64,000 nucleotides of DNA, taken from the NCBI GenBank assembly GCA_964649975.1, contig CAZYSM010000009.1, positions 478 through 64,477 of the forward strand, given 5' to 3'. How positions within the stretch are numbered: position 1 is the first letter of the stretch; every line of letters starts with the position of its first letter. A program made the translations under genes and the position numbers. Below are positions 1 to 64,000 of the stretch, piece by piece. The DNA is from an uncultured Bacteroidales bacterium. Lineage in GTDB: Bacteria > Bacteroidota > Bacteroidia > Bacteroidales > S143-33. A model generated the notes under the pieces. It saw only the letters and a list, made by a program, of their open reading frames with translations. It did no database searches and had not been told where the DNA came from.

Positions 1-499
1 TCCATGTCAGGCTGGAAGCACGGATGAGGTTTTCGGCAATAATCTTGGTCTTTCCGTATTCATCACCTTCTGATGGTTTAAGCGGATCCGTGGTGCTAAT
101 CCAGGGATTTTTCAGGCGGTCGCCATAGACAGCTACCGACGAAGCATAGATTATGTGAGCCTGTGGCGAAAGCATTTCCAGTAAATCTATAAGATTTTTT
201 GTGCCAATGACATTTACTTTATATGCCAGTGGGGGATAATCTTCTGCCATAGGCGGAATTATTGCAGCCAGGTGGATAACAACGTCCTGGTTCATACATG
301 CGGGAATAAGGGCGTTTTTTTCCGAGATGTCTCCCCATACAATACGGGCTTTGTCCCTGTAAGGTTTTAGCCTTTTTTTGGCACGAGGCGTGTTGAGGTC
401 AAACAGTGTGAGTTCAACGTCTTTGTTGTCAATGAGGTTGTTTATTGTATTAATTCCTACAGTACCGGATGCACCTGTGATGAGAATGCGTTTTTTCAT
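1..499 (-). CDS. NAD-dependent epimerase/dehydratase (extended SDR), runs off window start
   Basis: Manual translation from ATG at 499: MKKRILITGASGTVG (GxxGxxG), VIHLAAII, YASSVAVYG and YGKTK (YxxxK). Absent from the ORF track because it is truncated by the window edge. Confidence 0.9.
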   Translation of the reverse strand, partial: MKKRILITGASGTVGINTINNLIDNKDVELTLFDLNTPRAKKRLKPYRDKARIVWGDISEKNALIPACMNQDVVIHLAAIIPPMAEDYPPLAYKVNVIGTKNLIDLLEMLSPQAHIIYASSVAVYGDRLKNPWISTTDPLKPSEGDEYGKTKIIAENLIRASSLTW

Positions 500-790
500 T
501 TTTTGTTTTTTCTTTAAAAATAGAAAATTTGATTTTTTTAGTCTAATATTTTACAATGTTTAAGTCTTTGCGTGAAATTGGTCTAAAAAGTAGATATTCC
601 TTTTATTGTCAGTGATATGCGGTTAATATTTTTTTGTGTTCCATGTTTTAATTTTTAGAATTTTAATGTCTTAAAGTCTAAAATAAATTATCCCTGTATT
701 AACAAGCTTTAAATGAGTTGCTTTAAAGAAAAATTTTTTGTTTCTTTGCGTGCACTGAATTTCGGACTAAAAACTCTTAAATAAAAAAAT

Positions 791-1837
791 ATGGCACAGT
801 TTGGAACATTGAATTTCGGTTCTCTGGATGCATCAGCACAGAAAAAGGAACTGGATTTGAACAATCCCCAAGAACATCATCGCTTGGTTATCATAGGATC
901 TGGTCCTGCAGGATATACAGCAGGCATTTACGCTGGGCGTGCTAATCTCAATCCGGTGTTATACACTGGTATGGAGATGGGCGGTCAGCTGACTACAACT
1001 ACCGAAGTTGAGAACTATCCTGGCTATCCTGATGGTGTGCAGGGGCCTGCTATGATGGAGGATTTTAAACGTCAGGCCGAAAAATTCGGAACTGATGTGC
1101 GTTTTGGAGAGGTCACAAGGGTTGATTTCTCTCGTCGTCCTTTTATACTTGTTATTGACGAGGAAAAGGTTATCTCGGCCGATGCAGTGATCATTGCAAC
1201 CGGTGCTTCTGCCAAATATCTTGGTCTGGAAAATGAACAACGTTTGCGTGGTGCCGGTGTTTCGGCTTGTGCCACTTGTGACGGATTCTTCTATAAGGAT
1301 AAAGTTGTAGCCGTTGTCGGTGGTGGGGATACTGCCTGCGAAGAGGCTCTTTATCTGGCAGGCCTGGCCAAAAAAGTTTATATGCTTGTGCGTAAGCCTT
1401 ATATGCGCGCTTCTAAGATTATGCAGAAACGCGTTCTGGACCATCCGAAGATTGAAGTTCTTTTTGAACACGAGACCGTTGATGTCCTGGGTAAGGACAA
1501 GGTGGAGGGTGTCCGCGTAGTATTCCGCCGCGGTAAGGAAGATGAGAAAGTTTACGATATACCGATTGATGGCTTCTTCCTGGCTATTGGACATCATCCT
1601 AATTCTGATATTTTCCAGGAGTGGATTGAAACAGACGAGCATGGTTTCATAAAAACCGAGTGCAAATCTACACGTACTAATGTTCCGGGTGTGTTTGCTG
1701 CCGGAGATGTGCAGGATCCAATTTATCGTCAGGCTGTTACAGCCGCTGCTTCTGGCGCTATGGCTGCCAAGGATGCAGAGCGTTATCTCCAGGAGCTGGA
1801 GGAAATGCAACGTGAGCAGGAAAAAGTTGAGAAATAA
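791..1837 (+). CDS. trxB: Thioredoxin-disulfide reductase
   Basis: IIGSGPAGYTA FAD motif, CATCDG redox motif, VVGGGDTA NADPH motif, GVFAAGDV. Confidence 0.97.
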   Translation: MAQFGTLNFGSLDASAQKKELDLNNPQEHHRLVIIGSGPAGYTAGIYAGRANLNPVLYTGMEMGGQLTTTTEVENYPGYPDGVQGPAMMEDFKRQAEKFGTDVRFGEVTRVDFSRRPFILVIDEEKVISADAVIIATGASAKYLGLENEQRLRGAGVSACATCDGFFYKDKVVAVVGGGDTACEEALYLAGLAKKVYMLVRKPYMRASKIMQKRVLDHPKIEVLFEHETVDVLGKDKVEGVRVVFRRGKEDEKVYDIPIDGFFLAIGHHPNSDIFQEWIETDEHGFIKTECKSTRTNVPGVFAAGDVQDPIYRQAVTAAASGAMAAKDAERYLQELEEMQREQEKVEK

Positions 1838-1838
1838 T

Positions 1839-1871
1839 AAAAAAGGCAGCCGCTTGCGGCTGCCTTTTTTT
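1839..1871. terminator. Bidirectional intrinsic terminator
   Basis: A-run, GGCAGCCGC/GCGGCTGCC stem, T-run, between convergent genes. Confidence 0.85.
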
Positions 1872-1872
1872 A

Positions 1873-2199
1873 TCAATCAATGGAGTCCCGCATATCTTCC
1901 AGCATTTTTTTTATCTTGTTCAGTTTGTCAATGACCGCCATTTTGGGGTCAAGTTCTTTTTTGTGGTGTTTCATATATTGCTTGGCGCCCTCAAGCGTGA
2001 AACCCAGTTCCTGGACAAGATGTTTTATCTGCTTGAGGTTTTCAATGTCCTTTTCGGAAAACATCCTATCGCCGCGACGGCTGCGTTTGGGACGAACAAA
2101 CTGCTTAAATTCCTTTTCCCAATAACGTATTTTAGACTGTGGTATTTCCAGCATTTTTTCAACCTCACTGATGGAGTAATAAGCTTTTTTTACAACCAT
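1873..2199 (-). CDS. MerR-family HTH transcriptional regulator
   Basis: YYSISEV...IRYWEKEF...PKRSRRGDRMFS...GFTLEGAK, typical of short Bacteroidota MerR proteins. Confidence 0.9.
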   Translation of the reverse strand: MVVKKAYYSISEVEKMLEIPQSKIRYWEKEFKQFVRPKRSRRGDRMFSEKDIENLKQIKHLVQELGFTLEGAKQYMKHHKKELDPKMAVIDKLNKIKKMLEDMRDSID

Positions 2200-2201
2200 G
2201 G

Positions 2202-3122
2202 CTAAAACATTTTTTGGCGTTTAAATAAGTAAGCCATTAAGACTTCGGAAAAATCCCGGTTTATATCCGCTAACACAAAATCTGTCCCTATCTGAGCTGT
2301 CTGATACTTTATTTTCCGGAAATATTCTTCTGCGCTATTTTTGTATTCCTCCCGTATTTGTTTGGGATGTATCCGCAGCTTTTCACCGGTTTCCATATCT
2401 ACAAATTTATAAGGTCTGTTTTCAAAATCAAAATTTATTTCAAGATTAGTATCCAGAACATTGAATATTATTACTTCGTGCTTGTTATATCTGAGATGCT
2501 GCAATGCATTGATTAATAATTCAATATCTGTGTTCACGAGCAAATCAGAAAAAATTATCACCAGAGATCGTTTGGGTATTCGTTCGGCTATTTGATGAAG
2601 CGTATCTATGAGGTTGGTTTGTTTATCCTGGTATTGATGCTGGTTTTCAAGCAGGTTTTGCAGTTGTGTCAGCAGGAAATTAAAATGAGCTTCGTTAAGT
2701 TTGGCCGGGGCGAAAAAATCTATTTTGTCCGAAAATAAAATCAGTCCATTGGCATCACGTTGTTTGCGGAATAAATACATCAGAGCAGCACTGATGTAAA
2801 CGGCAAATTCCAGCTTATCAGCTTTTCCGCTTTTCATCGGGAAAAGCATGGATGACGAGGTGTCCAGCACAATGAAGTTACGCAGGTTAGTTTCCTGCTC
2901 AAACTTTTTTACAAATAATTTTTCGGTTCTGGCGTATAATTTCCAGTCAATAAAGCGGATAGATTCTCCAATATTATAAGGACGATGTTCAGAAAACTCC
3001 ACAGAAAAACCATGGTAAGGACTTTTATGCAATCCAGTAATAAAACCTTCAACAACAGCCCTGGCAATAAAATCCAGGGCCAGGATTGATTTGAGGTCTT
3101 GTATCTCTTTGAGATTTTTCAT
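2202..3122 (-). CDS. DUF58 (MoxR-associated, VWA-like) protein
   Basis: GLHKSPYHGFSVEFSEHRPY, IDWKLYAR, LDTSSSM, IFSDL. Confidence 0.92.
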   Translation of the reverse strand: MKNLKEIQDLKSILALDFIARAVVEGFITGLHKSPYHGFSVEFSEHRPYNIGESIRFIDWKLYARTEKLFVKKFEQETNLRNFIVLDTSSSMLFPMKSGKADKLEFAVYISAALMYLFRKQRDANGLILFSDKIDFFAPAKLNEAHFNFLLTQLQNLLENQHQYQDKQTNLIDTLHQIAERIPKRSLVIIFSDLLVNTDIELLINALQHLRYNKHEVIIFNVLDTNLEINFDFENRPYKFVDMETGEKLRIHPKQIREEYKNSAEEYFRKIKYQTAQIGTDFVLADINRDFSEVLMAYLFKRQKMF

Positions 3123-3445
3123 TGCAGATACTTGTCAATAGCCTCTTTAACAACGCGCTTCGGAACGGCTCCTACTATCTTATCTACCAACTCATCGCCC
3201 TTGAGGAACAGAATTGTTGGAATATTCAGAACCCCGTACTTTTGCGGAATTTCTGGATTCTCATCCACATTTACTTTACCAATGACGGCTTTCCCCTCGT
3301 ATTCCTCAGCCAGCTCTTTGAAAATAGGGTCCAACAGACGACACGGTCCGCACCATACAGCCCATAAGTCCAGCACAGCTAATTTCCCGCTTTCTACAAC
3401 TTCCTGCTGAAAGTTAGCATCTGTAATCTCCACTGGTTTGCCCAT
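3119..3445 (-). CDS. trxA: Thioredoxin
   Basis: WCGPC active site, IPT cis-Pro motif, 108 aa. Confidence 0.96.
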   Translation of the reverse strand: MGKPVEITDANFQQEVVESGKLAVLDLWAVWCGPCRLLDPIFKELAEEYEGKAVIGKVNVDENPEIPQKYGVLNIPTILFLKGDELVDKIVGAVPKRVVKEAIDKYLQ

Positions 3446-3566
3446 ACAACTTGATTTTGAGTTTGCACAAATTTAAAATTTTATTTCAAGTATTGGAATG
3501 TTTATTTTTATTTTGAAATATCGTAAGGATGTAATTTCTTTGTCCACATAACAAAATTTATGGAAA

Positions 3567-5759
3567 ATGGCGCAATTGATTGCTACTACAGATGTTAAAT
3601 CTGTTAAGTTACTGTGTAAAGAAAAAGGAAGTATCAGAGAGGTATATACCAGAGAGTATGAGCAAATAAAAGAATTGCTCAGTCCCGATGCTTATAAAAT
3701 TTTTGCAGCTCCGGAATTTAAATCCAATCAAAAAATAAGCTGGAATACTGAGTTTGAGGGTAATATTTATCCTATGTCCAAAGCAGAGGAGGTCCTTGAA
3801 AATTTCCTTGAAGTCTTTGAAAATCAGGTCCGAAATGTTTATACTTATGCTTTGCTAAAAGTTGAGGATGATAAAAAAAGAAAGGAAGTAGTCTATCTGC
3901 TGGATAATCTTTTCACTATACAGAGTATTGATGATGTTTATTTGATTGTTTCCCAGGATAATCAAGCTAAATTTTGTTTGATTAACTGGTGTCAGAATGA
4001 AAAGCAGGAGCTTAATCCTGTGGCAGGATTATTTAACCCTAAAACTGTTGATATAGATCTGTTGGTGAAATTTGATAATGAGCCAGTAGCTGATTATGCC
4101 CTGGTAATAAAATATAACAGTGAGGAAAAGGAATTCATTACCGGCCCGGACGGACGGATACTCCTGAAAGATATTGAACTTTTGAGCGAATTTGAGGTAA
4201 TACAAAAGAATGATGAAGGTAAGGTATTGAAAACTCAAAAATATGTTGTTGATAAACAGACTTTTGTCTTTGAGTTGGAAAAAACTGATTATACAAAAGT
4301 TCAAATCAAATTGACAGATAAAAACGGGAAAACCTTGCCAAATACCGAGGTAAACATTATTGTCAATGGTAGTGAACAAAAATATTCTTCGGATTCTAAT
4401 GGAATAATAAATCTTGGGGAAATTAAATTTGGGACGGAAATCGTTGTAGAACAGAAAATTACCGACACCAGGAAAGTTACCCGTAGTTATCGAATTTCCC
4501 GGGATACCAAAATGCCGCTTATCTTTCACGGAGAGAGACTTAGCGGAAAATTTTTCATCGTGAAAGTCCTGGACATTAATAATCAGCCTTTTGAAGGCGC
4601 TGTCCTGGAAATTATAAACGGAGACAAACGTTTTGTGCGGCAAACAAACAAGGATGGTATTGCTGTAATTAATGATATTATCACCACAGAGCCTGTCGTA
4701 ATCCGTCATATTGTGGGAAATTCTGCTATATCCCAGCGCACCGTGGATTATAAGCAGAGCACAGAGGTTATTTTCAAAACGCATATTGAACAGACTCCAA
4801 GAAAGGATATTAAAATAAAACTTTTACAAGGCGAGAAACCCCTTACTAACATTTCCGTTAAGATCATAACGCCCCGTGAGTGGAAACATGTAGTTACTGA
4901 CGAAGATGGCACTGGGGTATATAAAGATGTTGACTGCAGCAAGGAGATTGTTATAGAGTTTAAATACCGCAACAAGGATTACAGATATGAATATGAATGC
5001 CAGGATGAAATAGAAATTAATATTAAGCCTGATCTGAAGAAAAAATTTCAGAAAATTTGGCTGGTAATTGCTGCACTTGTGATAGTAGGAATAGTAGCTA
5101 TATGGTTTGTGAAAAATCCTCCTGCCAAAAGTCAAAGTAAACCTCTGACCAAGGATACTGTTAAAGTTGTTGTTAAAAAGAAAAAAATATTTAAGCCTTA
5201 TACAGCAAAAGTTTTTCTGGTTTACAAACATGACCGCGATCCTGTAAAAGAGGCTACTGTATATTTGCTATCTGATTCTTCCGAGAAGGTACTGAGATAT
5301 GATTCCGGATTTTTCAATGTAAAGGTTGATCAGCATAAACCCCTGGATTTTAGAGTTGTTCTGCCTGATGGCAAGGAGATTAAAGCTTCTCTTATGCCAC
5401 AACGCTATGATACCCTGTTTGTTGCTATGCCTGGTGTAATTGTTGCCCAGGATACCTCATGTGGCACTTATATTTACAAAAAGGATGTTAGGACTTATAT
5501 TCAAACTTTCCGTTTCCCTGCTAAAGTCAGTAGTTTCCGTTTTCGCTTTCGTAAGTTTTATCATTCTGATGAGGTGAAGATTTATTTTGGTGATAGTAAA
5601 AACATTGATCCCAGCAGGTTAATACGTGATATGGTAATATATTCAGATACAGTGTATTACAAGGTAAATTTGCCACAACCGGATTCTTTGATTACCTTTG
5701 AAATAACAGCAGGAGAACCTAATTTTCCTGTGTGGGCTATAACTGTATTGTGTAAATAA
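3567..5759 (+). CDS. Single-pass membrane protein with SrfA-like N-terminus and tandem beta-sandwich (carboxypeptidase-regulatory-like) repeats
   Basis: Repeated P[LVF]...T[DN]xxG modules and one TM (IWLVIAALVIVGIVAIWFV); family call is by eye. Confidence 0.6.
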   Translation: MAQLIATTDVKSVKLLCKEKGSIREVYTREYEQIKELLSPDAYKIFAAPEFKSNQKISWNTEFEGNIYPMSKAEEVLENFLEVFENQVRNVYTYALLKVEDDKKRKEVVYLLDNLFTIQSIDDVYLIVSQDNQAKFCLINWCQNEKQELNPVAGLFNPKTVDIDLLVKFDNEPVADYALVIKYNSEEKEFITGPDGRILLKDIELLSEFEVIQKNDEGKVLKTQKYVVDKQTFVFELEKTDYTKVQIKLTDKNGKTLPNTEVNIIVNGSEQKYSSDSNGIINLGEIKFGTEIVVEQKITDTRKVTRSYRISRDTKMPLIFHGERLSGKFFIVKVLDINNQPFEGAVLEIINGDKRFVRQTNKDGIAVINDIITTEPVVIRHIVGNSAISQRTVDYKQSTEVIFKTHIEQTPRKDIKIKLLQGEKPLTNISVKIITPREWKHVVTDEDGTGVYKDVDCSKEIVIEFKYRNKDYRYEYECQDEIEINIKPDLKKKFQKIWLVIAALVIVGIVAIWFVKNPPAKSQSKPLTKDTVKVVVKKKKIFKPYTAKVFLVYKHDRDPVKEATVYLLSDSSEKVLRYDSGFFNVKVDQHKPLDFRVVLPDGKEIKASLMPQRYDTLFVAMPGVIVAQDTSCGTYIYKKDVRTYIQTFRFPAKVSSFRFRFRKFYHSDEVKIYFGDSKNIDPSRLIRDMVIYSDTVYYKVNLPQPDSLITFEITAGEPNFPVWAITVLCK

Positions 5760-5768
5760 TTTTTGCAG

Positions 5769-6314
5769 ATGAATTACAGACAGGAGTTGAAAAAAATCCA
5801 TGCTTTTGCTTTTGATGTGGATGGCGTTTTCTCCAAGTATATGCTTGTGGAGGAGCACGGAAAATTATTACGTCTGATGAACCCCAAGGATGGGTTGGCT
5901 GTTAAAATTGCTCTGGAAGAAGGTTATAAAGTGGCTATAATAACCGGCGGAAAGGATGAGTCGGTGCGCGAACGTTTTGCCCGTCTGGGTGTGGAAGATA
6001 TATATATGGGCACACGACAGACCAAGCTTTATTTTTTTGAGCGTTTTCTGGAAAAATATTCTCTGGATGCCAGTAATGTTTTATATATGGGCGATGACCT
6101 GCCTGATTATTTTGTTATGAAAGCTGCTGGTTTTTCGGCATGTCCTATTGATGCTGCCCCAGAGATTAAGCAAGTGGCTGATTATATATGCGACCGTCCG
6201 GCTGGAGAGGGATGTGTGCGCGAAGTAGTGGAACAGGTTTTGAAAGTACAGAACAAATGGGAAAATTTTTTCAATCGCTTGATTGAGGAATACGAAAAGA
6301 TGAAAGCCCAATGA
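5769..6314 (+). CDS. kdsC: KDO 8-phosphate phosphatase (HAD, YrbI family)
   Basis: FDVDGV, KDG, IITGG, YMGDDLPD, GEGCVREVVEQVLKVQ; ATG at 5769 preferred over TTG at 5763. Confidence 0.9.
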   Translation: MNYRQELKKIHAFAFDVDGVFSKYMLVEEHGKLLRLMNPKDGLAVKIALEEGYKVAIITGGKDESVRERFARLGVEDIYMGTRQTKLYFFERFLEKYSLDASNVLYMGDDLPDYFVMKAAGFSACPIDAAPEIKQVADYICDRPAGEGCVREVVEQVLKVQNKWENFFNRLIEEYEKMKAQ

Positions 6315-7162
6315 CTTATATTCCTACATACGAGGAGGTTATGCTTTTTGTGGAAACTGTACGGGCAGTTTCGGATTATGATTTCACTAATTATTCCGTT
6401 AAATCTTTTACCAGACGTCTGGAAAAGATTATTTCAGATTATAATTTTACCAATGTAAAAGAACTGATAAAGAAAATAGTAGCCGATAGGGAGTTTTTGG
6501 AAAAAGTTGTTAAAGAGATTACAGTTAATACTACAGAATTTTTCCGTGACCCCGATGTGTGGGTTTATCTGAAACAGCTTATCAGGGAATATTTTTTTGA
6601 TAAAGAAAAGCTTGTTATATGGTCTGCTGGATGTTCCACAGGACAGGAAGTTTATTCTATGCTTTTTTTGCTGGATATGATGGGATTACTTGAAAAAACA
6701 GAGATTTACGGCACAGATATTAACGAGGATGTGATAGAGGTGGCGCGTGCAGGCCAGTATAGAGTTAAGGATGTATTGGAATACAAAGAAAATTTTGATA
6801 TTGTTTTTGACCAGTTTACCCCCAGACCCAGGATTGAGGACTTTTTTGAAGAAGACCCTAAAAAATCTATTTTTCACGTTAAGGAAAAATACCGGCAGAT
6901 ACCTATTTTTACCACTTTGGATTTGGTCAAAAGAGTTAATATCTTTGGTAAAGGTTTTGATATAATTATGTGCCGCAATGTCCTGATATATTTTGAGCCT
7001 CAGCTTCAGAACCAGATATTTGAATTTTTCTATGAGGAGCTTAATGATGACGGTTTTCTGGTATTGGGAAAACACGAAAGTATCCTGGGTGATATGGGTA
7101 TGAAATTCAGAAGAAAAGATACAATTTATATTAAAAAATCTATAAATCATTTTAATTGGTAG
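6311..7162 (+). CDS. cheR: Protein-glutamate O-methyltransferase CheR
   Basis: TVNTTEFFRDP, IWSAGCSTGQEVYS, GTDIN, FDIIMCRNVLIYF, LVLGKHES. Confidence 0.93.
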   Translation: MTYIPTYEEVMLFVETVRAVSDYDFTNYSVKSFTRRLEKIISDYNFTNVKELIKKIVADREFLEKVVKEITVNTTEFFRDPDVWVYLKQLIREYFFDKEKLVIWSAGCSTGQEVYSMLFLLDMMGLLEKTEIYGTDINEDVIEVARAGQYRVKDVLEYKENFDIVFDQFTPRPRIEDFFEEDPKKSIFHVKEKYRQIPIFTTLDLVKRVNIFGKGFDIIMCRNVLIYFEPQLQNQIFEFFYEELNDDGFLVLGKHESILGDMGMKFRRKDTIYIKKSINHFNW

Positions 7163-7221
7163 AGCTTTTAATAATAATGCTTTACCTTTGTCTATCCAAA
7201 AATTTTAATATATTGAGAGAT

Positions 7222-7818
7222 ATGTTGCCAATTTATATCATAGGTCATAAAGTATTACGTCAGGTAGGCCAGGAAATAGATAAAGATTATCCGGGGCTGC
7301 AGGAACTGATTGAAAAAATGTTTGCCACAATGTACGACTCCGATGGAGTGGGTCTGGCTGCTCAGCAGATTGGTAAACCTATTAAACTTTTTGTGATTGA
7401 TGCTACCCCTTATGCAGACGATTTTCCTGAGGCCGAAGGTTTTAAACGTGTTTTTATAAATGCCAAAATAGTGGAATATCTTGGGGAGGATACTGTGCTT
7501 AATGAGGGCTGTTTGAGTATTCCTGGCATAAGGGAAGATGTGGTACGAAAGGATAAAGTGCATATTCAATATTATGATGAGAATTTCCAGTTCCACGATG
7601 AAATCATTGAGGGATTGCCGGCAAGGGTTTTACAGCATGAATATGACCATACTTACGGAATTTTGTTTACCGACCGCCTGGCACAGTTGCGGCGTACAAT
7701 GATTAGAAATCGCCTTAGATCTATAGCACGCGGGAAATTTAAGGCTTCGTACCCGGTTAAATTGGGAGATAAAAGTACTGTGGACAGATATATCAGCCCG
7801 CAAGTACAATTGGCATAA
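7222..7818 (+). CDS. def: Peptide deformylase
   Basis: GVGLAAQQIG, EGCLSIPG, QHEYDH; start placed at MLPIYIIG downstream of TACCTTTG (7183-7190). Confidence 0.96.
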   Translation: MLPIYIIGHKVLRQVGQEIDKDYPGLQELIEKMFATMYDSDGVGLAAQQIGKPIKLFVIDATPYADDFPEAEGFKRVFINAKIVEYLGEDTVLNEGCLSIPGIREDVVRKDKVHIQYYDENFQFHDEIIEGLPARVLQHEYDHTYGILFTDRLAQLRRTMIRNRLRSIARGKFKASYPVKLGDKSTVDRYISPQVQLA

Positions 7819-7829
7819 AAATTTTTCCT

Positions 7830-9608
7830 ATGAAAAAGAAGATTAAGCCTTATGATTTAACCCCTATTTCGGGTAATGCTATCTCTGATGTTACCCTTAA
7901 GTTTTTTGTGAACTTTGCTCGTTTTAAGCGTATTAACGAGCTTTATTCCACACATAAAGAAAAGGCTGCCAACAGTTTTGTCAATGATATTCTTCAGGAG
8001 CTTAATCTTTCCTGCATTGTACAGGAGGATGAACTAAAAAATATCCCTGAGAAAGGGAATTTTATTATTGTTTCTAATTTTCCGCTGGGCGGAGTGGAAG
8101 CTTTTTTGCTATACAAGCTTGTTTCGCAACGCCGTAGGGACGTTAAGCTGGTTATTGCCCGTAAATATCACGAAATTAAGCCAATAAACGAAATTTCCTT
8201 GCCTTTGCCGGATAATAAAGCAAGTTTTTCCACTATCGGTTATCTCAAAAGAATATATAATCATCTTTCGGCAGGTGGAGGCATTATTGTTTTTCCGGCT
8301 ATCAGACCGGCAAAATACAATCCTGCCAAAAATGTTGTTGTTGACCCGCAGTGGGATGTAGATATTATCCGCTTGATTAAGATTAGTAAAGTGCCGGTTA
8401 TTCCAGTATTTATTAATAACCAGAATAGCTTTATTTTCCACGTTTTGGGGATTATTCACCCGATTTTTCAAGCTCTGCGCCTGGAAAGGGAAGTGGGAAA
8501 GAAAGTTGATTCCAAAATCCCTGTGCGTATAGGCAAACCTATTTCACCTGAAGTACTTGAAAAATTTGATGCTCATACAGCCAGCCGTTACCTGCGCTCG
8601 CGGACTTATGCCCTGGGGGCTGGCCTGGAGACCTCTTTGTTTAAATTTTTACCACAGCGCGAAAAGAAAAAGGAAACTGAATTCCTGCCTATTGCTGATC
8701 CTATTGACCCCAAATTGATAAAAAAACAGATAGACAACGCTAAGGAGGAGTACCTGCAATTTTCTGTTAATGATGTAGATGTGCTGGTGGCCCCCACTTA
8801 TGCCATTCCGGATGTGGTGACTGAGCTGGGACGCCTCAGGGAAATAACTTTCCGTCAGATAGATGAGGGTAGCGGGAATTCCTTGGACCTGGACGAGTTT
8901 GACCTCTATTACCACCATCTTATCCTATGGGATAGAAAAAATTCACGTGTGATAGGTGCTTACCGTATGGGTAAAGGTGACGAAATCATTGACCGTTTTG
9001 GTATAGAAGGATTATATACTGCATCTTTGTTCAAGTTTAAAAAGGACTTTGAACCAATGCTCAGACGTAGTCTGGAGCTTGGTCGGGCTTTTATTATTCC
9101 GGAATACCAAAGAAAACCTTTACCTTTGTTCTTGCTGTGGAAAGGTATTTTATACTTCTTGCTGAAAAATCCAGAGTATCAGTACCTCGTAGGCCCTGTT
9201 AGTATAAGCGATAAATTTTCCGAATTATCTAAGACTTTGATTGTCAAGTTTTTCAATAAATATTATTCTAATCCTGATCTGGCTAAACTTGTTAAACCGA
9301 GGATGCCTTATAAATCCAGAATTAAATCTGTGGATATTGATCTGTTGCTGTCCGAGATGGGAAACAATGTTAATAAGCTGGATAATATCATTAAGGAAAT
9401 AGAAAACGGAATGAGATTACCGGTTTTGTTCAAAAAATATATTAGTTTGGGAGCTAAGGTTTTGACTTTCAATGTGGACCCGGATTTTAATTATTGTATT
9501 GATGGTTTTATGATTTTGGATTTGTACGATGTACCTATTGATGTGGTGAAATCAATGGCTAAGGAGTTCAATGAGGACCAGCTCCTTGACAGATTTTTAA
9601 CAGACTAA
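7830..9608 (+). CDS. PlsC-like acyltransferase domain fused to GNAT (Acetyltransf_5/OlsB-like) domain; amino-lipid acyltransferase family
   Basis: C-half ELGRLREITFR, DLDEFDLYYHHLILWD, GAYRMG, ELGRAFI, LLWKGI, FNVDPDF; N-half PlsC-like. Confidence 0.85.
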   Translation: MKKKIKPYDLTPISGNAISDVTLKFFVNFARFKRINELYSTHKEKAANSFVNDILQELNLSCIVQEDELKNIPEKGNFIIVSNFPLGGVEAFLLYKLVSQRRRDVKLVIARKYHEIKPINEISLPLPDNKASFSTIGYLKRIYNHLSAGGGIIVFPAIRPAKYNPAKNVVVDPQWDVDIIRLIKISKVPVIPVFINNQNSFIFHVLGIIHPIFQALRLEREVGKKVDSKIPVRIGKPISPEVLEKFDAHTASRYLRSRTYALGAGLETSLFKFLPQREKKKETEFLPIADPIDPKLIKKQIDNAKEEYLQFSVNDVDVLVAPTYAIPDVVTELGRLREITFRQIDEGSGNSLDLDEFDLYYHHLILWDRKNSRVIGAYRMGKGDEIIDRFGIEGLYTASLFKFKKDFEPMLRRSLELGRAFIIPEYQRKPLPLFLLWKGILYFLLKNPEYQYLVGPVSISDKFSELSKTLIVKFFNKYYSNPDLAKLVKPRMPYKSRIKSVDIDLLLSEMGNNVNKLDNIIKEIENGMRLPVLFKKYISLGAKVLTFNVDPDFNYCIDGFMILDLYDVPIDVVKSMAKEFNEDQLLDRFLTD

Positions 9609-9620
9609 AATTTTTGTTGG

Positions 9621-10253
9621 GTGTTTAATATTATAATACATGGTTTTTTGATAGGACTTTTTGCTTCTATGCCTATTGGTGCCCTGGCTGTGCTTTCTAT
9701 TCAGAAAACTATGAACGGCGGCCTTACCTCCGGGTTTGTTATCGGATTGGCTGCCGCTCTGGTGGATTTATTCTATGCTACTGTGGCAGTCCTTGGATTG
9801 TCTATTATTAAGGATTTTATGCTCGCTCACGAGTTAATACTCGGGATTATAGGAGCCATTTTTCTGATTTTTTCTGGAATAAAAATTTATCGCTCTGATA
9901 CAATTAAACAGTATAGAAGTCGTGGAAAAATATCTCGTGTGAAATTAGCTAATGACTTTGTTACCAGTATTATGATTGCTGCTTCAAATCCTGTTACTAT
10001 TATCGGATTTGGTAGTTTTTTCGCCAGTTTTGGCATTAGCGCTATGCTTAATACCAGGTTTCAGGTCTTTATTTTTCTTGTCTTTATTTTTGTAGGAGCT
10101 GTTTTCTGGTGGTTTTCCCTTTCCTTTATAGTAAACAAATTCCGTAATAAAATCAAACTACGGTTTATGGTCGCTATTAACCATATTACCGGAGCTGTTG
10201 TTTTTTTAATAGGTGTGGGAATTTTCATTTCCTTTATATTTTTCAAAAATTAA
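9621..10253 (+). CDS. LysE-family translocator
   Basis: GFLIGLFASMPIGA, G..AALVDLFYA, ASNPVTI, about six TMs. Confidence 0.88.
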   Translation: MFNIIIHGFLIGLFASMPIGALAVLSIQKTMNGGLTSGFVIGLAAALVDLFYATVAVLGLSIIKDFMLAHELILGIIGAIFLIFSGIKIYRSDTIKQYRSRGKISRVKLANDFVTSIMIAASNPVTIIGFGSFFASFGISAMLNTRFQVFIFLVFIFVGAVFWWFSLSFIVNKFRNKIKLRFMVAINHITGAVVFLIGVGIFISFIFFKN

Positions 10254-10268
10254 AAAATTGATTGTGAT

Positions 10269-10601
10269 ATGGATGATAATTTGAAGGATTTTTCAGTCAA
10301 AGAATTAATGACTATTGGTAAGTTTCTGGCTTTGGATCTTAAATACTCACCTGAGTTTGACCATAGGGCACAATTACTTTCCGAGATTTTATTGGAACTG
10401 GAAAACAGAAATGCTATTAACCGTTTGGATGCTGCTGCTGCCCATAAATCTTTGCAGATAGCAGATTTCAAGGGTATCTCCGTATTCCGTCCGGATATGA
10501 AAAGTGTTTCAGCAGAAAAAGTTAACTCTTTTCTCAGAGAAAAAATGAAAAATTTTTCATTGGTTATTAACTGGACTAAATACAAAACACGTAGAAGTTA
10601 G
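10269..10601 (+). CDS. Hypothetical protein
   Basis: 110-aa ORF co-oriented in the operon with plausible composition; no motif recognised. Confidence 0.7.
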   Translation: MDDNLKDFSVKELMTIGKFLALDLKYSPEFDHRAQLLSEILLELENRNAINRLDAAAAHKSLQIADFKGISVFRPDMKSVSAEKVNSFLREKMKNFSLVINWTKYKTRRS

Positions 10602-10681
10602 TCTTATTTTTAACACATAAAAATTTTGAACATAACAGGGAAACTGTATTTTTGCCCGGGAGATAAAAAAATTTTCCTTTT

Positions 10682-12208
10682 ATGCAGGACAAAATACTTG
10701 TTGTTGATTTTGGCTCTCAATATACCCAGTTGATTGTCAGAAAAATACGCGAACTTGATGTTTATTCTGAAATTATACCTTTTAATAAGCTTACTACCCT
10801 GGATGCCTCAGTCAAAGGAGTGATTCTCTCGGGCAGCCCCTATTCGGTGCACGATAGCGACCATCCTGTCATTGATTTGGATAAGATTCTGGGTAAAATA
10901 CCTGTTCTTGGTATCTGCTATGGTGCTCAGTATATCACGCAACACCTGGGCGGAAAAGTAGAGAAATCCGATAAAAGGGAATATGGACGTGCTACACTGA
11001 GATTGGTCTCTCAATCTCCTCTGATCAAAGGCATTGATGATGGGGCGCAGGTATGGATGTCACATTCCGACCATATAGATCAGCTGCCAGAAGGTTTTGA
11101 AATTATTGCCCGGACGGATTCTATCCCCATTGCTGCATTCCATAATCCGGAAAAACGGATTTTTGCGGTGCAGTTCCATCCCGAGGTGTATCATACCTTG
11201 CCCGGAAAAGAGATTCTCAGAAATTTTGTTGTGGATATATGCCGTGCCCGTCAGGATTGGAAACCTGAGGCTTTTATTGAAGCTACTGTCAAACAGATAC
11301 AGGATACTGTGGGCAACGACAAAGTTATCCTCGGAATTTCCGGAGGTGTGGATTCCACTGTAGCAGCTTTCCTGCTGCATAAAGCCATTGGAACTCAACT
11401 GACAGGAATATTTGTGAATACGGGATTATTGCGTTATAAAGAATTTGAAACCGTATTGGATGCTTATAAGCGTCTGGGACTTAATGTTATAGGCGTGGAT
11501 GCTTCTGGGGAATTCCTGCAAGCCCTTGCCGGGGTGACCGACCCCGAACAAAAGCGTAAAATTATTGGACGGAAGTTTGTAGAAGTATTTGACCGTGAGG
11601 CTGCTAAAATAAAAGATGCCCGCTGGCTGGCTCAGGGAACAATTTATCCGGATGTGATTGAAAGCGCTGTAGGCCACCACGCAGCACAGACAATTAAATC
11701 CCATCACAATGTAGGCGGATTGCCAGAGAAAATGAACCTTAAAGTTATTGAGCCTCTGCGTCTGCTTTTCAAGGACGAGGTGCGACAGGTGGGCGAGGCT
11801 TTGCAAATACCCCACGAAATCCTATACCGCCATCCTTTTCCTGGCCCAGGCCTTGCTATACGTATCATCGGAGAGGTGACGCCCGCGAAAGTGCAGTTAC
11901 TCCAGAAAGTGGATAATATTTTCATTGAGGTTCTCAAAGAATATGGGCTTTATGACAGTGTATGGCAGGCTTTTGCCGTACTCCTGCCTGTGCAAACCGT
12001 CGGAGTGATGGGCGACGAACGAACTTATGAATCCGTTGTTGCTCTGAGGGCAGTCAATTCCGTGGACGGAATGACTGCCGATTGGTCACGCCTGCCATAC
12101 GACTTCCTGGCAGATGTCTCTAACAGGATAATTAATCAGGTGCCAGGCGTGAACCGTGTTGTATATGACATTAGCAGTAAACCCCCGGCTACTATTGAAT
12201 GGGAATAG
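10682..12208 (+). CDS. guaA: GMP synthase (glutamine-hydrolysing)
   Basis: [50 protein letters not shown]. Confidence 0.98.
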
Positions 12209-12220
12209 CCAGTGGCCTGA

Positions 12221-12985
12221 TTATAACTTGATGGTTATTCCGCCAAGCAGGTATATTGACATCACAGCTATAATCGCCATCACCACATAACGAACAAAGA
12301 CAGCGCCTTTCTTAACAGCGAGTTGTGAGGCAAGAAGTGCTCCTACAAAATTACCTATGCCCATTATTATTCCATAGGACCATACTATCTGATGGTGTCC
12401 CCAGAATACAGCCAGACTTAATGGCGTCCACAGCAGAATAATCAGGACTTTTATTGCATTGGCTTTGACAAGGTCATATCCTGCGCCAAGAACTATCCCG
12501 GCCAACAGGGCATACCCTACGCCGATATGTATAAATCCTCCGTAAATACCTATGAAAAAGAATAATACATATTGCCAGAGAGAAAATTTTTTCTTTTGCA
12601 AATCTGCTCTGCCTTTTATCCAGCGTTTGGGATTGAAGGCCATCACTATAAGCAGAATGATAAGGATTATGCCGATTATTTTTTTGATGGTTTCTTCGTT
12701 GAGGTCTGCTGCTATCCACGATCCTATGATAGCTCCTACTATTGCTGGTAAGGATAGCAATATGGCTTTGCGCCATTCCAGAACCCTGTGCCTGCGGAAA
12801 TTTCCAACAGCACCTATGTTTTGTATCAATATTGCTATGCGGTTTGTTCCATTGGCTACATTGGCAGGCAGCCCGAGTAAAATAAATACAGCCAGGGAAA
12901 TTGACGATCCACCGCCGGCCAGAGTATTTACAAAGCCTACTACAATTCCGGCTGTTATCAATATCGCTACTGTCCAGACTTCCAT
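12221..12985 (-). CDS. TauE/SafE family sulfite exporter
   Basis: GFVNTLAGGGS, ANGTNR, GIYGGFI, hydrophobic repeat structure. Confidence 0.9.
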   Translation of the reverse strand: MEVWTVAILITAGIVVGFVNTLAGGGSSISLAVFILLGLPANVANGTNRIAILIQNIGAVGNFRRHRVLEWRKAILLSLPAIVGAIIGSWIAADLNEETIKKIIGIILIILLIVMAFNPKRWIKGRADLQKKKFSLWQYVLFFFIGIYGGFIHIGVGYALLAGIVLGAGYDLVKANAIKVLIILLWTPLSLAVFWGHHQIVWSYGIIMGIGNFVGALLASQLAVKKGAVFVRYVVMAIIAVMSIYLLGGITIKL

Positions 12986-13084
12986 TTTTTAGATCGTTTG
13001 CTTTTTCTCAAAAAAACAAAACATTATCCGTATTTACAAAAACTTTGGTAATTTTGCCTTGCTGAAAATTTTAAGTTTTACATT

Positions 13085-14176
13085 ATGGCATTGAAAGTTG
13101 GAATAGTTGGACTTCCTAACAGCGGAAAAACTACAATATTTAACTGTTTTTCGGACACAAAAGCAGAGGCTGGCGTAGGTTTTGCCACTAAGTCAAATTT
13201 TGGAACGGCTCGGGTGCCAGACCCTCGTCTTTACGAATTGGCAAAACTGCAACCTACCGAAAAAATCATTCATACTACCATTGAGTTTGTGGATATACCT
13301 GGCCTGCGCCGTGGCAGTGGACGTAGTGGTTCTTCTTTTCTTAATGACATCAGGAATGTAGATGCTCTGGTGCACGTCGTGCGTTGTTTTGACGACCCTA
13401 ATGTTCCGCACGAGGACGGTTCAGTTGACCCTATCCGGGATATTGAAACATTGAATATTGAACTGCAGCAGAAGGACCTGGATTCCATTGAAAAACGTCT
13501 GGAAAAGATTGAGAAAAAGGCTCGTTTTGGCGATAAATCCTTACAAAAACAGGTGGAAGTCCTCAAAAGAGCCAAGGAACATCTTGAAAATTTTCAGAAC
13601 CTTCGGACTTTGGAACTTAAAGACGCTGAGAAAGAATTACTTGCAGAGCTTTTTCCTTTGACCATAAAGCCAGTTTTATACGTGGCCAATGTAGATGATG
13701 AAGCTGCTGCCGAAGGCAACGAATATAGTGCTGCTATGGAAGCCTGGATTAAGGAAAATGACCCCGGGGCAGAGGTGCTTATCATTGCTGCCAGGCTTGA
13801 GGCTGAGATTGCCGAGCTGGAACCTGAGGACAGGGAGGAATTCCTCAAGGATGCTGGTCTGACTGAACCCGGTGTTAATAAGCTCATTGCTGCTGCATAT
13901 AGATTGTTGGATTTGCAGACATTCTTCACTGTTGGTCCAAAAGAAATCCGTGCCTGGACTATCCGTCGCGGATCTACTGCTCCTGAGGCTGCTGGAGTGA
14001 TACATTCCGACCTTCAGCGTGGATTTATCCGTGCCGAGGTTATGCATTATGACGATTTTATCAAATACGGGTCTGAGCAGGAAGTTAAAAAAGCCGGAAA
14101 ATTTTATCTTGAGGGTAAGGATTACGTTGTCCAGGAAGGAGATATATTGCACATTAGGTTTAATGTAAGTAAATGA
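13085..14176 (+). CDS. ychF: Redox-regulated ATPase YchF (Obg family)
   Basis: GIVGLPNSGKTT, HVVRCF, FFTVGPKEIRAWT, APEAAGVIHSD, GFIRAEV, EGKDYVVQEGD. Confidence 0.95.
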   Translation: MALKVGIVGLPNSGKTTIFNCFSDTKAEAGVGFATKSNFGTARVPDPRLYELAKLQPTEKIIHTTIEFVDIPGLRRGSGRSGSSFLNDIRNVDALVHVVRCFDDPNVPHEDGSVDPIRDIETLNIELQQKDLDSIEKRLEKIEKKARFGDKSLQKQVEVLKRAKEHLENFQNLRTLELKDAEKELLAELFPLTIKPVLYVANVDDEAAAEGNEYSAAMEAWIKENDPGAEVLIIAARLEAEIAELEPEDREEFLKDAGLTEPGVNKLIAAAYRLLDLQTFFTVGPKEIRAWTIRRGSTAPEAAGVIHSDLQRGFIRAEVMHYDDFIKYGSEQEVKKAGKFYLEGKDYVVQEGDILHIRFNVSK

Positions 14177-14177
14177 T

Positions 14178-14209
14178 TTTGACGTTTTATAAATAAAGTT
14201 TTATCTTTG
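14178..14209 (+). promoter_or_regulatory. Bacteroidota sigma70-type promoter for greA
   Basis: TTTG (14178-14181), 20 nt spacer, TATCTTTG (14202-14209) fits the -33/-7 consensus. Confidence 0.7.
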
Positions 14210-14219
14210 TCACAGAAAT

Positions 14220-14266
14220 AATCCCTGCCGCTGAGTTATCAGAAGGCGGGGATTTGTTTTTGTTTT
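14220..14266 (+). terminator. Terminator-like hairpin between the promoter and greA (ychF terminator and/or greA leader attenuator)
   Basis: AATCCCTGCC/GGCGGGGATT stem followed by TGTTTTTGTTTT. Confidence 0.65.
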
Positions 14267-14294
14267 AATTCCTTAAAAATTAAAAAAATAGCTT

Positions 14295-14771
14295 ATGTCT
14301 GACAAGACTTTTTATGTTTCCAAGGAAGGCCTGGAAAAACTGAAAAAAGAACTTGAATATCTCACCAAGGTAGAACGTCCGCGTATTTCCCAGCAAATTG
14401 CCGAAGCTCGTGATAAGGGTGATTTATCCGAGAACGCCGAATATGATGCTGCCAAAGAGGCACAGGGTATGCTGGAGATGAAAATAGCCGAGCTTCAGCA
14501 GAAAATACGTAATGCAAGAGTGATTGACGAAAGTCAGCTTAATGCCGAGACTGTTAATATTATGACGCGTGTTAAGCTCAAAAATCTTAAAACTGATAAA
14601 GTAGTAGAATATACCATTGTTCCGGAGAACGAGAGTGATTTCCGGGCTGGTAAAATCGCTGTAAATACGCCTATTGCAAAAGGACTTTTGGGAAAAAAGA
14701 AAGGAGAAAAAGTTCAGATTCAGGTGCCTGCTGGACTTCTGGAATTTGAAATTCTGGATATTTCTATATAA
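14295..14771 (+). CDS. greA: Transcription elongation factor GreA
   Basis: EARDKGDLSENAEYDAAKE, TPIAKGLLGKK. Confidence 0.97.
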   Translation: MSDKTFYVSKEGLEKLKKELEYLTKVERPRISQQIAEARDKGDLSENAEYDAAKEAQGMLEMKIAELQQKIRNARVIDESQLNAETVNIMTRVKLKNLKTDKVVEYTIVPENESDFRAGKIAVNTPIAKGLLGKKKGEKVQIQVPAGLLEFEILDISI

Positions 14772-14801
14772 TACTGTGTCATAGCGCTTTGTTTCCTATT
14801 G

Positions 14802-14826
14802 GGCCGCCGTCGGGGCGGCTTTTTTT
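14802..14826 (+). terminator. Intrinsic terminator after greA
   Basis: GCCGCC/GGCGGC stem followed by a T-run. Confidence 0.7.
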
Positions 14827-15244
14827 ATTCTGAGATGAATTTTACAACAGAATAGACAAGATTGTTCAAATCTTTCAAGGATCCTTTATAAAGGATATTG
14901 ATGTTTTCGGTGTAGGATTGTAGATGGAAATATAATGATTTGAAAAATAACCATCTGCGTGTCTGAGAATATCCTACTTCCCGTATGGAGTTTTTTGTCA
15001 GAGTATTTACTACAACGTTACGCGGAATGAAATATAAAACCGTTTCTTTGTCAATTTTTACTATTCTTTTGTTAGTGATTATCAAATAAGTTTTTAGCTT
15101 ATACCCGAAAATCATTGCAAAAAAACGGAAGATTGCTGTGAAAAATCTGACCAGTGGATTTGGAGATGTAGTGTAGGCATTTCCTTCTATTTTAAGCAAA
15201 ACTTTTTCATTCTCAAGTAATGTAAGTTCTTTAAAATCATTCAT
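14825..15244 (-). CDS. Hypothetical protein, possible bacterial PH-like domain
   Basis: L.ENEKVL and YLIITNKRIV motifs typical of bPH domains; the start could be 15262. Confidence 0.6.
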   Translation of the reverse strand: MNDFKELTLLENEKVLLKIEGNAYTTSPNPLVRFFTAIFRFFAMIFGYKLKTYLIITNKRIVKIDKETVLYFIPRNVVVNTLTKNSIREVGYSQTRRWLFFKSLYFHLQSYTENINILYKGSLKDLNNLVYSVVKFISE

Positions 15245-15375
15245 TTTCCTGTTCTTTTGCATTTATTCAAAAATATATTTTTCCATTAAGATTTAGAATT
15301 TTCTTTTTGAGGTTTTAGAGAGGAAATTTGTTTATAATTTTTTAAATTTGCATAAAACTAAAAAAATCAATAGTC

Positions 15376-15792
15376 ATGGCTTCGGTATTTACTAAGATAG
15401 TAAAAGGGGAAATTCCGGCTTATAAAATAGCAGAGGACGACAAATTCCTGGCCTTTTTGGATATTAATCCGGTAGCAGAAGGCCATACCCTCGTCATTCC
15501 TAAGCAAGAGATTGATTACTTGTTTGATATTGAGGATGATTTACTTGCTGATATGATTGTTTTTGCCAAAAAAGTAGCAAAGGCTCTGGACAAAGCCATA
15601 GAGTGCAAACGTGTTGGCGTTATGGTGGTAGGAACAGAAGTGCCGCATGCCCATATTCATCTGGTGCCCTTTAAGAATGAGCCTCAAGTGTGTATTGTTG
15701 CACCAAAATTGAAATTTACTGATGAAGAATTTAAAGCTATTGCTGCTAAAATCCGTGAATATATTCCTGAGGAAATAGCTGTTAAAAATTAA
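15376..15792 (+). CDS. HIT family nucleotide hydrolase
   Basis: FTKIVKGEIP, FLDINP, GHTLVIPK, VPHAHIHL histidine triad. Confidence 0.95.
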   Translation: MASVFTKIVKGEIPAYKIAEDDKFLAFLDINPVAEGHTLVIPKQEIDYLFDIEDDLLADMIVFAKKVAKALDKAIECKRVGVMVVGTEVPHAHIHLVPFKNEPQVCIVAPKLKFTDEEFKAIAAKIREYIPEEIAVKN

Positions 15793-16214
15793 TGTTTATG
15801 GACCTGGTTGTTTCAGAGGGGTATTATGATATTTTTTATTCGCAGCAGAAGAAAATTATGCTTATCCGCTGGAAAGTCAAAGTGCTTGATCTTTCGCTTA
15901 TTGAATATAAAGAAATAATGTTTAGGGCCTACGAGTATCTAACAATATTGGATACGGATTACTTGATCCAGGACGGGTCGGATGCTGTTTTTCCGGCTAC
16001 GCTTGAAGCAAATGACTGGATTGTGAAAAATATTTCGCCACGTTTTGCTCAGGTAGGATTGAAAAAGATAGCTTACATAATACCACGGGATGATCGCACC
16101 CTTGAAGGACTGGAAAAAATGGTTGATAAAAGTTTAAGTGTTTTTCCGCAGGTTGAACGAAGACTTTTCCCGGATATAGATAAGGCTATGGCATGGATAA
16201 AAGGTAATATTTAG
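15792..16214 (+). CDS. STAS/SEC14 (SpoIIAA-like) small protein
   Basis: W...ISPRFAQVGLKKIAYIIP and C-terminal F.DIDKAMAWI, typical of Bacteroidota SpoIIAA-like proteins. Confidence 0.7.
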   Translation: MFMDLVVSEGYYDIFYSQQKKIMLIRWKVKVLDLSLIEYKEIMFRAYEYLTILDTDYLIQDGSDAVFPATLEANDWIVKNISPRFAQVGLKKIAYIIPRDDRTLEGLEKMVDKSLSVFPQVERRLFPDIDKAMAWIKGNI

Positions 16215-16322
16215 ATATTGCTTGCTTTTAGTGATGTTTGAAAGATAGGAAAAATGCATAGTTAGGATGTAATAGAAAAATGAAGTAATTTGTAAATGCT
16301 CTCTGATATTATAACTATCCAC

Positions 16323-16353
16323 TTGACAAAAAGTAATAAATTTCATATCTTAG
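16323..16353 (+). promoter_or_regulatory. Promoter of putative sRNA 1
   Basis: TTGACA, 17 nt, TATCTT; also reads as TTG...TATCTTAG, a near match to Bacteroidota TAnnTTTG. The boxes are conserved in copy B while the spacer diverges. Confidence 0.75.
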
Positions 16354-16357
16354 CCTT

Positions 16358-16472
16358 GCGTCGTTAAATAGCCGGTCCGGGAGTGACGCCCCGGACCGCC
16401 CACTGGTTCCGGTGGTAATAATGGAACGTGACGGGGCGCTGTAATAGATTTATCTTAGCGCCCCGTTTTTTT
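16358..16472 (+). ncRNA. Putative structured small RNA 1 (~115 nt), unknown family
   Basis: Promoter upstream; GGTCCGGG/CCCGGACC stem whose loop AGTGACGC is complementary to the 5' GCGTCGTT; second hairpin; ACGGGGCGCT/AGCGCCCCGT terminator plus T7; no ORF. Confidence 0.65.
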
Positions 16473-16827
16473 ATTAGTTTTTTGTGGAATATTCTGTTTA
16501 TTAGATGGTTGTAGTTGTTGAGAGATAAAAATGAGTCTTAGTATCAGCAAAAGGGCGAGATATTTTGGCGTGGCATTACATAGTCCAAATATTGCAGGAT
16601 ATTAAGAGTGGGAGAGTAAAGGTTAGTTATTAATTTCATTAATTTAGGGGAAGTAAAATTTTGAAAATCAATAAAATATCCTAATAACGAGATTAAAATA
16701 AGTCAATTAAACTTTAAAAAGTTAAAACTTTAATAATCAGTGTATTGTGTAAATCAAATTCTTTTATTTCTGACTTTTTTGTCATCCCCATCATGATTTT
16801 TTAGATAGCCTCTTGTTTTTGCATTAC

Positions 16828-16858
16828 TTGACAAAAATAGATGGATTTCGTATATTAG
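16828..16858 (+). promoter_or_regulatory. Promoter of putative sRNA 2
   Basis: TTGACA, 17 nt, TATATT(AG). Confidence 0.75.
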
Positions 16859-16862
16859 TCTT

Positions 16863-16979
16863 GCGTCGTAAAACAGTGGTCCGGGAGTGACGCCCTGGAC
16901 CCCTCCGGGCGTAGGTCCCGGCTTTTTATTTAAACGGGGAACTCACCAAGACATGATTTCGGTGAGCGCCCCGTTTTTT
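16863..16979 (+). ncRNA. Putative structured small RNA 2 (~117 nt), paralog of sRNA 1
   Basis: 5' GCGTCGT; GGTCCGGG-AGTGACGC-CCTGGACC stem-loop (G-U keeps pairing); CCGGG/CCCGG hairpin; AAACGGGG..CTCACC/GGTGAG..CCCCGTTT terminator plus T-run. Confidence 0.65.
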
Positions 16980-17132
16980 ATTAGTTTTTTGTGGAATATT
17001 CTGTTTATTAGATGGTTGTAGTTGTTGAGAGATAAAAATGAGTCTTAGTATCAGCAAAAAGCAGGTATATATTTGGCGTGACATTACATTGGTCAATATT
17101 GCAGGATATAAGAGAGTAGAGGGGAGCAAGGT

Positions 17133-17354
17133 TTAATAGTCAAGTATTTTTCCTAAAATAATAAGAAAAATTATGCTAGCTGGGAGACTAATCAAAAAAA
17201 TATTGTCAGTAATTAAAGATATTAAATAAGGAATTAAAAATAATGAAATTGTTAAAGCTAATGCTTCAAAAGTTTTTTCTGTTAAATATTTAAAGTATTT
17301 ATCTAATAACCAGAAGATAATAATAATCCATCCTATAATAACTAAAGTTGTCAT
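17133..17354 (-). CDS. Small hydrophobic membrane protein (73 aa, ~3 TM)
   Basis: ATG-started ORF with three hydrophobic stretches; size and layout match its neighbours. Confidence 0.7.
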   Translation of the reverse strand: MTTLVIIGWIIIIFWLLDKYFKYLTEKTFEALALTISLFLIPYLISLITDNIFLISLPASIIFLIILGKILDY

Positions 17355-17369
17355 ATATGCAAGATTTGT

Positions 17370-17597
17370 TTATAATTCATTAATTAAACTGTAAATAGCT
17401 AAAAAGCCTGTATAAATGAGATATTCTATAAAGACTATTTCAAAGATGTTTTTGCCTATGAAGGGAACAGGCATCATAATTAAAATTAGTACATATAGAA
17501 AACCATCAGTTTTGATATCTTCCCAATAACGTATGGTCAATGCCACAGGAAGTGAGATTAGGAGTATAAAAAATATTATGATAAAAAATATTTCCAT
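17370..17597 (-). CDS. Small hydrophobic membrane protein (75 aa, ~3 TM), paralog of 18311-18529
   Basis: Shares W[ED][DK]IK...LY...P...N[IL][FY]E...AI with the 72-aa ORF. Confidence 0.75.
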   Translation of the reverse strand: MEIFFIIIFFILLISLPVALTIRYWEDIKTDGFLYVLILIMMPVPFIGKNIFEIVFIEYLIYTGFLAIYSLINEL

Positions 17598-17717
17598 CCC
17601 AGTTCAGTGATTTTATCTTATTTCCGAAAAAAATTAAAAAAATAAGAATAAATGTCAAATTGCGAATTATGTAATTCTTTCGGAAGTGCTGAACTTGACA
17701 TTAATAGATTATAACTT

Positions 17718-17788
17718 GTGTACATCGGCAGAGGGGATGTACACTCCTCTCTGACAGGCGGATGCCTATACGGCGTCCGCATTTTTTT
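17718..17788 (+). ncRNA. Putative structured small RNA 3 (~70 nt; pseudoknot-capable plus terminator)
   Basis: GTGTACATC/GATGTACAC stem with loop CAGAGGG complementary to downstream CTCTCTG; GCGGATGCC/GGCGTCCGC plus T7 terminator; TTGACA at 17695 but with non-canonical -10 spacing. Confidence 0.5.
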
Positions 17789-17806
17789 ATAATTGTTAGA
17801 TTATCA

Positions 17807-18147
17807 TTATAGATATAAAAACAGAAATTCTGCGCTAATCTTGTCCTTTAGTCCGTAAATCCTGTGTTTTAGATTGTTTATATCAAAATAGTATTGACTG
17901 TAAATGATAATTATTTCCGCACGTTTGTTCTCTATAATCTTTCTTATAAAACCATTATTTTGGGCGTGCTTAATAATTTGATTTCAGCAGTTTTTCCGTT
18001 AATTAGTGCATCTATATTTATTTGCTCTGCAAATATTTCATCATGATTATGCTGCTTCAGTGTCTCAGCAGTAGCTACTTCAGACCAACCTGTGTTAGGG
18101 TCAAAATTGTGCTTTTTATGTATAACTGTATAAGTTCCTTTTCCCAG
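17807..18147 (-). pseudogene. Frameshifted remnant of a PD-(D/E)XK-fold, CdiA-C/MuF-toxin-like nuclease domain
   Basis: Frame 1 (18147-17944) reads ...HKKHNFDPNTGWSEVATAETL...IDALINGKTAEIKLLS; it continues in another frame as NNGFIRKIIENKRAEIIIIYSQ...EFLFLYL* (stop 17807); no ATG start. Confidence 0.55.
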
Positions 18148-18310
18148 TTAAAACTATAAATAAAGGTGTTGGTTTAACTTTTATCCTGGTGAGCTTGTCC
18201 TTTATATTTGTTTTGTTGTTAAAAGACAAGAATAGTTTTTGTAGTAATGAAGTATTTTTTATTTTCTCTCATATAAGTGTTGCAAGGATATAAAGGAGCG
18301 TGAGAGTAAG

Positions 18311-18529
18311 TCAATCAAATAGGGCAATAGCACATAGAATTATATAATCAATAAGAAATATTACGTAAGCAAGTTCGTACAGATTGAATATTATAGGAAT
18401 TATAATTGATAATGGCATAATAATATAAAGTTTCGCCTGTTTTATTTTATCCCAGGCATGAATAATTGGAGCTATTAATAGCCCTAATACGAGAGTAAAT
18501 AAATAGAAAAAGGCAATAAATTCAAGCAT
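18311..18529 (-). CDS. Small hydrophobic membrane protein (72 aa, ~3 TM), paralog of 17370-17597
   Basis: ATG-started ORF, three hydrophobic segments, visible similarity to the 75-aa ORF. Confidence 0.75.
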   Translation of the reverse strand: MLEFIAFFYLFTLVLGLLIAPIIHAWDKIKQAKLYIIMPLSIIIPIIFNLYELAYVIFLIDYIILCAIALFD

Positions 18530-18687
18530 AATGCAGAAAGTTTTGTTTATCCTTCGTATATAAATTTATCTGTTTTGTTGTTAAAACACAATAGTAAAAT
18601 TATGGTCTGGTATGATTAAAGAAAGGAATAAGATTTGTTTGTAAATACCTGAATATCAAGATAATGTAGGGGTGGTTTGTTGTTAAT

Positions 18688-18718
18688 AAAAAACTGGGAC
18701 AGCTTGCTGCCCCAGTTT
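18688..18718 (-). terminator. Terminator of the tRNA-Ser/tRNA-Pro transcript
   Basis: AAACTGGG.CAGC/GCTG.CCCAGTTT stem with an A-run on + (U-tract on -). Confidence 0.7.
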
Positions 18719-18721
18719 AGT

Positions 18722-18799
18722 TGGTCGGGGTGCCGAGATTCGAACTCGGGACCTCCTGCTCCCAAAGCAGGCGCGCTAACCGGACTGCGCTACACCCCG
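18722..18799 (-). tRNA. tRNA-Pro(TGG)
   Basis: CGGGGTGTAGCGCAG..., anticodon arm CCTGC-TTTGGGA-GCAGG, GTTCGAATC T-loop, encoded CCA. Confidence 0.97.
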
Positions 18800-18850
18800 T
18801 AGAAAGCACTGGCAAAGATAGTGCTTTTTTGTAAAAAACAAAAAAATCTG

Positions 18851-18937
18851 CGGAGAGGGAGGGATTCGAACCCCCGGTGGGCTTCCGCCCACAGCGGTTT
18901 TCAAGACCGCCGCCTTCGTCCACTCGGCCACCTCTCC
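18851..18937 (-). tRNA. tRNA-Ser(TGA)
   Basis: GGAGAGG acceptor stem, GCGGT-CTTGAAA-ACCGC anticodon arm, long variable arm, GGTTCGAATCC. Confidence 0.96.
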
Positions 18938-19080
18938 TTTGTTCAGAACCTTTTTTGCGAGTGCAAAGCTAAAATTTTAATTCTAAATTTACAAAAAAAA
19001 ATATCGGATTTTTCTTTTATCGCTTTTCTAAAATCTTTTTTTATTTTTATGCTTTGAAACCGATAAGCTTGTTTTAATAC

Positions 19081-20058
19081 ATGGATAATGACAGCATTAA
19101 AGCTATAGACCAGTTAGGAGAAAAATTTGAAGCGTTCAAAACACAGATACATAAGGTTATAATAGGCCAGGACGAGGTTATTGACAGTGTCATAACTGCT
19201 ATTTTCAGCGGAGGACATGTATTACTCCTTGGAGTGCCAGGTCTGGCTAAAACATTATTGGTAAACACCATTGCCAGATCTTTGGGACTTAAATATAAGA
19301 GGATACAATTTACACCGGATTTGATGCCTTCGGATATTATAGGGTCTGAGATATTGGACGAGAATCGTAGATTTAAGTTTATTCAGGGTCCTATTTTTGC
19401 TAATATTATACTGGCCGACGAGATTAACCGCACACCCCCGAAAACACAGGCAGCCTTGTTGGAGGCTATGCAGGAGAAAGCTGTGACAGTCTCAGGTGTG
19501 CGATATGCACTGGAACGTCCTTTTTTCGTATTAGCCACGCAAAATCCCATTGAGCAGGAAGGTACTTATCCTTTACCCGAGGCGCAGTTAGACCGTTTTA
19601 TGTTTAACATTGTGCTGGATTATCCATCTTTTGAAGAAGAGTTGAAAATTGCTGCGACAACCGAACACGAAGCGGCAGACCTGCAGGAGGTTTTATCCGG
19701 CAAGGAGATTTTATTTTATCAAAGTCTTATCCGTAAACAAATACCAGTCAGTGATACCGTTTTGGATTTTGCTGTGAAAATAGTTACTCGTACACGTCCG
19801 GGGACTGATATGGCGCATCCATGGGCGGATAAGTATCTCAATTGGGGGGCTGGTCCCAGAGCTTCACAGTATCTTGTGCTTGCAGCTAAAGCTCATGCAG
19901 TACTCCACGGAAAATATTCACCGGATATTGAGGATGTCAAGGCCGTGGCTTATCCTATTTTACGTCATAGGATTATTCCTAATTATCGCGCCGAGGCTGA
20001 AGGCATTACGTTGGAAAAAATAATTGAAGAAATTATTAAAAATGAAACGATATATTAA
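19081..20058 (+). CDS. moxR: MoxR family AAA+ ATPase
   Basis: GVPGLAKT, RIQFTPDLMPSD, ADEINRTPPKTQAALLEAMQE, ATQNPIEQEGTYPLPEAQLDRF. Confidence 0.95.
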   Translation: MDNDSIKAIDQLGEKFEAFKTQIHKVIIGQDEVIDSVITAIFSGGHVLLLGVPGLAKTLLVNTIARSLGLKYKRIQFTPDLMPSDIIGSEILDENRRFKFIQGPIFANIILADEINRTPPKTQAALLEAMQEKAVTVSGVRYALERPFFVLATQNPIEQEGTYPLPEAQLDRFMFNIVLDYPSFEEELKIAATTEHEAADLQEVLSGKEILFYQSLIRKQIPVSDTVLDFAVKIVTRTRPGTDMAHPWADKYLNWGAGPRASQYLVLAAKAHAVLHGKYSPDIEDVKAVAYPILRHRIIPNYRAEAEGITLEKIIEEIIKNETIY

Positions 20059-20116
20059 AAATTGAAATTCTTTTTTCTACATTTGTGGTATCAATAAAAC
20101 ACTAAATAAATTTACG

Positions 20117-20770
20117 ATGAAAAAAGGTGTAAAAATAGTTATTCAGTTAGCGCTTTTTATTATTGCCCTGGTTCTGGCTTATATGATTTATGAGACGATT
20201 ATGGTACCTATCCGTTTCCAGAAAGCTTATAATTATAGGGCTAATATTGTTAAACAAAAGCTGGAAAAAATCAGGGATGTTGAGGTGGCTTTCCTGTCCA
20301 AATATGGACATTATACAGCCGATTGGGATTCTCTGATTAATTTTGCCAAGAATGATTCCATTGAGGTGATTAAAGCTTTTGGTACAGTGCCTGACAGTAT
20401 TTATTATATGTCTAAAACACCTAAAGAAGCAGAGCTAAAGGCTCTAAAGCTTGGTTTTATACGTCGTGATACTGTTAAGATAGCCGTTAGAGATACTTTG
20501 TTCAAGGAACCTTATGATATTGATACTTTGAAATATGTTCCATTTACTAATCTGAAAGAAGTATTTGAGATTAATGCTGGTTTTATTACCACCCAGGCAA
20601 AAGTTAAGATGCCTGTTTTTGAGGTGAAAGTCCATAATAATACTTTCTTGCAGGGTCTGGATAGACAGCAAGTTATTAATATGAATGATGAGGCAAGGGA
20701 GAATGGAGAATTCCCGGGCTTGATTATAGGATCTATGACCGAAGTTAAAACTACGGGTAATTGGGATTAA
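20117..20770 (+). CDS. Conserved Bacteroidota hypothetical protein, N-terminal membrane anchor
   Basis: N-terminal TM, PIRF, L..IRD.E, LKYVPF, C-terminal GSMTEV.TTGNW. Confidence 0.8.
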   Translation: MKKGVKIVIQLALFIIALVLAYMIYETIMVPIRFQKAYNYRANIVKQKLEKIRDVEVAFLSKYGHYTADWDSLINFAKNDSIEVIKAFGTVPDSIYYMSKTPKEAELKALKLGFIRRDTVKIAVRDTLFKEPYDIDTLKYVPFTNLKEVFEINAGFITTQAKVKMPVFEVKVHNNTFLQGLDRQQVINMNDEARENGEFPGLIIGSMTEVKTTGNWD

Positions 20771-20790
20771 CAGTTTTGTCTGTATTTTGG

Positions 20791-20830
20791 AAAACGGGGC
20801 TGTCCGTGCGGACAGCCCCGTTTTGTTTTT
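20791..20830 (+). terminator. Intrinsic terminator
   Basis: AAAACGGGGCTGTCC/GGACAGCCCCGTTTT perfect stem plus T-rich tail. Confidence 0.9.
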
Positions 20831-20890
20831 ACAATTTTGTTTATTAAGTATAAATAATTTAACTTTACGTAAAAATTAATTTCCCGGGAT

Positions 20891-21727
20891 ATGGATAACT
20901 TAAGTCTTTTTGATAAAACTTTTTCATTGTCAAAGATTACTGCTTACAGTCTGGCAATGGAAATTGATTATAAACATCTGGCTTACACCATTATAGATAA
21001 TATACGGCGGCGTTTTGTAGCACTGGTTAGCCATAGCTTTGATACCCCTGCCACAGATGAAACTTTTTTGGAAGTGGTTGGAGAGACAATAAAAAAAGAT
21101 CCTTATCTTCAGAAACAATACAAGGAAGTTAATTTTATTTATCCTTCGGATAAGTTTATGCTTATGCCTGAAAAATATTTTGAAAGAAAAAAATTGAAAT
21201 TTTATTTTGAAATTGATAATGAGTTGAAGGACGGTGAGGAAATTCAGTTTAACTATATACCTGATATTAAGTCTTATTTGCTTTTTGGTATATCTTCGGA
21301 TATTACGAATTATTTTGTTAATACTTTTCCTATTATAAATTTTTATCATCAAGGTATTCCTCTGCTAAATCATTATTTAAAACTTTCCTCTGCAGCTTCC
21401 AAACCCGTTATTGTCATTCGTATCCTCAGGCAGTTTTTGATGGATATCTTGGCTGTGAATGAAGGTAAGGTGTTGTTTTATAATATCTTCAGGTGTCAGG
21501 GACAGGAGCAAGCTTTGTATGACATTTTTAAGGTGATAAATGATTTTGGTCTGGATAGTAATATTGAGTTTATAGGTGAGATTGATGAGAATGATGATAT
21601 ATTTAAAGAATTATCATTAAGAGAAGTGAATGTTAGATTTGCAGGTGTGCCCAAAGGTTTTTCTTTTGAATTTGAAAACAAAGTGCCTGTTCATAAATTT
21701 GCTTCTTTGTTTTACTTGTTCAGTTGA
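20891..21727 (+). CDS. DUF3822 family protein
   Basis: DKTF....T.AYSL, F.L.PEKYF, FYH...PLL, FYN.F pattern typical of DUF3822. Confidence 0.75.
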   Translation: MDNLSLFDKTFSLSKITAYSLAMEIDYKHLAYTIIDNIRRRFVALVSHSFDTPATDETFLEVVGETIKKDPYLQKQYKEVNFIYPSDKFMLMPEKYFERKKLKFYFEIDNELKDGEEIQFNYIPDIKSYLLFGISSDITNYFVNTFPIINFYHQGIPLLNHYLKLSSAASKPVIVIRILRQFLMDILAVNEGKVLFYNIFRCQGQEQALYDIFKVINDFGLDSNIEFIGEIDENDDIFKELSLREVNVRFAGVPKGFSFEFENKVPVHKFASLFYLFS

Positions 21728-21729
21728 TT

Positions 21730-22326
21730 ATGCCTGCTGCAAAAATCATTATATATAGTAATCGTGCCATTGTCCAGAAAGGATTTGAATGTCTTTTCAG
21801 GGAAGCTTTTGATTTTCCCGTGCTTACCTGTCATACACCAGGGGATCTGAGGAAAGTTAATGACGAAAATCTACTTTTGATAATTATTTGGGATAAAGAT
21901 TTGTTAGACAGGGATTTGTTGAAGGAAATTCGTGCCAGGGAAAAGGTGGTGATTATTTCTGTAGGACGTCCAAAGAGCCAATTCCTCAAAGTAATTGACG
22001 ATTTTTTCCCTCTCAAAGCTGAGCTATCTTATTTTGTTGATAGAATCAAGTATTATGTTGACAGGTATAAAACAGCGGAAGATCAACAGGATAAAAATGC
22101 AGAAAACAAACTGACGGAAAGGGAGGAGGAAATTGTCAAACTGATAGCTCTGGGATATACAAGCCAGCAGATAGCAGATATTTTGTCAATTAGTCCTAAT
22201 ACCGTGGTTACTCACCGGAAAAATATTGCTTCCAAGCTGGGAATAAAAACAATTTCTGGTATTACCATTTATGCTATCCTTAATGGTTTGGTCAGCATAG
22301 ATGAGGTTAAGAATGTCCTGAAATGA
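21730..22326 (+). CDS. LuxR-family HTH regulator with degenerate receiver-like N-terminus
   Basis: LTEREEEIVKLIALGYTSQQIADILSISPNTVVTHRKNI...LGIKTISGITIYAILNG. Confidence 0.92.
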   Translation: MPAAKIIIYSNRAIVQKGFECLFREAFDFPVLTCHTPGDLRKVNDENLLLIIIWDKDLLDRDLLKEIRAREKVVIISVGRPKSQFLKVIDDFFPLKAELSYFVDRIKYYVDRYKTAEDQQDKNAENKLTEREEEIVKLIALGYTSQQIADILSISPNTVVTHRKNIASKLGIKTISGITIYAILNGLVSIDEVKNVLK

Positions 22327-22409
22327 AACAGACTGTCTGATTTAAGGCTAGAACATTTTGGAGTAAATAAAAAACGGAGCGCCTTTTTCGGACGCTCCAT
22401 CCAGTGCAG

Positions 22410-22499
22410 CGGTGAGGGCGGGATTCGAACCCGCGGAGCCGCTAATCGCGACTCACCGGATTAGCAATCCGGCGCCTTCAGCCACTCGGCCACCTCACC
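22410..22499 (-). tRNA. tRNA-Ser(GCT)
   Basis: GGTGAGG acceptor stem, CCGGA-TTGCTAA-TCCGG anticodon arm, long variable arm, GGTTCGAATCC. Confidence 0.96.
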
Positions 22500-22794
22500 A
22501 ACAAGCATTGCAAAATTAGAAAAAATACTTTTTCCTTCCAAATATACTCACTTTTTTTTCATCTTATCTATTTAGGTTTTTCAAAATCAATAATTTTTTA
22601 ATCAGAACATATTTTGATAGACCAAATTCTTATAATTGTTTTATTTTGATAAACAATTATTGTAAATTTGTAATTAATAAAGTTATTTTGTAATTCTTTG
22701 ATTTTTAGGATATTGTCTTGATTGCCCTTTGGCTTACTCTAAAAAATCAAATGTGGAACGTGGTTTGTAATAATTATTTAAAAGAGATATATCT

Positions 22795-23259
22795 ATGGAG
22801 ATACGGTTGATTGTAATAGGCAAAACATTTCAGGATTTTGTGAAATCTGGGATAGAAGAATATTCAAGGCGAATTAATAAATTTGTAAAATTTAAATTGG
22901 TGGAATTGCCAGATATAAAAAATAGTAAATCACTTCCTCAAGATGTTTTGAAGGAGAAGGAAGCCATTTTGTTAAAGAAATATCTTGATGACGGGTATAA
23001 TATTTTATTGGATGAGAACGGCAAGCAATTTTCTTCTGTAGAATTTGCCCATTGGTTAGAAGGTTTAATGAATAGAGGAGTGAGAAGATTAAACTTCTGT
23101 GTGGGTGGATCTTTTGGTTTTAGCCAAGAATTATTAAAAAAATATGATAGTTTGTCTTTATCTAAGATGACTTTCTCGCATCAGCTGGTACGATTAATAT
23201 TTGTAGAACAGTTATACAGAGCTTTTACCATCATTAAATCTTTGCCCTATCATCATTAA
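22795..23259 (+). CDS. rlmH: 23S rRNA (pseudouridine1915-N3)-methyltransferase
   Basis: LLDENGKQFSS, F.VGGSFGF, LSLSKMTFSHQLVRLIFVEQLYRAFTI...PYHH. Confidence 0.97.
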   Translation: MEIRLIVIGKTFQDFVKSGIEEYSRRINKFVKFKLVELPDIKNSKSLPQDVLKEKEAILLKKYLDDGYNILLDENGKQFSSVEFAHWLEGLMNRGVRRLNFCVGGSFGFSQELLKKYDSLSLSKMTFSHQLVRLIFVEQLYRAFTIIKSLPYHH

Positions 23260-23270
23260 ATTTTATTGCA

Positions 23271-26200
23271 GTGAAAAAATTATTGATTTCTAAAATAATT
23301 TTATTTCTGACATTATTGCTTTTGGGATTTGCTTTTCTGCTCTCTGGAAAATATAAGTTACTTAAACATAGAGATATTAATGTAAAGCAATTTGAGAAAA
23401 TTTTATACAGAAAAGAATACTTAACTGATAACGCATTAAAGCAGCTTTTGCAGAAGCTTAATATTCATTCATATCATCAGGAGAACGGTATATTTTTCTT
23501 TAAGGATTTTGATTATAATAAATACTCTGGCGAAGATATTTATTTCCTTATTTATCAGTATGATACTTTGAAGTATTGGACTGATAATCATCTGGTTGTC
23601 CCGGATGTCATTGATGGACGTTTTGATTTGAATATCAATAAAATAGGTAGTTCCTGGTACAAAATACAGCGTATTAGGTCAGGTTCTTATGATATTATCG
23701 GACTAATAAAAATAAAGGATGAATTTCCTTATACCAATAAATATTTGAAAGATAGATTTGCCAGAGGCTTTGCTTTTATACCAGGCCAAGTGAGAATTTC
23801 ACTTATTCCTGTATCCTATGGTTTTGATGTTAAAGATCGCTCGGGGGACTATCTGTTTTCACTTGTACCTGTCATACATAATACTCCGACTGGTACCCAG
23901 GGCGGTTGGCCAATAGCTTTGTTTATTATGGCCGTATGGTTGCTTGTTATATATTTAGGACTAAGATTAAAGGATTGGAAATTTTCCTCTGTCGTATTTT
24001 TTACTGTTGGTATAGTGATCTTACGTATATTAATGTTGATTTTCCATTATCCTGCATTCTTATATACTTCCGATTTGTTTAAACCTATTTTAGGCTTTTA
24101 TAGTCTGGGTGACCTGTTTGTGGATATTCCTTTGTTTATTTTCATAATTTATGCCTTTTATAAAAAAGTTGATTATTATTCTATCAGGCCGGAAAAGAAC
24201 TATTTTACTTTTGATTTAATTGTCCTGTTTTTGTTTAATATTTTTGTTATCAGTTTGTTATACCTGTTTTATGATTTGCTTTACAACCTTGTTTTACAAA
24301 AGGGCTTTAATTTTGAGTTATATAAAATTTCGTATTTCCCGCTCAAAAGTATAGCTGTTTTGTTTTACCTGGGTATTACGATTATTGTCCTTTTTCTCTT
24401 CTATTATAGAGGCTTACGCGTGTTGTCAAAATATTTGAATTTATGGATTTCCCTGGCAGCTGTTGTGATTTCTGGCCTTGTCGTTTATGCTATTAGCTTT
24501 ATTTTTAATCATTATTACGGAGATATTTATAAGCTGTTGTATCCTGGCTTGCTACTTATAATTGCTGTTCTTGCTTATCGGAGTAATGAAAATTTGAGGC
24601 TGTTGATCTTAGTAGATGCATTTGTGGCTTTTATGACCGTTATTATAATTTTGTCCGGGCTTAATACCAGTGTTCGTAAGAAGCTGGAATATCAGGCAAG
24701 TCATCTGGAATATTTTAGGGATAATGTTGCCGAGCAGTTGCTAACACATTTAACCGGAAAGTTTGACAAAGACGATATATTGCAGGCTTACCTGGACCAT
24801 AAGTGGAATACTAATCTCAAAGAAAAAATATTGGATTATCTATATTTGGAATATCTTGGCGGATATCTGAAAAAATATGCTATTTCTTTGACTATTTGTG
24901 GATCTGATACTGGCTTTGAAGGAGAAAATCAATATCAAGTTTGCGCAGATAGATATAAAACACTTATGGAAAGGGAGGGGGTAAGGATTTCATCATACGT
25001 CTATTTTATTAATAGAATGGGCGAATTACCTGGATATATCGTCTATTATCCCCATAACGATAAGATTTTAATACTGGAATTGCATCCTTCGGTTACTGCT
25101 AATAGGATAGGCTATCCGGATTTATTATTGAAGGAAAATACTGCTGGTAAGGCGGATTTTGAGTATGCAGTCTACAAAAATGGTCAATTAGTATATAAAA
25201 CCGGCGATTTTATATATCCCAGGACTTCAGATTTCTGGAAACAAATATATAAAAACGGTAAATTTGTAAAGTGGCATAGATATAATCATTTTGTTAATTT
25301 TGACCGGGAAAAGGATTATCTGATAGTTACCAGCCATAAGGCTATTACTTTCTGGAATGCACTTATTTCTTTTGCCTACTTGTTTGTATTTTTTGTGATT
25401 ATCACTACCCTGATTTTCTCTTTGTGTAGCCTGTGCTCGGGTAAACGGGCTTTTTCCTTCCGCACCAGGATTTTGTTATTTATGATTGGTGTATTAACGC
25501 TTTCCTTTTTGATTTTTGGTGCTACTGCGGCTTTTATTAGTGTTCAGAATTATAAAAAGAAATTTTATCAGCAAATAAAGCAGACGCTCTCGCGTACCAG
25601 GGGAGCCGTAGAGCAGTTGCAGTCGGTAAGCTTATCCACGGATGATAATTATAAATTGAAGTATATTGTTAAAAATTTAGCTTCTGTCCTGGACATTGAT
25701 ATAAATCTGTATGATAAAAGTGGACGTTTACTGGCTACTTCGCGCCAGGCTGTTTTTGAAAATAAATTACTCGGGAAAAGGATGAGTTATAGAGCTCTGG
25801 AAAAATTATTGAATGATAAATATCTTGAGTTTCTGGATAAGGAAGCTATTGGCTCGCTTTCATATAATTCTGCTTACACTGTTATTACTGATATTGACAA
25901 AAATGTTTCCGGATTTATTAATATTCCTTATTTTGCTAACCCACAGGAATTGAGGAAAGAAATTGTAGATCTGCTTGTTACCCTGGCTAATTTGTATATC
26001 ATAATGTTCCTTATCACTGTGATTATTGCTTATGTTTTATCCGAGCAGATTATTGCACCATTGAGGGAATTACAGGAAAAAATCAAACGCCTTAAAGTAG
26101 GACATAAGTATGAAAAAATTGATTATAATGGTAAGGATGAAATAGGTCAGCTGGTAGAAGAATATAATAATATGGTGGATAAACTGGAGGAAAGTGTCCA

Positions 26201-26900
26201 GCTGTTGGCTAAATCTGAGCGTGAAAGTGCCTGGAGGGATATGGCAAAACAAGTGGCCCATGAGATTAAGAATCCTCTTACTCCGATGAAATTGAGTATT
26301 CAGCTTTTGCAAAAAGCCTGGGAAAATAATGACGAGGATTTTGGGGAGAGACTTAATGAAGTTACGCGTACCCTTATTGAGCAGATTGAGAACCTGAGAA
26401 ACATAGCAGAAGAGTTTTCCAACTTTGCTAAAATGCCTAAATCGGAAAACGAAAAAATTGATTTGGCTCAAAAAATTGAGAACCTGGTAAAATTGTATGA
26501 AAATATAAATAATGTTGAGGTAAAGGCTGTTATAAAGGATAGACCTGTATATATCTGGGCGGATAATAAACAAATATCTCGTGCTCTTATCAATTTGATT
26601 AAGAATGCTATACAGGCTATCCCCGAAGGAGTAAAGGGTAAAGTGGTAATAGAACTGGAGCGTAAGGATGATAAGGCTTTGGTAAAGGTCATTGATAACG
26701 GTACAGGTATTCCCGAAGAGGTACGCGGAAAATTATTTACTCCAAGTTTTACCACCAAATCTAGTGGTATGGGGCTGGGCCTGTCTATGGTTAAAAATAT
26801 TGTACAGAATGCTCGTGGAAAAATTTGGTTTGATACTCAAATAGGAAAAGGTACTGTTTTTTATATTGAATTTCCTTTGTTTCAGGCAAATAATGCTTGA
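23271..26900 (+). CDS. Large multi-TM sensor histidine kinase (HAMP-HisKA-HATPase)
   Basis: DEIGQLVEEYNNM (HAMP), AKQVAHEIKNPLTP (H-box), NLIKNAIQA, DNGTGI, GMGLGL. Confidence 0.95.
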   Translation: MKKLLISKIILFLTLLLLGFAFLLSGKYKLLKHRDINVKQFEKILYRKEYLTDNALKQLLQKLNIHSYHQENGIFFFKDFDYNKYSGEDIYFLIYQYDTLKYWTDNHLVVPDVIDGRFDLNINKIGSSWYKIQRIRSGSYDIIGLIKIKDEFPYTNKYLKDRFARGFAFIPGQVRISLIPVSYGFDVKDRSGDYLFSLVPVIHNTPTGTQGGWPIALFIMAVWLLVIYLGLRLKDWKFSSVVFFTVGIVILRILMLIFHYPAFLYTSDLFKPILGFYSLGDLFVDIPLFIFIIYAFYKKVDYYSIRPEKNYFTFDLIVLFLFNIFVISLLYLFYDLLYNLVLQKGFNFELYKISYFPLKSIAVLFYLGITIIVLFLFYYRGLRVLSKYLNLWISLAAVVISGLVVYAISFIFNHYYGDIYKLLYPGLLLIIAVLAYRSNENLRLLILVDAFVAFMTVIIILSGLNTSVRKKLEYQASHLEYFRDNVAEQLLTHLTGKFDKDDILQAYLDHKWNTNLKEKILDYLYLEYLGGYLKKYAISLTICGSDTGFEGENQYQVCADRYKTLMEREGVRISSYVYFINRMGELPGYIVYYPHNDKILILELHPSVTANRIGYPDLLLKENTAGKADFEYAVYKNGQLVYKTGDFIYPRTSDFWKQIYKNGKFVKWHRYNHFVNFDREKDYLIVTSHKAITFWNALISFAYLFVFFVIITTLIFSLCSLCSGKRAFSFRTRILLFMIGVLTLSFLIFGATAAFISVQNYKKKFYQQIKQTLSRTRGAVEQLQSVSLSTDDNYKLKYIVKNLASVLDIDINLYDKSGRLLATSRQAVFENKLLGKRMSYRALEKLLNDKYLEFLDKEAIGSLSYNSAYTVITDIDKNVSGFINIPYFANPQELRKEIVDLLVTLANLYIIMFLITVIIAYVLSEQIIAPLRELQEKIKRLKVGHKYEKIDYNGKDEIGQLVEEYNNMVDKLEESVQLLAKSERESAWRDMAKQVAHEIKNPLTPMKLSIQLLQKAWENNDEDFGERLNEVTRTLIEQIENLRNIAEEFSNFAKMPKSENEKIDLAQKIENLVKLYENINNVEVKAVIKDRPVYIWADNKQISRALINLIKNAIQAIPEGVKGKVVIELERKDDKALVKVIDNGTGIPEEVRGKLFTPSFTTKSSGMGLGLSMVKNIVQNARGKIWFDTQIGKGTVFYIEFPLFQANNA

Positions 26901-26990
26901 TATTGCTTTGAGTTTTAAATAAATTTTATTTGGTCGTTATAAAAAAAATATTTTAGCTTTGTTTAATAAACCTCAAATTTCTTAAAAAAA

Positions 26991-27542
26991 ATGGCTGAAT
27001 TTATTCCTTTTGATGAAAATGTTGAAGTGCTCGGTACAGTTGTGAAAAATATTACTAAGTCTATTGACGTTATTTTTGAAAAACAGATGCTTAATATATT
27101 ACGGATGTTTGATATTATAGAAGTTGATGAGGAAAAATGGTATCCATTGACTAATTTGCTCAAAGCTTTAAAATATATTAATGATGAGATAGGTCCAAAC
27201 ACCTTGTTTGCTATTGGTAAAGGTATTCCTAAAAATGCTATATTCCCAGAAGGTATTGATAATCTGGAGAAAGCATTAAATAGTATAGATGAGGCATATC
27301 ATATGAACCACAGAGGTGGTGAGATAGGTTATTACAAACTTGTGGAATTTGATAGAGATGCTCGTCATGCTATTATGGAATGTTATAATCCTTATCCGCA
27401 TCATTTTGATAGAGGGCTTATTACTTCAATGACAAGGCGTTTTCTTCCTGAGGATTCTATTTTTATTGAAGTGGTTGCCGATACTTCTCGGCCCACCAGA
27501 TTGGAAGGTGCTGACAAGGATTGGTTTATTGTTAAATGGTAA
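26991..27542 (+). CDS. Hypothetical protein, V4R/H-NOX-associated-like fold
   Basis: WYP, IGPNTLFAIGK.IP.NA.FP, AYHMNHRGGEIG.Y, CYNPYP..FDRG; recognised from memory of the family. Confidence 0.6.
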   Translation: MAEFIPFDENVEVLGTVVKNITKSIDVIFEKQMLNILRMFDIIEVDEEKWYPLTNLLKALKYINDEIGPNTLFAIGKGIPKNAIFPEGIDNLEKALNSIDEAYHMNHRGGEIGYYKLVEFDRDARHAIMECYNPYPHHFDRGLITSMTRRFLPEDSIFIEVVADTSRPTRLEGADKDWFIVKW

Positions 27543-27554
27543 AAAGAAATTGGT

Positions 27555-29069
27555 ATGAAAAAGATATTTTTTATTGTTTCAATAATTTTTGTTGTGTCCG
27601 CCTTTTTCCTTGGTTGTAAAAAGACCAAGCAGGATATTATTGTATGGCGGCATATTAGTCCCAAAAATATGGTTAATGGCTATGGGGCCTATCATTTTAT
27701 TTTGGCTGACCCCGATTCTGTACTTTATAGCGGAATACATGTTGCACGTCTTAAAGCCCATATATTCAATATTCCGGATACTGTGGAGATTATAAAATTC
27801 GGACATATATGGTCGCAGGTTAATCCTAATCCTACACTTGCCACTGCTTCGGTTGTTAATACAAGTGATTCTGTGAGCTTTTCTCCAGGCGACTCCGCAA
27901 TTACTTATATATCCGATCTTGATGGCTTGCAGCTGGATACAGGATATTATGCCCGTAGCTTCTTGATTTTTAAAGAACTTAATTCTGGTCAGATAGATAC
28001 TGCTTATAATCAGGTCGTTACTCACTTCCGTACGGCTGTGCCTAAGGATATATGGTTCTATCGCGGGGTGATGAAACAGGGTGGTGCTCCATTGGACTCA
28101 AGAACCGAAGCGGTTGTTGTACAGGTTTATGATGCTCAAAATGACGCCTATAAAGTTTATATGGGCACAGGATTTAATGGATATACTTTATTGGATGATT
28201 TTTATAGCTACGATCCGGAAAATAATACCTGGACCCAGGTGTCTGATTTCCAGGGTGGCCCAAGGTATAAAGCCGTGGCTTTTGCTATTGGTAATTATAT
28301 TTATGTAGGCACGGGTAAATATAATCTCAGCGACACCTCTTATTCAGGAGATTTTTATAAGTATTTCTATCCTGCTAATAGATGGATTAGGAGTACTGGT
28401 ATGCCTGAGAATACCGAGCGTTTTGACGCTATTGGATTTTCCATTTATTATAATAATCAATGGTGGGGCTATGTAGGTTTTGGCAGGAGGGCTACAGTAC
28501 GCTCCGACGTATATATTTATGACCCGACAAAAGATTCTGATACCGGATATGTGGATCCATACCGTGTATGGACATTGAAGAGTTTTGGTATTGACGGCCG
28601 TACCGAAGCCGTGGCCATCTCTAATGGTACTATTGCTTTCCTTGGAGGGGGAAAGGATGCTAGCGGACAACCTCTTAATGATTATTATCTGTTTGACCCT
28701 AATATTGACCCGAATAATTTTAATAAAATCCTGGCTTCTGTCCCGTTTTATCCGCGTTATGATGCTGTGGCTAATTATGTGGAATTTACCAGGGATGGAC
28801 AATTGCATAAATATTTCTTTTTGGGTACTGGTAAGTCAGATGATAATACCTATTATAACGACTGGTATGCTTATGACCTGAAGAACGGTGTTTGGCTTAC
28901 CAAAAGCCATATCCATGAGGACTTCCTTGAGGGTTCGCCACGCGCGGGTGCGATATGTTTTGTAGTTAAGAAACAGCAAGTGGAACACGGTCTGAAAGTA
29001 CGCATTTTTGTCGGTGGCGGAAATTATAAAAATCAAATACTTAATGACATCTGGGAATATCTACCATAA
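27555..29069 (+). CDS. Kelch-repeat lipoprotein
   Basis: Lipobox FLGC; repeats such as YMGTG...DFYSYDP..NTW, YVGTG, YVGFG, FLGGG, FVGGG...DIWEY. Confidence 0.88.
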   Translation: MKKIFFIVSIIFVVSAFFLGCKKTKQDIIVWRHISPKNMVNGYGAYHFILADPDSVLYSGIHVARLKAHIFNIPDTVEIIKFGHIWSQVNPNPTLATASVVNTSDSVSFSPGDSAITYISDLDGLQLDTGYYARSFLIFKELNSGQIDTAYNQVVTHFRTAVPKDIWFYRGVMKQGGAPLDSRTEAVVVQVYDAQNDAYKVYMGTGFNGYTLLDDFYSYDPENNTWTQVSDFQGGPRYKAVAFAIGNYIYVGTGKYNLSDTSYSGDFYKYFYPANRWIRSTGMPENTERFDAIGFSIYYNNQWWGYVGFGRRATVRSDVYIYDPTKDSDTGYVDPYRVWTLKSFGIDGRTEAVAISNGTIAFLGGGKDASGQPLNDYYLFDPNIDPNNFNKILASVPFYPRYDAVANYVEFTRDGQLHKYFFLGTGKSDDNTYYNDWYAYDLKNGVWLTKSHIHEDFLEGSPRAGAICFVVKKQQVEHGLKVRIFVGGGNYKNQILNDIWEYLP

Positions 29070-29086
29070 TAAAAAACTTTTTATCT

Positions 29087-29875
29087 ATGAAACGGACTGC
29101 TTTTTCTATAATAATATTACTACTTTTTAGCTTTTATGGCTTTGGGCAAAGTCAGAAAAATGAATATCGTTATCTATCTATAAAGCTTGGGCTTGTCAGT
29201 AGTATTGTCCCTTTGCCAGAAAGTAATCCTTATCTGTTGGCCCGTACGCCTTTTGGTGATATGGCTATGCAAGCGGTAAGGACTGTTAATTATACGCCTG
29301 GTGGCACTTTCGGACTGTTATACCATATTGATGCTAAGAATGATATGTTCGGAATTGTATTTGGTGCACAGATACAGAATTACGGTTATTCCGTTAAGTA
29401 TATGACTGTGGATTCCAACTTTTTTACTCAGGATCAATATCGTTTTACTTCTGTGGTTATTCCATTCTTTATTAAATACAATCCAAGGAATCTTTTTGTT
29501 AATCAAGTATATATGACTGTAGGACTTAAGCAATATGTCAATATCCTTGCGCAAAACTATCAGACTTCTACATGGAATCAGGCTTATAATGTACGTAGTT
29601 TGCCCGGACCTGAATTTCATCGTATTTCCACTGCTGCATTTTTCGGTTTGAACTTTAATGTTTTTTATCTTGATGTTGATTACGTCTTTAACGGAGTAAT
29701 AAATAAGAATTATAAAACGCTTACTTCTGAAGGGGTTGTGTCGCCATATCAGAATGTGAATTACAAAATGAAATTTTATATTACAACAGGATTGCATTTG
29801 CCACTAAACCGCTGGTTGACTGCACGTAATTGGACTGCCGAAAAAATCAGGCGACTGTTTAATCCTGTCAGATAA
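29087..29875 (+). CDS. Outer-membrane beta-barrel protein (PorT/OMP_b-brl-like)
   Basis: Signal peptide and alternating aromatic/hydrophobic strands. Confidence 0.6.
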   Translation: MKRTAFSIIILLLFSFYGFGQSQKNEYRYLSIKLGLVSSIVPLPESNPYLLARTPFGDMAMQAVRTVNYTPGGTFGLLYHIDAKNDMFGIVFGAQIQNYGYSVKYMTVDSNFFTQDQYRFTSVVIPFFIKYNPRNLFVNQVYMTVGLKQYVNILAQNYQTSTWNQAYNVRSLPGPEFHRISTAAFFGLNFNVFYLDVDYVFNGVINKNYKTLTSEGVVSPYQNVNYKMKFYITTGLHLPLNRWLTARNWTAEKIRRLFNPVR

Positions 29876-29929
29876 TCTTTTTACCCTCGGAAAAATTTTT
29901 TCCGGGGGTAATTTTTAAATACGGATGCC

Positions 29930-31303
29930 ATGAGAAAAACTATTTTCCTTGCTTTTATTTTCTTGCCTTTTGTGGTTTTTTCCCAGCACAGGAGTATTAA
30001 TGACTTGCTCGTAAATGCAATTATGAATAACAACAAGGACTCTGTGGCATTGCTTCTTAGCCAGGGGGCCAATCCTAATTATGAAAATGAATACGGTGTT
30101 ACTCCTTTGATGTTTGCTGTAGAAAATGCCAATTATGATATTATATCACTATTGTTGAATAAAGGCGCGGATATTAATAAAGTGCCTCCTTATGACCCGC
30201 CAGTATTGTCTTTTGCTGTAATGAACTATCAGGATTCTGTGCTGTCTCTATTACTGGATCGTGGTGCTAATCCGGATATTGCTGATTATTCCGGTCGTAC
30301 ACCCCTTTACTATGCTATTATCTACGGAAATCTTTATGCTGCCGACCAGCTATTATTCCACGGCGCTAATCCGGATACTCTTATTCTGGGCTGGACACCT
30401 TTGGAATTAGCTTCTTACTACAATGATACTGTAATGGTAAACATGTTGGTGTACTACGGAGCCGATGTTAACCGCCAGGATGATACCGGGTTTACAGCTT
30501 TACATGTGGCAGCTCAGTATGACTGTCTTCTTGCAGCTAAAGCTTTGAAAAAAAATGGGGCAAGAATTGATATTCTGGATAATAATCTGGCCTCTCCTGT
30601 GGATATTGCTGTGTATCAGCGTAGTTATCCTACGTTTGAATTTTTATTGAAACAAAAACCTGCTTTTGATAATTTTGTTGACCAACATTTTGATACTTAC
30701 CAACTTAGTATTTTAGCACAGAATTATAAAGCAAAAAGATTACTGAAAAATTCAGGCTTTGCTCATAGATTTTATGCATTGGATTATCTTATTTCAATAA
30801 ATCAATCATTGGGCTGGGCCGATTATTTTGTGGGTTTATCTTTAGGTCTTAAAGAATTAAATACAAATGTAGAATGGCAGGTGGGCTTTGATAAGCGGAT
30901 TTTTGATAAAAGGGTTATGTTTGAAACCGGAGAAAATTCCTATTTGCAGCTATGGGAAAGGCGCTGGAGTGTTTTTTCAGAGTTAGATAAAAGTTTTTAT
31001 ATTGGAAGTTCTGGCAGGGTTAATCATTATCTGGGTTTGGGGCTTAGAGCCATGGTTAGTTATGCGGATTATCACGGTAGTTTCCGCAGAAGTACGGACA
31101 GATTTTTATCACCTGTTCTGATTTATTCGCTTGATTATTATCGTTTTATGACAGGATTGAAATTTTATTATATGTCAATGCCGTATGTCCAAAAAGTGCC
31201 CGTTTATATGAATTTTTTCCTGGCATATCGTTTGCCCGCTACTTATCACCTGACAATAGGTCTAAAGAAAAAGTCGCCTGTGATTTATGGAAGGAACTTT
31301 TAG
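29930..31303 (+). CDS. Secreted ankyrin-repeat protein with aromatic beta-rich C-terminal domain
   Basis: Signal peptide; G.TPL..A, LL..GA.[PIV][ND] repeats; C-terminal amphipathic beta strands. Confidence 0.85.
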   Translation: MRKTIFLAFIFLPFVVFSQHRSINDLLVNAIMNNNKDSVALLLSQGANPNYENEYGVTPLMFAVENANYDIISLLLNKGADINKVPPYDPPVLSFAVMNYQDSVLSLLLDRGANPDIADYSGRTPLYYAIIYGNLYAADQLLFHGANPDTLILGWTPLELASYYNDTVMVNMLVYYGADVNRQDDTGFTALHVAAQYDCLLAAKALKKNGARIDILDNNLASPVDIAVYQRSYPTFEFLLKQKPAFDNFVDQHFDTYQLSILAQNYKAKRLLKNSGFAHRFYALDYLISINQSLGWADYFVGLSLGLKELNTNVEWQVGFDKRIFDKRVMFETGENSYLQLWERRWSVFSELDKSFYIGSSGRVNHYLGLGLRAMVSYADYHGSFRRSTDRFLSPVLIYSLDYYRFMTGLKFYYMSMPYVQKVPVYMNFFLAYRLPATYHLTIGLKKKSPVIYGRNF

Positions 31304-31991
31304 ACTAAAGCGCTTTGAAGTTTTGTATAACGACAGGGTTTTTAAAATCACTACTGATAGTATCTTACTGGGCGCCTATGCAGATTGCAATGAAGCCCGC
31401 ACAATTCTGGATTTAGGCTGTGGTACAGGTATTATTTCTTTAATATTGGCTCAGAAAAATCCTCTGGCACGTATTTATGGCATTGATATTTCACGTGAGG
31501 CTTTTAATCTGTGTTCCAAAAATTTTTCTCTTTCCCCCTGGGCTGATAGATTGGAAGCCTTATATGGTGATATATCAGCTTATGACTTTGCCGGGATGAA
31601 ATTTGATTGTATTATTTCCAATCCTCCGTATTTTCAGAATTCTTTACTTTCGGATGCAGATACAGATAGGACAGCCCGTCATGATATTAAGCTGGATTAT
31701 AAAACATTATCCACAAGTATAGCTAATTTACTTTCCGACTGTGGATATGCATATATAATAATTCCGTATGATAACTTTGATATGTTAAATCAAGCTTTTA
31801 ACTTTGAATACCTATTTTGTAGGGAGAAAGTGTTGATTTTTTCTGTACAGGGTAAAAAGCCCAAAAGGGTTATTTTGAAGTTTGGAAAGGGAATAAGTAA
31901 ATGTCAGGAAAAATCTATTTTTATAAGGCATGGAAAAGAGTTTTCACAACAATACATTAATTTGACAAAAGATTTTTATATTAACTTTTAA
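31287..31991 (+). CDS. yfiC: tRNA1(Val) (adenine37-N6)-methyltransferase (TrmN6/YfiC family)
   Basis: K.TTDSILLGA, LDLGCGTG, ISNPPYF, R.ARH. Confidence 0.9.
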   Translation: MEGTFRLKRFEVLYNDRVFKITTDSILLGAYADCNEARTILDLGCGTGIISLILAQKNPLARIYGIDISREAFNLCSKNFSLSPWADRLEALYGDISAYDFAGMKFDCIISNPPYFQNSLLSDADTDRTARHDIKLDYKTLSTSIANLLSDCGYAYIIIPYDNFDMLNQAFNFEYLFCREKVLIFSVQGKKPKRVILKFGKGISKCQEKSIFIRHGKEFSQQYINLTKDFYINF

Positions 31992-32001
31992 AATTATTGA
32001 T

Positions 32002-32553
32002 ATGATTATAGCACAGCAGAAGAAAAGGGAAAATATTGTGGAATATATTCTTTATATGTGGCAGGTTGAAGATATGATTAGAGCTTTGGATTTTGATATG
32101 GAAAAAATAGATCAGTATATAGTTTCTAAATTTGACGTAAAGGATGATACGCGTGAGGCCATGCGTTTTTGGTATGAGAGTTTGATTGAGACTATGAAAA
32201 ATGAGAATGTGGAGGAAAAGGGCCATATACAAGTATTGCAAGGTGTTGTAAAAGACCTTAATGATTTACATATCAGACTGATGAGGTCACCGTTCCATCA
32301 GGATTATCAGCAAGTTTTTAACAAGACTATGCCTTATCTTGCAGAATTTTTTAATAAATCTGAGAAAAGCAGGGAAAATAAATCAGTGATAGAAATTGCG
32401 CTGGAGTTTATGTATGGAATATGGATGCTGAAATTGAAAAAGCAGCCTATTTCGCAGGGTACCCAGGAGGCAGCTAATCAGGTGAGCGATTTTTTGTCTT
32501 TACTGGCTCTGAAATATCATCAATTTGAAACAGATGAAGATTTTTCCATCTAA
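32002..32553 (+). CDS. DUF4924 family protein
   Basis: MIIAQQKKRENIVEYILYMWQVEDMIRA, E.V.EKGHIQ. Confidence 0.9.
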   Translation: MIIAQQKKRENIVEYILYMWQVEDMIRALDFDMEKIDQYIVSKFDVKDDTREAMRFWYESLIETMKNENVEEKGHIQVLQGVVKDLNDLHIRLMRSPFHQDYQQVFNKTMPYLAEFFNKSEKSRENKSVIEIALEFMYGIWMLKLKKQPISQGTQEAANQVSDFLSLLALKYHQFETDEDFSI

Positions 32554-32564
32554 AAATTATAATT

Positions 32565-32921
32565 ATGTATAATTTTTTAGTAGTTGACAATTCTACGACT
32601 GTTCTGGACGTAATGGAGTTTACTCTGGAAAAATTTAATTATGCAGTGTTTTCTGCAACTACTTCCGGAGAAATATTTGATATTTTACATAATTATAAAA
32701 TTGATGTAGTTTTGCTTAATGATGAGGTAGAGGATGTTAGCGGTATAGATATTGCAAGGAAAATTAAGCAAACTTATGATACAATCGTTTTGATTATGAG
32801 CTACAGCCAGAACTTGAATGAGAAATTGAAAGCCAAAGAGGCGGGTGTTAGTGGATGGGTGGTTAAACCTTTTATCCCAGAGCGCCTGGTCAAAATAATT
32901 ATAAAAACTTTCTTTGCATAA
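32565..32921 (+). CDS. Single-domain CheY-like receiver (phosphoacceptor position appears to be Asn)
   Basis: FLVVDNS, DVVLLNDEVEDVSG, AKEAGVSGWVVKPF.PE. Confidence 0.88.
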   Translation: MYNFLVVDNSTTVLDVMEFTLEKFNYAVFSATTSGEIFDILHNYKIDVVLLNDEVEDVSGIDIARKIKQTYDTIVLIMSYSQNLNEKLKAKEAGVSGWVVKPFIPERLVKIIIKTFFA

Positions 32922-32992
32922 ATTGCTAAAATCTTTATTGTGAATATCTCTTATTTTTTTAAATTTGTAAATAATGGGAAAAGTCCACGAAA

Positions 32993-35278
32993 ATGAAAAA
33001 AACTGACGCGAAAGTATTGAGTATATCCAAAATATTCCCTTCTTACACTGGATTGATTACTATTGCAGCGGTATTATATGTATTTCTGTTTATCTTTTTG
33101 TATTTCTATTTGCTTAAAACACCTATAACTTTTGGAACTTTTTGGGATTTTCATCTCAGGCATCCTGTTTTATTTTATGTGGAGATCTTACCTTTCCTTG
33201 TTTATTTCTTTACTGTTTATGTTATTAATGATTTTACCCGTCAGGTCAGGGATATTGAGGAGGACGTAATCTGGCTTAATGCAAAAAATCGTGCTATTTA
33301 CAATTTTGTTGAGCAATTGCGTAGAGGAAATACTGAAGTGAATTTCAGTAATGAGTTTTTGCAAGACAGAGTTATTCAGTCTCTGGTATTATTGCGTGAC
33401 GAGATAAAACGTTCGCGTATTGAGGAGGAAAAACGTCGTAAAGAGGAACAGCAGCGTAACTGGATTAACAAAGGATTAGCTGAGTTTAGTACTATCTTGC
33501 GTGAAAATGTGGATGATCTCAATAAACTTGCGGAAAAGGTTACCAGCTACCTCACCAAATATATGGATGCCAAACAGGCAGCCTTTTTCATTGTAACCGA
33601 GGAAAAAGGAGATAAGTTCCTGGATATGATAGCCTTTTTTGCTTATGATAGAAAGAAGTTTCCGGACAAAAGACTTATCTGGGGCGAAGGACTTATCGGG
33701 GCTGCTGCTATAGAAAAAAATATTTTGGTACTCAATGATACTACTGAAAATTTCGTGGAAGTTACATCTGGTCTGGGAGGGGCTAATCCCCGGGCTATCC
33801 TTATATCACCATTGATTGATGACGACGAAGTGGTTCATGGTGTACTTGAGCTGGCTTCTTTCAATAAATTTGAGCAATATCATGTAGAGTTTATAGAACA
33901 GGTATCCAAGAGTATTGCTTCTACCATCGCTAATATTAAGCGAAATCTCCAGACCCAGCAGCTGCTTAAAGAATCTCAGGAACAGGCTGAGATTCTTGCC
34001 AAGCAGGAAGAGAGGATGCGTCGCAATATGGAGGAATTACAGGCATTGCAGCAGGAGGCAGCTAAACAAAGTGAAGAGTTTATCAGTTTCACCAATTCTG
34101 TTAATAAGGCTTTCCTGAGAGCAGAATTTTCTAATGACGGTTTTTTGATTTATGCTAACGAGAATTTTGTTAATGCCCTGGGATATAGAGATTATTTTGA
34201 AATTGCTAACAAGCATTTTACCGTATTTTTGATTGAAACCGAGCGTGAGAGTTTTGATACTTTATGGCAGGATATCGTTGAAAATGGTAATGTTGTTGAC
34301 AGGGACATGCATTTTGTGACTTATGATGGAAAAGACAGGTGGATTAGCTCAGCTTTGATGCCTGTAAAGACCAAGCAGGGAGAGCTGGTTAAAATATTGT
34401 TCCTTGGGCTGGATAGAACTCAGGAAAAAGAGTTTATTAATGAGCAGCTGGCTGCAATGCATTTTGCCGATAATGTAATTATGCGTCTGGGCCTGGACCT
34501 GAATGGAAACATTATTGAGGTAAATAAGAATTTCCTTGCCCTACTTGGATATAAGCAGGAAGAGATTGTTGATAAGCCTTTTACTGATTTGTTCTCAGTG
34601 GAAGAAGCTCAGGAATTTGGTCTTATATGGCGTAATATCTCCTCTGGAAAGGCACATATTGCAACCCATAAAATTATTACATCCTATAAAACCCATATCT
34701 GGTTAGAAGCTTATTATTTTGCTTATATTGTTGAAAACTCAATCCAGAAGATTATTGTTATTGGACTTGATGTTTCCGATAGAGTCAAAGCTCAGGAGGC
34801 GCTTAGACAAAAAGAGGAAGAGATCAGAACAAAAGACGAGTTGTTTGAGCAGCAGACAGCTAAGTTCAATGAGGAAAAGTCTAAGCTGGAAAGCAAATTG
34901 CAATCCGAACAAACTTTAAGATTCTTATATACAGGTTTATTTGACCAACTGGATCAGGCTGTTGTAATTATTGATGATACCGAACATATTGTTCTGTTTA
35001 ATCGCTATGCCGAAGAGCTATGGAAAGTGAAAAGAGACGTTGTTCTGGGGAAACGTCTTAGTGCTTTGCTGCCAGAATTGCCTGAGGATGTCGGGCTGGA
35101 TGATGTGAATTATTTGCTGGAATATTTCAATGCCACAAAACCTTTGCTTAATACTTCTCGTTTATCTTATATAATAGACAAAGCCGGAAATAGAGTTAAT
35201 GTTGGTATTTACATTGTACGATCAGAATATTCCGGTAAAGCTCTTATAGCTGCTTTTGTTAAAAATATGGAGCTTTGA
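32993..35278 (+). CDS. Membrane GAF - coiled coil - PAS x3 sensory protein without kinase or MCP output domain
   Basis: Two TMs; AYDRKK...GEGLIG.AAIEK...TSGLG.ANP...GVLELAS (GAF); QEERMRRNMEEL; PAS motifs ANENF..ALGY, VNKNFL.LLGY, FNRYAEELW. Confidence 0.85.
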   Translation: MKKTDAKVLSISKIFPSYTGLITIAAVLYVFLFIFLYFYLLKTPITFGTFWDFHLRHPVLFYVEILPFLVYFFTVYVINDFTRQVRDIEEDVIWLNAKNRAIYNFVEQLRRGNTEVNFSNEFLQDRVIQSLVLLRDEIKRSRIEEEKRRKEEQQRNWINKGLAEFSTILRENVDDLNKLAEKVTSYLTKYMDAKQAAFFIVTEEKGDKFLDMIAFFAYDRKKFPDKRLIWGEGLIGAAAIEKNILVLNDTTENFVEVTSGLGGANPRAILISPLIDDDEVVHGVLELASFNKFEQYHVEFIEQVSKSIASTIANIKRNLQTQQLLKESQEQAEILAKQEERMRRNMEELQALQQEAAKQSEEFISFTNSVNKAFLRAEFSNDGFLIYANENFVNALGYRDYFEIANKHFTVFLIETERESFDTLWQDIVENGNVVDRDMHFVTYDGKDRWISSALMPVKTKQGELVKILFLGLDRTQEKEFINEQLAAMHFADNVIMRLGLDLNGNIIEVNKNFLALLGYKQEEIVDKPFTDLFSVEEAQEFGLIWRNISSGKAHIATHKIITSYKTHIWLEAYYFAYIVENSIQKIIVIGLDVSDRVKAQEALRQKEEEIRTKDELFEQQTAKFNEEKSKLESKLQSEQTLRFLYTGLFDQLDQAVVIIDDTEHIVLFNRYAEELWKVKRDVVLGKRLSALLPELPEDVGLDDVNYLLEYFNATKPLLNTSRLSYIIDKAGNRVNVGIYIVRSEYSGKALIAAFVKNMEL

Positions 35279-37425
35279 TGAAGTGGGTTGCCCATATATT
35301 ACTTTTATTGTCTTTGTTATTTTTTTCACTATCCGGGTATGGTCATGATACCCTTGTGCCTCCCTATGCTCAAAAAGGCGTTTTGGATTTGACAGAATGG
35401 AATTTTGATAATGGCGAAGTTAAGCTTATTGGAGAATGGGAGTTTTACTGGCATAAATTATTGACACCTGCTGATTTTAATCCTCAATGGGTGGTGGCGG
35501 ATGCTTATGCATGGGTGCCTTATTATTGGAGTAAAATTACTATAAATGGAAAAAATATTCCAGATACAGGTTATGCAACTTATAGGCTTATAATTCTTTC
35601 CAGAGATAAAGGAAAAGTCTTGAGATTGTATTTTCCGCCGGTTAATTCGTCTTTTAAACTGTGGTGGAACGGTCAGTATTTAGGTGCTTCAGGTAAACCT
35701 GCAGTCTCTTCTTCTGCCTTTATTCCTTCAGTGCATTCTATTACTGCAGATGTTAAATTGGATTACCGTAATGAGCTTATTGTGCAGGTAGCTAATTATG
35801 CTCACCGTGAGGGAGGTTTTTTTACCCCTCCGGTTTTAGGTCTACCTGAGCAAATTTTTGCCAGGGTTAATATAAGCCTGATTATAAGTGCCATACTCTT
35901 TGGGGCTATTTTGATAATGTCCCTTTATAACTTTTTCATTATTTTCTTTTACCGTGGCAGTTTTGCTGCTTTTTCTTTCTTTATTTTTACCTTTTTGCTG
36001 GCTGTGAGGGTATTTATTGTTAATACTGATTTTGTCACCTCTGTATTTCCGAATATGACTTATGATGTTAAGTATAGGATTGAGTATTTTTCGTTCATTC
36101 TCTTGGCTCCTGCCCTGTATTACTATTTTTATCAGGTAATGCGTAGGGATAAATATGTGAGATATGCTTTGATCTTCTTGTTAGCTTATGCTTTTGTTGC
36201 TTCATTAACTCTTTTATGGCCTACACTGACTTTTACCAGATTATTGCCTGTTTTTCAACTTGTTGATATAATTTTTATCGTTTATGGAATTTACTTGATT
36301 ATTAGACATTTAAAGAGAAAAACTCCGGGTATTTCTGTTTTGGCTGTAGCTTTCCTGGTATTATTTGCAGCTGTTATTAATGATATTTTGATGTATATGA
36401 GGGTTATTAATACTATTTCCCTTATGCCTGTTGGAATTTTTGCTTTTGTTCTTGGACAGTCCCTGGTTTTGGCAAAGATTTTTAGTGATACTTTTTATCA
36501 AAATATGAAGTTAAAGGAGGAATTGGAATATAATAACATTCATCTGGAAGATCTGGTCAAGAAACGCACAAAGGAGTTGGAGAGCAAGAGTCGTAAGCTG
36601 GAAAAACAAAATAGGTTACTGGAAGAGCAACGCACTGCTCTGGAGGAGAAAGATTATATTATTACTTCCAGCCTGGAATATGCTTCGGATTTGCAATCTG
36701 CTTTGATGCCGGATATTAATGGATTGAGTAAATATTTTGATTATTTTCTGCTCTTTATGCCTCGGGATATTGTTTCTGGAGACGGATTCTGGTTTAGCGA
36801 TAAGAAGCCTGATTTTATTTATATTGTTCTTTTTGATGCTACTGGGCATGGGGTACCTGCTGCGTTCATTACTATTATTGCTACTTATCTTTTTAATTTT
36901 CTTATTGAAGAAAAACATTTAAAGGAACCTAATAGAATTCTGGACGAGCTGGATGCTGACATGAAAAAGTTTTTAGCCCGGCAGAAAACCGAAGGTATGG
37001 ATGCTACTGTGGTGCAGATAGAGAAAGATAAAGACGAGCCTCAAATTAAATTTGCAAGTGCTAAAATGGATTTGTTTTATTTTAATTCCCGCACCAAGTT
37101 GGTCACCCGTTACCGTGGTACGCGCCGTTCGCTGGGATATGCTGTTATTTCTAAGAATCCGGAAAAGTTTTCAAATACTATTCTTACTTTTCATAAGCAT
37201 GATGTTTTTTATATGACAACCGACGGTTTCATTACTCAGGTTGATAAGAATAAGCATAAGTTTGGAACAAATAATTTTATGGAACTTCTGCAAAAAATTG
37301 GTAGTGAACCCATGGAGGAACAGAAAAAAATCCTGCAGGAAACTATTGTGGAATACCTCGGAGATGAGAAACAAAGGGATGATATTTCCGTGATAGGTAT
37401 AAAAAATTCCCGCCCAAGGGCTTAA
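35275..37425 (+). CDS. 7TM-DISM sensor fused to SpoIIE/PP2C phosphatase
   Basis: A.KGVLDL..W, L.GEWEFYW, GYATYRL, seven TMs; PRDIVSGD, DATGHGVP, GMD, TDG, QRDDISVIG. Confidence 0.9.
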   Translation: MMKWVAHILLLLSLLFFSLSGYGHDTLVPPYAQKGVLDLTEWNFDNGEVKLIGEWEFYWHKLLTPADFNPQWVVADAYAWVPYYWSKITINGKNIPDTGYATYRLIILSRDKGKVLRLYFPPVNSSFKLWWNGQYLGASGKPAVSSSAFIPSVHSITADVKLDYRNELIVQVANYAHREGGFFTPPVLGLPEQIFARVNISLIISAILFGAILIMSLYNFFIIFFYRGSFAAFSFFIFTFLLAVRVFIVNTDFVTSVFPNMTYDVKYRIEYFSFILLAPALYYYFYQVMRRDKYVRYALIFLLAYAFVASLTLLWPTLTFTRLLPVFQLVDIIFIVYGIYLIIRHLKRKTPGISVLAVAFLVLFAAVINDILMYMRVINTISLMPVGIFAFVLGQSLVLAKIFSDTFYQNMKLKEELEYNNIHLEDLVKKRTKELESKSRKLEKQNRLLEEQRTALEEKDYIITSSLEYASDLQSALMPDINGLSKYFDYFLLFMPRDIVSGDGFWFSDKKPDFIYIVLFDATGHGVPAAFITIIATYLFNFLIEEKHLKEPNRILDELDADMKKFLARQKTEGMDATVVQIEKDKDEPQIKFASAKMDLFYFNSRTKLVTRYRGTRRSLGYAVISKNPEKFSNTILTFHKHDVFYMTTDGFITQVDKNKHKFGTNNFMELLQKIGSEPMEEQKKILQETIVEYLGDEKQRDDISVIGIKNSRPRA

Positions 37426-37528
37426 AATTTTTTTTCATAAAAAAACTTTATTCAATCGTTTGCTTAATTTTTTTGTCTTTTAGCAAGATAAAAATGTTAA
37501 ATTTGTTTTGTAATTCTTAAACATTTAA

Positions 37529-38824
<1,296 letters not shown>

Positions 38825-38830
38825 ATTTAT

Positions 38831-38862
38831 AAAAAAGGTCGGTCTCCTGGCCGGCCTTTTTT
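38831..38862 (+). terminator. Intrinsic terminator after eno
   Basis: AAAAAAGGTCGG/CCGGCCTTTTTT stem. Confidence 0.8.
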
Positions 38863-38886
38863 GTTTTCATAAAAAACTTAAATTAC

Positions 38887-38917
38887 TTGACTTTACAGTG
38901 GTAAGCTTTTATCTTTG
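38887..38917 (+). promoter_or_regulatory. Bacteroidota-type promoter of the pseudouridine synthase gene
   Basis: TTG (38887), 20 nt, TATCTTTG (38910-38917). Confidence 0.6.
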
Positions 38918-38959
38918 CCATCCGAAATCCCGTCGTGAAGACGGCAAAATTGTAAAATT

Positions 38960-39805
38960 ATGAAGAGACAAAAGAAAAATTTTAAGCAACAATCTAAAAA
39001 TTCTACTCGCCCTAAAAGCTCCAAAGCTGATAAAAAAACTGTTGGTGACCAGGAGCTCATCCGTTTGAACAAGTTTATTGCCCATTCAGGTATTGCCTCC
39101 CGACGTAAGGCTGATGAGCTTATCCAGGCTGGATATATCACAGTGAACGGAAAAGTAATTACTGAGCTGGGATATAAAATCCGGCCCACGGATGATGTAC
39201 GTTTTAAAGGAAAAAAACTTACAGGTGAGCGTCCGGTATATATCGTAATGAATAAACCCAAGGATGTGATAACAACGGCTTATGACCCTCAGGGACGCCG
39301 TACCGTGATTGATTTGCTCGGTGGTAAGGTTAAAGAACGTGTGTATCCAGTAGGGCGCCTTGACCGCAATACTACTGGTGTGTTGCTATTGACCAATGAT
39401 GGAGAAATTACACGTAAGCTTACCCATCCCAGCAGTAAAGTGCCTAAGGTTTATATCGCTACTCTTAACCGTCCTTTGAAAAAGCGTGATTTGGATAGGT
39501 TGGTGGAAGGTATAGATCTGGAAGATGGCCGGATTTATGCTGATAGTGCTGCTTATGTTGATCCGGATGACAGGAAAAAGGTAGGTATAGAAATACATAG
39601 CGGAAAATATCATATTGTCCGCCGTATGTTTGCTGCAATGGGATACAAAGTCATCAAGCTTGATAGAATAAAGTTTGCTTTTCTGGATAAAAAAGACCTT
39701 CCACGGGGGCAGTGGCGTTATCTAACACCTAAGGAAATTGGTTTCCTCAAGATGATAGCAGGCCAGCAGCCTGTCAGTTTAAAGGAAAAAGCCAAAAAGC
39801 AATAA
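38960..39805 (+). CDS. rRNA pseudouridine synthase, RsuA/RluB family with S4 domain
   Basis: RLNKFIAHSGIASRRKAD (S4), NKPK, PVGRLDRNTTG (catalytic Asp), GK.HIVRRMF. Confidence 0.93.
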   Translation: MKRQKKNFKQQSKNSTRPKSSKADKKTVGDQELIRLNKFIAHSGIASRRKADELIQAGYITVNGKVITELGYKIRPTDDVRFKGKKLTGERPVYIVMNKPKDVITTAYDPQGRRTVIDLLGGKVKERVYPVGRLDRNTTGVLLLTNDGEITRKLTHPSSKVPKVYIATLNRPLKKRDLDRLVEGIDLEDGRIYADSAAYVDPDDRKKVGIEIHSGKYHIVRRMFAAMGYKVIKLDRIKFAFLDKKDLPRGQWRYLTPKEIGFLKMIAGQQPVSLKEKAKKQ

Positions 39806-39836
39806 GACATATCCGGTTGCTAAGCCCTGATTTTTT

Positions 39837-39872
39837 ACGATCCGCCCTGCGATATGGGGCGGATCGTTTTTT
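39837..39872. terminator. Terminator between convergent genes
   Basis: ACGATCCGCCC/GGGCGGATCGT stem followed by a T-run. Confidence 0.8.
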
Positions 39873-42800
39873 ATTTTTTGATGAATTTAGCTTTGTATAT
39901 GCCTCCTTGGGTTTTTATTTCTAATATGTATAATCCACTAGCAAGGTTCTGTGTGTTTATAGTAAATGTTTTCCCGGAGAATTTTTGATTAATAGGATAT
40001 TGTTTCCCTGAGGCATCGGTTAATGCTATTTTATTAATTGTTTCCTGACCATTATAAGTTACTGTTATGTAATTATATGCGGGATTTGGATACAGGACAA
40101 TGGTCTTTTTCCCGTCAGACGGTTCTATCTGGTTAATTGCTTGTTTTTGTACTATGATATAGAAGTTCGTTTGAGCTTGAGATCCATATGGATCTTTAGC
40201 TGAAATACTCATTTTATAGGTGCCAATATCACTTTCTTTTGGAGTTAGAGTAAGCATTAAAGGATCTTTTGTAATTCTGATGAATTCTGGAATGGAAGAA
40301 CCATCAGCCATATTTATTTTATACAATAGTTTGTTGCTATCGGGATCCTCAAATATTTGAGGTATTTTATATTTATAGCTTTCTCCTGTAAATACAATTA
40401 TATCAGGAATTTTTCCGACCACTTTTGGAGTATCATTAGATTTTTGTATGGTTATAGTAATATCTCCTTGTCCCTGTGCATTAAACCTGTCGTTTGCGAT
40501 AATTTTAAAGTTATATTTGCCAACTTTTGAAGGAATACCCGAAAATGTTTTTGACGAATCGTTATATATTAGCCATTGTGGGAGTAGTGAAAATGTAGTA
40601 TCAACAATTTTATCATTGTAGTCGGGATCATACATTGGTGGTAATGAAAATTTTATTTGTTGGTTAACCAGGCCAAATATTTCTTTATTTGCAATTATTG
40701 GAGCATGGTTTAATGTAAAGTGTAATATAAATCTATCATTGAAATGTCCCTGCGAAGTAACAAAGGTATATGATTGTTTTTTTAAGTTTATAATAGTATC
40801 TTTTACTTTGTCCTCCAGATAAATATTATTAACCTGGTCAAAGTCATCAGCATTTAATCTGATTGTTAAAGTATCATCCGGTGATGTATATCCCAGGAAT
40901 ATATCTGTATAATCTGTTTGTGGATTATCCGAGGCAATGGCCATAGAGTATTGTTTATCAGGAGTTAAGAAAAATAATGTAACATTATATTTATCTGTAA
41001 ATTTCTTGATAGCATCATATTTTTTATCAAAGAATTTTGTTGCATCATCAACTAATCTATATATAATTTCATCCTGATTATTTTTGTCGCTGATTGATAA
41101 TTTAAACATATTTTTTGACCTGGTTGTAGATTTCTTATAGAATGCCTGGTTTCCGTGTACGCAGTATTGAGGACTTATTATTATCTGTGTCCCATCGGTA
41201 TATGCTTTAACAAAGAAAGCCTGGCCCATAGGTACTATATTTGTGGCATTATTAGTACCTACCCCTGTTGCTGTTCCATTACTCGCAACATAATATCGAT
41301 AGTTGGATTGTTGTCCAGTTTTAGAAGCATCATCAAAGAAGTAAAAGGCCATTTCTACATCTCCATTCTGGAAAGCAGGCTGATTTACCAGCTGATCCAG
41401 GTCAAGAGAGCATGGATAGGGATTACTGATTAAATTCCATCCTTCATAAGCTACGTCCGAAGAAGGAGTGTTATGTAATGTTATTGTATATGAACCTGTA
41501 TTTAAAGTATCCTGGTAATTAATTGTGGTTTCGTAATAATAGTAAGCATAGCCTATGGCAGAGAATAAAGTATCTTTTTGATATTTTATCCAGGGTGAGT
41601 AGTCTGATAGCCCCTGCCATGATTTTGTTGCATCCCATACATAAAAGTTGTTAGTATTAAAAAGGTTAATATTCGCACCTTTTACTGGAGGTCCAATATA
41701 ATGCCATTGGGTTCCGGTAAGATAACGTTCTACCGTGGCCCTTACGTTAGGAGTATTCTGTATTAATGAACCATCCCCGGAGCTGGTAGATTTTATGGTT
41801 AAGCCATTGATACCTTCTTTGTTAATTGTTTTTCCGTTGACAGTAAGAGCTTTCCCTTCCGGTATTACAAGAGAGGAGGTGTTGATTATAAGGTTTTCTG
41901 TATAAGTAGGGTTGTTTGCGTCTCCTGTTATATACTTATTGCCAGTTCCTTCAAGGATTAAGTTTCCGTATTTCCAGTTATAGATGTTTTGATTGGCTGA
42001 TCCGTTATATTTAACATAAGAAGTTGCTGCAAGGGATACTGTATTAGCCGAAATATTACCAGAATTAATTTTAATTAATGATTTTCCGCTGGCAGATAAA
42101 TTAGCTGCTGAGACACTACCTCCTTCCATGCTAACAATAGCGGAGTCAGTGCTGTTTTCTCCTATAATTAACGAAGTGGAAACATTGAAATTACCTCCGG
42201 AGGAAATGGTTAGTTGAGCTTTATCCTGTAAAGTGATAGATTTTACTTGTATAGCAGAGTTGATATTCGGATAATTAGGACAACCTGACGGTATTATGAC
42301 ATCATCATCAGAAGAAGGAATAATGTTGTTTTGCCAGTTAGATGCATTATTCCAGTTTTGGTCTACTGAACCTGTCCATACAATATTTATGACTTGTGAT
42401 TTAGAGGCTTGTGGGGTATTTCCGTATGCTCCCAGATTTATTCTATTTCCGCTTTGTGGTTCCATGAAGTAGTCGGAAGCAGGATCTCCTGCGTCAATAC
42501 CTGGTGATGTGGCGGCGTCAGTTGTCCACGAGCCATTATTTGCCGTTAATGGTGGCCATTCTCCACTGTGGTATGAACCGTAAACTGATTGTATATGGAA
42601 GTCGCGGGCAGTGGTATCAACGAATAACGGGTTAGAAGAAATATCATTTGTGCCGGCATTTGTCCAGTCTGCCAACGAAGTGATATTATTTCCGTTTTCC
42701 TTTATTAGGTTTGTATTTCCCCAAGAATAATAGAGGTTATAATCGCTGGTATATGATGCATTATTTTCTATTTGGATGGCAACATAATCGCCATTATTTT

Positions 42801-45800
42801 TAGATGTGAATATATTATTACGGATATTGTATCCGCTACCAGAGAGTAGGTGCAGGCCAGCCCCATATTGTCCACTGATCCCAGTCTGATCGCCTGTGAC
42901 TTTATAATCATCGGCTATCCACCAGTAGCTTGTAGAACCTTGTCCTGACACATTTATTACATATCGTATATACAAGCTATCACTACCTGGGGTGATACCA
43001 GAAGCTTCTCCATAAGTATATTGTCCCACATCTCCTGATAAATCAAGGAAAGTAGTCCAGTTTGTATTATCAAAGCTATATTCTGCTTTAATGTACTCAC
43101 TGCTAAGCATATATCCATCATTTCTCCCCCATGTAGATATGGTAAGATTGGTATATCCAGATACATCAATTGCATATTTTTTATAAATAGTATTGTCAGT
43201 ATATGAACCAATTGAATGTGTAGGACTTACATAATAATTGGGCGACCCAGAATAATCTATTATACTGCCTCCAGAATTTGTCTGATACCAACCTGGTGCT
43301 CCGCTTGTTTCAAAATCTTCATAATATATTGTGACATTTTTTAAGGCAACAACATTATGTCCATTGCCATAAGTTGTGTTATTTATTACAGATGTGTTAT
43401 CAGAGGCCTCTATTTTAATACCATCTCCATAATTATCATAAATGAGATTATTTAAAATTTGCGAGTTAGAAGCATTTTTGAGATATATTCCATCGCCATC
43501 AGATGTATTTGTAATGCGATTATATTTTATGATATTGTAAGTTCCCTGAGAATAGATGTCTGCTGTAGTAGCATTTTTGATGTCAAACCCGGAGAATTCG
43601 CAGTAATTTAAAGAGTTATTAATTCCATAGTTCAAGCCAGTTGCGTCAATAGTAGGATGTTCTCCATTGGCAGCACGTATAATTAAATAATGGTTTGCAT
43701 CAGGATTTAGTCCTGTTGGTGGCGTTATAGTTTCCTGATAAGTACCATTATATACTTCAATAACTTTGGCCGTATCAAAAGCATTACTCTGCCACCAAGA
43801 AGAAAGTCCGTTTAGTGCAGATGTTATGGATGGATGCATATCTGTGCCGGTACCTACAGGAATAATATTTCTGGTTTTTACATTAAAAGTATATGAGGTC
43901 GTGCCACCATTATTTGTAACTTCAAGGTTAGATCCAGAGTAAGGAGCAGGATTGAAAGTAGCTGTTATTGTATTACTATTAACAACTGTATAATTTGCAG
44001 CGTCAATACCACCAAGTTTTACTGATGTAATGTTATTGAAATAATTTCCATTTATTGTTATCGTACCTCCTAGATCTGCATAGATATATGAAGGTGAAAC
44101 AGAAGTTATTTGAGGATCATGAATTAGAGTAGTTGAACTTGCAGTTGCACCTGGTATTAGATAACAGTTGTCCACAGTATTATATTCATAAATTGCTACG
44201 TAATATTGTTGACCTTCTTGCAGTCCGGTTACTGTAACTGAATTGCCACTTCCGTTATATACTACATAGTTTCCTGCACCGATTTGGTCTCCGTTTCCAA
44301 AAGTAGAATTGGCATTATATGTATTTCCTGATACAGGATCTGTATTTACATTACTTCCCTGTCTCATGACAACCAGTACTGCATCTCCTGTTCCTCGTGT
44401 CCACTGTATTGTCATAGAGTTGTAGTCTGGGGTAAATTGTATGTTTGAAGCTTGAGTGGAAGGCGGGGTGCATACCTGGTCCCCCCAGATACTAAAGTCA
44501 TCTATGGCTATATCGCCTGCATAGTTATTACCTGTGGTGGAAGCTATACGTATTATTACATCGGGTTGTTGGTCTATAGCTGATAAATTGGCAGAAGCTT
44601 TAAACCAGCTGCTCCCCTGATTTCCAGAAATTGTGGTGGAGCTATTGCCTGTACTTTGCCAGGTAACGTTTAAGTCTGTCCAGGTATTTCCTCCATCAGT
44701 AGAATAAGAAACAGGACCTAATGTACCGCAATCTGATCCATTCATACAATAGTAAAATTCCATCTGGCAGTTTTGCCAGTTTTGTAGGTTGAAGTGAGGG
44801 GTTAGAAGATATACGTTTATATTATAAGCTCCAGAAACTTCGGTATATAGATATTTTCCTGTTCCTGAGGTATGGTCGCCGTTAGGACCTGTACCGGAAG
44901 AAGGGGTTTCTCCTTGATTAACACTCCAATCAAGATTACTTTCTGTCTCATCATTAGTCCAGCATTGTTCCAGGTTGACAGATGTTCCGCTATATCCTAT
45001 ACTGAGAGAAAAATCATCAAATGTTTGTGTGTATGGTAATTGATTATTCCATACGTTGATGGTAAGTTTCAGTGTGTCGTTATTTTGATTCTGGTCATTT
45101 CCTCCGTTTATGTTGTAAATATAGGCTTTTAGGCTATGTGTACCATATGTAAGAGTTATTGGACTAAAACTTACATTTACACTTTGCCCCTGGGATAATG
45201 TACCTGTCCAATTTTTTGTTTGTATTGCACCTCCGTCTATTTGATAAGCTATGGTAAAACTTGTAATATCCTGATTACCTATACCACTTATTTGAAATGA
45301 TGGTGTAATGGAGGTTTCATCACAATATTGATCAGCAGGTTCTATAATTTTTGATAAGGCAGCATCAAGATTCGGTGGTTGATAGCAATCAGATACCCAT
45401 ATACCACGTCCATATGTGGATGCGAATAATTTGGTATTAGCCGGATTATTGTTGTCATAATGAAAATCAAGGTCTGTAATTGAGACAAATGGAATACCTG
45501 TATTGAAAAGTTGCCATGGATTATTGCCATATTTTACCCATATTCCTGCGTCTGTGCCGACGTAAACTTCATATACCGAAGTATTTTGTTTATTAATGGC
45601 TATAGCACCTGCTGGTACAGGAGGGAGACCATCAGATATATTTTGCCAAGTTTGGCCTCCATCAAATGTTTCATACACTACATTATTATCATAGCTGCCC
45701 ATACATACATAAACATGGTTATAGTCGTTAGGGTCTATAGCTATATCCGTGACTTCATTAGGAGGTAAACCATTATCACTGACTTTAACATAGTTATGGC

Positions 45801-47763
45801 CCGTATTGTCAGAACGCCAGACTCCAGAGGGACTTGATGCCCATATAACCAGATTATTACCATCGTTATATACGTCCAATGCAGTCATATAATTAGTTCC
45901 GTCCAGGGCTGTTCCTGTCATATCAGTATTTTGGCTTCCGACGTATTTTTCTACTCTGTCGGTTCCTATGTATATAGTGTTTGGTTCTCGTGGGTCAGCC
46001 TGGAGAGGTCCTGCCCATTGGGCATTACCGCTAGCGCGTATAGATTGAGGAGAAGAAGCCCATTTATCAGTTGTATAGTCAATTTGGAGGCGGACGTAAG
46101 TGCCCCATTGAACATTATCATCTGTGGGATCAATGTCACAGTTCATTCCGTCACCGCCTTTAACATCCTGCCACAATGACGCTCCAGCATCTAATAATTT
46201 AGTTCCATTATCTTGTAAGCCAGCAATTACTTCGTCTGCTACGTTATCAGCTACGCCTATTCCATATACTTGTCCGTTTACAAGTCCGGCAGTAATATTA
46301 GTCCAATTGCTATTTTTACCAGCAGTTGGATTATCTGAATATTGTATTCCTCCATCGTTTACGTCAAATAAACGGTTATCCGAAGGACGGAAATATGCGT
46401 TATGATGGTCGGCATGTATAACAGGTGCACCGACAGTATTATAATAGCTATCAGAAGTCCAGCAAGTAACAGGGTTAAAGCTATTTCCTCCATCGGTGGA
46501 TATCCAGGAGTTTACCCCGCCGACATACAAAACATCCGGGTTTGTATTGGATACTGCCAGAGCTACGTCATAGAAAGCCTGTCCTCCTTGACTAACAGTT
46601 CCTCTCGTGTCCCAAGAATATAAGTTATGATTGTTTGCCTGGCCATCCCATACCATTGTCCATGATTGGCCACCGTCAGTTGATTTATAAATACCGTATA
46701 ATCCCATGTCAGATGCATTGCCAGTAATTATATAAGCTCTATTAGGGTCGCTGGGAGCGATAGCTACGTCACATCGGAATTCCGAAGAGCTACCATTGAA
46801 AGTTGCGTTCCATGTCTCTCCATCGTCTGTTGAAAGAAAGGCTTTGGGGGCAGTTCCGTAAGTTGTAGCAATAAGATGCCCTGGATTATTATTTGCTGTG
46901 GAATTAGGTATTAGCTCCATATCAATGAAGTTTCCACTTTGTTTAAGAGTCCAGGAGTTTCCAGCATCAGTAGATTTGTATATACCTACAGAAGTAGCAG
47001 CCCAGATGGTATTTTTATCATTGGGGTCAATAATAATACGGCTTACTTTAACCTGTTCTTTGGGTTTGAAAGACAGACCTGTTTTTACCCATGTTTGTCC
47101 TCCATCAGTAGTTTTAAGAATACCTATTGAAGGATCATCAAGGGCATCCCTGTCTCCAGTAGCAATATATATTACAGGGTTTGTAGTAGCATCATAATCC
47201 GGGGGTAGAGCAATGTCACTCACACCAAGTATTTGGTTATTATCAGTTAAGCATGTCCATGTTTGTCCTCCATCTGTTGTTTCCCATACACCGCCTGCCG
47301 GGGCTCCTATCCAGAAATGTAAGTCGTTATTGGGATCAAAGGCAGCGCAGTTTATACGTCCTGTTCCTCTGTCGTTAAGGTCTATGTTAGCTGGGCCCAA
47401 AGATTGCCAGGTGCCGCCAACGGATTTTATTCCTTGAGATTGCATTTGTTTTATTACATCAAAGGCAAGATAATCTGGAAACTCTTTAGTTATAGGATTA
47501 ACTCTTGATTTCCAATACCATTCCCATCTTTTAAATTGAAAATAGCCCGGAATAGATTCTTCGTTTAATTCATTGCCTTTTTTGAGTAGGTAGGGATGTA
47601 ATTCTTTATAGTCTTTTACATATCTACTAAAAGCCTGTCGGAAATCAGTCAGTGTATATGTCTCTTTTTTAGGAAGGTATTTGAGCCATGGCTGTGCATA
47701 GCTATCTACAAAAAATAAAATAAAAATTATTCCAGTAAGAATTATTTTAATTTTTCGTCCCAT
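39871..47763 (-). CDS. 2630-aa T9SS-secreted multidomain protein (BNR/VPS10-like propellers, MAM, FN3, IPT/TIG, beta-helix, cadherin/He_PIG-like, CTD)
   Basis: Signal peptide; many [ST].DGG.[ST]W Asp-boxes; TPSSGTGPNGDHTSGTGKYLYTE...GDIAIDD (MAM); C-terminal LYPNPA...LASGLYIL...KFIKK. Confidence 0.92.
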   Translation of the reverse strand: MGRKIKIILTGIIFILFFVDSYAQPWLKYLPKKETYTLTDFRQAFSRYVKDYKELHPYLLKKGNELNEESIPGYFQFKRWEWYWKSRVNPITKEFPDYLAFDVIKQMQSQGIKSVGGTWQSLGPANIDLNDRGTGRINCAAFDPNNDLHFWIGAPAGGVWETTDGGQTWTCLTDNNQILGVSDIALPPDYDATTNPVIYIATGDRDALDDPSIGILKTTDGGQTWVKTGLSFKPKEQVKVSRIIIDPNDKNTIWAATSVGIYKSTDAGNSWTLKQSGNFIDMELIPNSTANNNPGHLIATTYGTAPKAFLSTDDGETWNATFNGSSSEFRCDVAIAPSDPNRAYIITGNASDMGLYGIYKSTDGGQSWTMVWDGQANNHNLYSWDTRGTVSQGGQAFYDVALAVSNTNPDVLYVGGVNSWISTDGGNSFNPVTCWTSDSYYNTVGAPVIHADHHNAYFRPSDNRLFDVNDGGIQYSDNPTAGKNSNWTNITAGLVNGQVYGIGVADNVADEVIAGLQDNGTKLLDAGASLWQDVKGGDGMNCDIDPTDDNVQWGTYVRLQIDYTTDKWASSPQSIRASGNAQWAGPLQADPREPNTIYIGTDRVEKYVGSQNTDMTGTALDGTNYMTALDVYNDGNNLVIWASSPSGVWRSDNTGHNYVKVSDNGLPPNEVTDIAIDPNDYNHVYVCMGSYDNNVVYETFDGGQTWQNISDGLPPVPAGAIAINKQNTSVYEVYVGTDAGIWVKYGNNPWQLFNTGIPFVSITDLDFHYDNNNPANTKLFASTYGRGIWVSDCYQPPNLDAALSKIIEPADQYCDETSITPSFQISGIGNQDITSFTIAYQIDGGAIQTKNWTGTLSQGQSVNVSFSPITLTYGTHSLKAYIYNINGGNDQNQNNDTLKLTINVWNNQLPYTQTFDDFSLSIGYSGTSVNLEQCWTNDETESNLDWSVNQGETPSSGTGPNGDHTSGTGKYLYTEVSGAYNINVYLLTPHFNLQNWQNCQMEFYYCMNGSDCGTLGPVSYSTDGGNTWTDLNVTWQSTGNSSTTISGNQGSSWFKASANLSAIDQQPDVIIRIASTTGNNYAGDIAIDDFSIWGDQVCTPPSTQASNIQFTPDYNSMTIQWTRGTGDAVLVVMRQGSNVNTDPVSGNTYNANSTFGNGDQIGAGNYVVYNGSGNSVTVTGLQEGQQYYVAIYEYNTVDNCYLIPGATASSTTLIHDPQITSVSPSYIYADLGGTITINGNYFNNITSVKLGGIDAANYTVVNSNTITATFNPAPYSGSNLEVTNNGGTTSYTFNVKTRNIIPVGTGTDMHPSITSALNGLSSWWQSNAFDTAKVIEVYNGTYQETITPPTGLNPDANHYLIIRAANGEHPTIDATGLNYGINNSLNYCEFSGFDIKNATTADIYSQGTYNIIKYNRITNTSDGDGIYLKNASNSQILNNLIYDNYGDGIKIEASDNTSVINNTTYGNGHNVVALKNVTIYYEDFETSGAPGWYQTNSGGSIIDYSGSPNYYVSPTHSIGSYTDNTIYKKYAIDVSGYTNLTISTWGRNDGYMLSSEYIKAEYSFDNTNWTTFLDLSGDVGQYTYGEASGITPGSDSLYIRYVINVSGQGSTSYWWIADDYKVTGDQTGISGQYGAGLHLLSGSGYNIRNNIFTSKNNGDYVAIQIENNASYTSDYNLYYSWGNTNLIKENGNNITSLADWTNAGTNDISSNPLFVDTTARDFHIQSVYGSYHSGEWPPLTANNGSWTTDAATSPGIDAGDPASDYFMEPQSGNRINLGAYGNTPQASKSQVINIVWTGSVDQNWNNASNWQNNIIPSSDDDVIIPSGCPNYPNINSAIQVKSITLQDKAQLTISSGGNFNVSTSLIIGENSTDSAIVSMEGGSVSAANLSASGKSLIKINSGNISANTVSLAATSYVKYNGSANQNIYNWKYGNLILEGTGNKYITGDANNPTYTENLIINTSSLVIPEGKALTVNGKTINKEGINGLTIKSTSSGDGSLIQNTPNVRATVERYLTGTQWHYIGPPVKGANINLFNTNNFYVWDATKSWQGLSDYSPWIKYQKDTLFSAIGYAYYYYETTINYQDTLNTGSYTITLHNTPSSDVAYEGWNLISNPYPCSLDLDQLVNQPAFQNGDVEMAFYFFDDASKTGQQSNYRYYVASNGTATGVGTNNATNIVPMGQAFFVKAYTDGTQIIISPQYCVHGNQAFYKKSTTRSKNMFKLSISDKNNQDEIIYRLVDDATKFFDKKYDAIKKFTDKYNVTLFFLTPDKQYSMAIASDNPQTDYTDIFLGYTSPDDTLTIRLNADDFDQVNNIYLEDKVKDTIINLKKQSYTFVTSQGHFNDRFILHFTLNHAPIIANKEIFGLVNQQIKFSLPPMYDPDYNDKIVDTTFSLLPQWLIYNDSSKTFSGIPSKVGKYNFKIIANDRFNAQGQGDITITIQKSNDTPKVVGKIPDIIVFTGESYKYKIPQIFEDPDSNKLLYKINMADGSSIPEFIRITKDPLMLTLTPKESDIGTYKMSISAKDPYGSQAQTNFYIIVQKQAINQIEPSDGKKTIVLYPNPAYNYITVTYNGQETINKIALTDASGKQYPINQKFSGKTFTINTQNLASGLYILEIKTQGGIYKAKFIKK

Positions 47764-47881
47764 GGTTTGAATAGGTTAAATTTTGACGAAATTATTAATT
47801 TTATCTTTAATTTTACGAAAATAGTATGTTAAAAGTTTGTAGTTATCAGGATATTTTGTCAAGAAAGGCAGTTTTTACTGA

Positions 47882-50107
47882 TTATCTCCTTTGTCCGTTT
47901 TTCCATTTTTCTTCCGATATTTTATTGCCGGCTTTGTCGTAGAATATCCAGCGTCCGTGTTTCTGTCCATTTTTATATTTTCCCTGGACCTTTATCTTTC
48001 CGTCAGGGTAATAGATTGTTATATGTCCGTGTTTTTGTCCGTTTTTGTATTCTATTTTAGCTTTTATTTGTCCGGAAGGATAGTATTGCAATAGGACACC
48101 GTTTATTTTGTCATCTTTGATGTAGAATTCTGTTAGTTTGGAGTTAGCTTTGTTGTCGTAGAAGATTTGCACAATGCCGTTTAGTTTTCCGTCCTGGTCA
48201 AAGGCTTGTAGGGTTTTGATATTTCCGTCGGGATAAAAAGTTTTCCACAGTCCAAAAGGTTGGCCATTGCGTATTTCCCCCTGCATCATTGGTTGGGTAG
48301 TGTTTGGATAGTAGATGGTGATGTTTCCGTTGGTTGGCAGGCTGTCGTTGAGTTTGATTTTAAATTTCAGGCTATCTATTTGTTGTAGAATATTCTGTAT
48401 TTGTGCTTGTTTTTCTGTTTGTTTTATAATCAAATCCAGTTTTGCGTCCGGGTCGTAAACGGAGTTAATTTTTATTTTCATGTATTGCTTGTCTGCTATT
48501 AGTTGCAGACCATTGAGGCTGAAGCCTGTTATCAGGTCTTTGTTTTCCAGAAGGTTTTTCTTATCAGCCGGAGGGGCCAGAACGATCATATTTTTAAAAA
48601 GCAAGGGCATATTTATATAAGCATAGAGGGTGGAATTAGCAGAGAAATAAGACATAAAATCATTGAATTTCTCGTTATTAACAAGCGTATAGCCGTTGAG
48701 GTAATCGTCAATGACGTATTCCAGGGTTATTGGTGAATTGGAAAATACCACAAAGTTTTCAATTATGGTGAAATATGGTTTTTCTATCTGATTGAAAAGC
48801 TTTCCGAAGAATAGTTTGAAGAAGCCGTTTATTTTGAGGTATGAAATTTTGAAGCCTTTGTAATCAAATTCCTTGAATTTAAGTGGAGTAATTTTGTTTA
48901 TTTTGGAGGTGAGGTAATCCAGTTTTTCTTTTGCCAAAATGGGGTTGGATGTATGGATTGTTATAACAATGTCCTGCGCTCTTTTGCCATATTCTGGTGT
49001 GAGTTTATATAAAGCGATTTCTTTGCCTATCCAGCTGAATATATCCTGTTCAATATTGATGTTAAGAGTTTTTTTCAGGATGTTGACTGCTTTTTCCATT
49101 TCGTAGGCCTGGCGTGGGTCTTGCTTTTTTATTGTATTTAAGAGCTGGTGGTAGAATTTTGTATAATCATTAAAGCTCAGGGCAATTTCGGCTGCTGCCT
49201 GGTCCGACATAATGGTATAGCTTTTTAATTGTCCGGGTTTTAGGGTGTTTAAACCAGAGAAATATCCGTAAGAGGTGTCTATGGCAACACTGCCTTCCAG
49301 TGATAAAAGATTGTCTTTTATATTGAGGTTTAATACTGCATAGGTTAGTCCATTGGATAGTTCATTAATGAGCGGATCGTCGGCTATCTGGAACGTGCGG
49401 ATAAAGTCATCCAGTTCTCTGAAATTGACATATATTTTTAGCAGGGATGGGAAGTTTTCTTTTTGCAGTAAATCCATGAAGATAGGATTTTGTTTCCATA
49501 AATTTCTGGATAGGGCGGAAAGTGACGCCCTTATTATTGCTTTATTCATGCTAATAATCAATAGGTTATCTGTAATGCTGATATAAATTTTTTGATATTG
49601 GTCAGGCAAATACACCATTTTGTAAATAGTATAACTGTGTTTTTTATCCGGACTAAATTTTGTTTTAAATGTCTTGTAATCAGGGATATTATATAATGCC
49701 TGTTCAATGATATTGGAAGCTTTCCCCAGTTGTTTAATATCTACCACGTATAACATATCCCATTTTCCATCCATAACAACTATAGAAGCCAGCAGAGGGC
49801 GGTTATTAAAAAAATTTTTGGGCAGGGAAGTGCTACGGATATATTTATCAATGGTATTGAAATCCTCCTGTATGTCTGCAAAATATTTAGTTTTAACAAG
49901 GTATTGCCAGAGTTGGCTCCTGGATATATTGTCATAGGCTTTGTAAAGATCGTCTGTGCGGATAATGACAAAAGCATTGGAAGGTATGGCATTGAGCGCA
50001 GCTATCTGTTTCTGTTTCACAAAGTATTTGAGGTAAATGAAATATCCGCCTGCTGCCAGTAATACAAGCAAAAACAGAAAAAATATTATTTTAAACAATT
50101 TTTTCAT
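47882..50107 (-). CDS. DUF3352-like membrane-anchored protein with C-terminal MORN-variant repeats
   Basis: N-terminal TM, AIPSNA, DIFSWIGKEIA; C-terminal G.W..[FY]Y..G.IK....Y.NG repeats. Confidence 0.75.
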   Translation of the reverse strand: MKKLFKIIFFLFLLVLLAAGGYFIYLKYFVKQKQIAALNAIPSNAFVIIRTDDLYKAYDNISRSQLWQYLVKTKYFADIQEDFNTIDKYIRSTSLPKNFFNNRPLLASIVVMDGKWDMLYVVDIKQLGKASNIIEQALYNIPDYKTFKTKFSPDKKHSYTIYKMVYLPDQYQKIYISITDNLLIISMNKAIIRASLSALSRNLWKQNPIFMDLLQKENFPSLLKIYVNFRELDDFIRTFQIADDPLINELSNGLTYAVLNLNIKDNLLSLEGSVAIDTSYGYFSGLNTLKPGQLKSYTIMSDQAAAEIALSFNDYTKFYHQLLNTIKKQDPRQAYEMEKAVNILKKTLNINIEQDIFSWIGKEIALYKLTPEYGKRAQDIVITIHTSNPILAKEKLDYLTSKINKITPLKFKEFDYKGFKISYLKINGFFKLFFGKLFNQIEKPYFTIIENFVVFSNSPITLEYVIDDYLNGYTLVNNEKFNDFMSYFSANSTLYAYINMPLLFKNMIVLAPPADKKNLLENKDLITGFSLNGLQLIADKQYMKIKINSVYDPDAKLDLIIKQTEKQAQIQNILQQIDSLKFKIKLNDSLPTNGNITIYYPNTTQPMMQGEIRNGQPFGLWKTFYPDGNIKTLQAFDQDGKLNGIVQIFYDNKANSKLTEFYIKDDKINGVLLQYYPSGQIKAKIEYKNGQKHGHITIYYPDGKIKVQGKYKNGQKHGRWIFYDKAGNKISEEKWKNGQRR

Positions 50108-50174
50108 GGCTGGTAGCTTTTTGTTTACATTTTAAGTTTATTAATTTTAGAGTAAAATAAAAAATTTCAAAGCT

Positions 50175-50687
50175 ATGAAAAAGGTATTTTTCTTTGTTTT
50201 GTTAGGACTGATAGCTCTGGGTGGATGTAACAATGGGCAGAAACAGACTTATAAGAAAATAACTGATTCCAGGTCTGGTAAGCCAATGTTAGTGGGAAAG
50301 GTGGGACGTGATGTGCTTTTCTCAGAACCATTCAGGCAGTGGGCACAGCAAGGATATGATGATTATCAGGTGGATACATCTGCTTTGGATACAGTTAAAT
50401 TACCGGACTTCAAAATGGTTATAGTCATGGGCACCTGGTGTCCCGACAGCCGGCGTGAAGTGCCCCGTATGTTCAAAATACTGGATTATTTACATTATCC
50501 TTCCGATAGTGTAGAGATTTATTGTGTGGATAGAAACAAAACTGCTGGTGATTATGATATTAGAGACCTGAATATTGAGCGTATTCCTACATTTATCTTT
50601 TATGTTGGCGGAAAGGAAAAAGGGCGTATCATTGAGTCGCCTCACAAGAGTCTTGAGCAGGATATGGTAGAGATTCTGGTAAAATAA
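50175..50687 (+). CDS. Thioredoxin-family lipoprotein (CxxS)
   Basis: Lipobox LGGC; MGTWCPDSRREVP; IERIPTFIF; E.GRIIESP. Confidence 0.88.
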   Translation: MKKVFFFVLLGLIALGGCNNGQKQTYKKITDSRSGKPMLVGKVGRDVLFSEPFRQWAQQGYDDYQVDTSALDTVKLPDFKMVIVMGTWCPDSRREVPRMFKILDYLHYPSDSVEIYCVDRNKTAGDYDIRDLNIERIPTFIFYVGGKEKGRIIESPHKSLEQDMVEILVK

Positions 50688-50770
50688 CGTTTTCTCATTC
50701 CCCGGCTGACTAATGTCATTGATTTATCCGGAAAGTTTATTGATTTTTCGGATAAAGTTAAACAGGACTT

Positions 50771-51856
50771 ATGTCGGTCGGGGATATTTTAAACAAAAAA
50801 CATCTGACCCGTCGGGACATTGTAAGGCTTTTGCAAACGGACGGGGAGGAACTAAAACAGCTATTTGATCATAGTCGCCGTGTGCGGGAAGAGAACTTTG
50901 GCCGGAGGGTTTATTACCGGGCTATAATTGAATTTTCCAATATTTGCCGCAAGGATTGTTTGTATTGCGGTATCCGCCGGAGCAATACCAGTGTGGTCAG
51001 ATACAGTTTAAATGACAGGCTCATCCTGGATGCTGTGCGTTTTGCTTTTGATAACGGTATTTATTCTATTGTTTTACAGTCTGGTGAACGCACGGATAAG
51101 GATTTTATCCGCCGTGTAGGAAGACTGGTTTCGGAGATAAAACGTATTTCTGGTGGCAAAATTGGTATAACCCTTTCGGTAGGAGAGCAGACTTATCAGA
51201 CCTATAAATACTGGTATGATCTCGGATCTCATAGATACCTGCTGCGTATTGAAGTATCTAACCCGCAAAAATATAGTCTTTATCATCCCAGGGATAAGTT
51301 GCATGATTATCATCAAAGGCTGGAATGTTTGTATTACCTTAAAGATATTGGTTATCAGGTAGGAACAGGGGTGATGATAGGGCTACCGTTCCAGACACTG
51401 GAGGATTTAGCTGACGATTTGTTGTTTTTCCGGGATTTTGATATTGATATGTTGGGCATGGGACCTTATATTGAGCACCATCAGACGCCTTTGTATGAGT
51501 TTAGAGATAAACTTTTGCCTCTTAAAGATAGATTGATGTTAACAATGAAAATGAATGCTATTTTACGCATATTAATGCCGGATATTAATATTGCTGCTAC
51601 CACTGCTTTACAGGCAATAGATCCATTGGGAAGGGAAAAAGCTCTGGATGTGGCTTGTAATGTTATTATGCCTAATGTTACGCCAGACCACAGGAATGAT
51701 TATCTTTTGTATGAAGGTAAGCCTTGCACTGATGAAGGTGGCGATGCTTGCGTGGAATGTCTGAATAAACGGTTGAGAATGTATAATTTGCGTCCTATAA
51801 TGGAGGATTGGGGCGATTCTCCGCATTATTTCCGCAGGATTAAACAACAGGTTTAA
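50771..51856 (+). CDS. hydE: [FeFe]-hydrogenase H-cluster radical SAM maturase HydE
   Basis: IEFSNICRKDCLYCGIRRSN (CxxxCxxC), SIVLQSGE, TLSVGE, RYLLRIE, GMGPYIEH, AATTALQA, NVIMPN, YLLYEGKPC. Confidence 0.88.
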   Translation: MSVGDILNKKHLTRRDIVRLLQTDGEELKQLFDHSRRVREENFGRRVYYRAIIEFSNICRKDCLYCGIRRSNTSVVRYSLNDRLILDAVRFAFDNGIYSIVLQSGERTDKDFIRRVGRLVSEIKRISGGKIGITLSVGEQTYQTYKYWYDLGSHRYLLRIEVSNPQKYSLYHPRDKLHDYHQRLECLYYLKDIGYQVGTGVMIGLPFQTLEDLADDLLFFRDFDIDMLGMGPYIEHHQTPLYEFRDKLLPLKDRLMLTMKMNAILRILMPDINIAATTALQAIDPLGREKALDVACNVIMPNVTPDHRNDYLLYEGKPCTDEGGDACVECLNKRLRMYNLRPIMEDWGDSPHYFRRIKQQV

Positions 51857-51892
51857 AAAAATACGCCGACCACAATGGCCGGCGTATTTTTT
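51855..51892. terminator. Bidirectional terminator between hydE and dpp7
   Basis: AAAAAATACGCCG/CGGCGTATTTTTT. Confidence 0.85.
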
Positions 51893-51893
51893 A

Positions 51894-54101
51894 TTATTCA
51901 ACGATTTTCATTTCGTTGATGAGGCGTTTATCACCACCGTATTTATCAATGAGGAAGAGCACGAAACGGATGTCAACGCATATTGTACGCTGGAGGTCTT
52001 CGTCGTATTCAATATCTCCGCTCATGGCTTCCCAGTTTCCGTCAAAGGCTAGACCTACAAGCTCCCCATTGCCGTTAATAACTGGACTTCCGGAGTTTCC
52101 GCCAGTGATGTCATTGTTTGTAAGGAAACAAGTAACTATTGTGCCAAGTTTTTTATCTGCATAGCGTCCATAGTCCTTTGTTTCAATGAGTTTGCGCAAT
52201 TTTTCTGGAACAATGAATTCTTTTTCGTTTGGTGTGCCTTTGTAATGCTTTTCTTTATCAAGATAAGTGTCAATTACAGTGAAAGGCTTGAAATAGTGTG
52301 TTTTCGGATCATAGGAGTCTGTCGTAGTATAGAAGTCTGGATTAGCCTGATGATAATATCCTTTGACTGTGCCATAAGTAAGACGTTCGGTAGAATTAGC
52401 ATCCGGATAGAACAGATAGTTCGGGTCTTTTTCTTTCATCATTGCCATATAACCCTTCATAAACAGGCGTCTACCTTTTTTGAGTTTGTTATCGTAGGGT
52501 TCTTTTTTGCTCTGGAGGTCAAAATAAGTATTGAGAACTGATCTGGCCAGTTCCATTCCCGGGTCGGCCATAATTTCCTGAATATCGTTTTTCTTGATAG
52601 TATTGATAAAGCGTTCTTTGTCTGTGAGGAAACTTTTGGCATATAGCTCATTGGCATAAGTCTGGAAACCACCTTTTTCTTCAATTGTCTTGAATACATC
52701 CGGATAATACTCAGGTTTTACGTTATCCTTGTATAGCTGGAATAGTTTGATAAACAGTTCTTTATCTACTTCCGGGGTATAGTTTTCAAAGAATTCGTCA
52801 GCATATTTAAGTAATTCTTCCTTGTCTTTTTTAGCTTGCTGAGCGTCAGCCTGTGGATTGAGTGATTGCATAACACGCAGGGCCAGACGTGTGATTTCTG
52901 GACCAAGATAAATAGCTTCAAACCAGTAGTTCATTGCTACGTCAAGGTCTGATCCTTCTTTTATCGCTTCTTTAATCATTTTCAGAGCCTGGCCGTATTC
53001 TGCTTTGCGTTTGGGGTCTGCATTAACCCATTTTTTGAATTCTTTCTGGATTTTCCGTTTTTCTTTAACAACCTTCAGGCGTTTAAGGTCGCGGTTTTGA
53101 CCAATAGAATATTTGTAGTAATTGGAGCTTGAGGCATATTTGGAAGCATACTGCAAGCGGATTTTCGGGTCTTTGTCCATATAGCTTTTGAGGATAGAGA
53201 GCTTTTCTGATCTTACCTTAATACGGATAGCGTTTTCGTGGTTCATTACGTTTTTAACTTCCCATGTTGTCAGATAACGGCTTGTGCTTCCGGGGAAGCC
53301 CATAATTTGTGTGTAATCCCCTTCTTTGAGACCTTTGAGGGAGATAGGCAGATAATATTTTGCTTCCAATGGTATGTTATCCGGTGAATATTCGGCAGGA
53401 CTTCCGTCAGGAGCAGTATAAATACGGAATATAGAGAAGTCGCCAGTATGGCGTGGCCACATCCAGTTGTCAGTATCTCCTCCGAATTTTCCTATTGCCT
53501 CGGGGGGTGCGCCAACCAGACGTACGTCTTTGTAAACCTTGTAAACAAAGAGGAAATACTGGTTACCGTCAAACATTTCTTTGACCTCGGCTTCGTATCC
53601 ATTATCTTTTGTAGCTTCTTTTACCAGACGGTTGGATATCTTGCGGATAACAGCTTCTCTTTCGTTTTCGCTCATCTGGTCATTTACTTCAGCCAGTACT
53701 TTATCGGTGACATCTTCCATCCTTACCAGAAACCAGGCTGTCATACCCGGCACAGGTAATTCTTCTTCGTAGGAAGTAGCCCAGAATCCATCTCGCAGGT
53801 AGTTGTTTTCCAGTGTACTAAGCTGTTGCAGAGCATGATATCCGCAGTGATGGTTCGTAAGCATCAGTCCTTTGGGGGATACCAGTTCCATTGTACACAT
53901 TCCGTGGTTCATTGCTGCCACGGCGTCTTTCATACTGGAGTGGTTAATACTGTAAATGTCTTCCGGGGTCAATTTGAACCCCAGGGCTTTCATTTGTTGA
54001 TAGTTTTTTCCGATGAGGGAAAGTAGCCACATCCCTTCATCCGCACGTGCGGACGAGAAAACAAGTACAAAAGCAATAAGTATTGTCAGTAGCTTTTTCA
54101 T
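51894..54101 (-). CDS. dpp7: S46 family dipeptidyl peptidase, DPP7-type
   Basis: ADEGMWL, TNHHC, DNWMWPRHTGDF, TGGNSGSPV; FDGNWE (Gly, DPP7-type, not the DRN of DPP11). Confidence 0.9.
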   Translation of the reverse strand: MKKLLTILIAFVLVFSSARADEGMWLLSLIGKNYQQMKALGFKLTPEDIYSINHSSMKDAVAAMNHGMCTMELVSPKGLMLTNHHCGYHALQQLSTLENNYLRDGFWATSYEEELPVPGMTAWFLVRMEDVTDKVLAEVNDQMSENEREAVIRKISNRLVKEATKDNGYEAEVKEMFDGNQYFLFVYKVYKDVRLVGAPPEAIGKFGGDTDNWMWPRHTGDFSIFRIYTAPDGSPAEYSPDNIPLEAKYYLPISLKGLKEGDYTQIMGFPGSTSRYLTTWEVKNVMNHENAIRIKVRSEKLSILKSYMDKDPKIRLQYASKYASSSNYYKYSIGQNRDLKRLKVVKEKRKIQKEFKKWVNADPKRKAEYGQALKMIKEAIKEGSDLDVAMNYWFEAIYLGPEITRLALRVMQSLNPQADAQQAKKDKEELLKYADEFFENYTPEVDKELFIKLFQLYKDNVKPEYYPDVFKTIEEKGGFQTYANELYAKSFLTDKERFINTIKKNDIQEIMADPGMELARSVLNTYFDLQSKKEPYDNKLKKGRRLFMKGYMAMMKEKDPNYLFYPDANSTERLTYGTVKGYYHQANPDFYTTTDSYDPKTHYFKPFTVIDTYLDKEKHYKGTPNEKEFIVPEKLRKLIETKDYGRYADKKLGTIVTCFLTNNDITGGNSGSPVINGNGELVGLAFDGNWEAMSGDIEYDEDLQRTICVDIRFVLFLIDKYGGDKRLINEMKIVE

Positions 54102-54302
54102 AATGGTAATTTTACAGTTTAATGATTATTTCCTAACAAAGGTAATTGCTTATTGATTTCTATGAAAACTTTTGAAATAAAAAATAAAAAAAATTTAGGC
54201 AGTGTTTTAAAATTCAAAAAGTTTCTTAATTTTGTGGACTAAATGTGCAGAAGTGAAAATAATTTCATAATAGGCAAAATTAAAAGTTAAAAGAAAAGGA
54301 TT

Positions 54303-56459
54303 ATGAAAGTTTACAAAACACAAGACATTAGGAATATTGCTCTTGTCGGTAGTGCTGGTTCGGGTAAAACCATTCTGGCCGAAACTATGGCTTATGCTGG
54401 AGGTGTTATTACCCGTAGAGGAGAGGTAGAAAAGCATAACACCATCTCTGATTTCAAGGAAGTTGAGCACAATCAAGAGCATTCGGTTTACACTTCATTA
54501 CTTTATGCTCCGTGGAAGGATAAAAAAATTAATATTCTGGACGCCCCGGGTAATGACGATTTTATCGGTGGCGCCGTTACTGCTATACATGTGGCTGATA
54601 CAGTGGTATTGGTACTCAACGCTCAAAACGGAGTAGAGGTTGGAGCAGAGAATGCATGGCGTTTTGCTGCTGATAAAAATAAGCCTGTTATTTTGCTGGT
54701 AAATCATCTTGACCACGAGACTGTTAATTTTGAGAAAACTATTGAGGAGGCCAAGGAATATTTGAGTTCCAAGGCTGTGTTGTTGCAGTATCCGGTTAAT
54801 CCCGGTTCTGGTTTTGATGCTGTTGTGGACTTGCTAAAAATGAAGATGTTGAAATGGGAAGGTGACGGAGGAGATGCTCAGGAATTGGACATCCCGGATA
54901 GTGAAAAAGATAAGGCTGAAGATCTGCGTGAAAAATTGATTGAGGCTGCTGCTGAAGCTGACGAAAGCCTCATGGAAAAATATTTTGAGGAAGGCACTTT
55001 GAGCGAAGAAGAATTGATGAACGGACTGCGTCAGGGGTTTATTAATCGTGAAATTTTCCCAATTTTCTGTTCGTCTGCCAAAAAAGATTATGGTGTACGC
55101 CGTTTGATGGACTTTATTGTTAATGTTGCTCCGGCTCCTAACGAGATGCCCCCTGCTAAAACTGTTGACGGAAAAGAAGTACCTGTTGATCCCGAAGCTC
55201 CAACTTCTTTGTTTATTTTCAAGACTACCAGTGAGCATCATGTTGGCGATGTTCTTTTCTTTAAGGTGATGAGCGGAAAGCTTACTGAGAACCAGGATTT
55301 GATTAATCAGCAGAAGCAGTCAAAGGAACGTGTGGCTCAGATTTTTGTTAACCTTGGAGGTAAACGTGATAAAGTATCTGAGATGTATGCCGGAGACCTC
55401 GGATCTACAGTAAAACTCAAGGATACCAAGACAGGACATACACTTACAGAGAAAGGTGTTGATTGGAAATTCCCGGAGATTGAATATCCTGAACCAAAAT
55501 ATTGGATTGCTATTAAAGCCGAAAACGAATCTGACGAGGAAAAACTGGCTGCTATTTTATACAAACTCCACGAAGAAGACCCAACCTTCCTTGTAGAATA
55601 TTCCAAGGAATTACGTCAGATGATATTGCGTGGTCAGGGCGAACACCATATCAATACTATGAAATGGCTTCTGGACAATATCTATAAGATACCTACGCAG
55701 TTTGTTCCTGCCCGTATTCCTTACCGTGAAACTGTTACCAAGCCGGCATGGGCACAGTATCGTCATAAGAAACAGTCTGGTGGTGCAGGTCAGTTTGGTG
55801 AGGTACATCTGATTGTTGAACCATACGAGGAAGGTAAGCCTGACCCAACAGGATTTAAGTTCCCTGACCGTGAAATCACACTGACAATCAAGGGTAAAGA
55901 GGAATTTGACCTTGATTGGGGCGGAAAATTTGTATTCTATAACTGCGTTGTGGGTGGTGCTATTGACAAAAACTTTATGCCTGCAATTATCAAGGGTATT
56001 TTTGAAAAGCTGGAGAACTCCCCACTTACAGGTAGTTTTGTACGTGACGTGAGAGTTATTGTTTTTGACGGAAAAATGCACCCAGTAGACTCCAACGAAG
56101 TATCTTTCAAACTGGCCGGACGTAATGCTTTTGACCTGGCATTCCGTGAGGCTAATCCCAAGATACTTGAGCCTATTTATGAGGTTAATATCCGTGTGCC
56201 AAGTGAGAACGTTGGTGATGTTATGAGTGATTTGAACACTCGTCGTGCTATTATTGAAGACCAGAGCGCAGAAGGTCGTTATACTGTCATAAAGGCTAAG
56301 GTGCCTCTGGCAGAAATGGAACGTTATTCCACTTCACTTAGCTCTCTCACCAGCGGACGTGGTACTTATACTATGAAATTCTCGCATTACGCACAGGTAC
56401 CTCCCAACGTTCAGGAGGAACTGGTTAAAAAGCTCTCGGAGCAAAATGCTAATAACTAA
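54303..56459 (+). CDS. fusA2: Elongation factor G paralog (EF-G2)
   Basis: Divergent G motifs GSAGSGKT, DAPG, NHLD; PYRET, HKKQSGGAGQFG, DGKMHPVDS; domain IV insertion. Confidence 0.9.
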   Translation: MKVYKTQDIRNIALVGSAGSGKTILAETMAYAGGVITRRGEVEKHNTISDFKEVEHNQEHSVYTSLLYAPWKDKKINILDAPGNDDFIGGAVTAIHVADTVVLVLNAQNGVEVGAENAWRFAADKNKPVILLVNHLDHETVNFEKTIEEAKEYLSSKAVLLQYPVNPGSGFDAVVDLLKMKMLKWEGDGGDAQELDIPDSEKDKAEDLREKLIEAAAEADESLMEKYFEEGTLSEEELMNGLRQGFINREIFPIFCSSAKKDYGVRRLMDFIVNVAPAPNEMPPAKTVDGKEVPVDPEAPTSLFIFKTTSEHHVGDVLFFKVMSGKLTENQDLINQQKQSKERVAQIFVNLGGKRDKVSEMYAGDLGSTVKLKDTKTGHTLTEKGVDWKFPEIEYPEPKYWIAIKAENESDEEKLAAILYKLHEEDPTFLVEYSKELRQMILRGQGEHHINTMKWLLDNIYKIPTQFVPARIPYRETVTKPAWAQYRHKKQSGGAGQFGEVHLIVEPYEEGKPDPTGFKFPDREITLTIKGKEEFDLDWGGKFVFYNCVVGGAIDKNFMPAIIKGIFEKLENSPLTGSFVRDVRVIVFDGKMHPVDSNEVSFKLAGRNAFDLAFREANPKILEPIYEVNIRVPSENVGDVMSDLNTRRAIIEDQSAEGRYTVIKAKVPLAEMERYSTSLSSLTSGRGTYTMKFSHYAQVPPNVQEELVKKLSEQNANN

Positions 56460-56460
56460 C

Positions 56461-56488
56461 AAAAAAGCGGCCGTAAGGCCGCTTTTTT
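56461..56488. terminator. Bidirectional terminator
   Basis: AAAAAAGCGGCC-GTAA-GGCCGCTTTTTT. Confidence 0.9.
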
Positions 56489-56511
56489 GTTTTGTCTTAT
56501 CCTTTTTGCTG

Positions 56512-57216
56512 CTATTTTTCTGTGGCAAGTTTTAATGCTGTGTAGTCGGTATCAATAACAGTGAAGTTAAGTATTTCCTGCTTTTCGTTTACAAAAGGAA
56601 TAATTTTGCGTTGTATCCATATTTTTTCGCCTTTTTCGTTAGTCATTTGCGCGGTAAACTGTACCGGAATTTTTTCCTTTTTGCATTTATCCAGCATACT
56701 TTTGATATTCGGGTCTTTGGTCTCAAAAATATTTGTTTCTTTTTCCTCAGGATTAAAACCGAAAATTTTTTCAAAGCTTTTGTTTGCCCAGATTATTTTT
56801 CCATTTTCATCGGCTATTGAAACGGCATCAGAGGTGTTGTTGAGTATCAGGCTTAGTTTATCAATTTGCAGTTGGCGTATTTGGATTTCTCTTTCACTGT
56901 CTTTCAGGATTTTAATAATCTGTTTGAGTTTTGTATATGCTATGAAGAAAAGCAAAATAAGCATGAATGTCATAAAGATAAAGGCTACAAGAAAGATATT
57001 TTTGAGGAATTTCTGGGTCTGAAGTTCTGTTTTTAGCATAAATGTCTCATCCAGAGAGCTTTGTTTGAGGGCATTAATATCCACCAGGGAATCCTGATCC
57101 AGTCCGTAACCTTTAATTGCGCTATCCGCAGCCAGAGTATCTGCGGGTTTCTGAGCGGATAATCCTGTTATTGATAATGTAAAAGCAATAATCAGCGATA
57201 GCAGGGTCTTTTTCAT
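56512..57216 (-). CDS. Signal peptide + TM + single PAS domain protein
   Basis: MKKTLLSLIIAFTLSITGLSAQ; TM; LSLILNNTSDAVSIADENGKIIWANKSFEKIFG; KGEKIWIQ. Confidence 0.85.
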   Translation of the reverse strand: MKKTLLSLIIAFTLSITGLSAQKPADTLAADSAIKGYGLDQDSLVDINALKQSSLDETFMLKTELQTQKFLKNIFLVAFIFMTFMLILLFFIAYTKLKQIIKILKDSEREIQIRQLQIDKLSLILNNTSDAVSIADENGKIIWANKSFEKIFGFNPEEKETNIFETKDPNIKSMLDKCKKEKIPVQFTAQMTNEKGEKIWIQRKIIPFVNEKQEILNFTVIDTDYTALKLATEK

Positions 57217-57220
57217 AGTC

Positions 57221-59554
57221 TTATTTTTTCTCGTTTTGGTTTTGAATTTCTTTGATATCTGTCCCAATGATAATAATTTTTTGTATTTCGTCGTCATAGA
57301 TAATGGGCACGAATTCCAGAGTAACAGAAATTTTTTGTTCACCCACAGTGATATTACCTTTGATTCTTCGTGTGCCGGTTTTGGCAATATCTTCAATGAG
57401 TTTGTCAAAGTCTATCTCAGAAGCAAATCCTGGCATTACAGTGAGGAAGTGTCTGTTAACAATGGACTGACGTTGTTTCTTTAGTAGTTTGGTAAAGTTT
57501 TCATTTACTTCAAGGAAATAGCCTTCAGGCGTCATTTCGCCTACCACAGCGATTTCATTGAGAGCTTTAACAATAGCCTCCAGCTCTTGTGTCTTTTTCC
57601 TCAATTCTTCCTGGGTAGCTCTCATTTCTTCAAGATTTTGTCTCATTTCCTCTTCCTGGGCTGCCAGTTCTTGCGACCTTGTTCTCAGCTGGTTAACAAG
57701 CTGTTGTGTACGGATTGTGATTTTCAGGTTTGCTATTGTAGAAGCTACACTTACGCCTATACGTTCAATAAATCTGCGCACGTGAGGTTTATATCCTTCA
57801 AAAGCAGCCAGTTCCACTACTGCATAGATTATCTCGTTGAATTTGAATGGTACAATCAAGAGGGAATTAGGATGGCGGTCTCCCAGTCCTGAGCTGATAC
57901 TCAGGTAATCTTCCGGCACCTCTGTTATGTATATGGTTTCGCTCTCAAGCACGGCACGGCCAATGAGACCTACACCATATGGAATTTTTTTCTCAAGGAA
58001 TTTCCTTCGTCCATAAGCATACGCTGCTACCAGTTCAATGTATTTTTCCTCGGGGTTGTCATCATTGATGATGAACAGGCCGCCCTGCACCGACCCGGTA
58101 TATTTAACAAGATTGCTAATGACCTGATAAGCCAGCTCTTCAAGGTTCTGGTTGTATTCACGCAATATTTGTGCAAAGAGGTTTTCACCCTGGATGAGCC
58201 AGTTTTGGATTTCTTCCTCTTGTTTACGTTTCATTTCTTCAATGCGTGATATTTGCAGGCTTCGTTTCATATCTAAGAAAGCCTGTGTCAGGACATCCTC
58301 ATCACTAAGTTTTTCTATTTGGGCATCCAGGTTTCCTTTACCTATCTCTTTGGCAAACTGCGTCAGTCGCATAAGGTTATCTATCAGCTGGTTAATGCTT
58401 TGAGCAACAATACCCATTTCGTTTTGGGCCCTGATATCCAGTTTCAGCGACTGACCAATATGTCCCTGTGCCAGTTTTTCCATTGAATGACGGATAAGAG
58501 ACAGAAACCTGGTTAGAGACGAGGATACCAGATAAGAGAATATAAGTAGTAATAATAGCAAAATAATAGATATAGTCAAAGACAGGCGTATAATCCGTCG
58601 TACAGGGTCAAGTAGTATTTTTTCCGGGATAACGTGCCCCAGATACCATGGTTTCTCAAAGTTACCTATTCTTACAGGATAGAACGAAACATGATATTTA
58701 TTTCCGTCTTTATCTTTGTAAATAAAGGAGAAAGCTTCCTTTTTTTCAAAGTGGGGAACAATATATTTGGTATAATATTGGTCAGAGAAAAAGTCAGTAA
58801 TAGGACGGTTAGTATAATCCTGGTGATTGGTAAAGGCAATGAATTTATTTTCCTGGGATACCAGGAAGTTATCCACATAATTAAACGGACGTATATCAAT
58901 CAGCAGCCTGTAGAAATATCCCAGGTCAATATCTGAAACAACCAACCCTTCAAACTGACCGTTGTCCAGAATAGGCGTGAAGAAACTTGTCATCAGGATG
59001 GGAGCCTGGCTGGGAGTATATTGATAATAGTATGGCTCGGTCATACCTTCTTGCTTACTAATCTTGTATTTATAGTAAAGTCCTGTAATGTTTTCACCCT
59101 GTGTTTCCAGTGTGTCAATCTGGCTGATAACTTTTCCTCCTAATTTGTAATATTCATAACGTATTCGTCCGTAAACATTGGGATTATGTGTTAAAGCGCT
59201 AATTTCCCAGTTTGTACCCAGAGCCAGGAAGGCTGGATATTTATATAGAATGTCGCTATAAAATTTTTGTTGGAATTCAAGATAGGCTTGTTCGTTTTTT
59301 TCTGTGGTTCTAATGCTCTTTTCCGCATATTTTATTGTGCGTAGTACTTCCAGATGTTGATTCAAAATCTGACTGAAGTATAGGGAAGATACACTAAGAA
59401 CATTATTAGTGTATTTAATAGTGGTTTTGTAAGTGTCTTTGTAGGCATAGAAAATAATGATAGTCAGAGCTATAAGGTAAGTGACAACCGATATTAATGT
59501 CAATCCCAGTATTATTCGGGCTCTAAGGCTAAGTTTTCTGATGTTTAGCGCCAT
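57221..59554 (-). CDS. Cache - HAMP - GAF - coiled coil - PAS receptor without kinase or MCP output domain
   Basis: TM; TEPYYY and TPIL..G.F.GLV..DI (dCache); TM; NEMG...SIN.L (HAMP); AYGRRK...GVGLIG...SSGLG (GAF); AQEEEMRQNLEEMRATQEE; PAS. The start could be 59587. Confidence 0.88.
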   Translation of the reverse strand: MALNIRKLSLRARIILGLTLISVVTYLIALTIIIFYAYKDTYKTTIKYTNNVLSVSSLYFSQILNQHLEVLRTIKYAEKSIRTTEKNEQAYLEFQQKFYSDILYKYPAFLALGTNWEISALTHNPNVYGRIRYEYYKLGGKVISQIDTLETQGENITGLYYKYKISKQEGMTEPYYYQYTPSQAPILMTSFFTPILDNGQFEGLVVSDIDLGYFYRLLIDIRPFNYVDNFLVSQENKFIAFTNHQDYTNRPITDFFSDQYYTKYIVPHFEKKEAFSFIYKDKDGNKYHVSFYPVRIGNFEKPWYLGHVIPEKILLDPVRRIIRLSLTISIILLLLLLIFSYLVSSSLTRFLSLIRHSMEKLAQGHIGQSLKLDIRAQNEMGIVAQSINQLIDNLMRLTQFAKEIGKGNLDAQIEKLSDEDVLTQAFLDMKRSLQISRIEEMKRKQEEEIQNWLIQGENLFAQILREYNQNLEELAYQVISNLVKYTGSVQGGLFIINDDNPEEKYIELVAAYAYGRRKFLEKKIPYGVGLIGRAVLESETIYITEVPEDYLSISSGLGDRHPNSLLIVPFKFNEIIYAVVELAAFEGYKPHVRRFIERIGVSVASTIANLKITIRTQQLVNQLRTRSQELAAQEEEMRQNLEEMRATQEELRKKTQELEAIVKALNEIAVVGEMTPEGYFLEVNENFTKLLKKQRQSIVNRHFLTVMPGFASEIDFDKLIEDIAKTGTRRIKGNITVGEQKISVTLEFVPIIYDDEIQKIIIIGTDIKEIQNQNEKK

Positions 59555-59593
59555 AAAAGGAAAATTTTTGTTATACCTCAAATTCAAATTTAA

Positions 59594-60187
59594 TTATAAT
59601 AAGCTATGAATCAAAAAAAACTTGTGCAAATTTAATACCTGAGGCAGAATGGGGGTGAATTTGTCATTGATTATTATAAAGTCGGCCATTGCAATTTTCT
59701 TTTTTTCATCCATTTGAGAATTTATTCTTTTACGTATTTGTGCTGCAGTTTTTTTATCTCTGGCAATAGTTCGTGATATTCTTTCCTCTAACGGAGCGAA
59801 GACCTCTATGGTGAAATCAAGCTTTTTATGGTTTCCTGATTCAAAAATAAGAGCGGATTCTTTTATTACATAAGGAGATTTTTGTTTTTCAGCCCATTGT
59901 TCAAAATCCTTCTCTACAGCCGGGTGGACAATGGAATTCATTATTTGTAGTTTTGTTTTGTCGGAAAAAATTATCCTGGCAATTTTTTCTTTATCCAATT
60001 CTCCTGCGGATGTATAGATATTGCCAAAAGCTCCGATTAATTGTTTTTTTACTTCCGGGTTATTTTTCATCAGGTATTTGGCACGGAGGTCACTGTTATA
60101 TATCGGTATGCCCAGTGTCCGGAATAATTCGCACACAAGGGTTTTCCCCGAACCAATGCCACCTGTTATGCCTACTTTTAATTTCAT
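59594..60187 (-). CDS. coaE: Dephospho-CoA kinase
   Basis: GITGGIGSGKT, NSIVHPAV, KESALIFE, R..SQM. Confidence 0.96.
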   Translation of the reverse strand: MKLKVGITGGIGSGKTLVCELFRTLGIPIYNSDLRAKYLMKNNPEVKKQLIGAFGNIYTSAGELDKEKIARIIFSDKTKLQIMNSIVHPAVEKDFEQWAEKQKSPYVIKESALIFESGNHKKLDFTIEVFAPLEERISRTIARDKKTAAQIRKRINSQMDEKKKIAMADFIIINDKFTPILPQVLNLHKFFLIHSLL

Positions 60188-61143
60188 TGCTGTTTTTGTT
60201 CTAAAATGTAATCAACTGCGTGCGGAAAATATGATAGAGCAAAAATAATATCCGGCGAATGTAACATTTTTACCGGAAGCTTATCTGTGGGACTTGTCTG
60301 AATATCCTTGTAATCTACTACAAATGTAAAGTAATCTGGCTTTATTTTGTTGTAGTAGTCTTTTACTACATTGAATTTTACATGAACCTGATTTGGAAAA
60401 GTGATAAGATTATATCCGCGGGGTACATTAATTGTTTTTATTGGAACGCTCATTCTAACCTCGGTGAACTCTTCCACTTTGATTCTCAAGGTTACACTGT
60501 GTGGTAATATTTTTACACCCTCAGGAGCAATTAGTTTTATCTGCTGGTTAATATCCTGGTCTATTCCAGTGAGTTCTATATGTTCTGTCGGTATATATTT
60601 CAGTGTATCAATAATATACGAGGGGCCTTTGGCCAGAACTTTATCAGGTTCTATGCGTATAGGCCCTTTGTTGATATATTGTTTTGCATAAGTAACGTGG
60701 ATATCCGGTTTGACTTTTATGTGCCGCGAAATCATTTCCGAAAAAGTAATATACAGTGTGTCGGGTTTTATTGCTATGATTTTTATCTTGGGGCTGAGCT
60801 GTGACGATAAAGGCAGAATTAACTCATTGGATAAAATATAATAGGAGTTTGTATCATTGCTGCTTAGTGGTTTAAGCTTTATATTGGAGAGGTTGATTTT
60901 CAGCGCAGTAATTTTATTTTTCGTTGTATATTTAATAATGTCATAGCCGTATCCATTGATTGTTAATTTTAACTCTCTGTAGTTCCCGTCTTTAATAAAT
61001 TTATTAGATGGTAAATTAACAAATTCTATTGGTATTTTTATCTGGGTGTTGTAGTATTGGTCAAGGGAATTGAGGAACCACAGTATAAATGAAATAACAA
61101 AAAACACCAGGAACAGTAATATTTTTCTTTGTTTTATTGTCAT
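60184..61143 (-). CDS. YbbR/CdaR-like domain protein
   Basis: N-terminal TM (ISFILWFLN.L), repeated P..V...GP and VEEFTE...VPI; adjacent to coaE as is common in Bacteroidota. Confidence 0.85.
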   Translation of the reverse strand: MTIKQRKILLFLVFFVISFILWFLNSLDQYYNTQIKIPIEFVNLPSNKFIKDGNYRELKLTINGYGYDIIKYTTKNKITALKINLSNIKLKPLSSNDTNSYYILSNELILPLSSQLSPKIKIIAIKPDTLYITFSEMISRHIKVKPDIHVTYAKQYINKGPIRIEPDKVLAKGPSYIIDTLKYIPTEHIELTGIDQDINQQIKLIAPEGVKILPHSVTLRIKVEEFTEVRMSVPIKTINVPRGYNLITFPNQVHVKFNVVKDYYNKIKPDYFTFVVDYKDIQTSPTDKLPVKMLHSPDIIFALSYFPHAVDYILEQKQQ

Positions 61144-61349
61144 TATTGTAGTTCTTGTCCGTTATACATTGTCATTTGTCCGGATAATATACGGAAAAAG
61201 TCAATTACCATCCATATACCCAGGCCTCCCAGTGTGATTAGCTGTAAAAACCAGTTCTTATAGCCCATTATTAACCGGTGTATACCAAAGATGCCAAGTG
61301 TCCAGCATATTAAGGCCATTTCTTTCTTTGTATAAGTTTTTTGAGCCAT
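61143..61349 (-). CDS. TM2 domain protein
   Basis: LG.FG.HR...G, QLITLGGLGIW..ID. Confidence 0.9.
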   Translation of the reverse strand: MAQKTYTKKEMALICWTLGIFGIHRLIMGYKNWFLQLITLGGLGIWMVIDFFRILSGQMTMYNGQELQ

Positions 61350-61523
61350 TGTATTGTCTTTTTATTGCATATCAAAGTTAGAAATTCCTTTATACATAAA
61401 AAAACGGAAAACTGACGGAATAATTAAGACTTTTGATAAAATTAAATAATTCTAACTTTACTTTTATTATTAAAAATGGTATTTTGCATTCGGAATAAAC
61501 TTTAAACCAAAAATTAATTAACT

Positions 61524-62477
61524 ATGAAAAAGATTAAGTTAACTCTGGCATTAGTAATTGCTGTTGCCGGACTATTATTCACTGCTTGTAATCCTAAATC
61601 TAATGGAAAAGTTACGATTGTTCTCAATCCTGCCGATACTATGCTTACTGCTGAGCCTGGCGATACTCTTACCTGGCATTATACTCTCAGCCCGGATGCT
61701 GTTGAAAAAAGTTCTGTTGGCACCCTCACTATCAAGGAAATCCGCGGGAATGGTACCGAAAATGGCCTTTTGACAAGTGTTTATAACGCTGAGAATTCTG
61801 TAGAAGACGATTTCTCTTATGTTGTTCCTTCTGATGCCCAGGATGGCGAACAGATTAAGATTGTTTTCTCTGTTACCGATGGTGTTAGCGGATTGGAAAC
61901 AGACTATACCGTTACTATTGTGGTTAACGCCACTATGTATGTGGAAGCTACTGATCTTACATTGACTTATGTTTCTACAAGTCTGGATAACCAGATGATG
62001 CTTGTTATGACACGTAATGGCGTTTCTCTTGAAGGTGGAACTTCTACTGATGGACAGATTGCTTATGTTTATAATGGTGATGTAGATATTAAAAACACTT
62101 TGGCTTCTCCTAACGCTCAGGAAATTGCTGATGCTTATGCTCCTAATGGAATTAATTACACTACCAGTGATAAGCAGATAACTTTCTTTAAGAAACTCTC
62201 CGGAGTTACCTGGTCTGATATTGATGCTCAGTATATTAATGATAATGTAACTGTTGATGAAACAACTTCTGATTATATTGCAGGAAACTCCAATCTTGGC
62301 TATGGTGTGGCAGTTGTTGGTGTTGGTGATTTGGTCGCTTTCAATAATCCGACTACTGGTGTCAAAGGTGTTGTGAAAGTTAATAACATTCAGTATGCTA
62401 AATCTGGAGCCAAGATTACTGCTACTATTAACATTGACCTTAAGTATCTTGCTTATCCGGCTAATAATGCCAAATAA
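61524..62477 (+). CDS. Hypothetical surface lipoprotein
   Basis: Lipobox FTAC; beta-rich Ig-like N-domain; own terminator. Confidence 0.8.
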   Translation: MKKIKLTLALVIAVAGLLFTACNPKSNGKVTIVLNPADTMLTAEPGDTLTWHYTLSPDAVEKSSVGTLTIKEIRGNGTENGLLTSVYNAENSVEDDFSYVVPSDAQDGEQIKIVFSVTDGVSGLETDYTVTIVVNATMYVEATDLTLTYVSTSLDNQMMLVMTRNGVSLEGGTSTDGQIAYVYNGDVDIKNTLASPNAQEIADAYAPNGINYTTSDKQITFFKKLSGVTWSDIDAQYINDNVTVDETTSDYIAGNSNLGYGVAVVGVGDLVAFNNPTTGVKGVVKVNNIQYAKSGAKITATINIDLKYLAYPANNAK

Positions 62478-62502
62478 ATTTGGCTATTGAATTTTTTGAC
62501 AC

Positions 62503-62533
62503 ACGCCTCCGGAATTTTTCGGGGGCGTTTTTT
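62503..62533 (+). terminator. Intrinsic terminator
   Basis: ACGCCTCCGGA/TTCGGGGGCGT stem followed by a T-run. Confidence 0.75.
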
Positions 62534-62585
62534 ATTTGTTTTTTGCTTTTTTTAGTATATTTGTATAAAGCCAAAGCGAAAAGTA

Positions 62586-63158
62586 ATGAATCCTTTACAA
62601 GTTAATGATAAAAACTGGCGTCTGGAAATTTTCCGTTCCGTCAAGCCTGCTTTCCGTCAGTATCTTGGGCAATATACCCATCAAAAATTGTCGGATGATT
62701 GGCATTTCCGGGCTTTGGCTTTTGTGCGCGAGGAAATGACCTATGTCTTTGGGTTTAATATTGGCTTTTTCCGCAAGCAAAAACATCCGAAACTGAGTTA
62801 TACTCACGTGGGTATGAATGTTTTAGTGCGCACTAATGGCACCAATCCCTCCTTGCGTGCTAAATACCGTAATTTTTTTGAGACAAATCTGGAACAGTGG
62901 ATCAATATGCCCAAGGGTATTTATACATCTTTCCGTGGAGGTGTGGGCATAGAGTTGCCCAGGATGAGAGATATTGCAGAATTCACTGAGGAAAAAGAGA
63001 TTGTGGATTTCCTTATAGAGTCTATCAAGCAGCTGAATATGGCTATATATCCGAAAATTGCCGAAAATCCGGATAAGATTTTCTCGCTGGTGGTGCGTGG
63101 TGCGCCTCTGTGGAATGAGCCTATTGTTGAAATTGCGCGTGACCTGGCCCTTGCCTAA
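62586..63158 (+). CDS. Hypothetical protein
   Basis: 190-aa ORF preceded by TATATTTG (-7-like); no motif recognised. Confidence 0.75.
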   Translation: MNPLQVNDKNWRLEIFRSVKPAFRQYLGQYTHQKLSDDWHFRALAFVREEMTYVFGFNIGFFRKQKHPKLSYTHVGMNVLVRTNGTNPSLRAKYRNFFETNLEQWINMPKGIYTSFRGGVGIELPRMRDIAEFTEEKEIVDFLIESIKQLNMAIYPKIAENPDKIFSLVVRGAPLWNEPIVEIARDLALA

Positions 63159-63175
63159 TCAAAAAAATTCCGCTG

Positions 63176-64000
63176 ATGACCTTTGCTAATCCGGGCTTTT
63201 TGTGGGCTCTTTTTGCTGTCGCTATTCCGTTGATTATACATTTGTTGAATTTACGGGCTTTCCGCACTGTATATTTTTCCAATCTAAGGTTTATCAAGCA
63301 GGTTGAACAGCACAAGCGCAGGCGGCGGAAGTTAAAGGAATATGTGATTTTAGCCCTGCGTATGTTGGCTATTGCTGCTCTGGTGCTTGCTTTTGCCAGA
63401 CCAGTGAAGCGGTCGTCCACGGCACAAATACCCTGTAAAGGCGAGATAGCAATATATGTGGATAATTCCTTCAGTATGACTGCCCGCGGGGTAGCTGGCA
63501 GTGATATTGAACTGGCCAAGAAAAAAGCTTATGAGGTTGTTAAAGCTTTTCCGCTGGATGCCCGTTTTTTTGTGCTGACCAATGATTTTTTTCCTGAGCA
63601 GTTCCGTTCATATAGCAGCATTAATGTCCGCGATGTTATTGCTGGTATAAAGGTCTCAGACCGTCCTGTCAAGATTACCAGCGTTGTGAATAAACTAAAA
63701 AATTTGTTGTCCGCAGATACATCTTGTTTGCATTATGTTTTTTTGCTGTCGGATTTTCAGAAAACTTCTGCTGATCTGGACAGCATTAATTTTCCCGGGA
63801 ACTGGAAAGTTTTTTTTATTCCAATAACCCCATCACAGGTAGCAAATATTAGTGTGGACAGTGTGATGTTTTTTAGCCCTTATCATATGGTTGGGCATAA
63901 GGATAGCCTGGTGGCGCTTGTGCGTAATTATTCTTCTGATCCGGTGAAAAATTTGCGTGTAGAGCTATGGGTGAACGATTCTTTGCGTGGTTTTGAAAAC
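63176..64000 (+). CDS. BatA-domain/VWA protein, runs off window end
   Basis: Manual translation MTFANPGFLWALFAVAIPLIIHLLN...VYFSNLRF...LRMLAIAALVLAFARP, YVDNSFSM, LSDFQ. Confidence 0.9.
   Translation, partial: MTFANPGFLWALFAVAIPLIIHLLNLRAFRTVYFSNLRFIKQVEQHKRRRRKLKEYVILALRMLAIAALVLAFARPVKRSSTAQIPCKGEIAIYVDNSFSMTARGVAGSDIELAKKKAYEVVKAFPLDARFFVLTNDFFPEQFRSYSSINVRDVIAGIKVSDRPVKITSVVNKLKNLLSADTSCLHYVFLLSDFQKTSADLDSINFPGNWKVFFIPITPSQVANISVDSVMFFSPYHMVGHKDSLVALVRNYSSDPVKNLRVELWVNDSLRGFEN

Follow-up and report, generated by a model that had tools for sequence, protein, structure and literature searches.

What are three GC-rich, seemingly non-coding islands doing in an AT-rich islet beside a tRNA gene, each closed by a hairpin and each facing genes or gene remnants on the opposite strand? 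The question was posed by a 64,000-nt stretch of an uncultured Bacteroidales genome (the window), in which the initial annotation had seen a candidate array of pseudoknot RNA antitoxins or immunity RNAs. The features on which our analysis turns are as follows.

16220..18700, no strand: the islet, AT-rich, inserted between a 140-aa gene (ending at 16214) and tRNA-Pro
16321..16354, plus strand: promoter-like region of unit 1, ACTTGACA (TTG at 16323-16325), a 20-nt spacer and TATCTTAGC
16357..16472, plus strand: unit 1 RNA candidate, with a 5' hairpin (16374-16397), a variable middle and a terminator hairpin (16432-16465) followed by T7
16457..16552, no strand: near-identical segment of a duplication (partner 16965-17059), spanning the terminator 3' arm and ~85 nt downstream
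16556..16825, minus strand: possible decayed copy of the ORF at 17133-17354, in the unit 1 half of the duplication
16826..16859, plus strand: promoter-like region of unit 2, ACTTGACA ... TATATTAGT
16862..16979, plus strand: unit 2 RNA candidate, with a 5' domain as in unit 1 and a second hairpin (16935-16973) followed by T6
17133..17354, minus strand: P_a, a hydrophobic 73-aa ORF faced by unit 2
17370..17597, minus strand: P_b, a hydrophobic 75-aa ORF preceded on the minus strand by a promoter-like TTGACA...TAATTTTT of its own
17693..17720, plus strand: promoter-like region of unit 3, ACTTGACA then TAACTTGTG
17722..17788, plus strand: unit 3 RNA candidate, with a hairpin (17729-17753; CAGAGGGGA / TCCTCTCTG) and a terminator (17758-17780) followed by T7
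17766..18233, minus strand: 5'-truncated C-terminal relic of a MuF gene, with a CdiA_C-type D...ExK toxin domain
18311..18529, minus strand: P_c, a hydrophobic 72-aa ORF, paralogue of P_b
18691..18799, minus strand: tRNA-Pro (TGG; 18722-18799) and its terminator (18691-18718)

An insertion placed this islet beside tRNA-Pro: it is absent from all three same-genus genomes that have the intact locus on one contig (G001, G003 and G004), where the 140-aa gene is followed by 180-350 nt and then tRNA-Pro. It has a GC content of 31%, compared to 39.7% for the genome, and it does begin at the tRNA-Pro terminator, as had been noticed; its reading as a relic, a foreign islet adjacent to a tRNA gene, is supported. 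Searches with Rfam 15 assigned the three RNAs to no known family: in the 64-kb window only tRNAs scored at or above the gathering threshold, and between 16200 and 18720 nothing real appeared at E up to 10. In Pfam searches of all frames of the islet the MuF/CdiA_C-like gene was the sole match, and TRF (minimum score 30) found only two AT-rich micro-repeats, both outside the units. We looked for a tRNA-derived att repeat at the islet and found none; the remnant keeps neither an integrase nor an att repeat.

Much of what had been described for the islands themselves was confirmed. Their GC content is 56% (16358-16472), 56% (16863-16979) and 54% (17718-17788), against 26-29% in the flanks; ACTTGACA, present in 51 copies on both strands of the 2.8-Mb genome, precedes every one of them (at 16321, 16826 and 17693); each is closed on the plus strand by a hairpin with six or seven Ts; and all three face minus-strand ORFs or relics. 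Fold z-scores were -3.8, -3.7 and -4.5 for units 1, 2 and 3, respectively. A strict scan of the genome yielded 388 terminator-like hairpins, of which 66 had no same-strand ORF upstream and most of these 66 were tRNA or bidirectional terminators, so that such units are rare in this genome. In a sigma-70-type scan, the promoter-like regions of units 1 and 2 gave 10/12 and 11/12 matches and that of unit 3 went undetected, with 13 matches found in the islet as a whole compared to 13.3 expected. Relative to the -7 box consensus TANNTTTGY (PMC12632263), TATCTTAGC of unit 1 has one mismatch and TAACTTGTG of unit 3, which is TAACTTTGT minus one T, has two; the spacing from TTG to the -7 box in unit 3 is short (14 nt).

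The interleaved order of complementary segments (S1a-S2a-S1b-S2b) ascribed to all three units exceeds chance in unit 3 alone (9 nt, P = 0.0002), units 1 and 2 having 5 Watson-Crick pairs (P = 0.10 and 0.06, respectively). Homologues do not preserve it: 4 pairs are left in the G002 homologue of units 1 and 2 (P = 0.11) and in a paralogue of unit 3 (P = 0.28). S1b and S2b are directly adjacent in every case (a loop of 0 nt), an arrangement that a classical H-type pseudoknot disallows, and S1a of unit 3 runs into what is likely its -7 box and start site. The case for a pseudoknot in units 1 and 2 is, in our view, weak.

A single 505-nt tandem duplication (80% identical overall) accounts for units 1 and 2, one in each copy, and hence the three islands, real as they are, represent two independent RNA types rather than three. 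The near-identical segment (~96 nt) has one T as its sole difference, and a frame-shifting indel pair beyond it argues against protein coding. The remainder of the unit 1 half, 16556..16825, has no open frame and no Pfam match, and may plausibly be a decayed copy of P_a. The 5' hairpin of unit 1 carries the motif CGGGAGTGACGCCC, and unit 2 contains an internal terminator-like hairpin (16905-16921 plus CTTTTTATTT), at the equivalent of which the G002 homologue ends. This homologue is the only one found for units 1 and 2, which have no covariation support; it lies in another context and lacks the promoter. Nothing shows units 1 and 2 to be orphan immunity RNAs, as had been proposed, and their sole homologue is upstream of a relA/spoT-like gene (identified by eye). 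They may represent a second small RNA, duplicated and restricted to the genus, which converges on the membrane-gene operon; a convergent antisense or terminator role like that proposed for unit 3 is a guess.

The 'two small 3-TM ORFs' of the initial annotation in fact number three (P_a, P_b and P_c); all are small and hydrophobic, and inspection by eye suggests some three hydrophobic stretches in each. Searches that included Pfam, PHROGs and the Atlas found no family for any of the three. The sole database relative of P_a is 99% identical; P_b has a relative, P0001, which is 87% identical, of equal length and free of indels, is a weak paralogue of P_c (E 2e-4), and gave nothing in the Atlas search. 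Neither unit 1 nor unit 2 overlaps any ORF, the end of unit 2 lying 153 nt from the P_a stop, and in RNA duplex energies against the 5' regions of the three ORFs a fraction of 0.72-1.0 of the background was at least as good. Judged by their sequences, the small membrane ORFs are orphans with no sign of being toxins.

Unit 3 converges on what had been called a frameshifted D...ExK nuclease; a toxin-type nuclease domain is present, but as merely the C-terminal fragment of a much larger phage gene. Read frame by frame, the relic has eight in-frame stops and at least three frame changes. A relative retrieved from 1.84 billion protein representatives, P0003 (416 aa, 79% identical), matches Phage_Mu_F (E 3.4e-15), SPP1 gp7 and minor-head PHROGs, and all frame pieces of the relic align to its residues ~255-409. 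These are the only residues matched: neither the window nor the genome at large contains the N-terminal MuF domain (PF04233), and what the window holds is a MuF relic, not a member gene. CdiA_C (PF18451) is matched by three of six aligned relatives (best E 2.5e-11), and by P0003 at E 0.037, which is below the cut-off; 26 of 30 Atlas feature matches are CdiA_C clusters, PDB 4g6v_A matches weakly (E 1.8), and the toxin-domain alignment has the conserved columns E...D/E..G...ExK. These matches identify the relic as a MuF fragment with a predicted CdiA_C-like nuclease toxin domain, a C-terminal domain common to other polymorphic toxin families. P0003, P0001 and P0012 each have a longest contig of 107,921 nt and are probably encoded on one shared contig: that of the intact 416-aa protein equals in size that encoding homologues of two of the small membrane ORFs. 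The intact protein ends in ...IKNADAV*, and its last seven codons, KNADAV*, are the antisense reading of 17766-17786, within the unit 3 terminator. P_b starts 168 nt (17598-17765) past the relic stop on the same strand and, as a small ORF (<150 aa) directly downstream of a MuF toxin relic, is a putative immunity gene.

An antisense unit recurs behind related genes of this type. In Bacteroidota (pro)phages, an antisense TANNTTTGY box was present at 12/12 MuF-CdiA_C loci, at most 130-140 nt past the toxin gene end, compared to 18/203 other ORFs in the same loci and 233/2395 ORFs of the genome studied here (base rate ~9%). The box is followed by a covarying hairpin and then mostly by a T-run or a second hairpin at the toxin stop codon; in the six loci checked by eye, a -33 TTG lies ~14-23 nt upstream of it. 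Across six sequences, the same six from which the structure was derived, 98.1% of the cells of the 9-bp outer stem are paired and four of the nine pairs are changed on both sides; 0/500 shuffles reached this score, and slid controls gave 48-67%. G-U pairs, which form on the antisense strand only, occupy 15/54 stem cells and make the conserved stem strand-specific. Scanning from the RNA side gave 15 pattern matches, six of them real units of hairpin and T-run, and four of these six converge on genes with a CdiA_C-type domain. One and the same 34-nt hairpin recurs in five loci (L111, L136, L143, L145 and L146), so that conservation is higher for the RNA hairpin than for the toxin protein. Among 13 loci surveyed for what fills the immunity slot (12 with downstream sequence to list), in six the next gene past the RNA unit is a conserved one of 172-203 aa, which we read as structural by its position and similarity, with no small ORF between.

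Positional linkage and covariation of the antisense unit in MuF-CdiA_C relatives are thus demonstrated, at the level of sequence. Rfam searches of nine MuF loci returned one tRNA only, the antisense unit being absent from that database. A covariance model of the unit (R3) missed loci L121, L091 and L092, and hence to speak of a single family is in part to judge by layout. Comparable antisense units are also present behind 10/37 MuF rows without a CdiA_C-type domain by our own HMM (seven groups, one of which, L095, is CdiA_C by Pfam at 1.1e-13), and several units behind domain-lacking rows resemble plain bidirectional terminators.

Does unit 3 belong with these? The layout sought was an antisense -7 box, a hairpin with a purine-rich 5' arm and a T-run at or over the toxin stop codon, and unit 3 has all three elements in TAACTTGTG, its CAGAGGGGA/TCCTCTCTG hairpin and its terminator over KNADAV*. 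Against R3 it scored 3.2 bits (E 6.4 in 2.5 kb), which is no match; the best R3 match in the islet was the unit 1 terminator (9 bits, E 0.24), the whole genome had none, and a sequence profile likewise found nothing for unit 3. It therefore shares its layout with the conserved MuF-CdiA_C antisense RNA but is not detectably its homologue. The layout in which a structured RNA, bounded by a promoter and a terminator of its own, converges on a toxin gene is supported for unit 3, as it recurs beside such genes across many phages (12/12 loci against ~9%). A paralogue of unit 3 (G000:C15:1489-1568), with a perfect TACTTTTGT and compensatory changes in the terminator stem, sits behind an amylase-like gene (by eye) and beside a CRISPR array with no toxin adjacent; the unit 3 double hairpin could, on this account, be a portable terminator.

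We consider the chances about even that a temperate phage left the islet behind as a decayed fragment and that the unit 3-class RNA is a cis antisense on the toxin-gene transcript. A Bacteroidota-type temperate phage fragment would have lodged beside tRNA-Pro, keeping a MuF toxin fragment, moron-like small membrane-protein genes with their own promoters and short non-coding units on the opposite strand. Unit 3 would be a small RNA gene that converges on the toxin gene, its terminator lying over the final seven toxin codons, and RNAs of its class would damp leaky toxin expression in the lysogen and stop antisense read-in, in the manner of lambda OOP RNA or of the type I antitoxins that overlap toxin-gene 3' ends in Bacillus prophages. 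Since the toxin gene in the window is dead, unit 3 would now be a leftover. We infer its transcription, the antisense mechanism and any antidote effect, and regard a type I- or OOP-like antisense role as plausible. An antisense RNA consistently placed at the 3' end of a single MuF toxin type would give polymorphic toxins a new layer of control, and the unit recurs across diverse Bacteroidota phages.

Several known systems offer precedents. Lambda OOP is an antisense RNA of ~77 nt, with its own promoter and terminator, which lies over the 3' end of a phage gene and lowers its mRNA; like it, unit 3 appears as a short unit that converges on a phage protein gene and reaches over its 3' end, although the OOP target is a regulator and not a toxin, and the two are unrelated in sequence. 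The txpA/RatA and bsrG/SR4 modules are 3'-overlapping type I systems of Bacillus prophages, and yonT/SR6 is described as another (PMC5848175). With these unit 3 shares a short RNA with a promoter-like box and terminator, convergent over a toxin 3' end in prophage DNA; it differs in that the toxin, a virion protein of 416 aa carrying a nuclease domain, is no small membrane peptide, and in an overlap of only ~23 nt. Orphan modules of toxin C-terminus and immunity gene at CDI and Rhs loci, reportedly described by Poole et al. in 2011, resemble the islet in that a 5'-truncated toxin C-terminal fragment is kept with whatever follows, but here the fragment is frameshifted, and the DNA around it is that of a phage remnant with no full-length cdiA or rhs gene ahead of it.

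Among the weapons that phages carry, MuF toxins form a large class that has been little tested; to our knowledge, how lysogens avoid self-harm by them has been deduced from small downstream ORFs alone. The class as described by Jamet et al. (2017; PMC5576092), whose main text does not contain the word 'Bacteroidetes', includes toxin domains of type cd13442, the tRNase domain of CdiA-2 1026b, with the immunity gene expected in the downstream small-ORF slot. P0003 fits in having an N-terminal MuF/SPP1-gp7 part and a C-terminal nuclease domain common to CDI toxins, as do the following small ORF (P_b, 75 aa) and the presence of relatives in phage contigs; the window departs from the class in holding a broken C-terminal fragment without the MuF domain, and at many related loci the expected immunity slot is taken by a small antisense RNA unit, with no small ORF there.

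It is this occupied slot that invites an antidote reading. That MuF-CdiA_C toxins of Bacteroidota phages are paired with an antisense hairpin RNA antidote in that slot, with the islet an orphan antidote array, we hold to be unlikely; if true, an RNA antidote would act instead of, or besides, protein immunity, and would be without precedent as a type I-like antisense antitoxin, both in the phylum and among polymorphic toxins, or else be a tRNase substrate-mimic decoy. Its protein-directed form, in which the hairpin neutralises the nuclease itself as a type III-like binder or tRNase decoy, is distinctly unlikely. It would make unit 3, and perhaps units 1 and 2, immunity RNAs orphaned by toxin loss, as first suggested, and it can draw on the six of 13 loci without a small ORF, on a hairpin more conserved than the toxin, on the tRNase type of the domain and on the immunity logic of a unit 3 retained beside a dead toxin gene. 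Yet unit 3 lacks homology with the conserved hairpin, tandem repeats are absent, the RNA converges on the gene instead of being co-transcribed with it, the small ORFs downstream of the toxin relic in the window could be protein immunity, and MuF is a late virion protein, so that the producing cell may need no immunity; polymorphic toxins are not known to have an RNA immunity, and among the titles and abstracts searched none appeared to concern one. Type III systems proper (ToxIN, CptIN, TenpIN) have a pseudoknotted RNA made as an array of short direct repeats, which lies upstream of a nuclease toxin gene on the same strand with a terminator between, is co-transcribed with it and binds the toxin. 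What recalls them here is a structured RNA as the proposed partner of a nuclease toxin. Support for a pseudoknot is weak, loop-to-leader complementarity being significant in unit 3 only; the type III-like reading fails, as tandem repeats are absent, the units lie on the strand opposite to the genes that they face and converge on their 3' ends, and the gene faced is MuF plus CdiA_C-like instead of ToxN/AbiQ, CptN or TenpN.

Could the RNAs act elsewhere, or not at all? Trans-acting phage sRNAs (non-coding morons) aimed at host or phage mRNAs, their adjacency to toxin and membrane genes being incidental, are rather unlikely. A promoter-like box and a terminator in each unit fit this idea, as do CGGGAGTGACGCCC, which stays invariant in 3/3 copies although the segments paired with it vary, as would befit a protein-binding motif or a seed, the unrelated contexts of the unit 3 paralogue and of the units 1/2 homologue, and the lack of complementarity to neighbouring 5' regions; against it stands the association between MuF toxin genes and the unit 3-type layout, which across phages greatly exceeds the base rate, and no targets were identified. 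Type I toxins are small hydrophobic peptides, usually <~60 aa and with one helix, and it is very unlikely that the small membrane ORFs are such toxins, with units 1 and 2 (and 3) as antisense antitoxins over the mRNA 3' UTR. The convergent layout, the prophage-relic setting, a tandem duplication that copied RNA and ORF together and a unit 2 hairpin that could also terminate a minus-strand transcript would suit such modules, but the ORFs, at 72-75 aa with about three hydrophobic stretches, do not look like single-helix peptides, have no relatives beyond near-identical ones and are overlapped by no RNA, and their 5' regions are no better matched than background; moreover, type I systems are given in a 2025 source as known so far only from Proteobacteria, Firmicutes and Tenericutes (PMC12390103), which leaves the Bacteroidota with none yet described. 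We also think it very improbable that the RNAs are non-functional, the hairpins being unidirectional terminators or insulators at mosaic phage module boundaries, or recombination joints, and the promoter resemblance partly chance in AT-rich DNA. Such punctuation would account for the unenriched sigma-70-type matches, the imperfect promoter of unit 3, the sharp identity breakpoints within the unit 1 and 2 terminators, which resemble recombination joints, and the many MuF-downstream units in other phages that run A-tract, hairpin, T-tract like bidirectional terminators; it sits poorly with a box fixed in place and strand in 12/12 loci, with a stem made strand-specific by G-U pairs, and with plus-strand terminators that, having no plus-strand gene, need a plus-strand transcript to stop.

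For the window itself, the outcome is a phage relic whose nuclease is a toxin-domain pseudogene. The MuF relic also bears a repeat at its 5' edge: the 30-mer at 18567-18596, upstream of P_c, recurs at 18205-18234.

The islet extends over ~2.4 kb from the stop codon of a 140-aa gene (16214) to the tRNA-Pro terminator, and has 31% GC as against 39.7% for the genome, with three islands at 54-56% GC set in flanks of 26-29% GC. Each island has ACTTGACA upstream and a + strand hairpin plus T6-7 at its end, and the three units fold more stably than their shuffles (z-scores -3.8, -3.7 and -4.5). The features considered here are:

16357..16472, + strand, unit 1, RNA candidate
16862..16979, + strand, unit 2, RNA candidate
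17133-17354, P_a, hydrophobic ORF, no family match
17370-17597, P_b, hydrophobic ORF, no family match
17722..17788, + strand, unit 3, RNA candidate
17782-18233, - strand, frames of the putative toxin gene relic
18311-18529, P_c, hydrophobic ORF, no family match
18691-18718, tRNA-Pro terminator
18722-18799, - strand, tRNA-Pro(TGG)
18850-18937, - strand, tRNA-Ser

A strict scan of the genome detected 388 terminator-like hairpins, only 66 of which lack a same-strand ORF upstream, the majority of these being tRNA or bidirectional terminators. Because orphan terminators are rare genome-wide, several on the + strand within 2.4 kb are unusual. The initial annotation presented the RNAs as candidates for an undescribed type, and this held in a search of Rfam, which recognised tRNAs only and placed none of the RNAs in an unrelated known family.

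In all three same-genus genomes with this locus on one contig the islet is missing, and hence it is an insertion: G003 and G004 have a HIT gene, the 140-aa gene, ~180 nt and tRNA-Pro, in that order, and G001 has the 140-aa gene, ~350 nt and tRNA-Pro (G002 and G005, with the flanks on separate contigs, are outside this count). A search for a tRNA-derived att repeat at the far end of the islet found none. Parts of the islet are present in assembled contigs from other samples (four runs checked), and window DNA occurs in six DNA sequencing runs from three studies, no RNA run being among them. The islet had no blastn match in 50,697 phage records and none to the 16 CRISPR spacers of contig C15 from the same genome, and Pfam analysis of 33 further islet open frames (stop to stop, ≥30 aa) gave nothing beyond chance.

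The - strand frames of 17782-18233 are pieces that Pfam does not recognise. The 67-aa middle piece, used as query against 1.84 billion protein representatives, retrieved P0003, an intact 416-aa protein 79% identical to it, which has a Phage_Mu_F domain (residues 108-179, E 3.4e-15) and an SPP1 gp7 domain, matches minor-head PHROGs over residues 8-271 and, in tblastn, matches minor head proteins of Bacteroidota phages. All window pieces, interrupted by eight in-frame stops, match its C-terminal extension (residues ~255-409), and no counterpart of its N-terminal part was detected in the genome. Six related proteins aligned over the extension have invariant E, G and E in [IV]-x-x-x-E ... D/E-x4-G-x3-E-x-K. 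Pfam CdiA_C (PF18451) matches three of the six (best E 2.5e-11) and another MuF protein, L095 (E 1.1e-13), but P0003 only at E 0.037; of the 30 Atlas feature neighbours, CdiA_C clusters account for 26, and a PDB profile search yielded 4g6v_A as a weak match (E 1.8). The CdiA-2 1026b tRNase domain is listed among MuF polymorphic toxin C-terminal domains in a passage of Jamet et al. (PMC5576092). The AlphaFold model of P0003 (pLDDT 41.5) was too poor for structure search, and only its predicted order of secondary structures fits a PD-(D/E)xK core. The middle piece is absent from 201 genomes of the order, and a profile of the C-terminal domain matched one of 401 genomes of the phylum. Judged by these matches, the initial annotation of a frameshifted D...ExK nuclease was right in kind, but what the window has is a fragment, truncated and frameshifted, of the gene for a phage virion toxin.

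Among the hydrophobic ORFs, P_b is a weak paralogue of P_c (E 2e-4). The sole database relatives of P_a and P_b are near-identical to them, at 99% (P0012) and 87% (P0001; same length, no indel) respectively. For both relatives and for P0003 the longest contig recorded is of 107,921 nt; therefore all three probably share one contig, and a relative, in turn, probably carries the toxin gene intact within this same gene neighbourhood. With the 79% of the MuF C-terminus, identity to the relative's proteins is mosaic across 17133-18233, which suggests recombination between modules.

P0003 ends in ...LTIIKIKNADAV, and its last residues with the stop, KNADAV*, are the - strand reading of 17766-17786, that is, of the unit 3 terminator loop, 3' arm and part of the T-run. 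The stop codon of the intact gene thus lies in the terminator loop, and gene and RNA unit converge with an overlap of ~23 nt; this coincidence with the P0003 end also indicates that the terminator is conserved in the relative.

A comparable arrangement recurs behind related toxin genes. MuF loci were drawn from viral contigs and species genomes, with a second scan using the C-terminal domain alone, and twelve have the domain (L091, L092, L109, L110, L111, L121 and L128-L133; some are close kin, giving about eight lineages). In all twelve, an antisense TANNTTTGY lies ≤130-140 nt downstream of the toxin gene end; the base rates are 18 of the 203 remaining ORFs in these loci and 233 of the 2395 in the window's genome. 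This motif corresponds to the extended Bacteroidota -7 box consensus given in PMC12632263. A -33 TTG is located ~14-23 nt upstream of the box (by eye, six loci checked) and a GC-rich hairpin after it, followed by a T-run at the stop codon in the L109 group, L121, L128 and L129, by another hairpin that lies at the stop or covers it in L130-L133, and by no more than a weak U-rich stretch in L091 and L092. The box is also found in ten of 37 MuF rows (seven groups) without the domain by our own HMM; among these ten, L095 is CdiA_C by Pfam and several resemble plain bidirectional terminators. In L128/L141 (IMGVR_UViG_3300045988_163616, ~L128:1925-1967) the toxin frame lacks a stop at the usual position and reads in frame through the antisense element to the locus end, which could come from a fusion, from a frameshift in poly-A or from a sequencing error.

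The RNA predicted in L109, L110, L111 and L121 opens with a 9-bp stem followed by GUA; next comes a short inner hairpin, whose cap is GAAA, AUAA or GCAA, and after it a bulged A and then the 3' arm. In an alignment of six sequences, some related and all used to derive the structure, 98.1% of the outer stem cells are paired and four of nine pairs are changed on both sides; the covariation score was reached by none of 500 shuffles, and sliding the partner by 1-3 columns reduced pairing to 48-67%. G-U or U-G occupies 15 of 54 outer stem cells, which on the toxin sense strand would be A-C mismatches; this assigns the structure to the antisense transcript. No Rfam family matches this RNA. A pattern scan from the RNA side in viral contigs produced 15 matches, of which six are true hairpin plus T-run units: four converge on genes with the toxin domain, one on a 175-aa ORF and one on nothing recognisable. 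The copy facing the 175-aa ORF (L143, IMGVR_UViG_3300031993_003018, RNA 1201-1234) has no MuF gene; the HxK...D-like motif of the ORF suggests possibly a PLD-type nuclease, so that the partners of the conserved hairpin RNA may include other nuclease genes. After the RNA unit, 6 of 13 loci (12 with downstream sequence) have a conserved 172-203 aa gene, read as structural from position and similarity, with no small ORF between. Two loci have a small ORF there, L110:3022-3402 (126 aa, hydrophobic N-terminus) and L129:2030-2254 (74 aa); each is a candidate for a moron or a protein immunity gene and can be compared with P_b and P_a. The value of the analysis lies in indicating that MuF-CdiA_C genes of Bacteroidota phages have, at their 3' end, a conserved antisense RNA unit that is as yet uncurated.

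By layout, unit 3 belongs to this class; a match in sequence and structure is unsupported by the covariance model of the conserved antisense RNA (R3), which recovers L128 (E 0.0028) and gives unit 3 only 3.2 bits, and by profile. L121, L091 and L092, in which the elements are different, likewise escape R3, and neither this model nor an nhmmer profile of the 5' part of the conserved RNA detected anything in the genome. The unit 3 hairpin CAGAGGGGA-TGTACAC-TCCTCTCTG resembles, with no statistical support, the L109-type 5' arm and loop start GCGGGGAG-TGTACC as well as the L129 stem CAGGGGG/CCTCCTG. Its -7 box, TAACTTGTG, is TAACTTTGT minus one T, a loss that would fit decay. A unit 3 paralogue on contig C15 (G000:C15:1489-1568) has a perfect box and a terminator stem with one double and two single compensatory changes; it lies behind a gene read by eye as amylase-like and adjoins a CRISPR array, with no toxin beside it. 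This paralogue, with its perfect TACTTTTGT box, is the first of three successive hairpin-terminator units that extend from the amylase-like gene to the array (L004, G000:C15:1-3055, - strand 1572-1300 and 1300-1), and the first and third share the start TTTGTAGTGGG. The array has 17 repeats of ~36-37 nt (GTTTCAATCC...GGAAAG), to which the units bear no convincing resemblance by eye, and an RNA mimic of the repeat was rejected.

Units 1 and 2 correspond to the two halves of a 505-nt tandem duplication, so that the three units initially described are real as features but represent only two RNA types. Both copies keep the promoter region and the 5' hairpin GGTCCGGG-AGTGACGC-CCYGGACC; the middle of the RNA is replaced, and ~96 nt from the terminator 3' arm onward are identical save one T. 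Farther downstream, indels that would shift any reading frame separate the copies; conservation is therefore at the nucleotide level, and on this ground the idea that a riboswitch or a leader serves the + strand ORF 17038-17136, a small one, was rejected. What is left of the unit-1 copy gives a poor alignment to the small ORF 17133-17354, of which it may be a decayed duplicate. An 18-nt inverted match (89%) between 16996-17013/16489-16506 and 17301-17318 joins the conserved 3' UTR-like segment to the P_a 5' coding part, which on the - strand mRNA would be a 5'-3' fold-back; with ten such pairs in the AT-rich islet, it may be due to chance.

BLAST against 101 relatives retrieved only the C15 paralogue of unit 3 and, for units 1 and 2, a single homologue in same-genus G002. 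The latter lacks the promoter box, precedes a gene that by eye looks relA/spoT-like, and has as its terminator the equivalent of the unit 2 internal terminator-like hairpin 16905-16921. It is flanked (L006, G002:C120, - strand ~300-250 and 150-100) by two copies of a ~35-nt repeat, GCGGGGTTATATATGGGTCGTGYCGCTGGCACT, absent from the window's genome, and a further promoter-like TTGACA...TATATTTG unit with a GC-rich RNA start is found at that contig end. Covariance models of unit 3 type (R1) and of the 5' domain of units 1 and 2 (R2), run on 151 genomes each, detected only generic terminators beyond the known copies. Pattern scans gave 0 matches and 10 chance matches in viral contigs, and 0 matches and 7 chance matches in metagenome contigs.

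The initial annotation suggested that the units could be convergent pseudoknot antitoxins, with a layout fitting neither type III nor type I cleanly. Loop-leader complementarity in unit 3 spans 9 nt (P 0.0002 versus shuffled leaders), its stem 1 first strand overlapping the likely -7 box and start site. Elsewhere it is shorter: units 1 and 2 have five Watson-Crick pairs apiece (P 0.10 and 0.06), G002 has four (P 0.11) and the paralogue of unit 3 also four (P 0.28). In all cases the linker from the stem 1 second strand to the stem 2 second strand is 0 nt, a geometry in which, by the usual rules, both stems of an H-type pseudoknot cannot form fully. The interleaved complementarities are at best alternative pairings. 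Checked against the type III criteria, the units do not qualify as a toxin-antitoxin system of that kind, and the type III-like pseudoknot reading is unsupported. As to a type I system, with the membrane ORFs as toxins and the units as antisense antitoxins, the ORFs are large, with several helices by eye, none of the RNAs overlaps a small ORF, and RNA complementarity to ORF 5' regions is at background level.

On the best-supported reading, the unit 3 class would act in cis, as an RNA antisense to the toxin gene with which it converges; its transcription, effects on stability and any antidote effect are inferred. A protein-binding or decoy RNA antidote is the boldest reading and a less probable one. 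Lambda OOP is likewise a convergent cis-antisense RNA. SR6/yonT (PMC5848175) is similar in being a convergent cis-antisense arrangement on a toxin gene. The link to toxins proposed initially was correct for one unit, unit 3, which faces the CdiA_C-type gene.

A repeat of 21-30 nt, TGTTTTGTTGTTAAAA..., occurs at the MuF relic 5' edge (18205-18234), upstream of P_c (18567-18596) and directly past the terminator of tRNA-Pro (18673-18693). It may serve as a module of a promoter or a 5' UTR, or may mark the joint where the toxin gene became truncated.

Follow-up and report, generated by a model that had tools for sequence, protein, structure and literature searches.

A pair of candidate genes for a small structured RNA in a strain-specific islet from an uncultured Bacteroidales bacterium of a deep-sea vent

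Adjacent paralogous genes for small RNAs (sRNAs) are exemplified in enterobacteria by OmrA and OmrB, with a conserved 5' end acting as a free seed. Small RNA genes convergent with small hydrophobic ORFs, arranged as tandem-repeated modules within a variable region, are found in B. subtilis as txpA/RatA and bsrG/SR4, with type I toxins being typically smaller than 72-75 amino acids (aa). In Bacteroidota, a phylum without Hfq and ProQ, next to nothing is known about regulatory RNAs beyond the gut model species. The part of PMC7366714 that treats sRNAs gives a transcription start site together with an intrinsic terminator as the hallmark of validated intergenic sRNAs in B. thetaiotaomicron, reports that the Bacteroides group lacks homologues of Hfq and ProQ and describes Bacteroidota promoters not as sigma-70 type but with the consensus TTG-N20-TAnnTT(A)G. 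The locus characterized here resembles Bacteroides intergenic sRNAs such as GibS, as presented in that part of PMC7366714, in its predicted Bacteroidota-type promoter, intrinsic terminator, length of ca. 60-130 nt and intergenic location. It differs in showing no sequence or Rfam relation to them, in being located in a strain-specific islet and in being unusually GC-rich and structured for a phylum in which the same part of PMC7366714 gives a mean sRNA GC content of ca. 35%. We present it as a well-described candidate, not as a demonstrated mechanism.

The window, a 64,000-nucleotide stretch of DNA to which all positions refer, originates from an uncultured deep-sea-vent Bacteroidales bacterium. 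Two tandem units (c1 and c2, ca. 505 nt apart) are found within an AT-rich, strain-specific islet of ca. 2.5 kb (16215-18700; GC 0.31 compared with 0.377 for the window), which extends from a 140-aa gene to two tRNA genes on the minus strand (18725-18937) and also contains three orphan ORFs for small membrane proteins. In a congener (G004), the HIT gene and the 140-aa gene are followed after ca. 180 nt by two tRNAs and MoxR, indicating that the islet is missing at this syntenic site. A search for the small ORFs of the islet in genomes G001-G004 returned only one weak, broken match. Contigs of two other studies bridge or cover both copies, which rules out misassembly as the source of the duplication; the respective records from other runs span 16506-16895 with two differences (X2 record 3), 16641-16901 with one difference (X3 record 12) and 16865-17134 (X4 record 17).

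Each unit consists, on the plus strand, of a promoter-like site, the heptamer GCGTCGT, a GC-rich hairpin with the loop AGTGACGC and an intrinsic terminator. Direct reading of the sequence located all features listed in the initial annotation at their given places. The promoter-like site of c1 (16323-16353) is composed of TTG(ACA) at 16323-16328, 17 nt and TATCTT(AG) at 16346-16353. Its elements are identical in c2 (16828-16858), where TTG(ACA) at 16828-16833 is followed after 17 nt by TATATT(AG) at 16851-16858. A promoter scan scored the two sites at 10/12 and 11/12, respectively. As the scan returned 6 sites compared with 5.8 +/- 2.5 in shuffles, their weight derives only from conservation in both copies: the boxes were kept while the spacer diverged (11 of 17 positions agree by our own count), as had been proposed. 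The accompanying sigma-70 reading is weakened, being unlike described Bacteroidota promoters, and the letters of both sites are compatible with TTG-N20-TAnnTT(A)G, the consensus given in the relevant part of PMC7366714. Counting against sRNA genes, the -7 box is one position off TAnnTTTG in c1 as well as c2.

The heptamer GCGTCGT (16358-16364 in c1, 16863-16869 in c2) falls into the predicted +1 region and is complementary to GTGACGC of the loop. In both copies it is found downstream of the promoter as claimed, beginning 6 nt past the second hexamer instead of ca. 7 nt. Hairpin 1 of c1 (16374-16397) comprises GGTCCGGG, the loop AGTGACGC and CCCGGACC, with a calculated energy of -17.7 kcal/mol for the hairpin alone, while that of c2 (16878-16901) is the same but with CCTGGACC. 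The single stem substitution, a C-to-T change at 16896 opposite G16883, was correctly described as yielding a G-U pair that keeps the stem. Hairpin 2 reads CCACTG-GTTC-CGGTGG in c1 (16400-16415). Its c2 counterpart, CCGGG-CGTAGGT-CCCGG at 16905-16921, continues into CTTTTTATTT (feature 16905-16930); it was the sole terminator-like site called by the scanner in 16100-17400 and is likely an early terminator, which would give a predicted RNA of ca. 65 nt. Further downstream, c1 carries an intrinsic terminator (16432-16472; CGGGGCGC...GCGCCCCG followed by T7) and c2 a second terminator (16935-16979; CGGGG..CTCACC...GGTGAG..CCCCG followed by T6). Whole-RNA folding resulted in z-scores of -4.1 and -4.4 for the two copies. 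In the minimum free energy fold of c2, the loop region pairs differently, GACGCCC being matched with GGGCGU.

Relatives of the RNA are few, the family consisting of c1, c2, one copy in a congeneric MAG (G002) and two copies on virus-like contigs. The G002 copy (WFZV01000120.1) reads GCGTAGT...GGCTCGGG-AGTGACGC-CCCGGCC followed by a terminator and is found at a different locus, beside relA/spoT and with unrelated flanks. One of the virus-like copies is found on the 147-kb viral contig IMGVR_UViG_3300027987_000382, the other on Ga0181367_1000003, a metagenome contig. Both read GCGTCGTTAAGCCGGGAGTGACGCCCCGG, again followed by a terminator, and their core is identical to that of the vent bacterium over 27 nt in spite of a GC content of 64% in the virus-like lineage vs 37% in the vent bacterium. 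The conserved part is the 5' 40-45 nt, and the constancy of the 5' scaffold asserted earlier extends to a congener and to distant virus-like contigs. The further assertion that structure is conserved over sequence fails for the middle hairpin, which is absent from the G002 and viral copies and whose c2 version is probably an early terminator.

The family has a narrow distribution. A first covariance model (R1) matched 2 of 151 relatives' genomes (G000 and G002). A second (R2) matched 5 of 151 phylum genomes at E <= 0.1, G000 included; two outsiders were inspected, of which the best (G235, 31.9 bits) was an ORF-like stretch and the other (G192) looked unrelated; the remaining two matches were G225 and G266. 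BLAST against 61 genomes yielded G002 as the sole real match. In the genome collection, a first exact pattern found one locus, again G002, while a second found 23 loci, none of which runs on into the 3' arm, and a third 47 loci with entirely unrelated loops. Patterns run against the viral collection returned 7, 1, 1 and 5 loci, the single viral contig above being the real one. At least 118 metagenome stretches were found, and among the matches listed only Ga0181367_1000003 (present twice, as L046 and L108) was real; cultured phages and plasmids gave no relevant matches. In a 17-mer comparison covering 122 distinct loci among the matches listed, the longest upstream word in common with c1/c2 had 10 nt in the two virus-like contigs and no more than 7 nt in the remaining 120 loci, marking the virus-like match as an outlier. 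Alignment of the two virus-like loci placed the core in the longest conserved block.

For both copies, a short non-coding stretch is predicted to be delimited by its own promoter and an intrinsic terminator. This supports, at the level of prediction from sequence, the proposal of two paralogous, independently promoted and terminator-ended small RNA genes. We tentatively favor, at slightly less than even confidence, the reading that they encode a small structured trans-acting non-coding RNA belonging to a rare, undescribed family of flexible-genome islets and virus-like contigs. Each gene would be transcribed from its Bacteroidota-type promoter, start at or near GCGUCGU and end at an intrinsic terminator, resulting in an RNA of ca. 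65-125 nt. The functional part would be the invariant 5' domain, in which a short single strand precedes the GC-rich hairpin; the 8-nt loop of this hairpin and the first 5-7 nt of the RNA are complementary. A protein or target-RNA partner may recognize this domain as a constant handle or seed, and the 5' end may tuck into a helix between loop and strand. The sequence 3' of the domain would be free to vary, as c1 hairpin 2 and the terminator shape do. Such a handle could be combined with a specificity region in the variable middle, as suggested in the initial annotation. Gene-like anatomy found twice, with kept promoter elements, a strong hairpin and terminators, argues for this reading, as does the fact that across the family only the 5' domain and the terminator are conserved. 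The arrangement recalls OmrA/OmrB in its paired genes, conserved 5' end and terminator region and divergent middle, and departs from it in phylum, in the absence of homology and in having a 5' end complementary to its own hairpin loop. Several observations weaken the sRNA-gene reading. The family comprises only five sequences from three lineages, and the G002 copy has no obvious promoter directly upstream. The virus-like copies begin just past a stop codon and thus may be 3'-UTR elements instead of separate genes. Further, no target candidate emerged, the variable segments of c1 and c2 matching their own genome (blastn-short) over no more than 13 nt among the matches listed.

The extent of the duplication bears on an alternative, cis-acting role. 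Two copies are indeed present as annotated, but the repeat unit is ca. 290-330 nt and not ca. 115 nt. Conservation between c1 and c2 peaks not in the RNA but in 89 nt that follow it and overlap the terminator: 16457-16545 and 16965-17053 are identical at 88 of 89 positions, the sole difference being one T in a T run. This block contains the terminator 3' arm, a spacer of ca. 65 nt and the first codons of a tiny ORF, and a trans-acting sRNA would explain it only via recent gene conversion. The order of promoter, structured domain, terminator and conserved block with ATG would suit a leader, either riboswitch-like or a protein-dependent attenuator, in which the terminator gates the downstream block and tiny ORF. 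By our own reading, CGCCCCG of c1 hairpin 1 could pair with the terminator 5' arm CGGGGCG as an antiterminator, and an ORF of 123 aa begins ca. 30-90 nt past the terminator of the virus-like contigs. We nevertheless regard a leader as improbable. The antiterminator pairing is lost in c2, and the downstream block is missing in G002. The tiny ORFs, both on the plus strand, encode only 24 aa (16531-16605, MSLSISKRARYFGVALHSPNIAGY) and 32 aa (17038-17136), and two offsetting 1-nt indels alter the middle of the peptide, which is probably not conserved judging from these two sequences. A conserved downstream gene, as expected for a riboswitch or attenuator, was not found; Rfam gave no riboswitch matches, and the region downstream of the RNA shows no significant fold (z of -0.76 and -0.82).

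Three minus-strand ORFs for hydrophobic proteins accompany the units. A 73-aa ORF (17133-17354) is convergent with c2, its stop abutting the end of the unit, and gave no matches to Pfam, PHROG or PADLOC. A 75-aa ORF (17370-17597) is located 15 nt upstream of it and matches two database proteins, one at 87% identity and the other at 100% identity along 77% of the query, the latter being probably the window's own. A 72-aa ORF (18311-18529) is weakly similar to the 75-aa ORF, and its stop abuts a third, RNA-less module (18246-18312, plus strand), in which a left-flank-like piece is joined directly to a unit-end-like piece (TTGCAAGGATATAAAGGAG..GAGAGTAAG); the similarity of this module is weak, at ca. 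77-86% over pieces of 14-30 nt.

This layout suggests that the RNAs could belong to convergent modules, each combining a small RNA with a small membrane protein similarly to type I toxin-antitoxin systems, where the RNA or its read-through would pair with the 3' region of the facing mRNA and the three-module array would be decaying. The end of the c2 unit coincides exactly with the 73-aa stop and that of the third module with the 72-aa stop, the three ORFs are hydrophobic, weakly alike and without known family, and the modules are in tandem in a variable islet, as in txpA/RatA and bsrG/SR4. Such pairing would also account for the strongly kept block past the terminator, and on the virus-like contigs an ORF of 50-56 aa that has a single hydrophobic segment immediately precedes the core. 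Still, we consider a toxin-antitoxin role unlikely. The predicted sRNAs end ca. 150 nt short of the ORF, so overlap would require read-through, and none was seen between the predicted sRNA and ORF transcripts. In contrast to the B. subtilis modules, c1 has no facing ORF, the 72-aa ORF persists without an RNA and the ORFs, with 72-75 aa and several hydrophobic segments, exceed typical type I toxins. In the virus, ORF and motif share one strand and are thus not convergent, and the G002 copy has no such ORF, although its contig stops 190 nt past the copy. A duplex search against the islet performed no better than background and is uninformative, as duplexes of long sequences are meaningless.

The same islet invites the view that the units have no function and are remnants of a mobile or viral element in decay, whose hairpins and terminators merely persist. 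The AT-rich setting of orphan ORFs adjoining tRNA genes, the module that has already lost its RNA and a distribution confined to G000 and G002 among the relatives' genomes, with pattern scans adding no genome record, are in line with decay. Against it, promoter boxes, 5' strand, loop and stem were kept in both copies while neighboring letters drifted, the changes in the stem keep pairing and the core was retained elsewhere in a congener and in a 64%-GC lineage. We give this explanation only a small chance.

The virus-like arrangement of gene stop, CGCGUCGUUAA, hairpin, terminator and next gene recalls lambda nutR, raising the idea of a nut-like processive antitermination site with a boxA-like strand and a boxB-like hairpin ahead of a terminator. 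While c1 UGCGUCGUUAAAUA resembles the rRNA-leader boxA CAGCUCUUUGAAAUAA of a congener (G003), this likeness requires an insertion and substitutions: compared with the congener boxA GCTCTTTGAAATAA, c1 matches only with an insertion and mismatches, and the similarity fades in c2 (GCGUCGUAAAACAG) and G002 (GCGUAGUAAAACAG). In 7 of 11 other Bacteroidales rRNA leaders GTTCTTTGAA is found, where G003 has GCTCTTTGAA. Nothing of substance is located downstream in the window that could be antiterminated. We hold a nut-like site to be very improbable.

Another idea, which goes further than our preferred sRNA-gene reading and which we rate as quite doubtful, is that the 30-nt core, with its 5' strand folded onto the loop of the GC hairpin, represents a portable RNA handle, recognized through its shape by a conserved partner and common to a jumbo-phage-like virus and bacterial islets, placed beside small membrane-protein genes. 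That the core is identical between a vent bacterium of 37% GC and a virus-like contig of 64% GC may point to a partner that reads RNA shape across very different hosts. If true, this would constitute a new RNA class in phage-host conflict or toxin control and possibly offer a handle on the control of small membrane-protein genes in genomic islets. The protein downstream of the viral copy (P0001) has one locus in the viral collection (itself) and four proteins in a large protein database, with no family found in Pfam, PHROG or PADLOC.

Comparison with described RNA classes was carried out using Rfam 15. With the whole window at gathering score, only tRNAs passed, and permissive scans of 14000-19500, 16300-17060 and 16340-16480 gave matches of at most 22.6 bits, far below threshold. 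The G002 and virus-like loci likewise showed only sub-threshold matches. The C4 antisense/a1b1 RNAs of P1/P7 (RF03163, clan CL00128) are similar in being phage-linked and in having an upstream strand complementary to later loops. The a1b1 model weakly matched the same 5' core in the three Bacteroidales copies (13.4, 12.2 and 14.5 bits); membership was rejected, as these 12-15 bits compare with a gathering score of 46.7, the window contains no C4 match anywhere and no icd/ant genes are nearby. In xrRNAs (RF03541), as in kissing-loop and loop-strand pseudoknots, the 5' terminus is drawn into a hairpin-loop helix, as it would be in the proposed fold. The G002 copy aligned with the full length of the insect-flavivirus xrRNA model at 25.7 bits vs a gathering score of 50, but c1 and c2 gave no matches, the GUGgcUCG/UGACGC pairing fails in c2 and the three-way junction is absent. 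In case of CGUUAAAUAG, we take the resemblance to be to the pistol ribozyme, which was discarded as Rfam gave no match and the linker varies (CGUAAAACAG in c2, CGUUAAGCC in the virus-like copies). A CRISPR-repeat mimic was weighed as well; the pattern scans gave no array with the core among the matches listed.

The complementarity of 5' strand and loop was the central claim of the initial annotation. The best duplex between the 5' segment and the loop has a calculated energy of -7.8 kcal/mol, a modestly unusual value that 1.5-4.9% of shuffled or random partners also attain. Covariation does not support the helix: among the five sequences of three lineages, neither this helix nor hairpin 1 has a pair with both sides changed, scores do not exceed shuffles and 6 of 7 strand-loop pairs are invariant. 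The seventh is broken by the only variant of that helix, the C5-to-A change in the 5' strand of G002, and the lack of compensatory change together with this broken pair also weighs against the sRNA-gene reading. The loop's last C adjoins the 3' arm, confirming the 0-nt linker. Kissing-loop complexes with fully paired 6-7-nt loops exist, so this linker need not forbid formation of both helices, contrary to the earlier conclusion. Folding of the 5' strand onto the loop as a pseudoknot or loop-strand helix is plausible but unproven from these sequences, in which neither covariation nor tolerance of all variants was found. In hairpin 1, two independent one-sided changes result in G-U or U-G pairs on the plus strand and would be A-C mismatches on the other strand, which fits an RNA read from the plus strand. 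Finally, GCGTCGT is separated by 9-10 nt from a stem of 8 bp in the Bacteroidales copies and by 4 nt from one of 5 bp in the virus-like copies. Both complementary segments are retained despite the shrinking linker, which is easier to reconcile with RNA pairing than with DNA half-sites at a set spacing.

The two tandem copies of the candidate small RNA unit (copy 1 from 16323, copy 2 from 16828) could, at just short of an even chance, represent a new and rare family of small, structured RNAs that act in trans and reside in islets of the flexible genome and in virus-like elements. This family description is built on five sequences from three lineages. The invariant 5' domain, comprising a 5' strand and a hairpin with a complementary loop, would be the working part of the RNA.

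The source of the window is a Bacteroidales MAG of 2.8 Mb (112 contigs, ca. 38% GC). All sequence features listed in the initial annotation (promoters, 5' strand, hairpins and terminators) were recovered where it had placed them. Promoter-like sites TTGACA-17-TATCTT (16323-16351, consensus scan 10/12) and TTGACA-17-TATATT (16828-16856, 11/12) are followed, 6 nt past each second hexamer, by the 5' strand GCGTCGT (starting at 16358 and 16863) and then by hairpin 1, GGTCCGGG-AGTGACGC-CC(C/T)GGACC (16374-16397 and 16878-16901). The only stem difference, C16392 versus T16896, keeps pairing as G-U, as had been proposed. Both copies end in a GC-rich stem and a T run, and both RNAs fold far more stably than shuffled sequences (z = -4.1 and -4.4). 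Because hairpin 2 of copy 2, followed by CTTTTTATTT, was the sole terminator-like site called by the scanner, the copy 2 RNA may be terminated after ca. 65 nt. The terminator arm GCGCCCCGTTTTTT (16432-16472) recurs as exact 12-16 nt matches at many loci and contigs of the same genome, on both strands; these arms look like stereotyped, often bidirectional, terminators.

Comparison of the copies revised the unit length from ca. 115 nt to ca. 290-330 nt. Identity was 28/33 positions in the promoter, 38/44 in the 5' domain, 34/~60 in the middle, 88/89 across the terminator 3' arm and next 80 nt, and 53/~67 in the remainder. Public contigs from two further studies span or cover both copies with 0-2 differences (X2 record 3, X3 record 12, X4 record 17), so the tandem layout is not an assembly artefact. 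In a third module (18246-18312), left-flank-like sequence is joined straight to unit-end-like sequence without an RNA, the similarity being weak. That the units are a decaying relic is unlikely.

According to one study, Bacteroidota promoters carry TAnnTTTG at -7 and TTTG near -33 rather than sigma-70 hexamers (PMC7366714). TAnCTTTG boxes are present in the relatives' rRNA leaders, and the two sites can be read in this style as TTG-N20-TATCTTAG and TTG-N20-TATATTAG, each showing a single T-to-A departure from the consensus. The predicted +1 appears reasonable because a start 4-5 nt past such a -7 box would be the G of GCGUCG.

The strand and loop could form the pairs G-C, C-G, G-C, U-A, C-G, G-U and U-G. 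The best isolated duplex has 5 pairs and an energy of -7.8 kcal/mol, against -17.7 kcal/mol for hairpin 1 alone; since shuffled or random partners matched it in 1.5-4.9% of trials, the complementarity is just modestly unusual. In the five-sequence alignment, six of seven loop-strand pairs are invariant and the seventh is broken in the congener G002 (C to A). The proposed pseudoknot lacks covariation: among the five sequences from three lineages, neither helix showed a two-sided change and scores did not exceed those of shuffles. In hairpin 1, two pairs are altered on one side only and remain paired as G-U or U-G, which fits a plus-strand RNA. Strand and stem are separated by 9-10 nt and the stem is 8 bp long in the Bacteroidales copies, compared with 4 nt and 5 bp in the virus-like ones. 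That the complementary segments are identical despite the shorter linker favours some interaction, because RNA pairing would tolerate linker shrinkage whereas spaced DNA half-sites would not. The initial argument that a 0-nt linker prevents both helices from forming fully at once is not compelling, given that kissing-loop complexes are known in which loops of 6-7 nt pair fully. Overall, functional relevance of the strand-loop pairing is possible, though we lean somewhat against it.

An Rfam scan returned no family at threshold, and similarities to the C4 a1b1 model, the flavivirus xrRNA model, pistol ribozymes and boxA were too weak for assignment. Covariance model R1 detected the 5' domain in 2 of 151 relatives' genomes, namely the window's own (two copies) and G002; no copy turned up in G001, G003 or G004 (96, 92 and 75% complete, respectively). 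Model R2 was run on 151 genomes of the phylum, and none of its matches that were inspected proved convincing, and exact-pattern scans of 185,579 species added no occurrences. The G002 copy (GCGTAGTAAAACAGTGGCTCGGGAGTGACGCCCCGGCC, then a terminator) occupies another locus, where it is divergent from relA/spoT and 190 nt from the contig end, with unrelated flanks and no obvious promoter directly upstream. As it shares just the 5' domain and terminator, these are the family-conserved parts, with hairpin 2 and the downstream block not kept. Two copies of another structured element flank this RNA (ca. 104-160 and 252-312 of locus L009 on contig C120, minus strand), each a hairpin followed by TTATATATGGGTCGTG(T/C)CGCTGGCACT and absent from the window's genome; one copy weakly matched Acido-Lenti-1 in Rfam (17.7 bits, gathering score 37). 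Another promoter-like site (TTGACA...TATATTTG), together with a structured start, is located at the contig end.

The hairpin 17-mer occurred in at least 118 metagenome stretches and seven times in the viral scan, nearly all of these matches being chance in GC-rich DNA. Two loci stood out: L133 on the viral contig IMGVR_UViG_3300027987_000382 (146.8 kb; locus ca. 64% GC) and L046 on the metagenome contig Ga0181367_1000003, both with GCGTCGTTAAGC directly 5' of the 17-mer. Their longest upstream word in common with the two copies was 10 nt, versus at most 7 nt in the other 120 of the 122 distinct loci listed. With flanking proteins 54% identical, they are mutually related and thus count as one independent event; the core lies inside their longest conserved block. 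In L133 it starts 6 nt past the stop codon of an ORF of 56 aa. The L046 ORF has a called length of 69 aa, which we would shorten to ca. 50 aa by starting at an internal ATG; each ORF encodes one hydrophobic segment. A terminator and a 123-aa ORF (four-member family, no annotation) follow. A cis-acting leader would fit a core ahead of this ORF; we regard a leader as improbable. A nut-like antitermination site, for which the core would precede a terminator as it does here, is less probable still. The core was absent from cultured phages and plasmids. Both loci also carry TTTCCAGTGAGGAAATCGC twice upstream of the core, before small ORFs, where it may act as a conserved site for ribosome binding or regulation, and the conserved intergenic blocks ATCCC(C/T)CGGATTTTACGCC and CGTTCGGGAGAACAC(G/A)A(C/G)ATGAAC, differing at 1-2 positions between loci.

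The window's copies lie in an islet (16215-18700; 2.5 kb, 31% GC) inserted between a 140-aa gene and tRNA genes; the syntenic G004 site has the same HIT and 140-aa genes, ca. 180 nt, then two tRNA genes and MoxR. Three weakly alike hydrophobic ORFs (73, 75 and 72 aa) lie on the strand opposite to the RNA units, the 73-aa stop adjoining the end of unit 2 and the 72-aa stop the third module. With hydrophobic ORFs also at the virus-like loci, a convergent RNA/small-membrane-protein module in the style of type I toxin-antitoxin systems comes into view; the 72-aa ORF adjoins a module without RNA, and we hold this reading to be unlikely. The three ORFs matched no family in Pfam, PHROG or PADLOC, and searches of G001-G004 recovered essentially no match to the 73- and 75-aa ORFs; a large protein database held one other homologue of the latter (87% identity) besides an entry that is apparently the window's own.

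The 88/89 block contains the start of a tiny ORF (24 or 32 aa) whose middle differs between copies through two offsetting 1-nt indels; in our view it does not encode a conserved peptide. No significant fold was found in this block on either strand. Segments AATATTCTG (16488-16496) and CAGGATATT (16595-16603), kept in both copies, could form 9 bp enclosing the ORF and are paired in the MFE folds, whose energies are no better than those of shuffles. The ORF begins MSLSISK(R/K) (16531-16560 and 17038-17067), and the 123-aa viral product MKLS(L/I)YR(K/E) (L140:7132-7503, minus), a likeness of a handful of residues that may be chance. AT-rich stretches at 16642-16720 and 17190-17276 have deep matches in other vent metagenomes, from long, otherwise unrelated contigs with loose ends on both sides, and may be short dispersed repeats or mere low-complexity sequence. 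Just 5' of the islet, the 140-aa protein (15792-16214, plus strand), which has no Pfam, PHROG or PADLOC match, is one of a family of paralogues present in multiple copies, with 12 matches in G003, 10 in G001, 7 in G002 (four in tandem on contig C6), 3 in G004 and 2 in G005.
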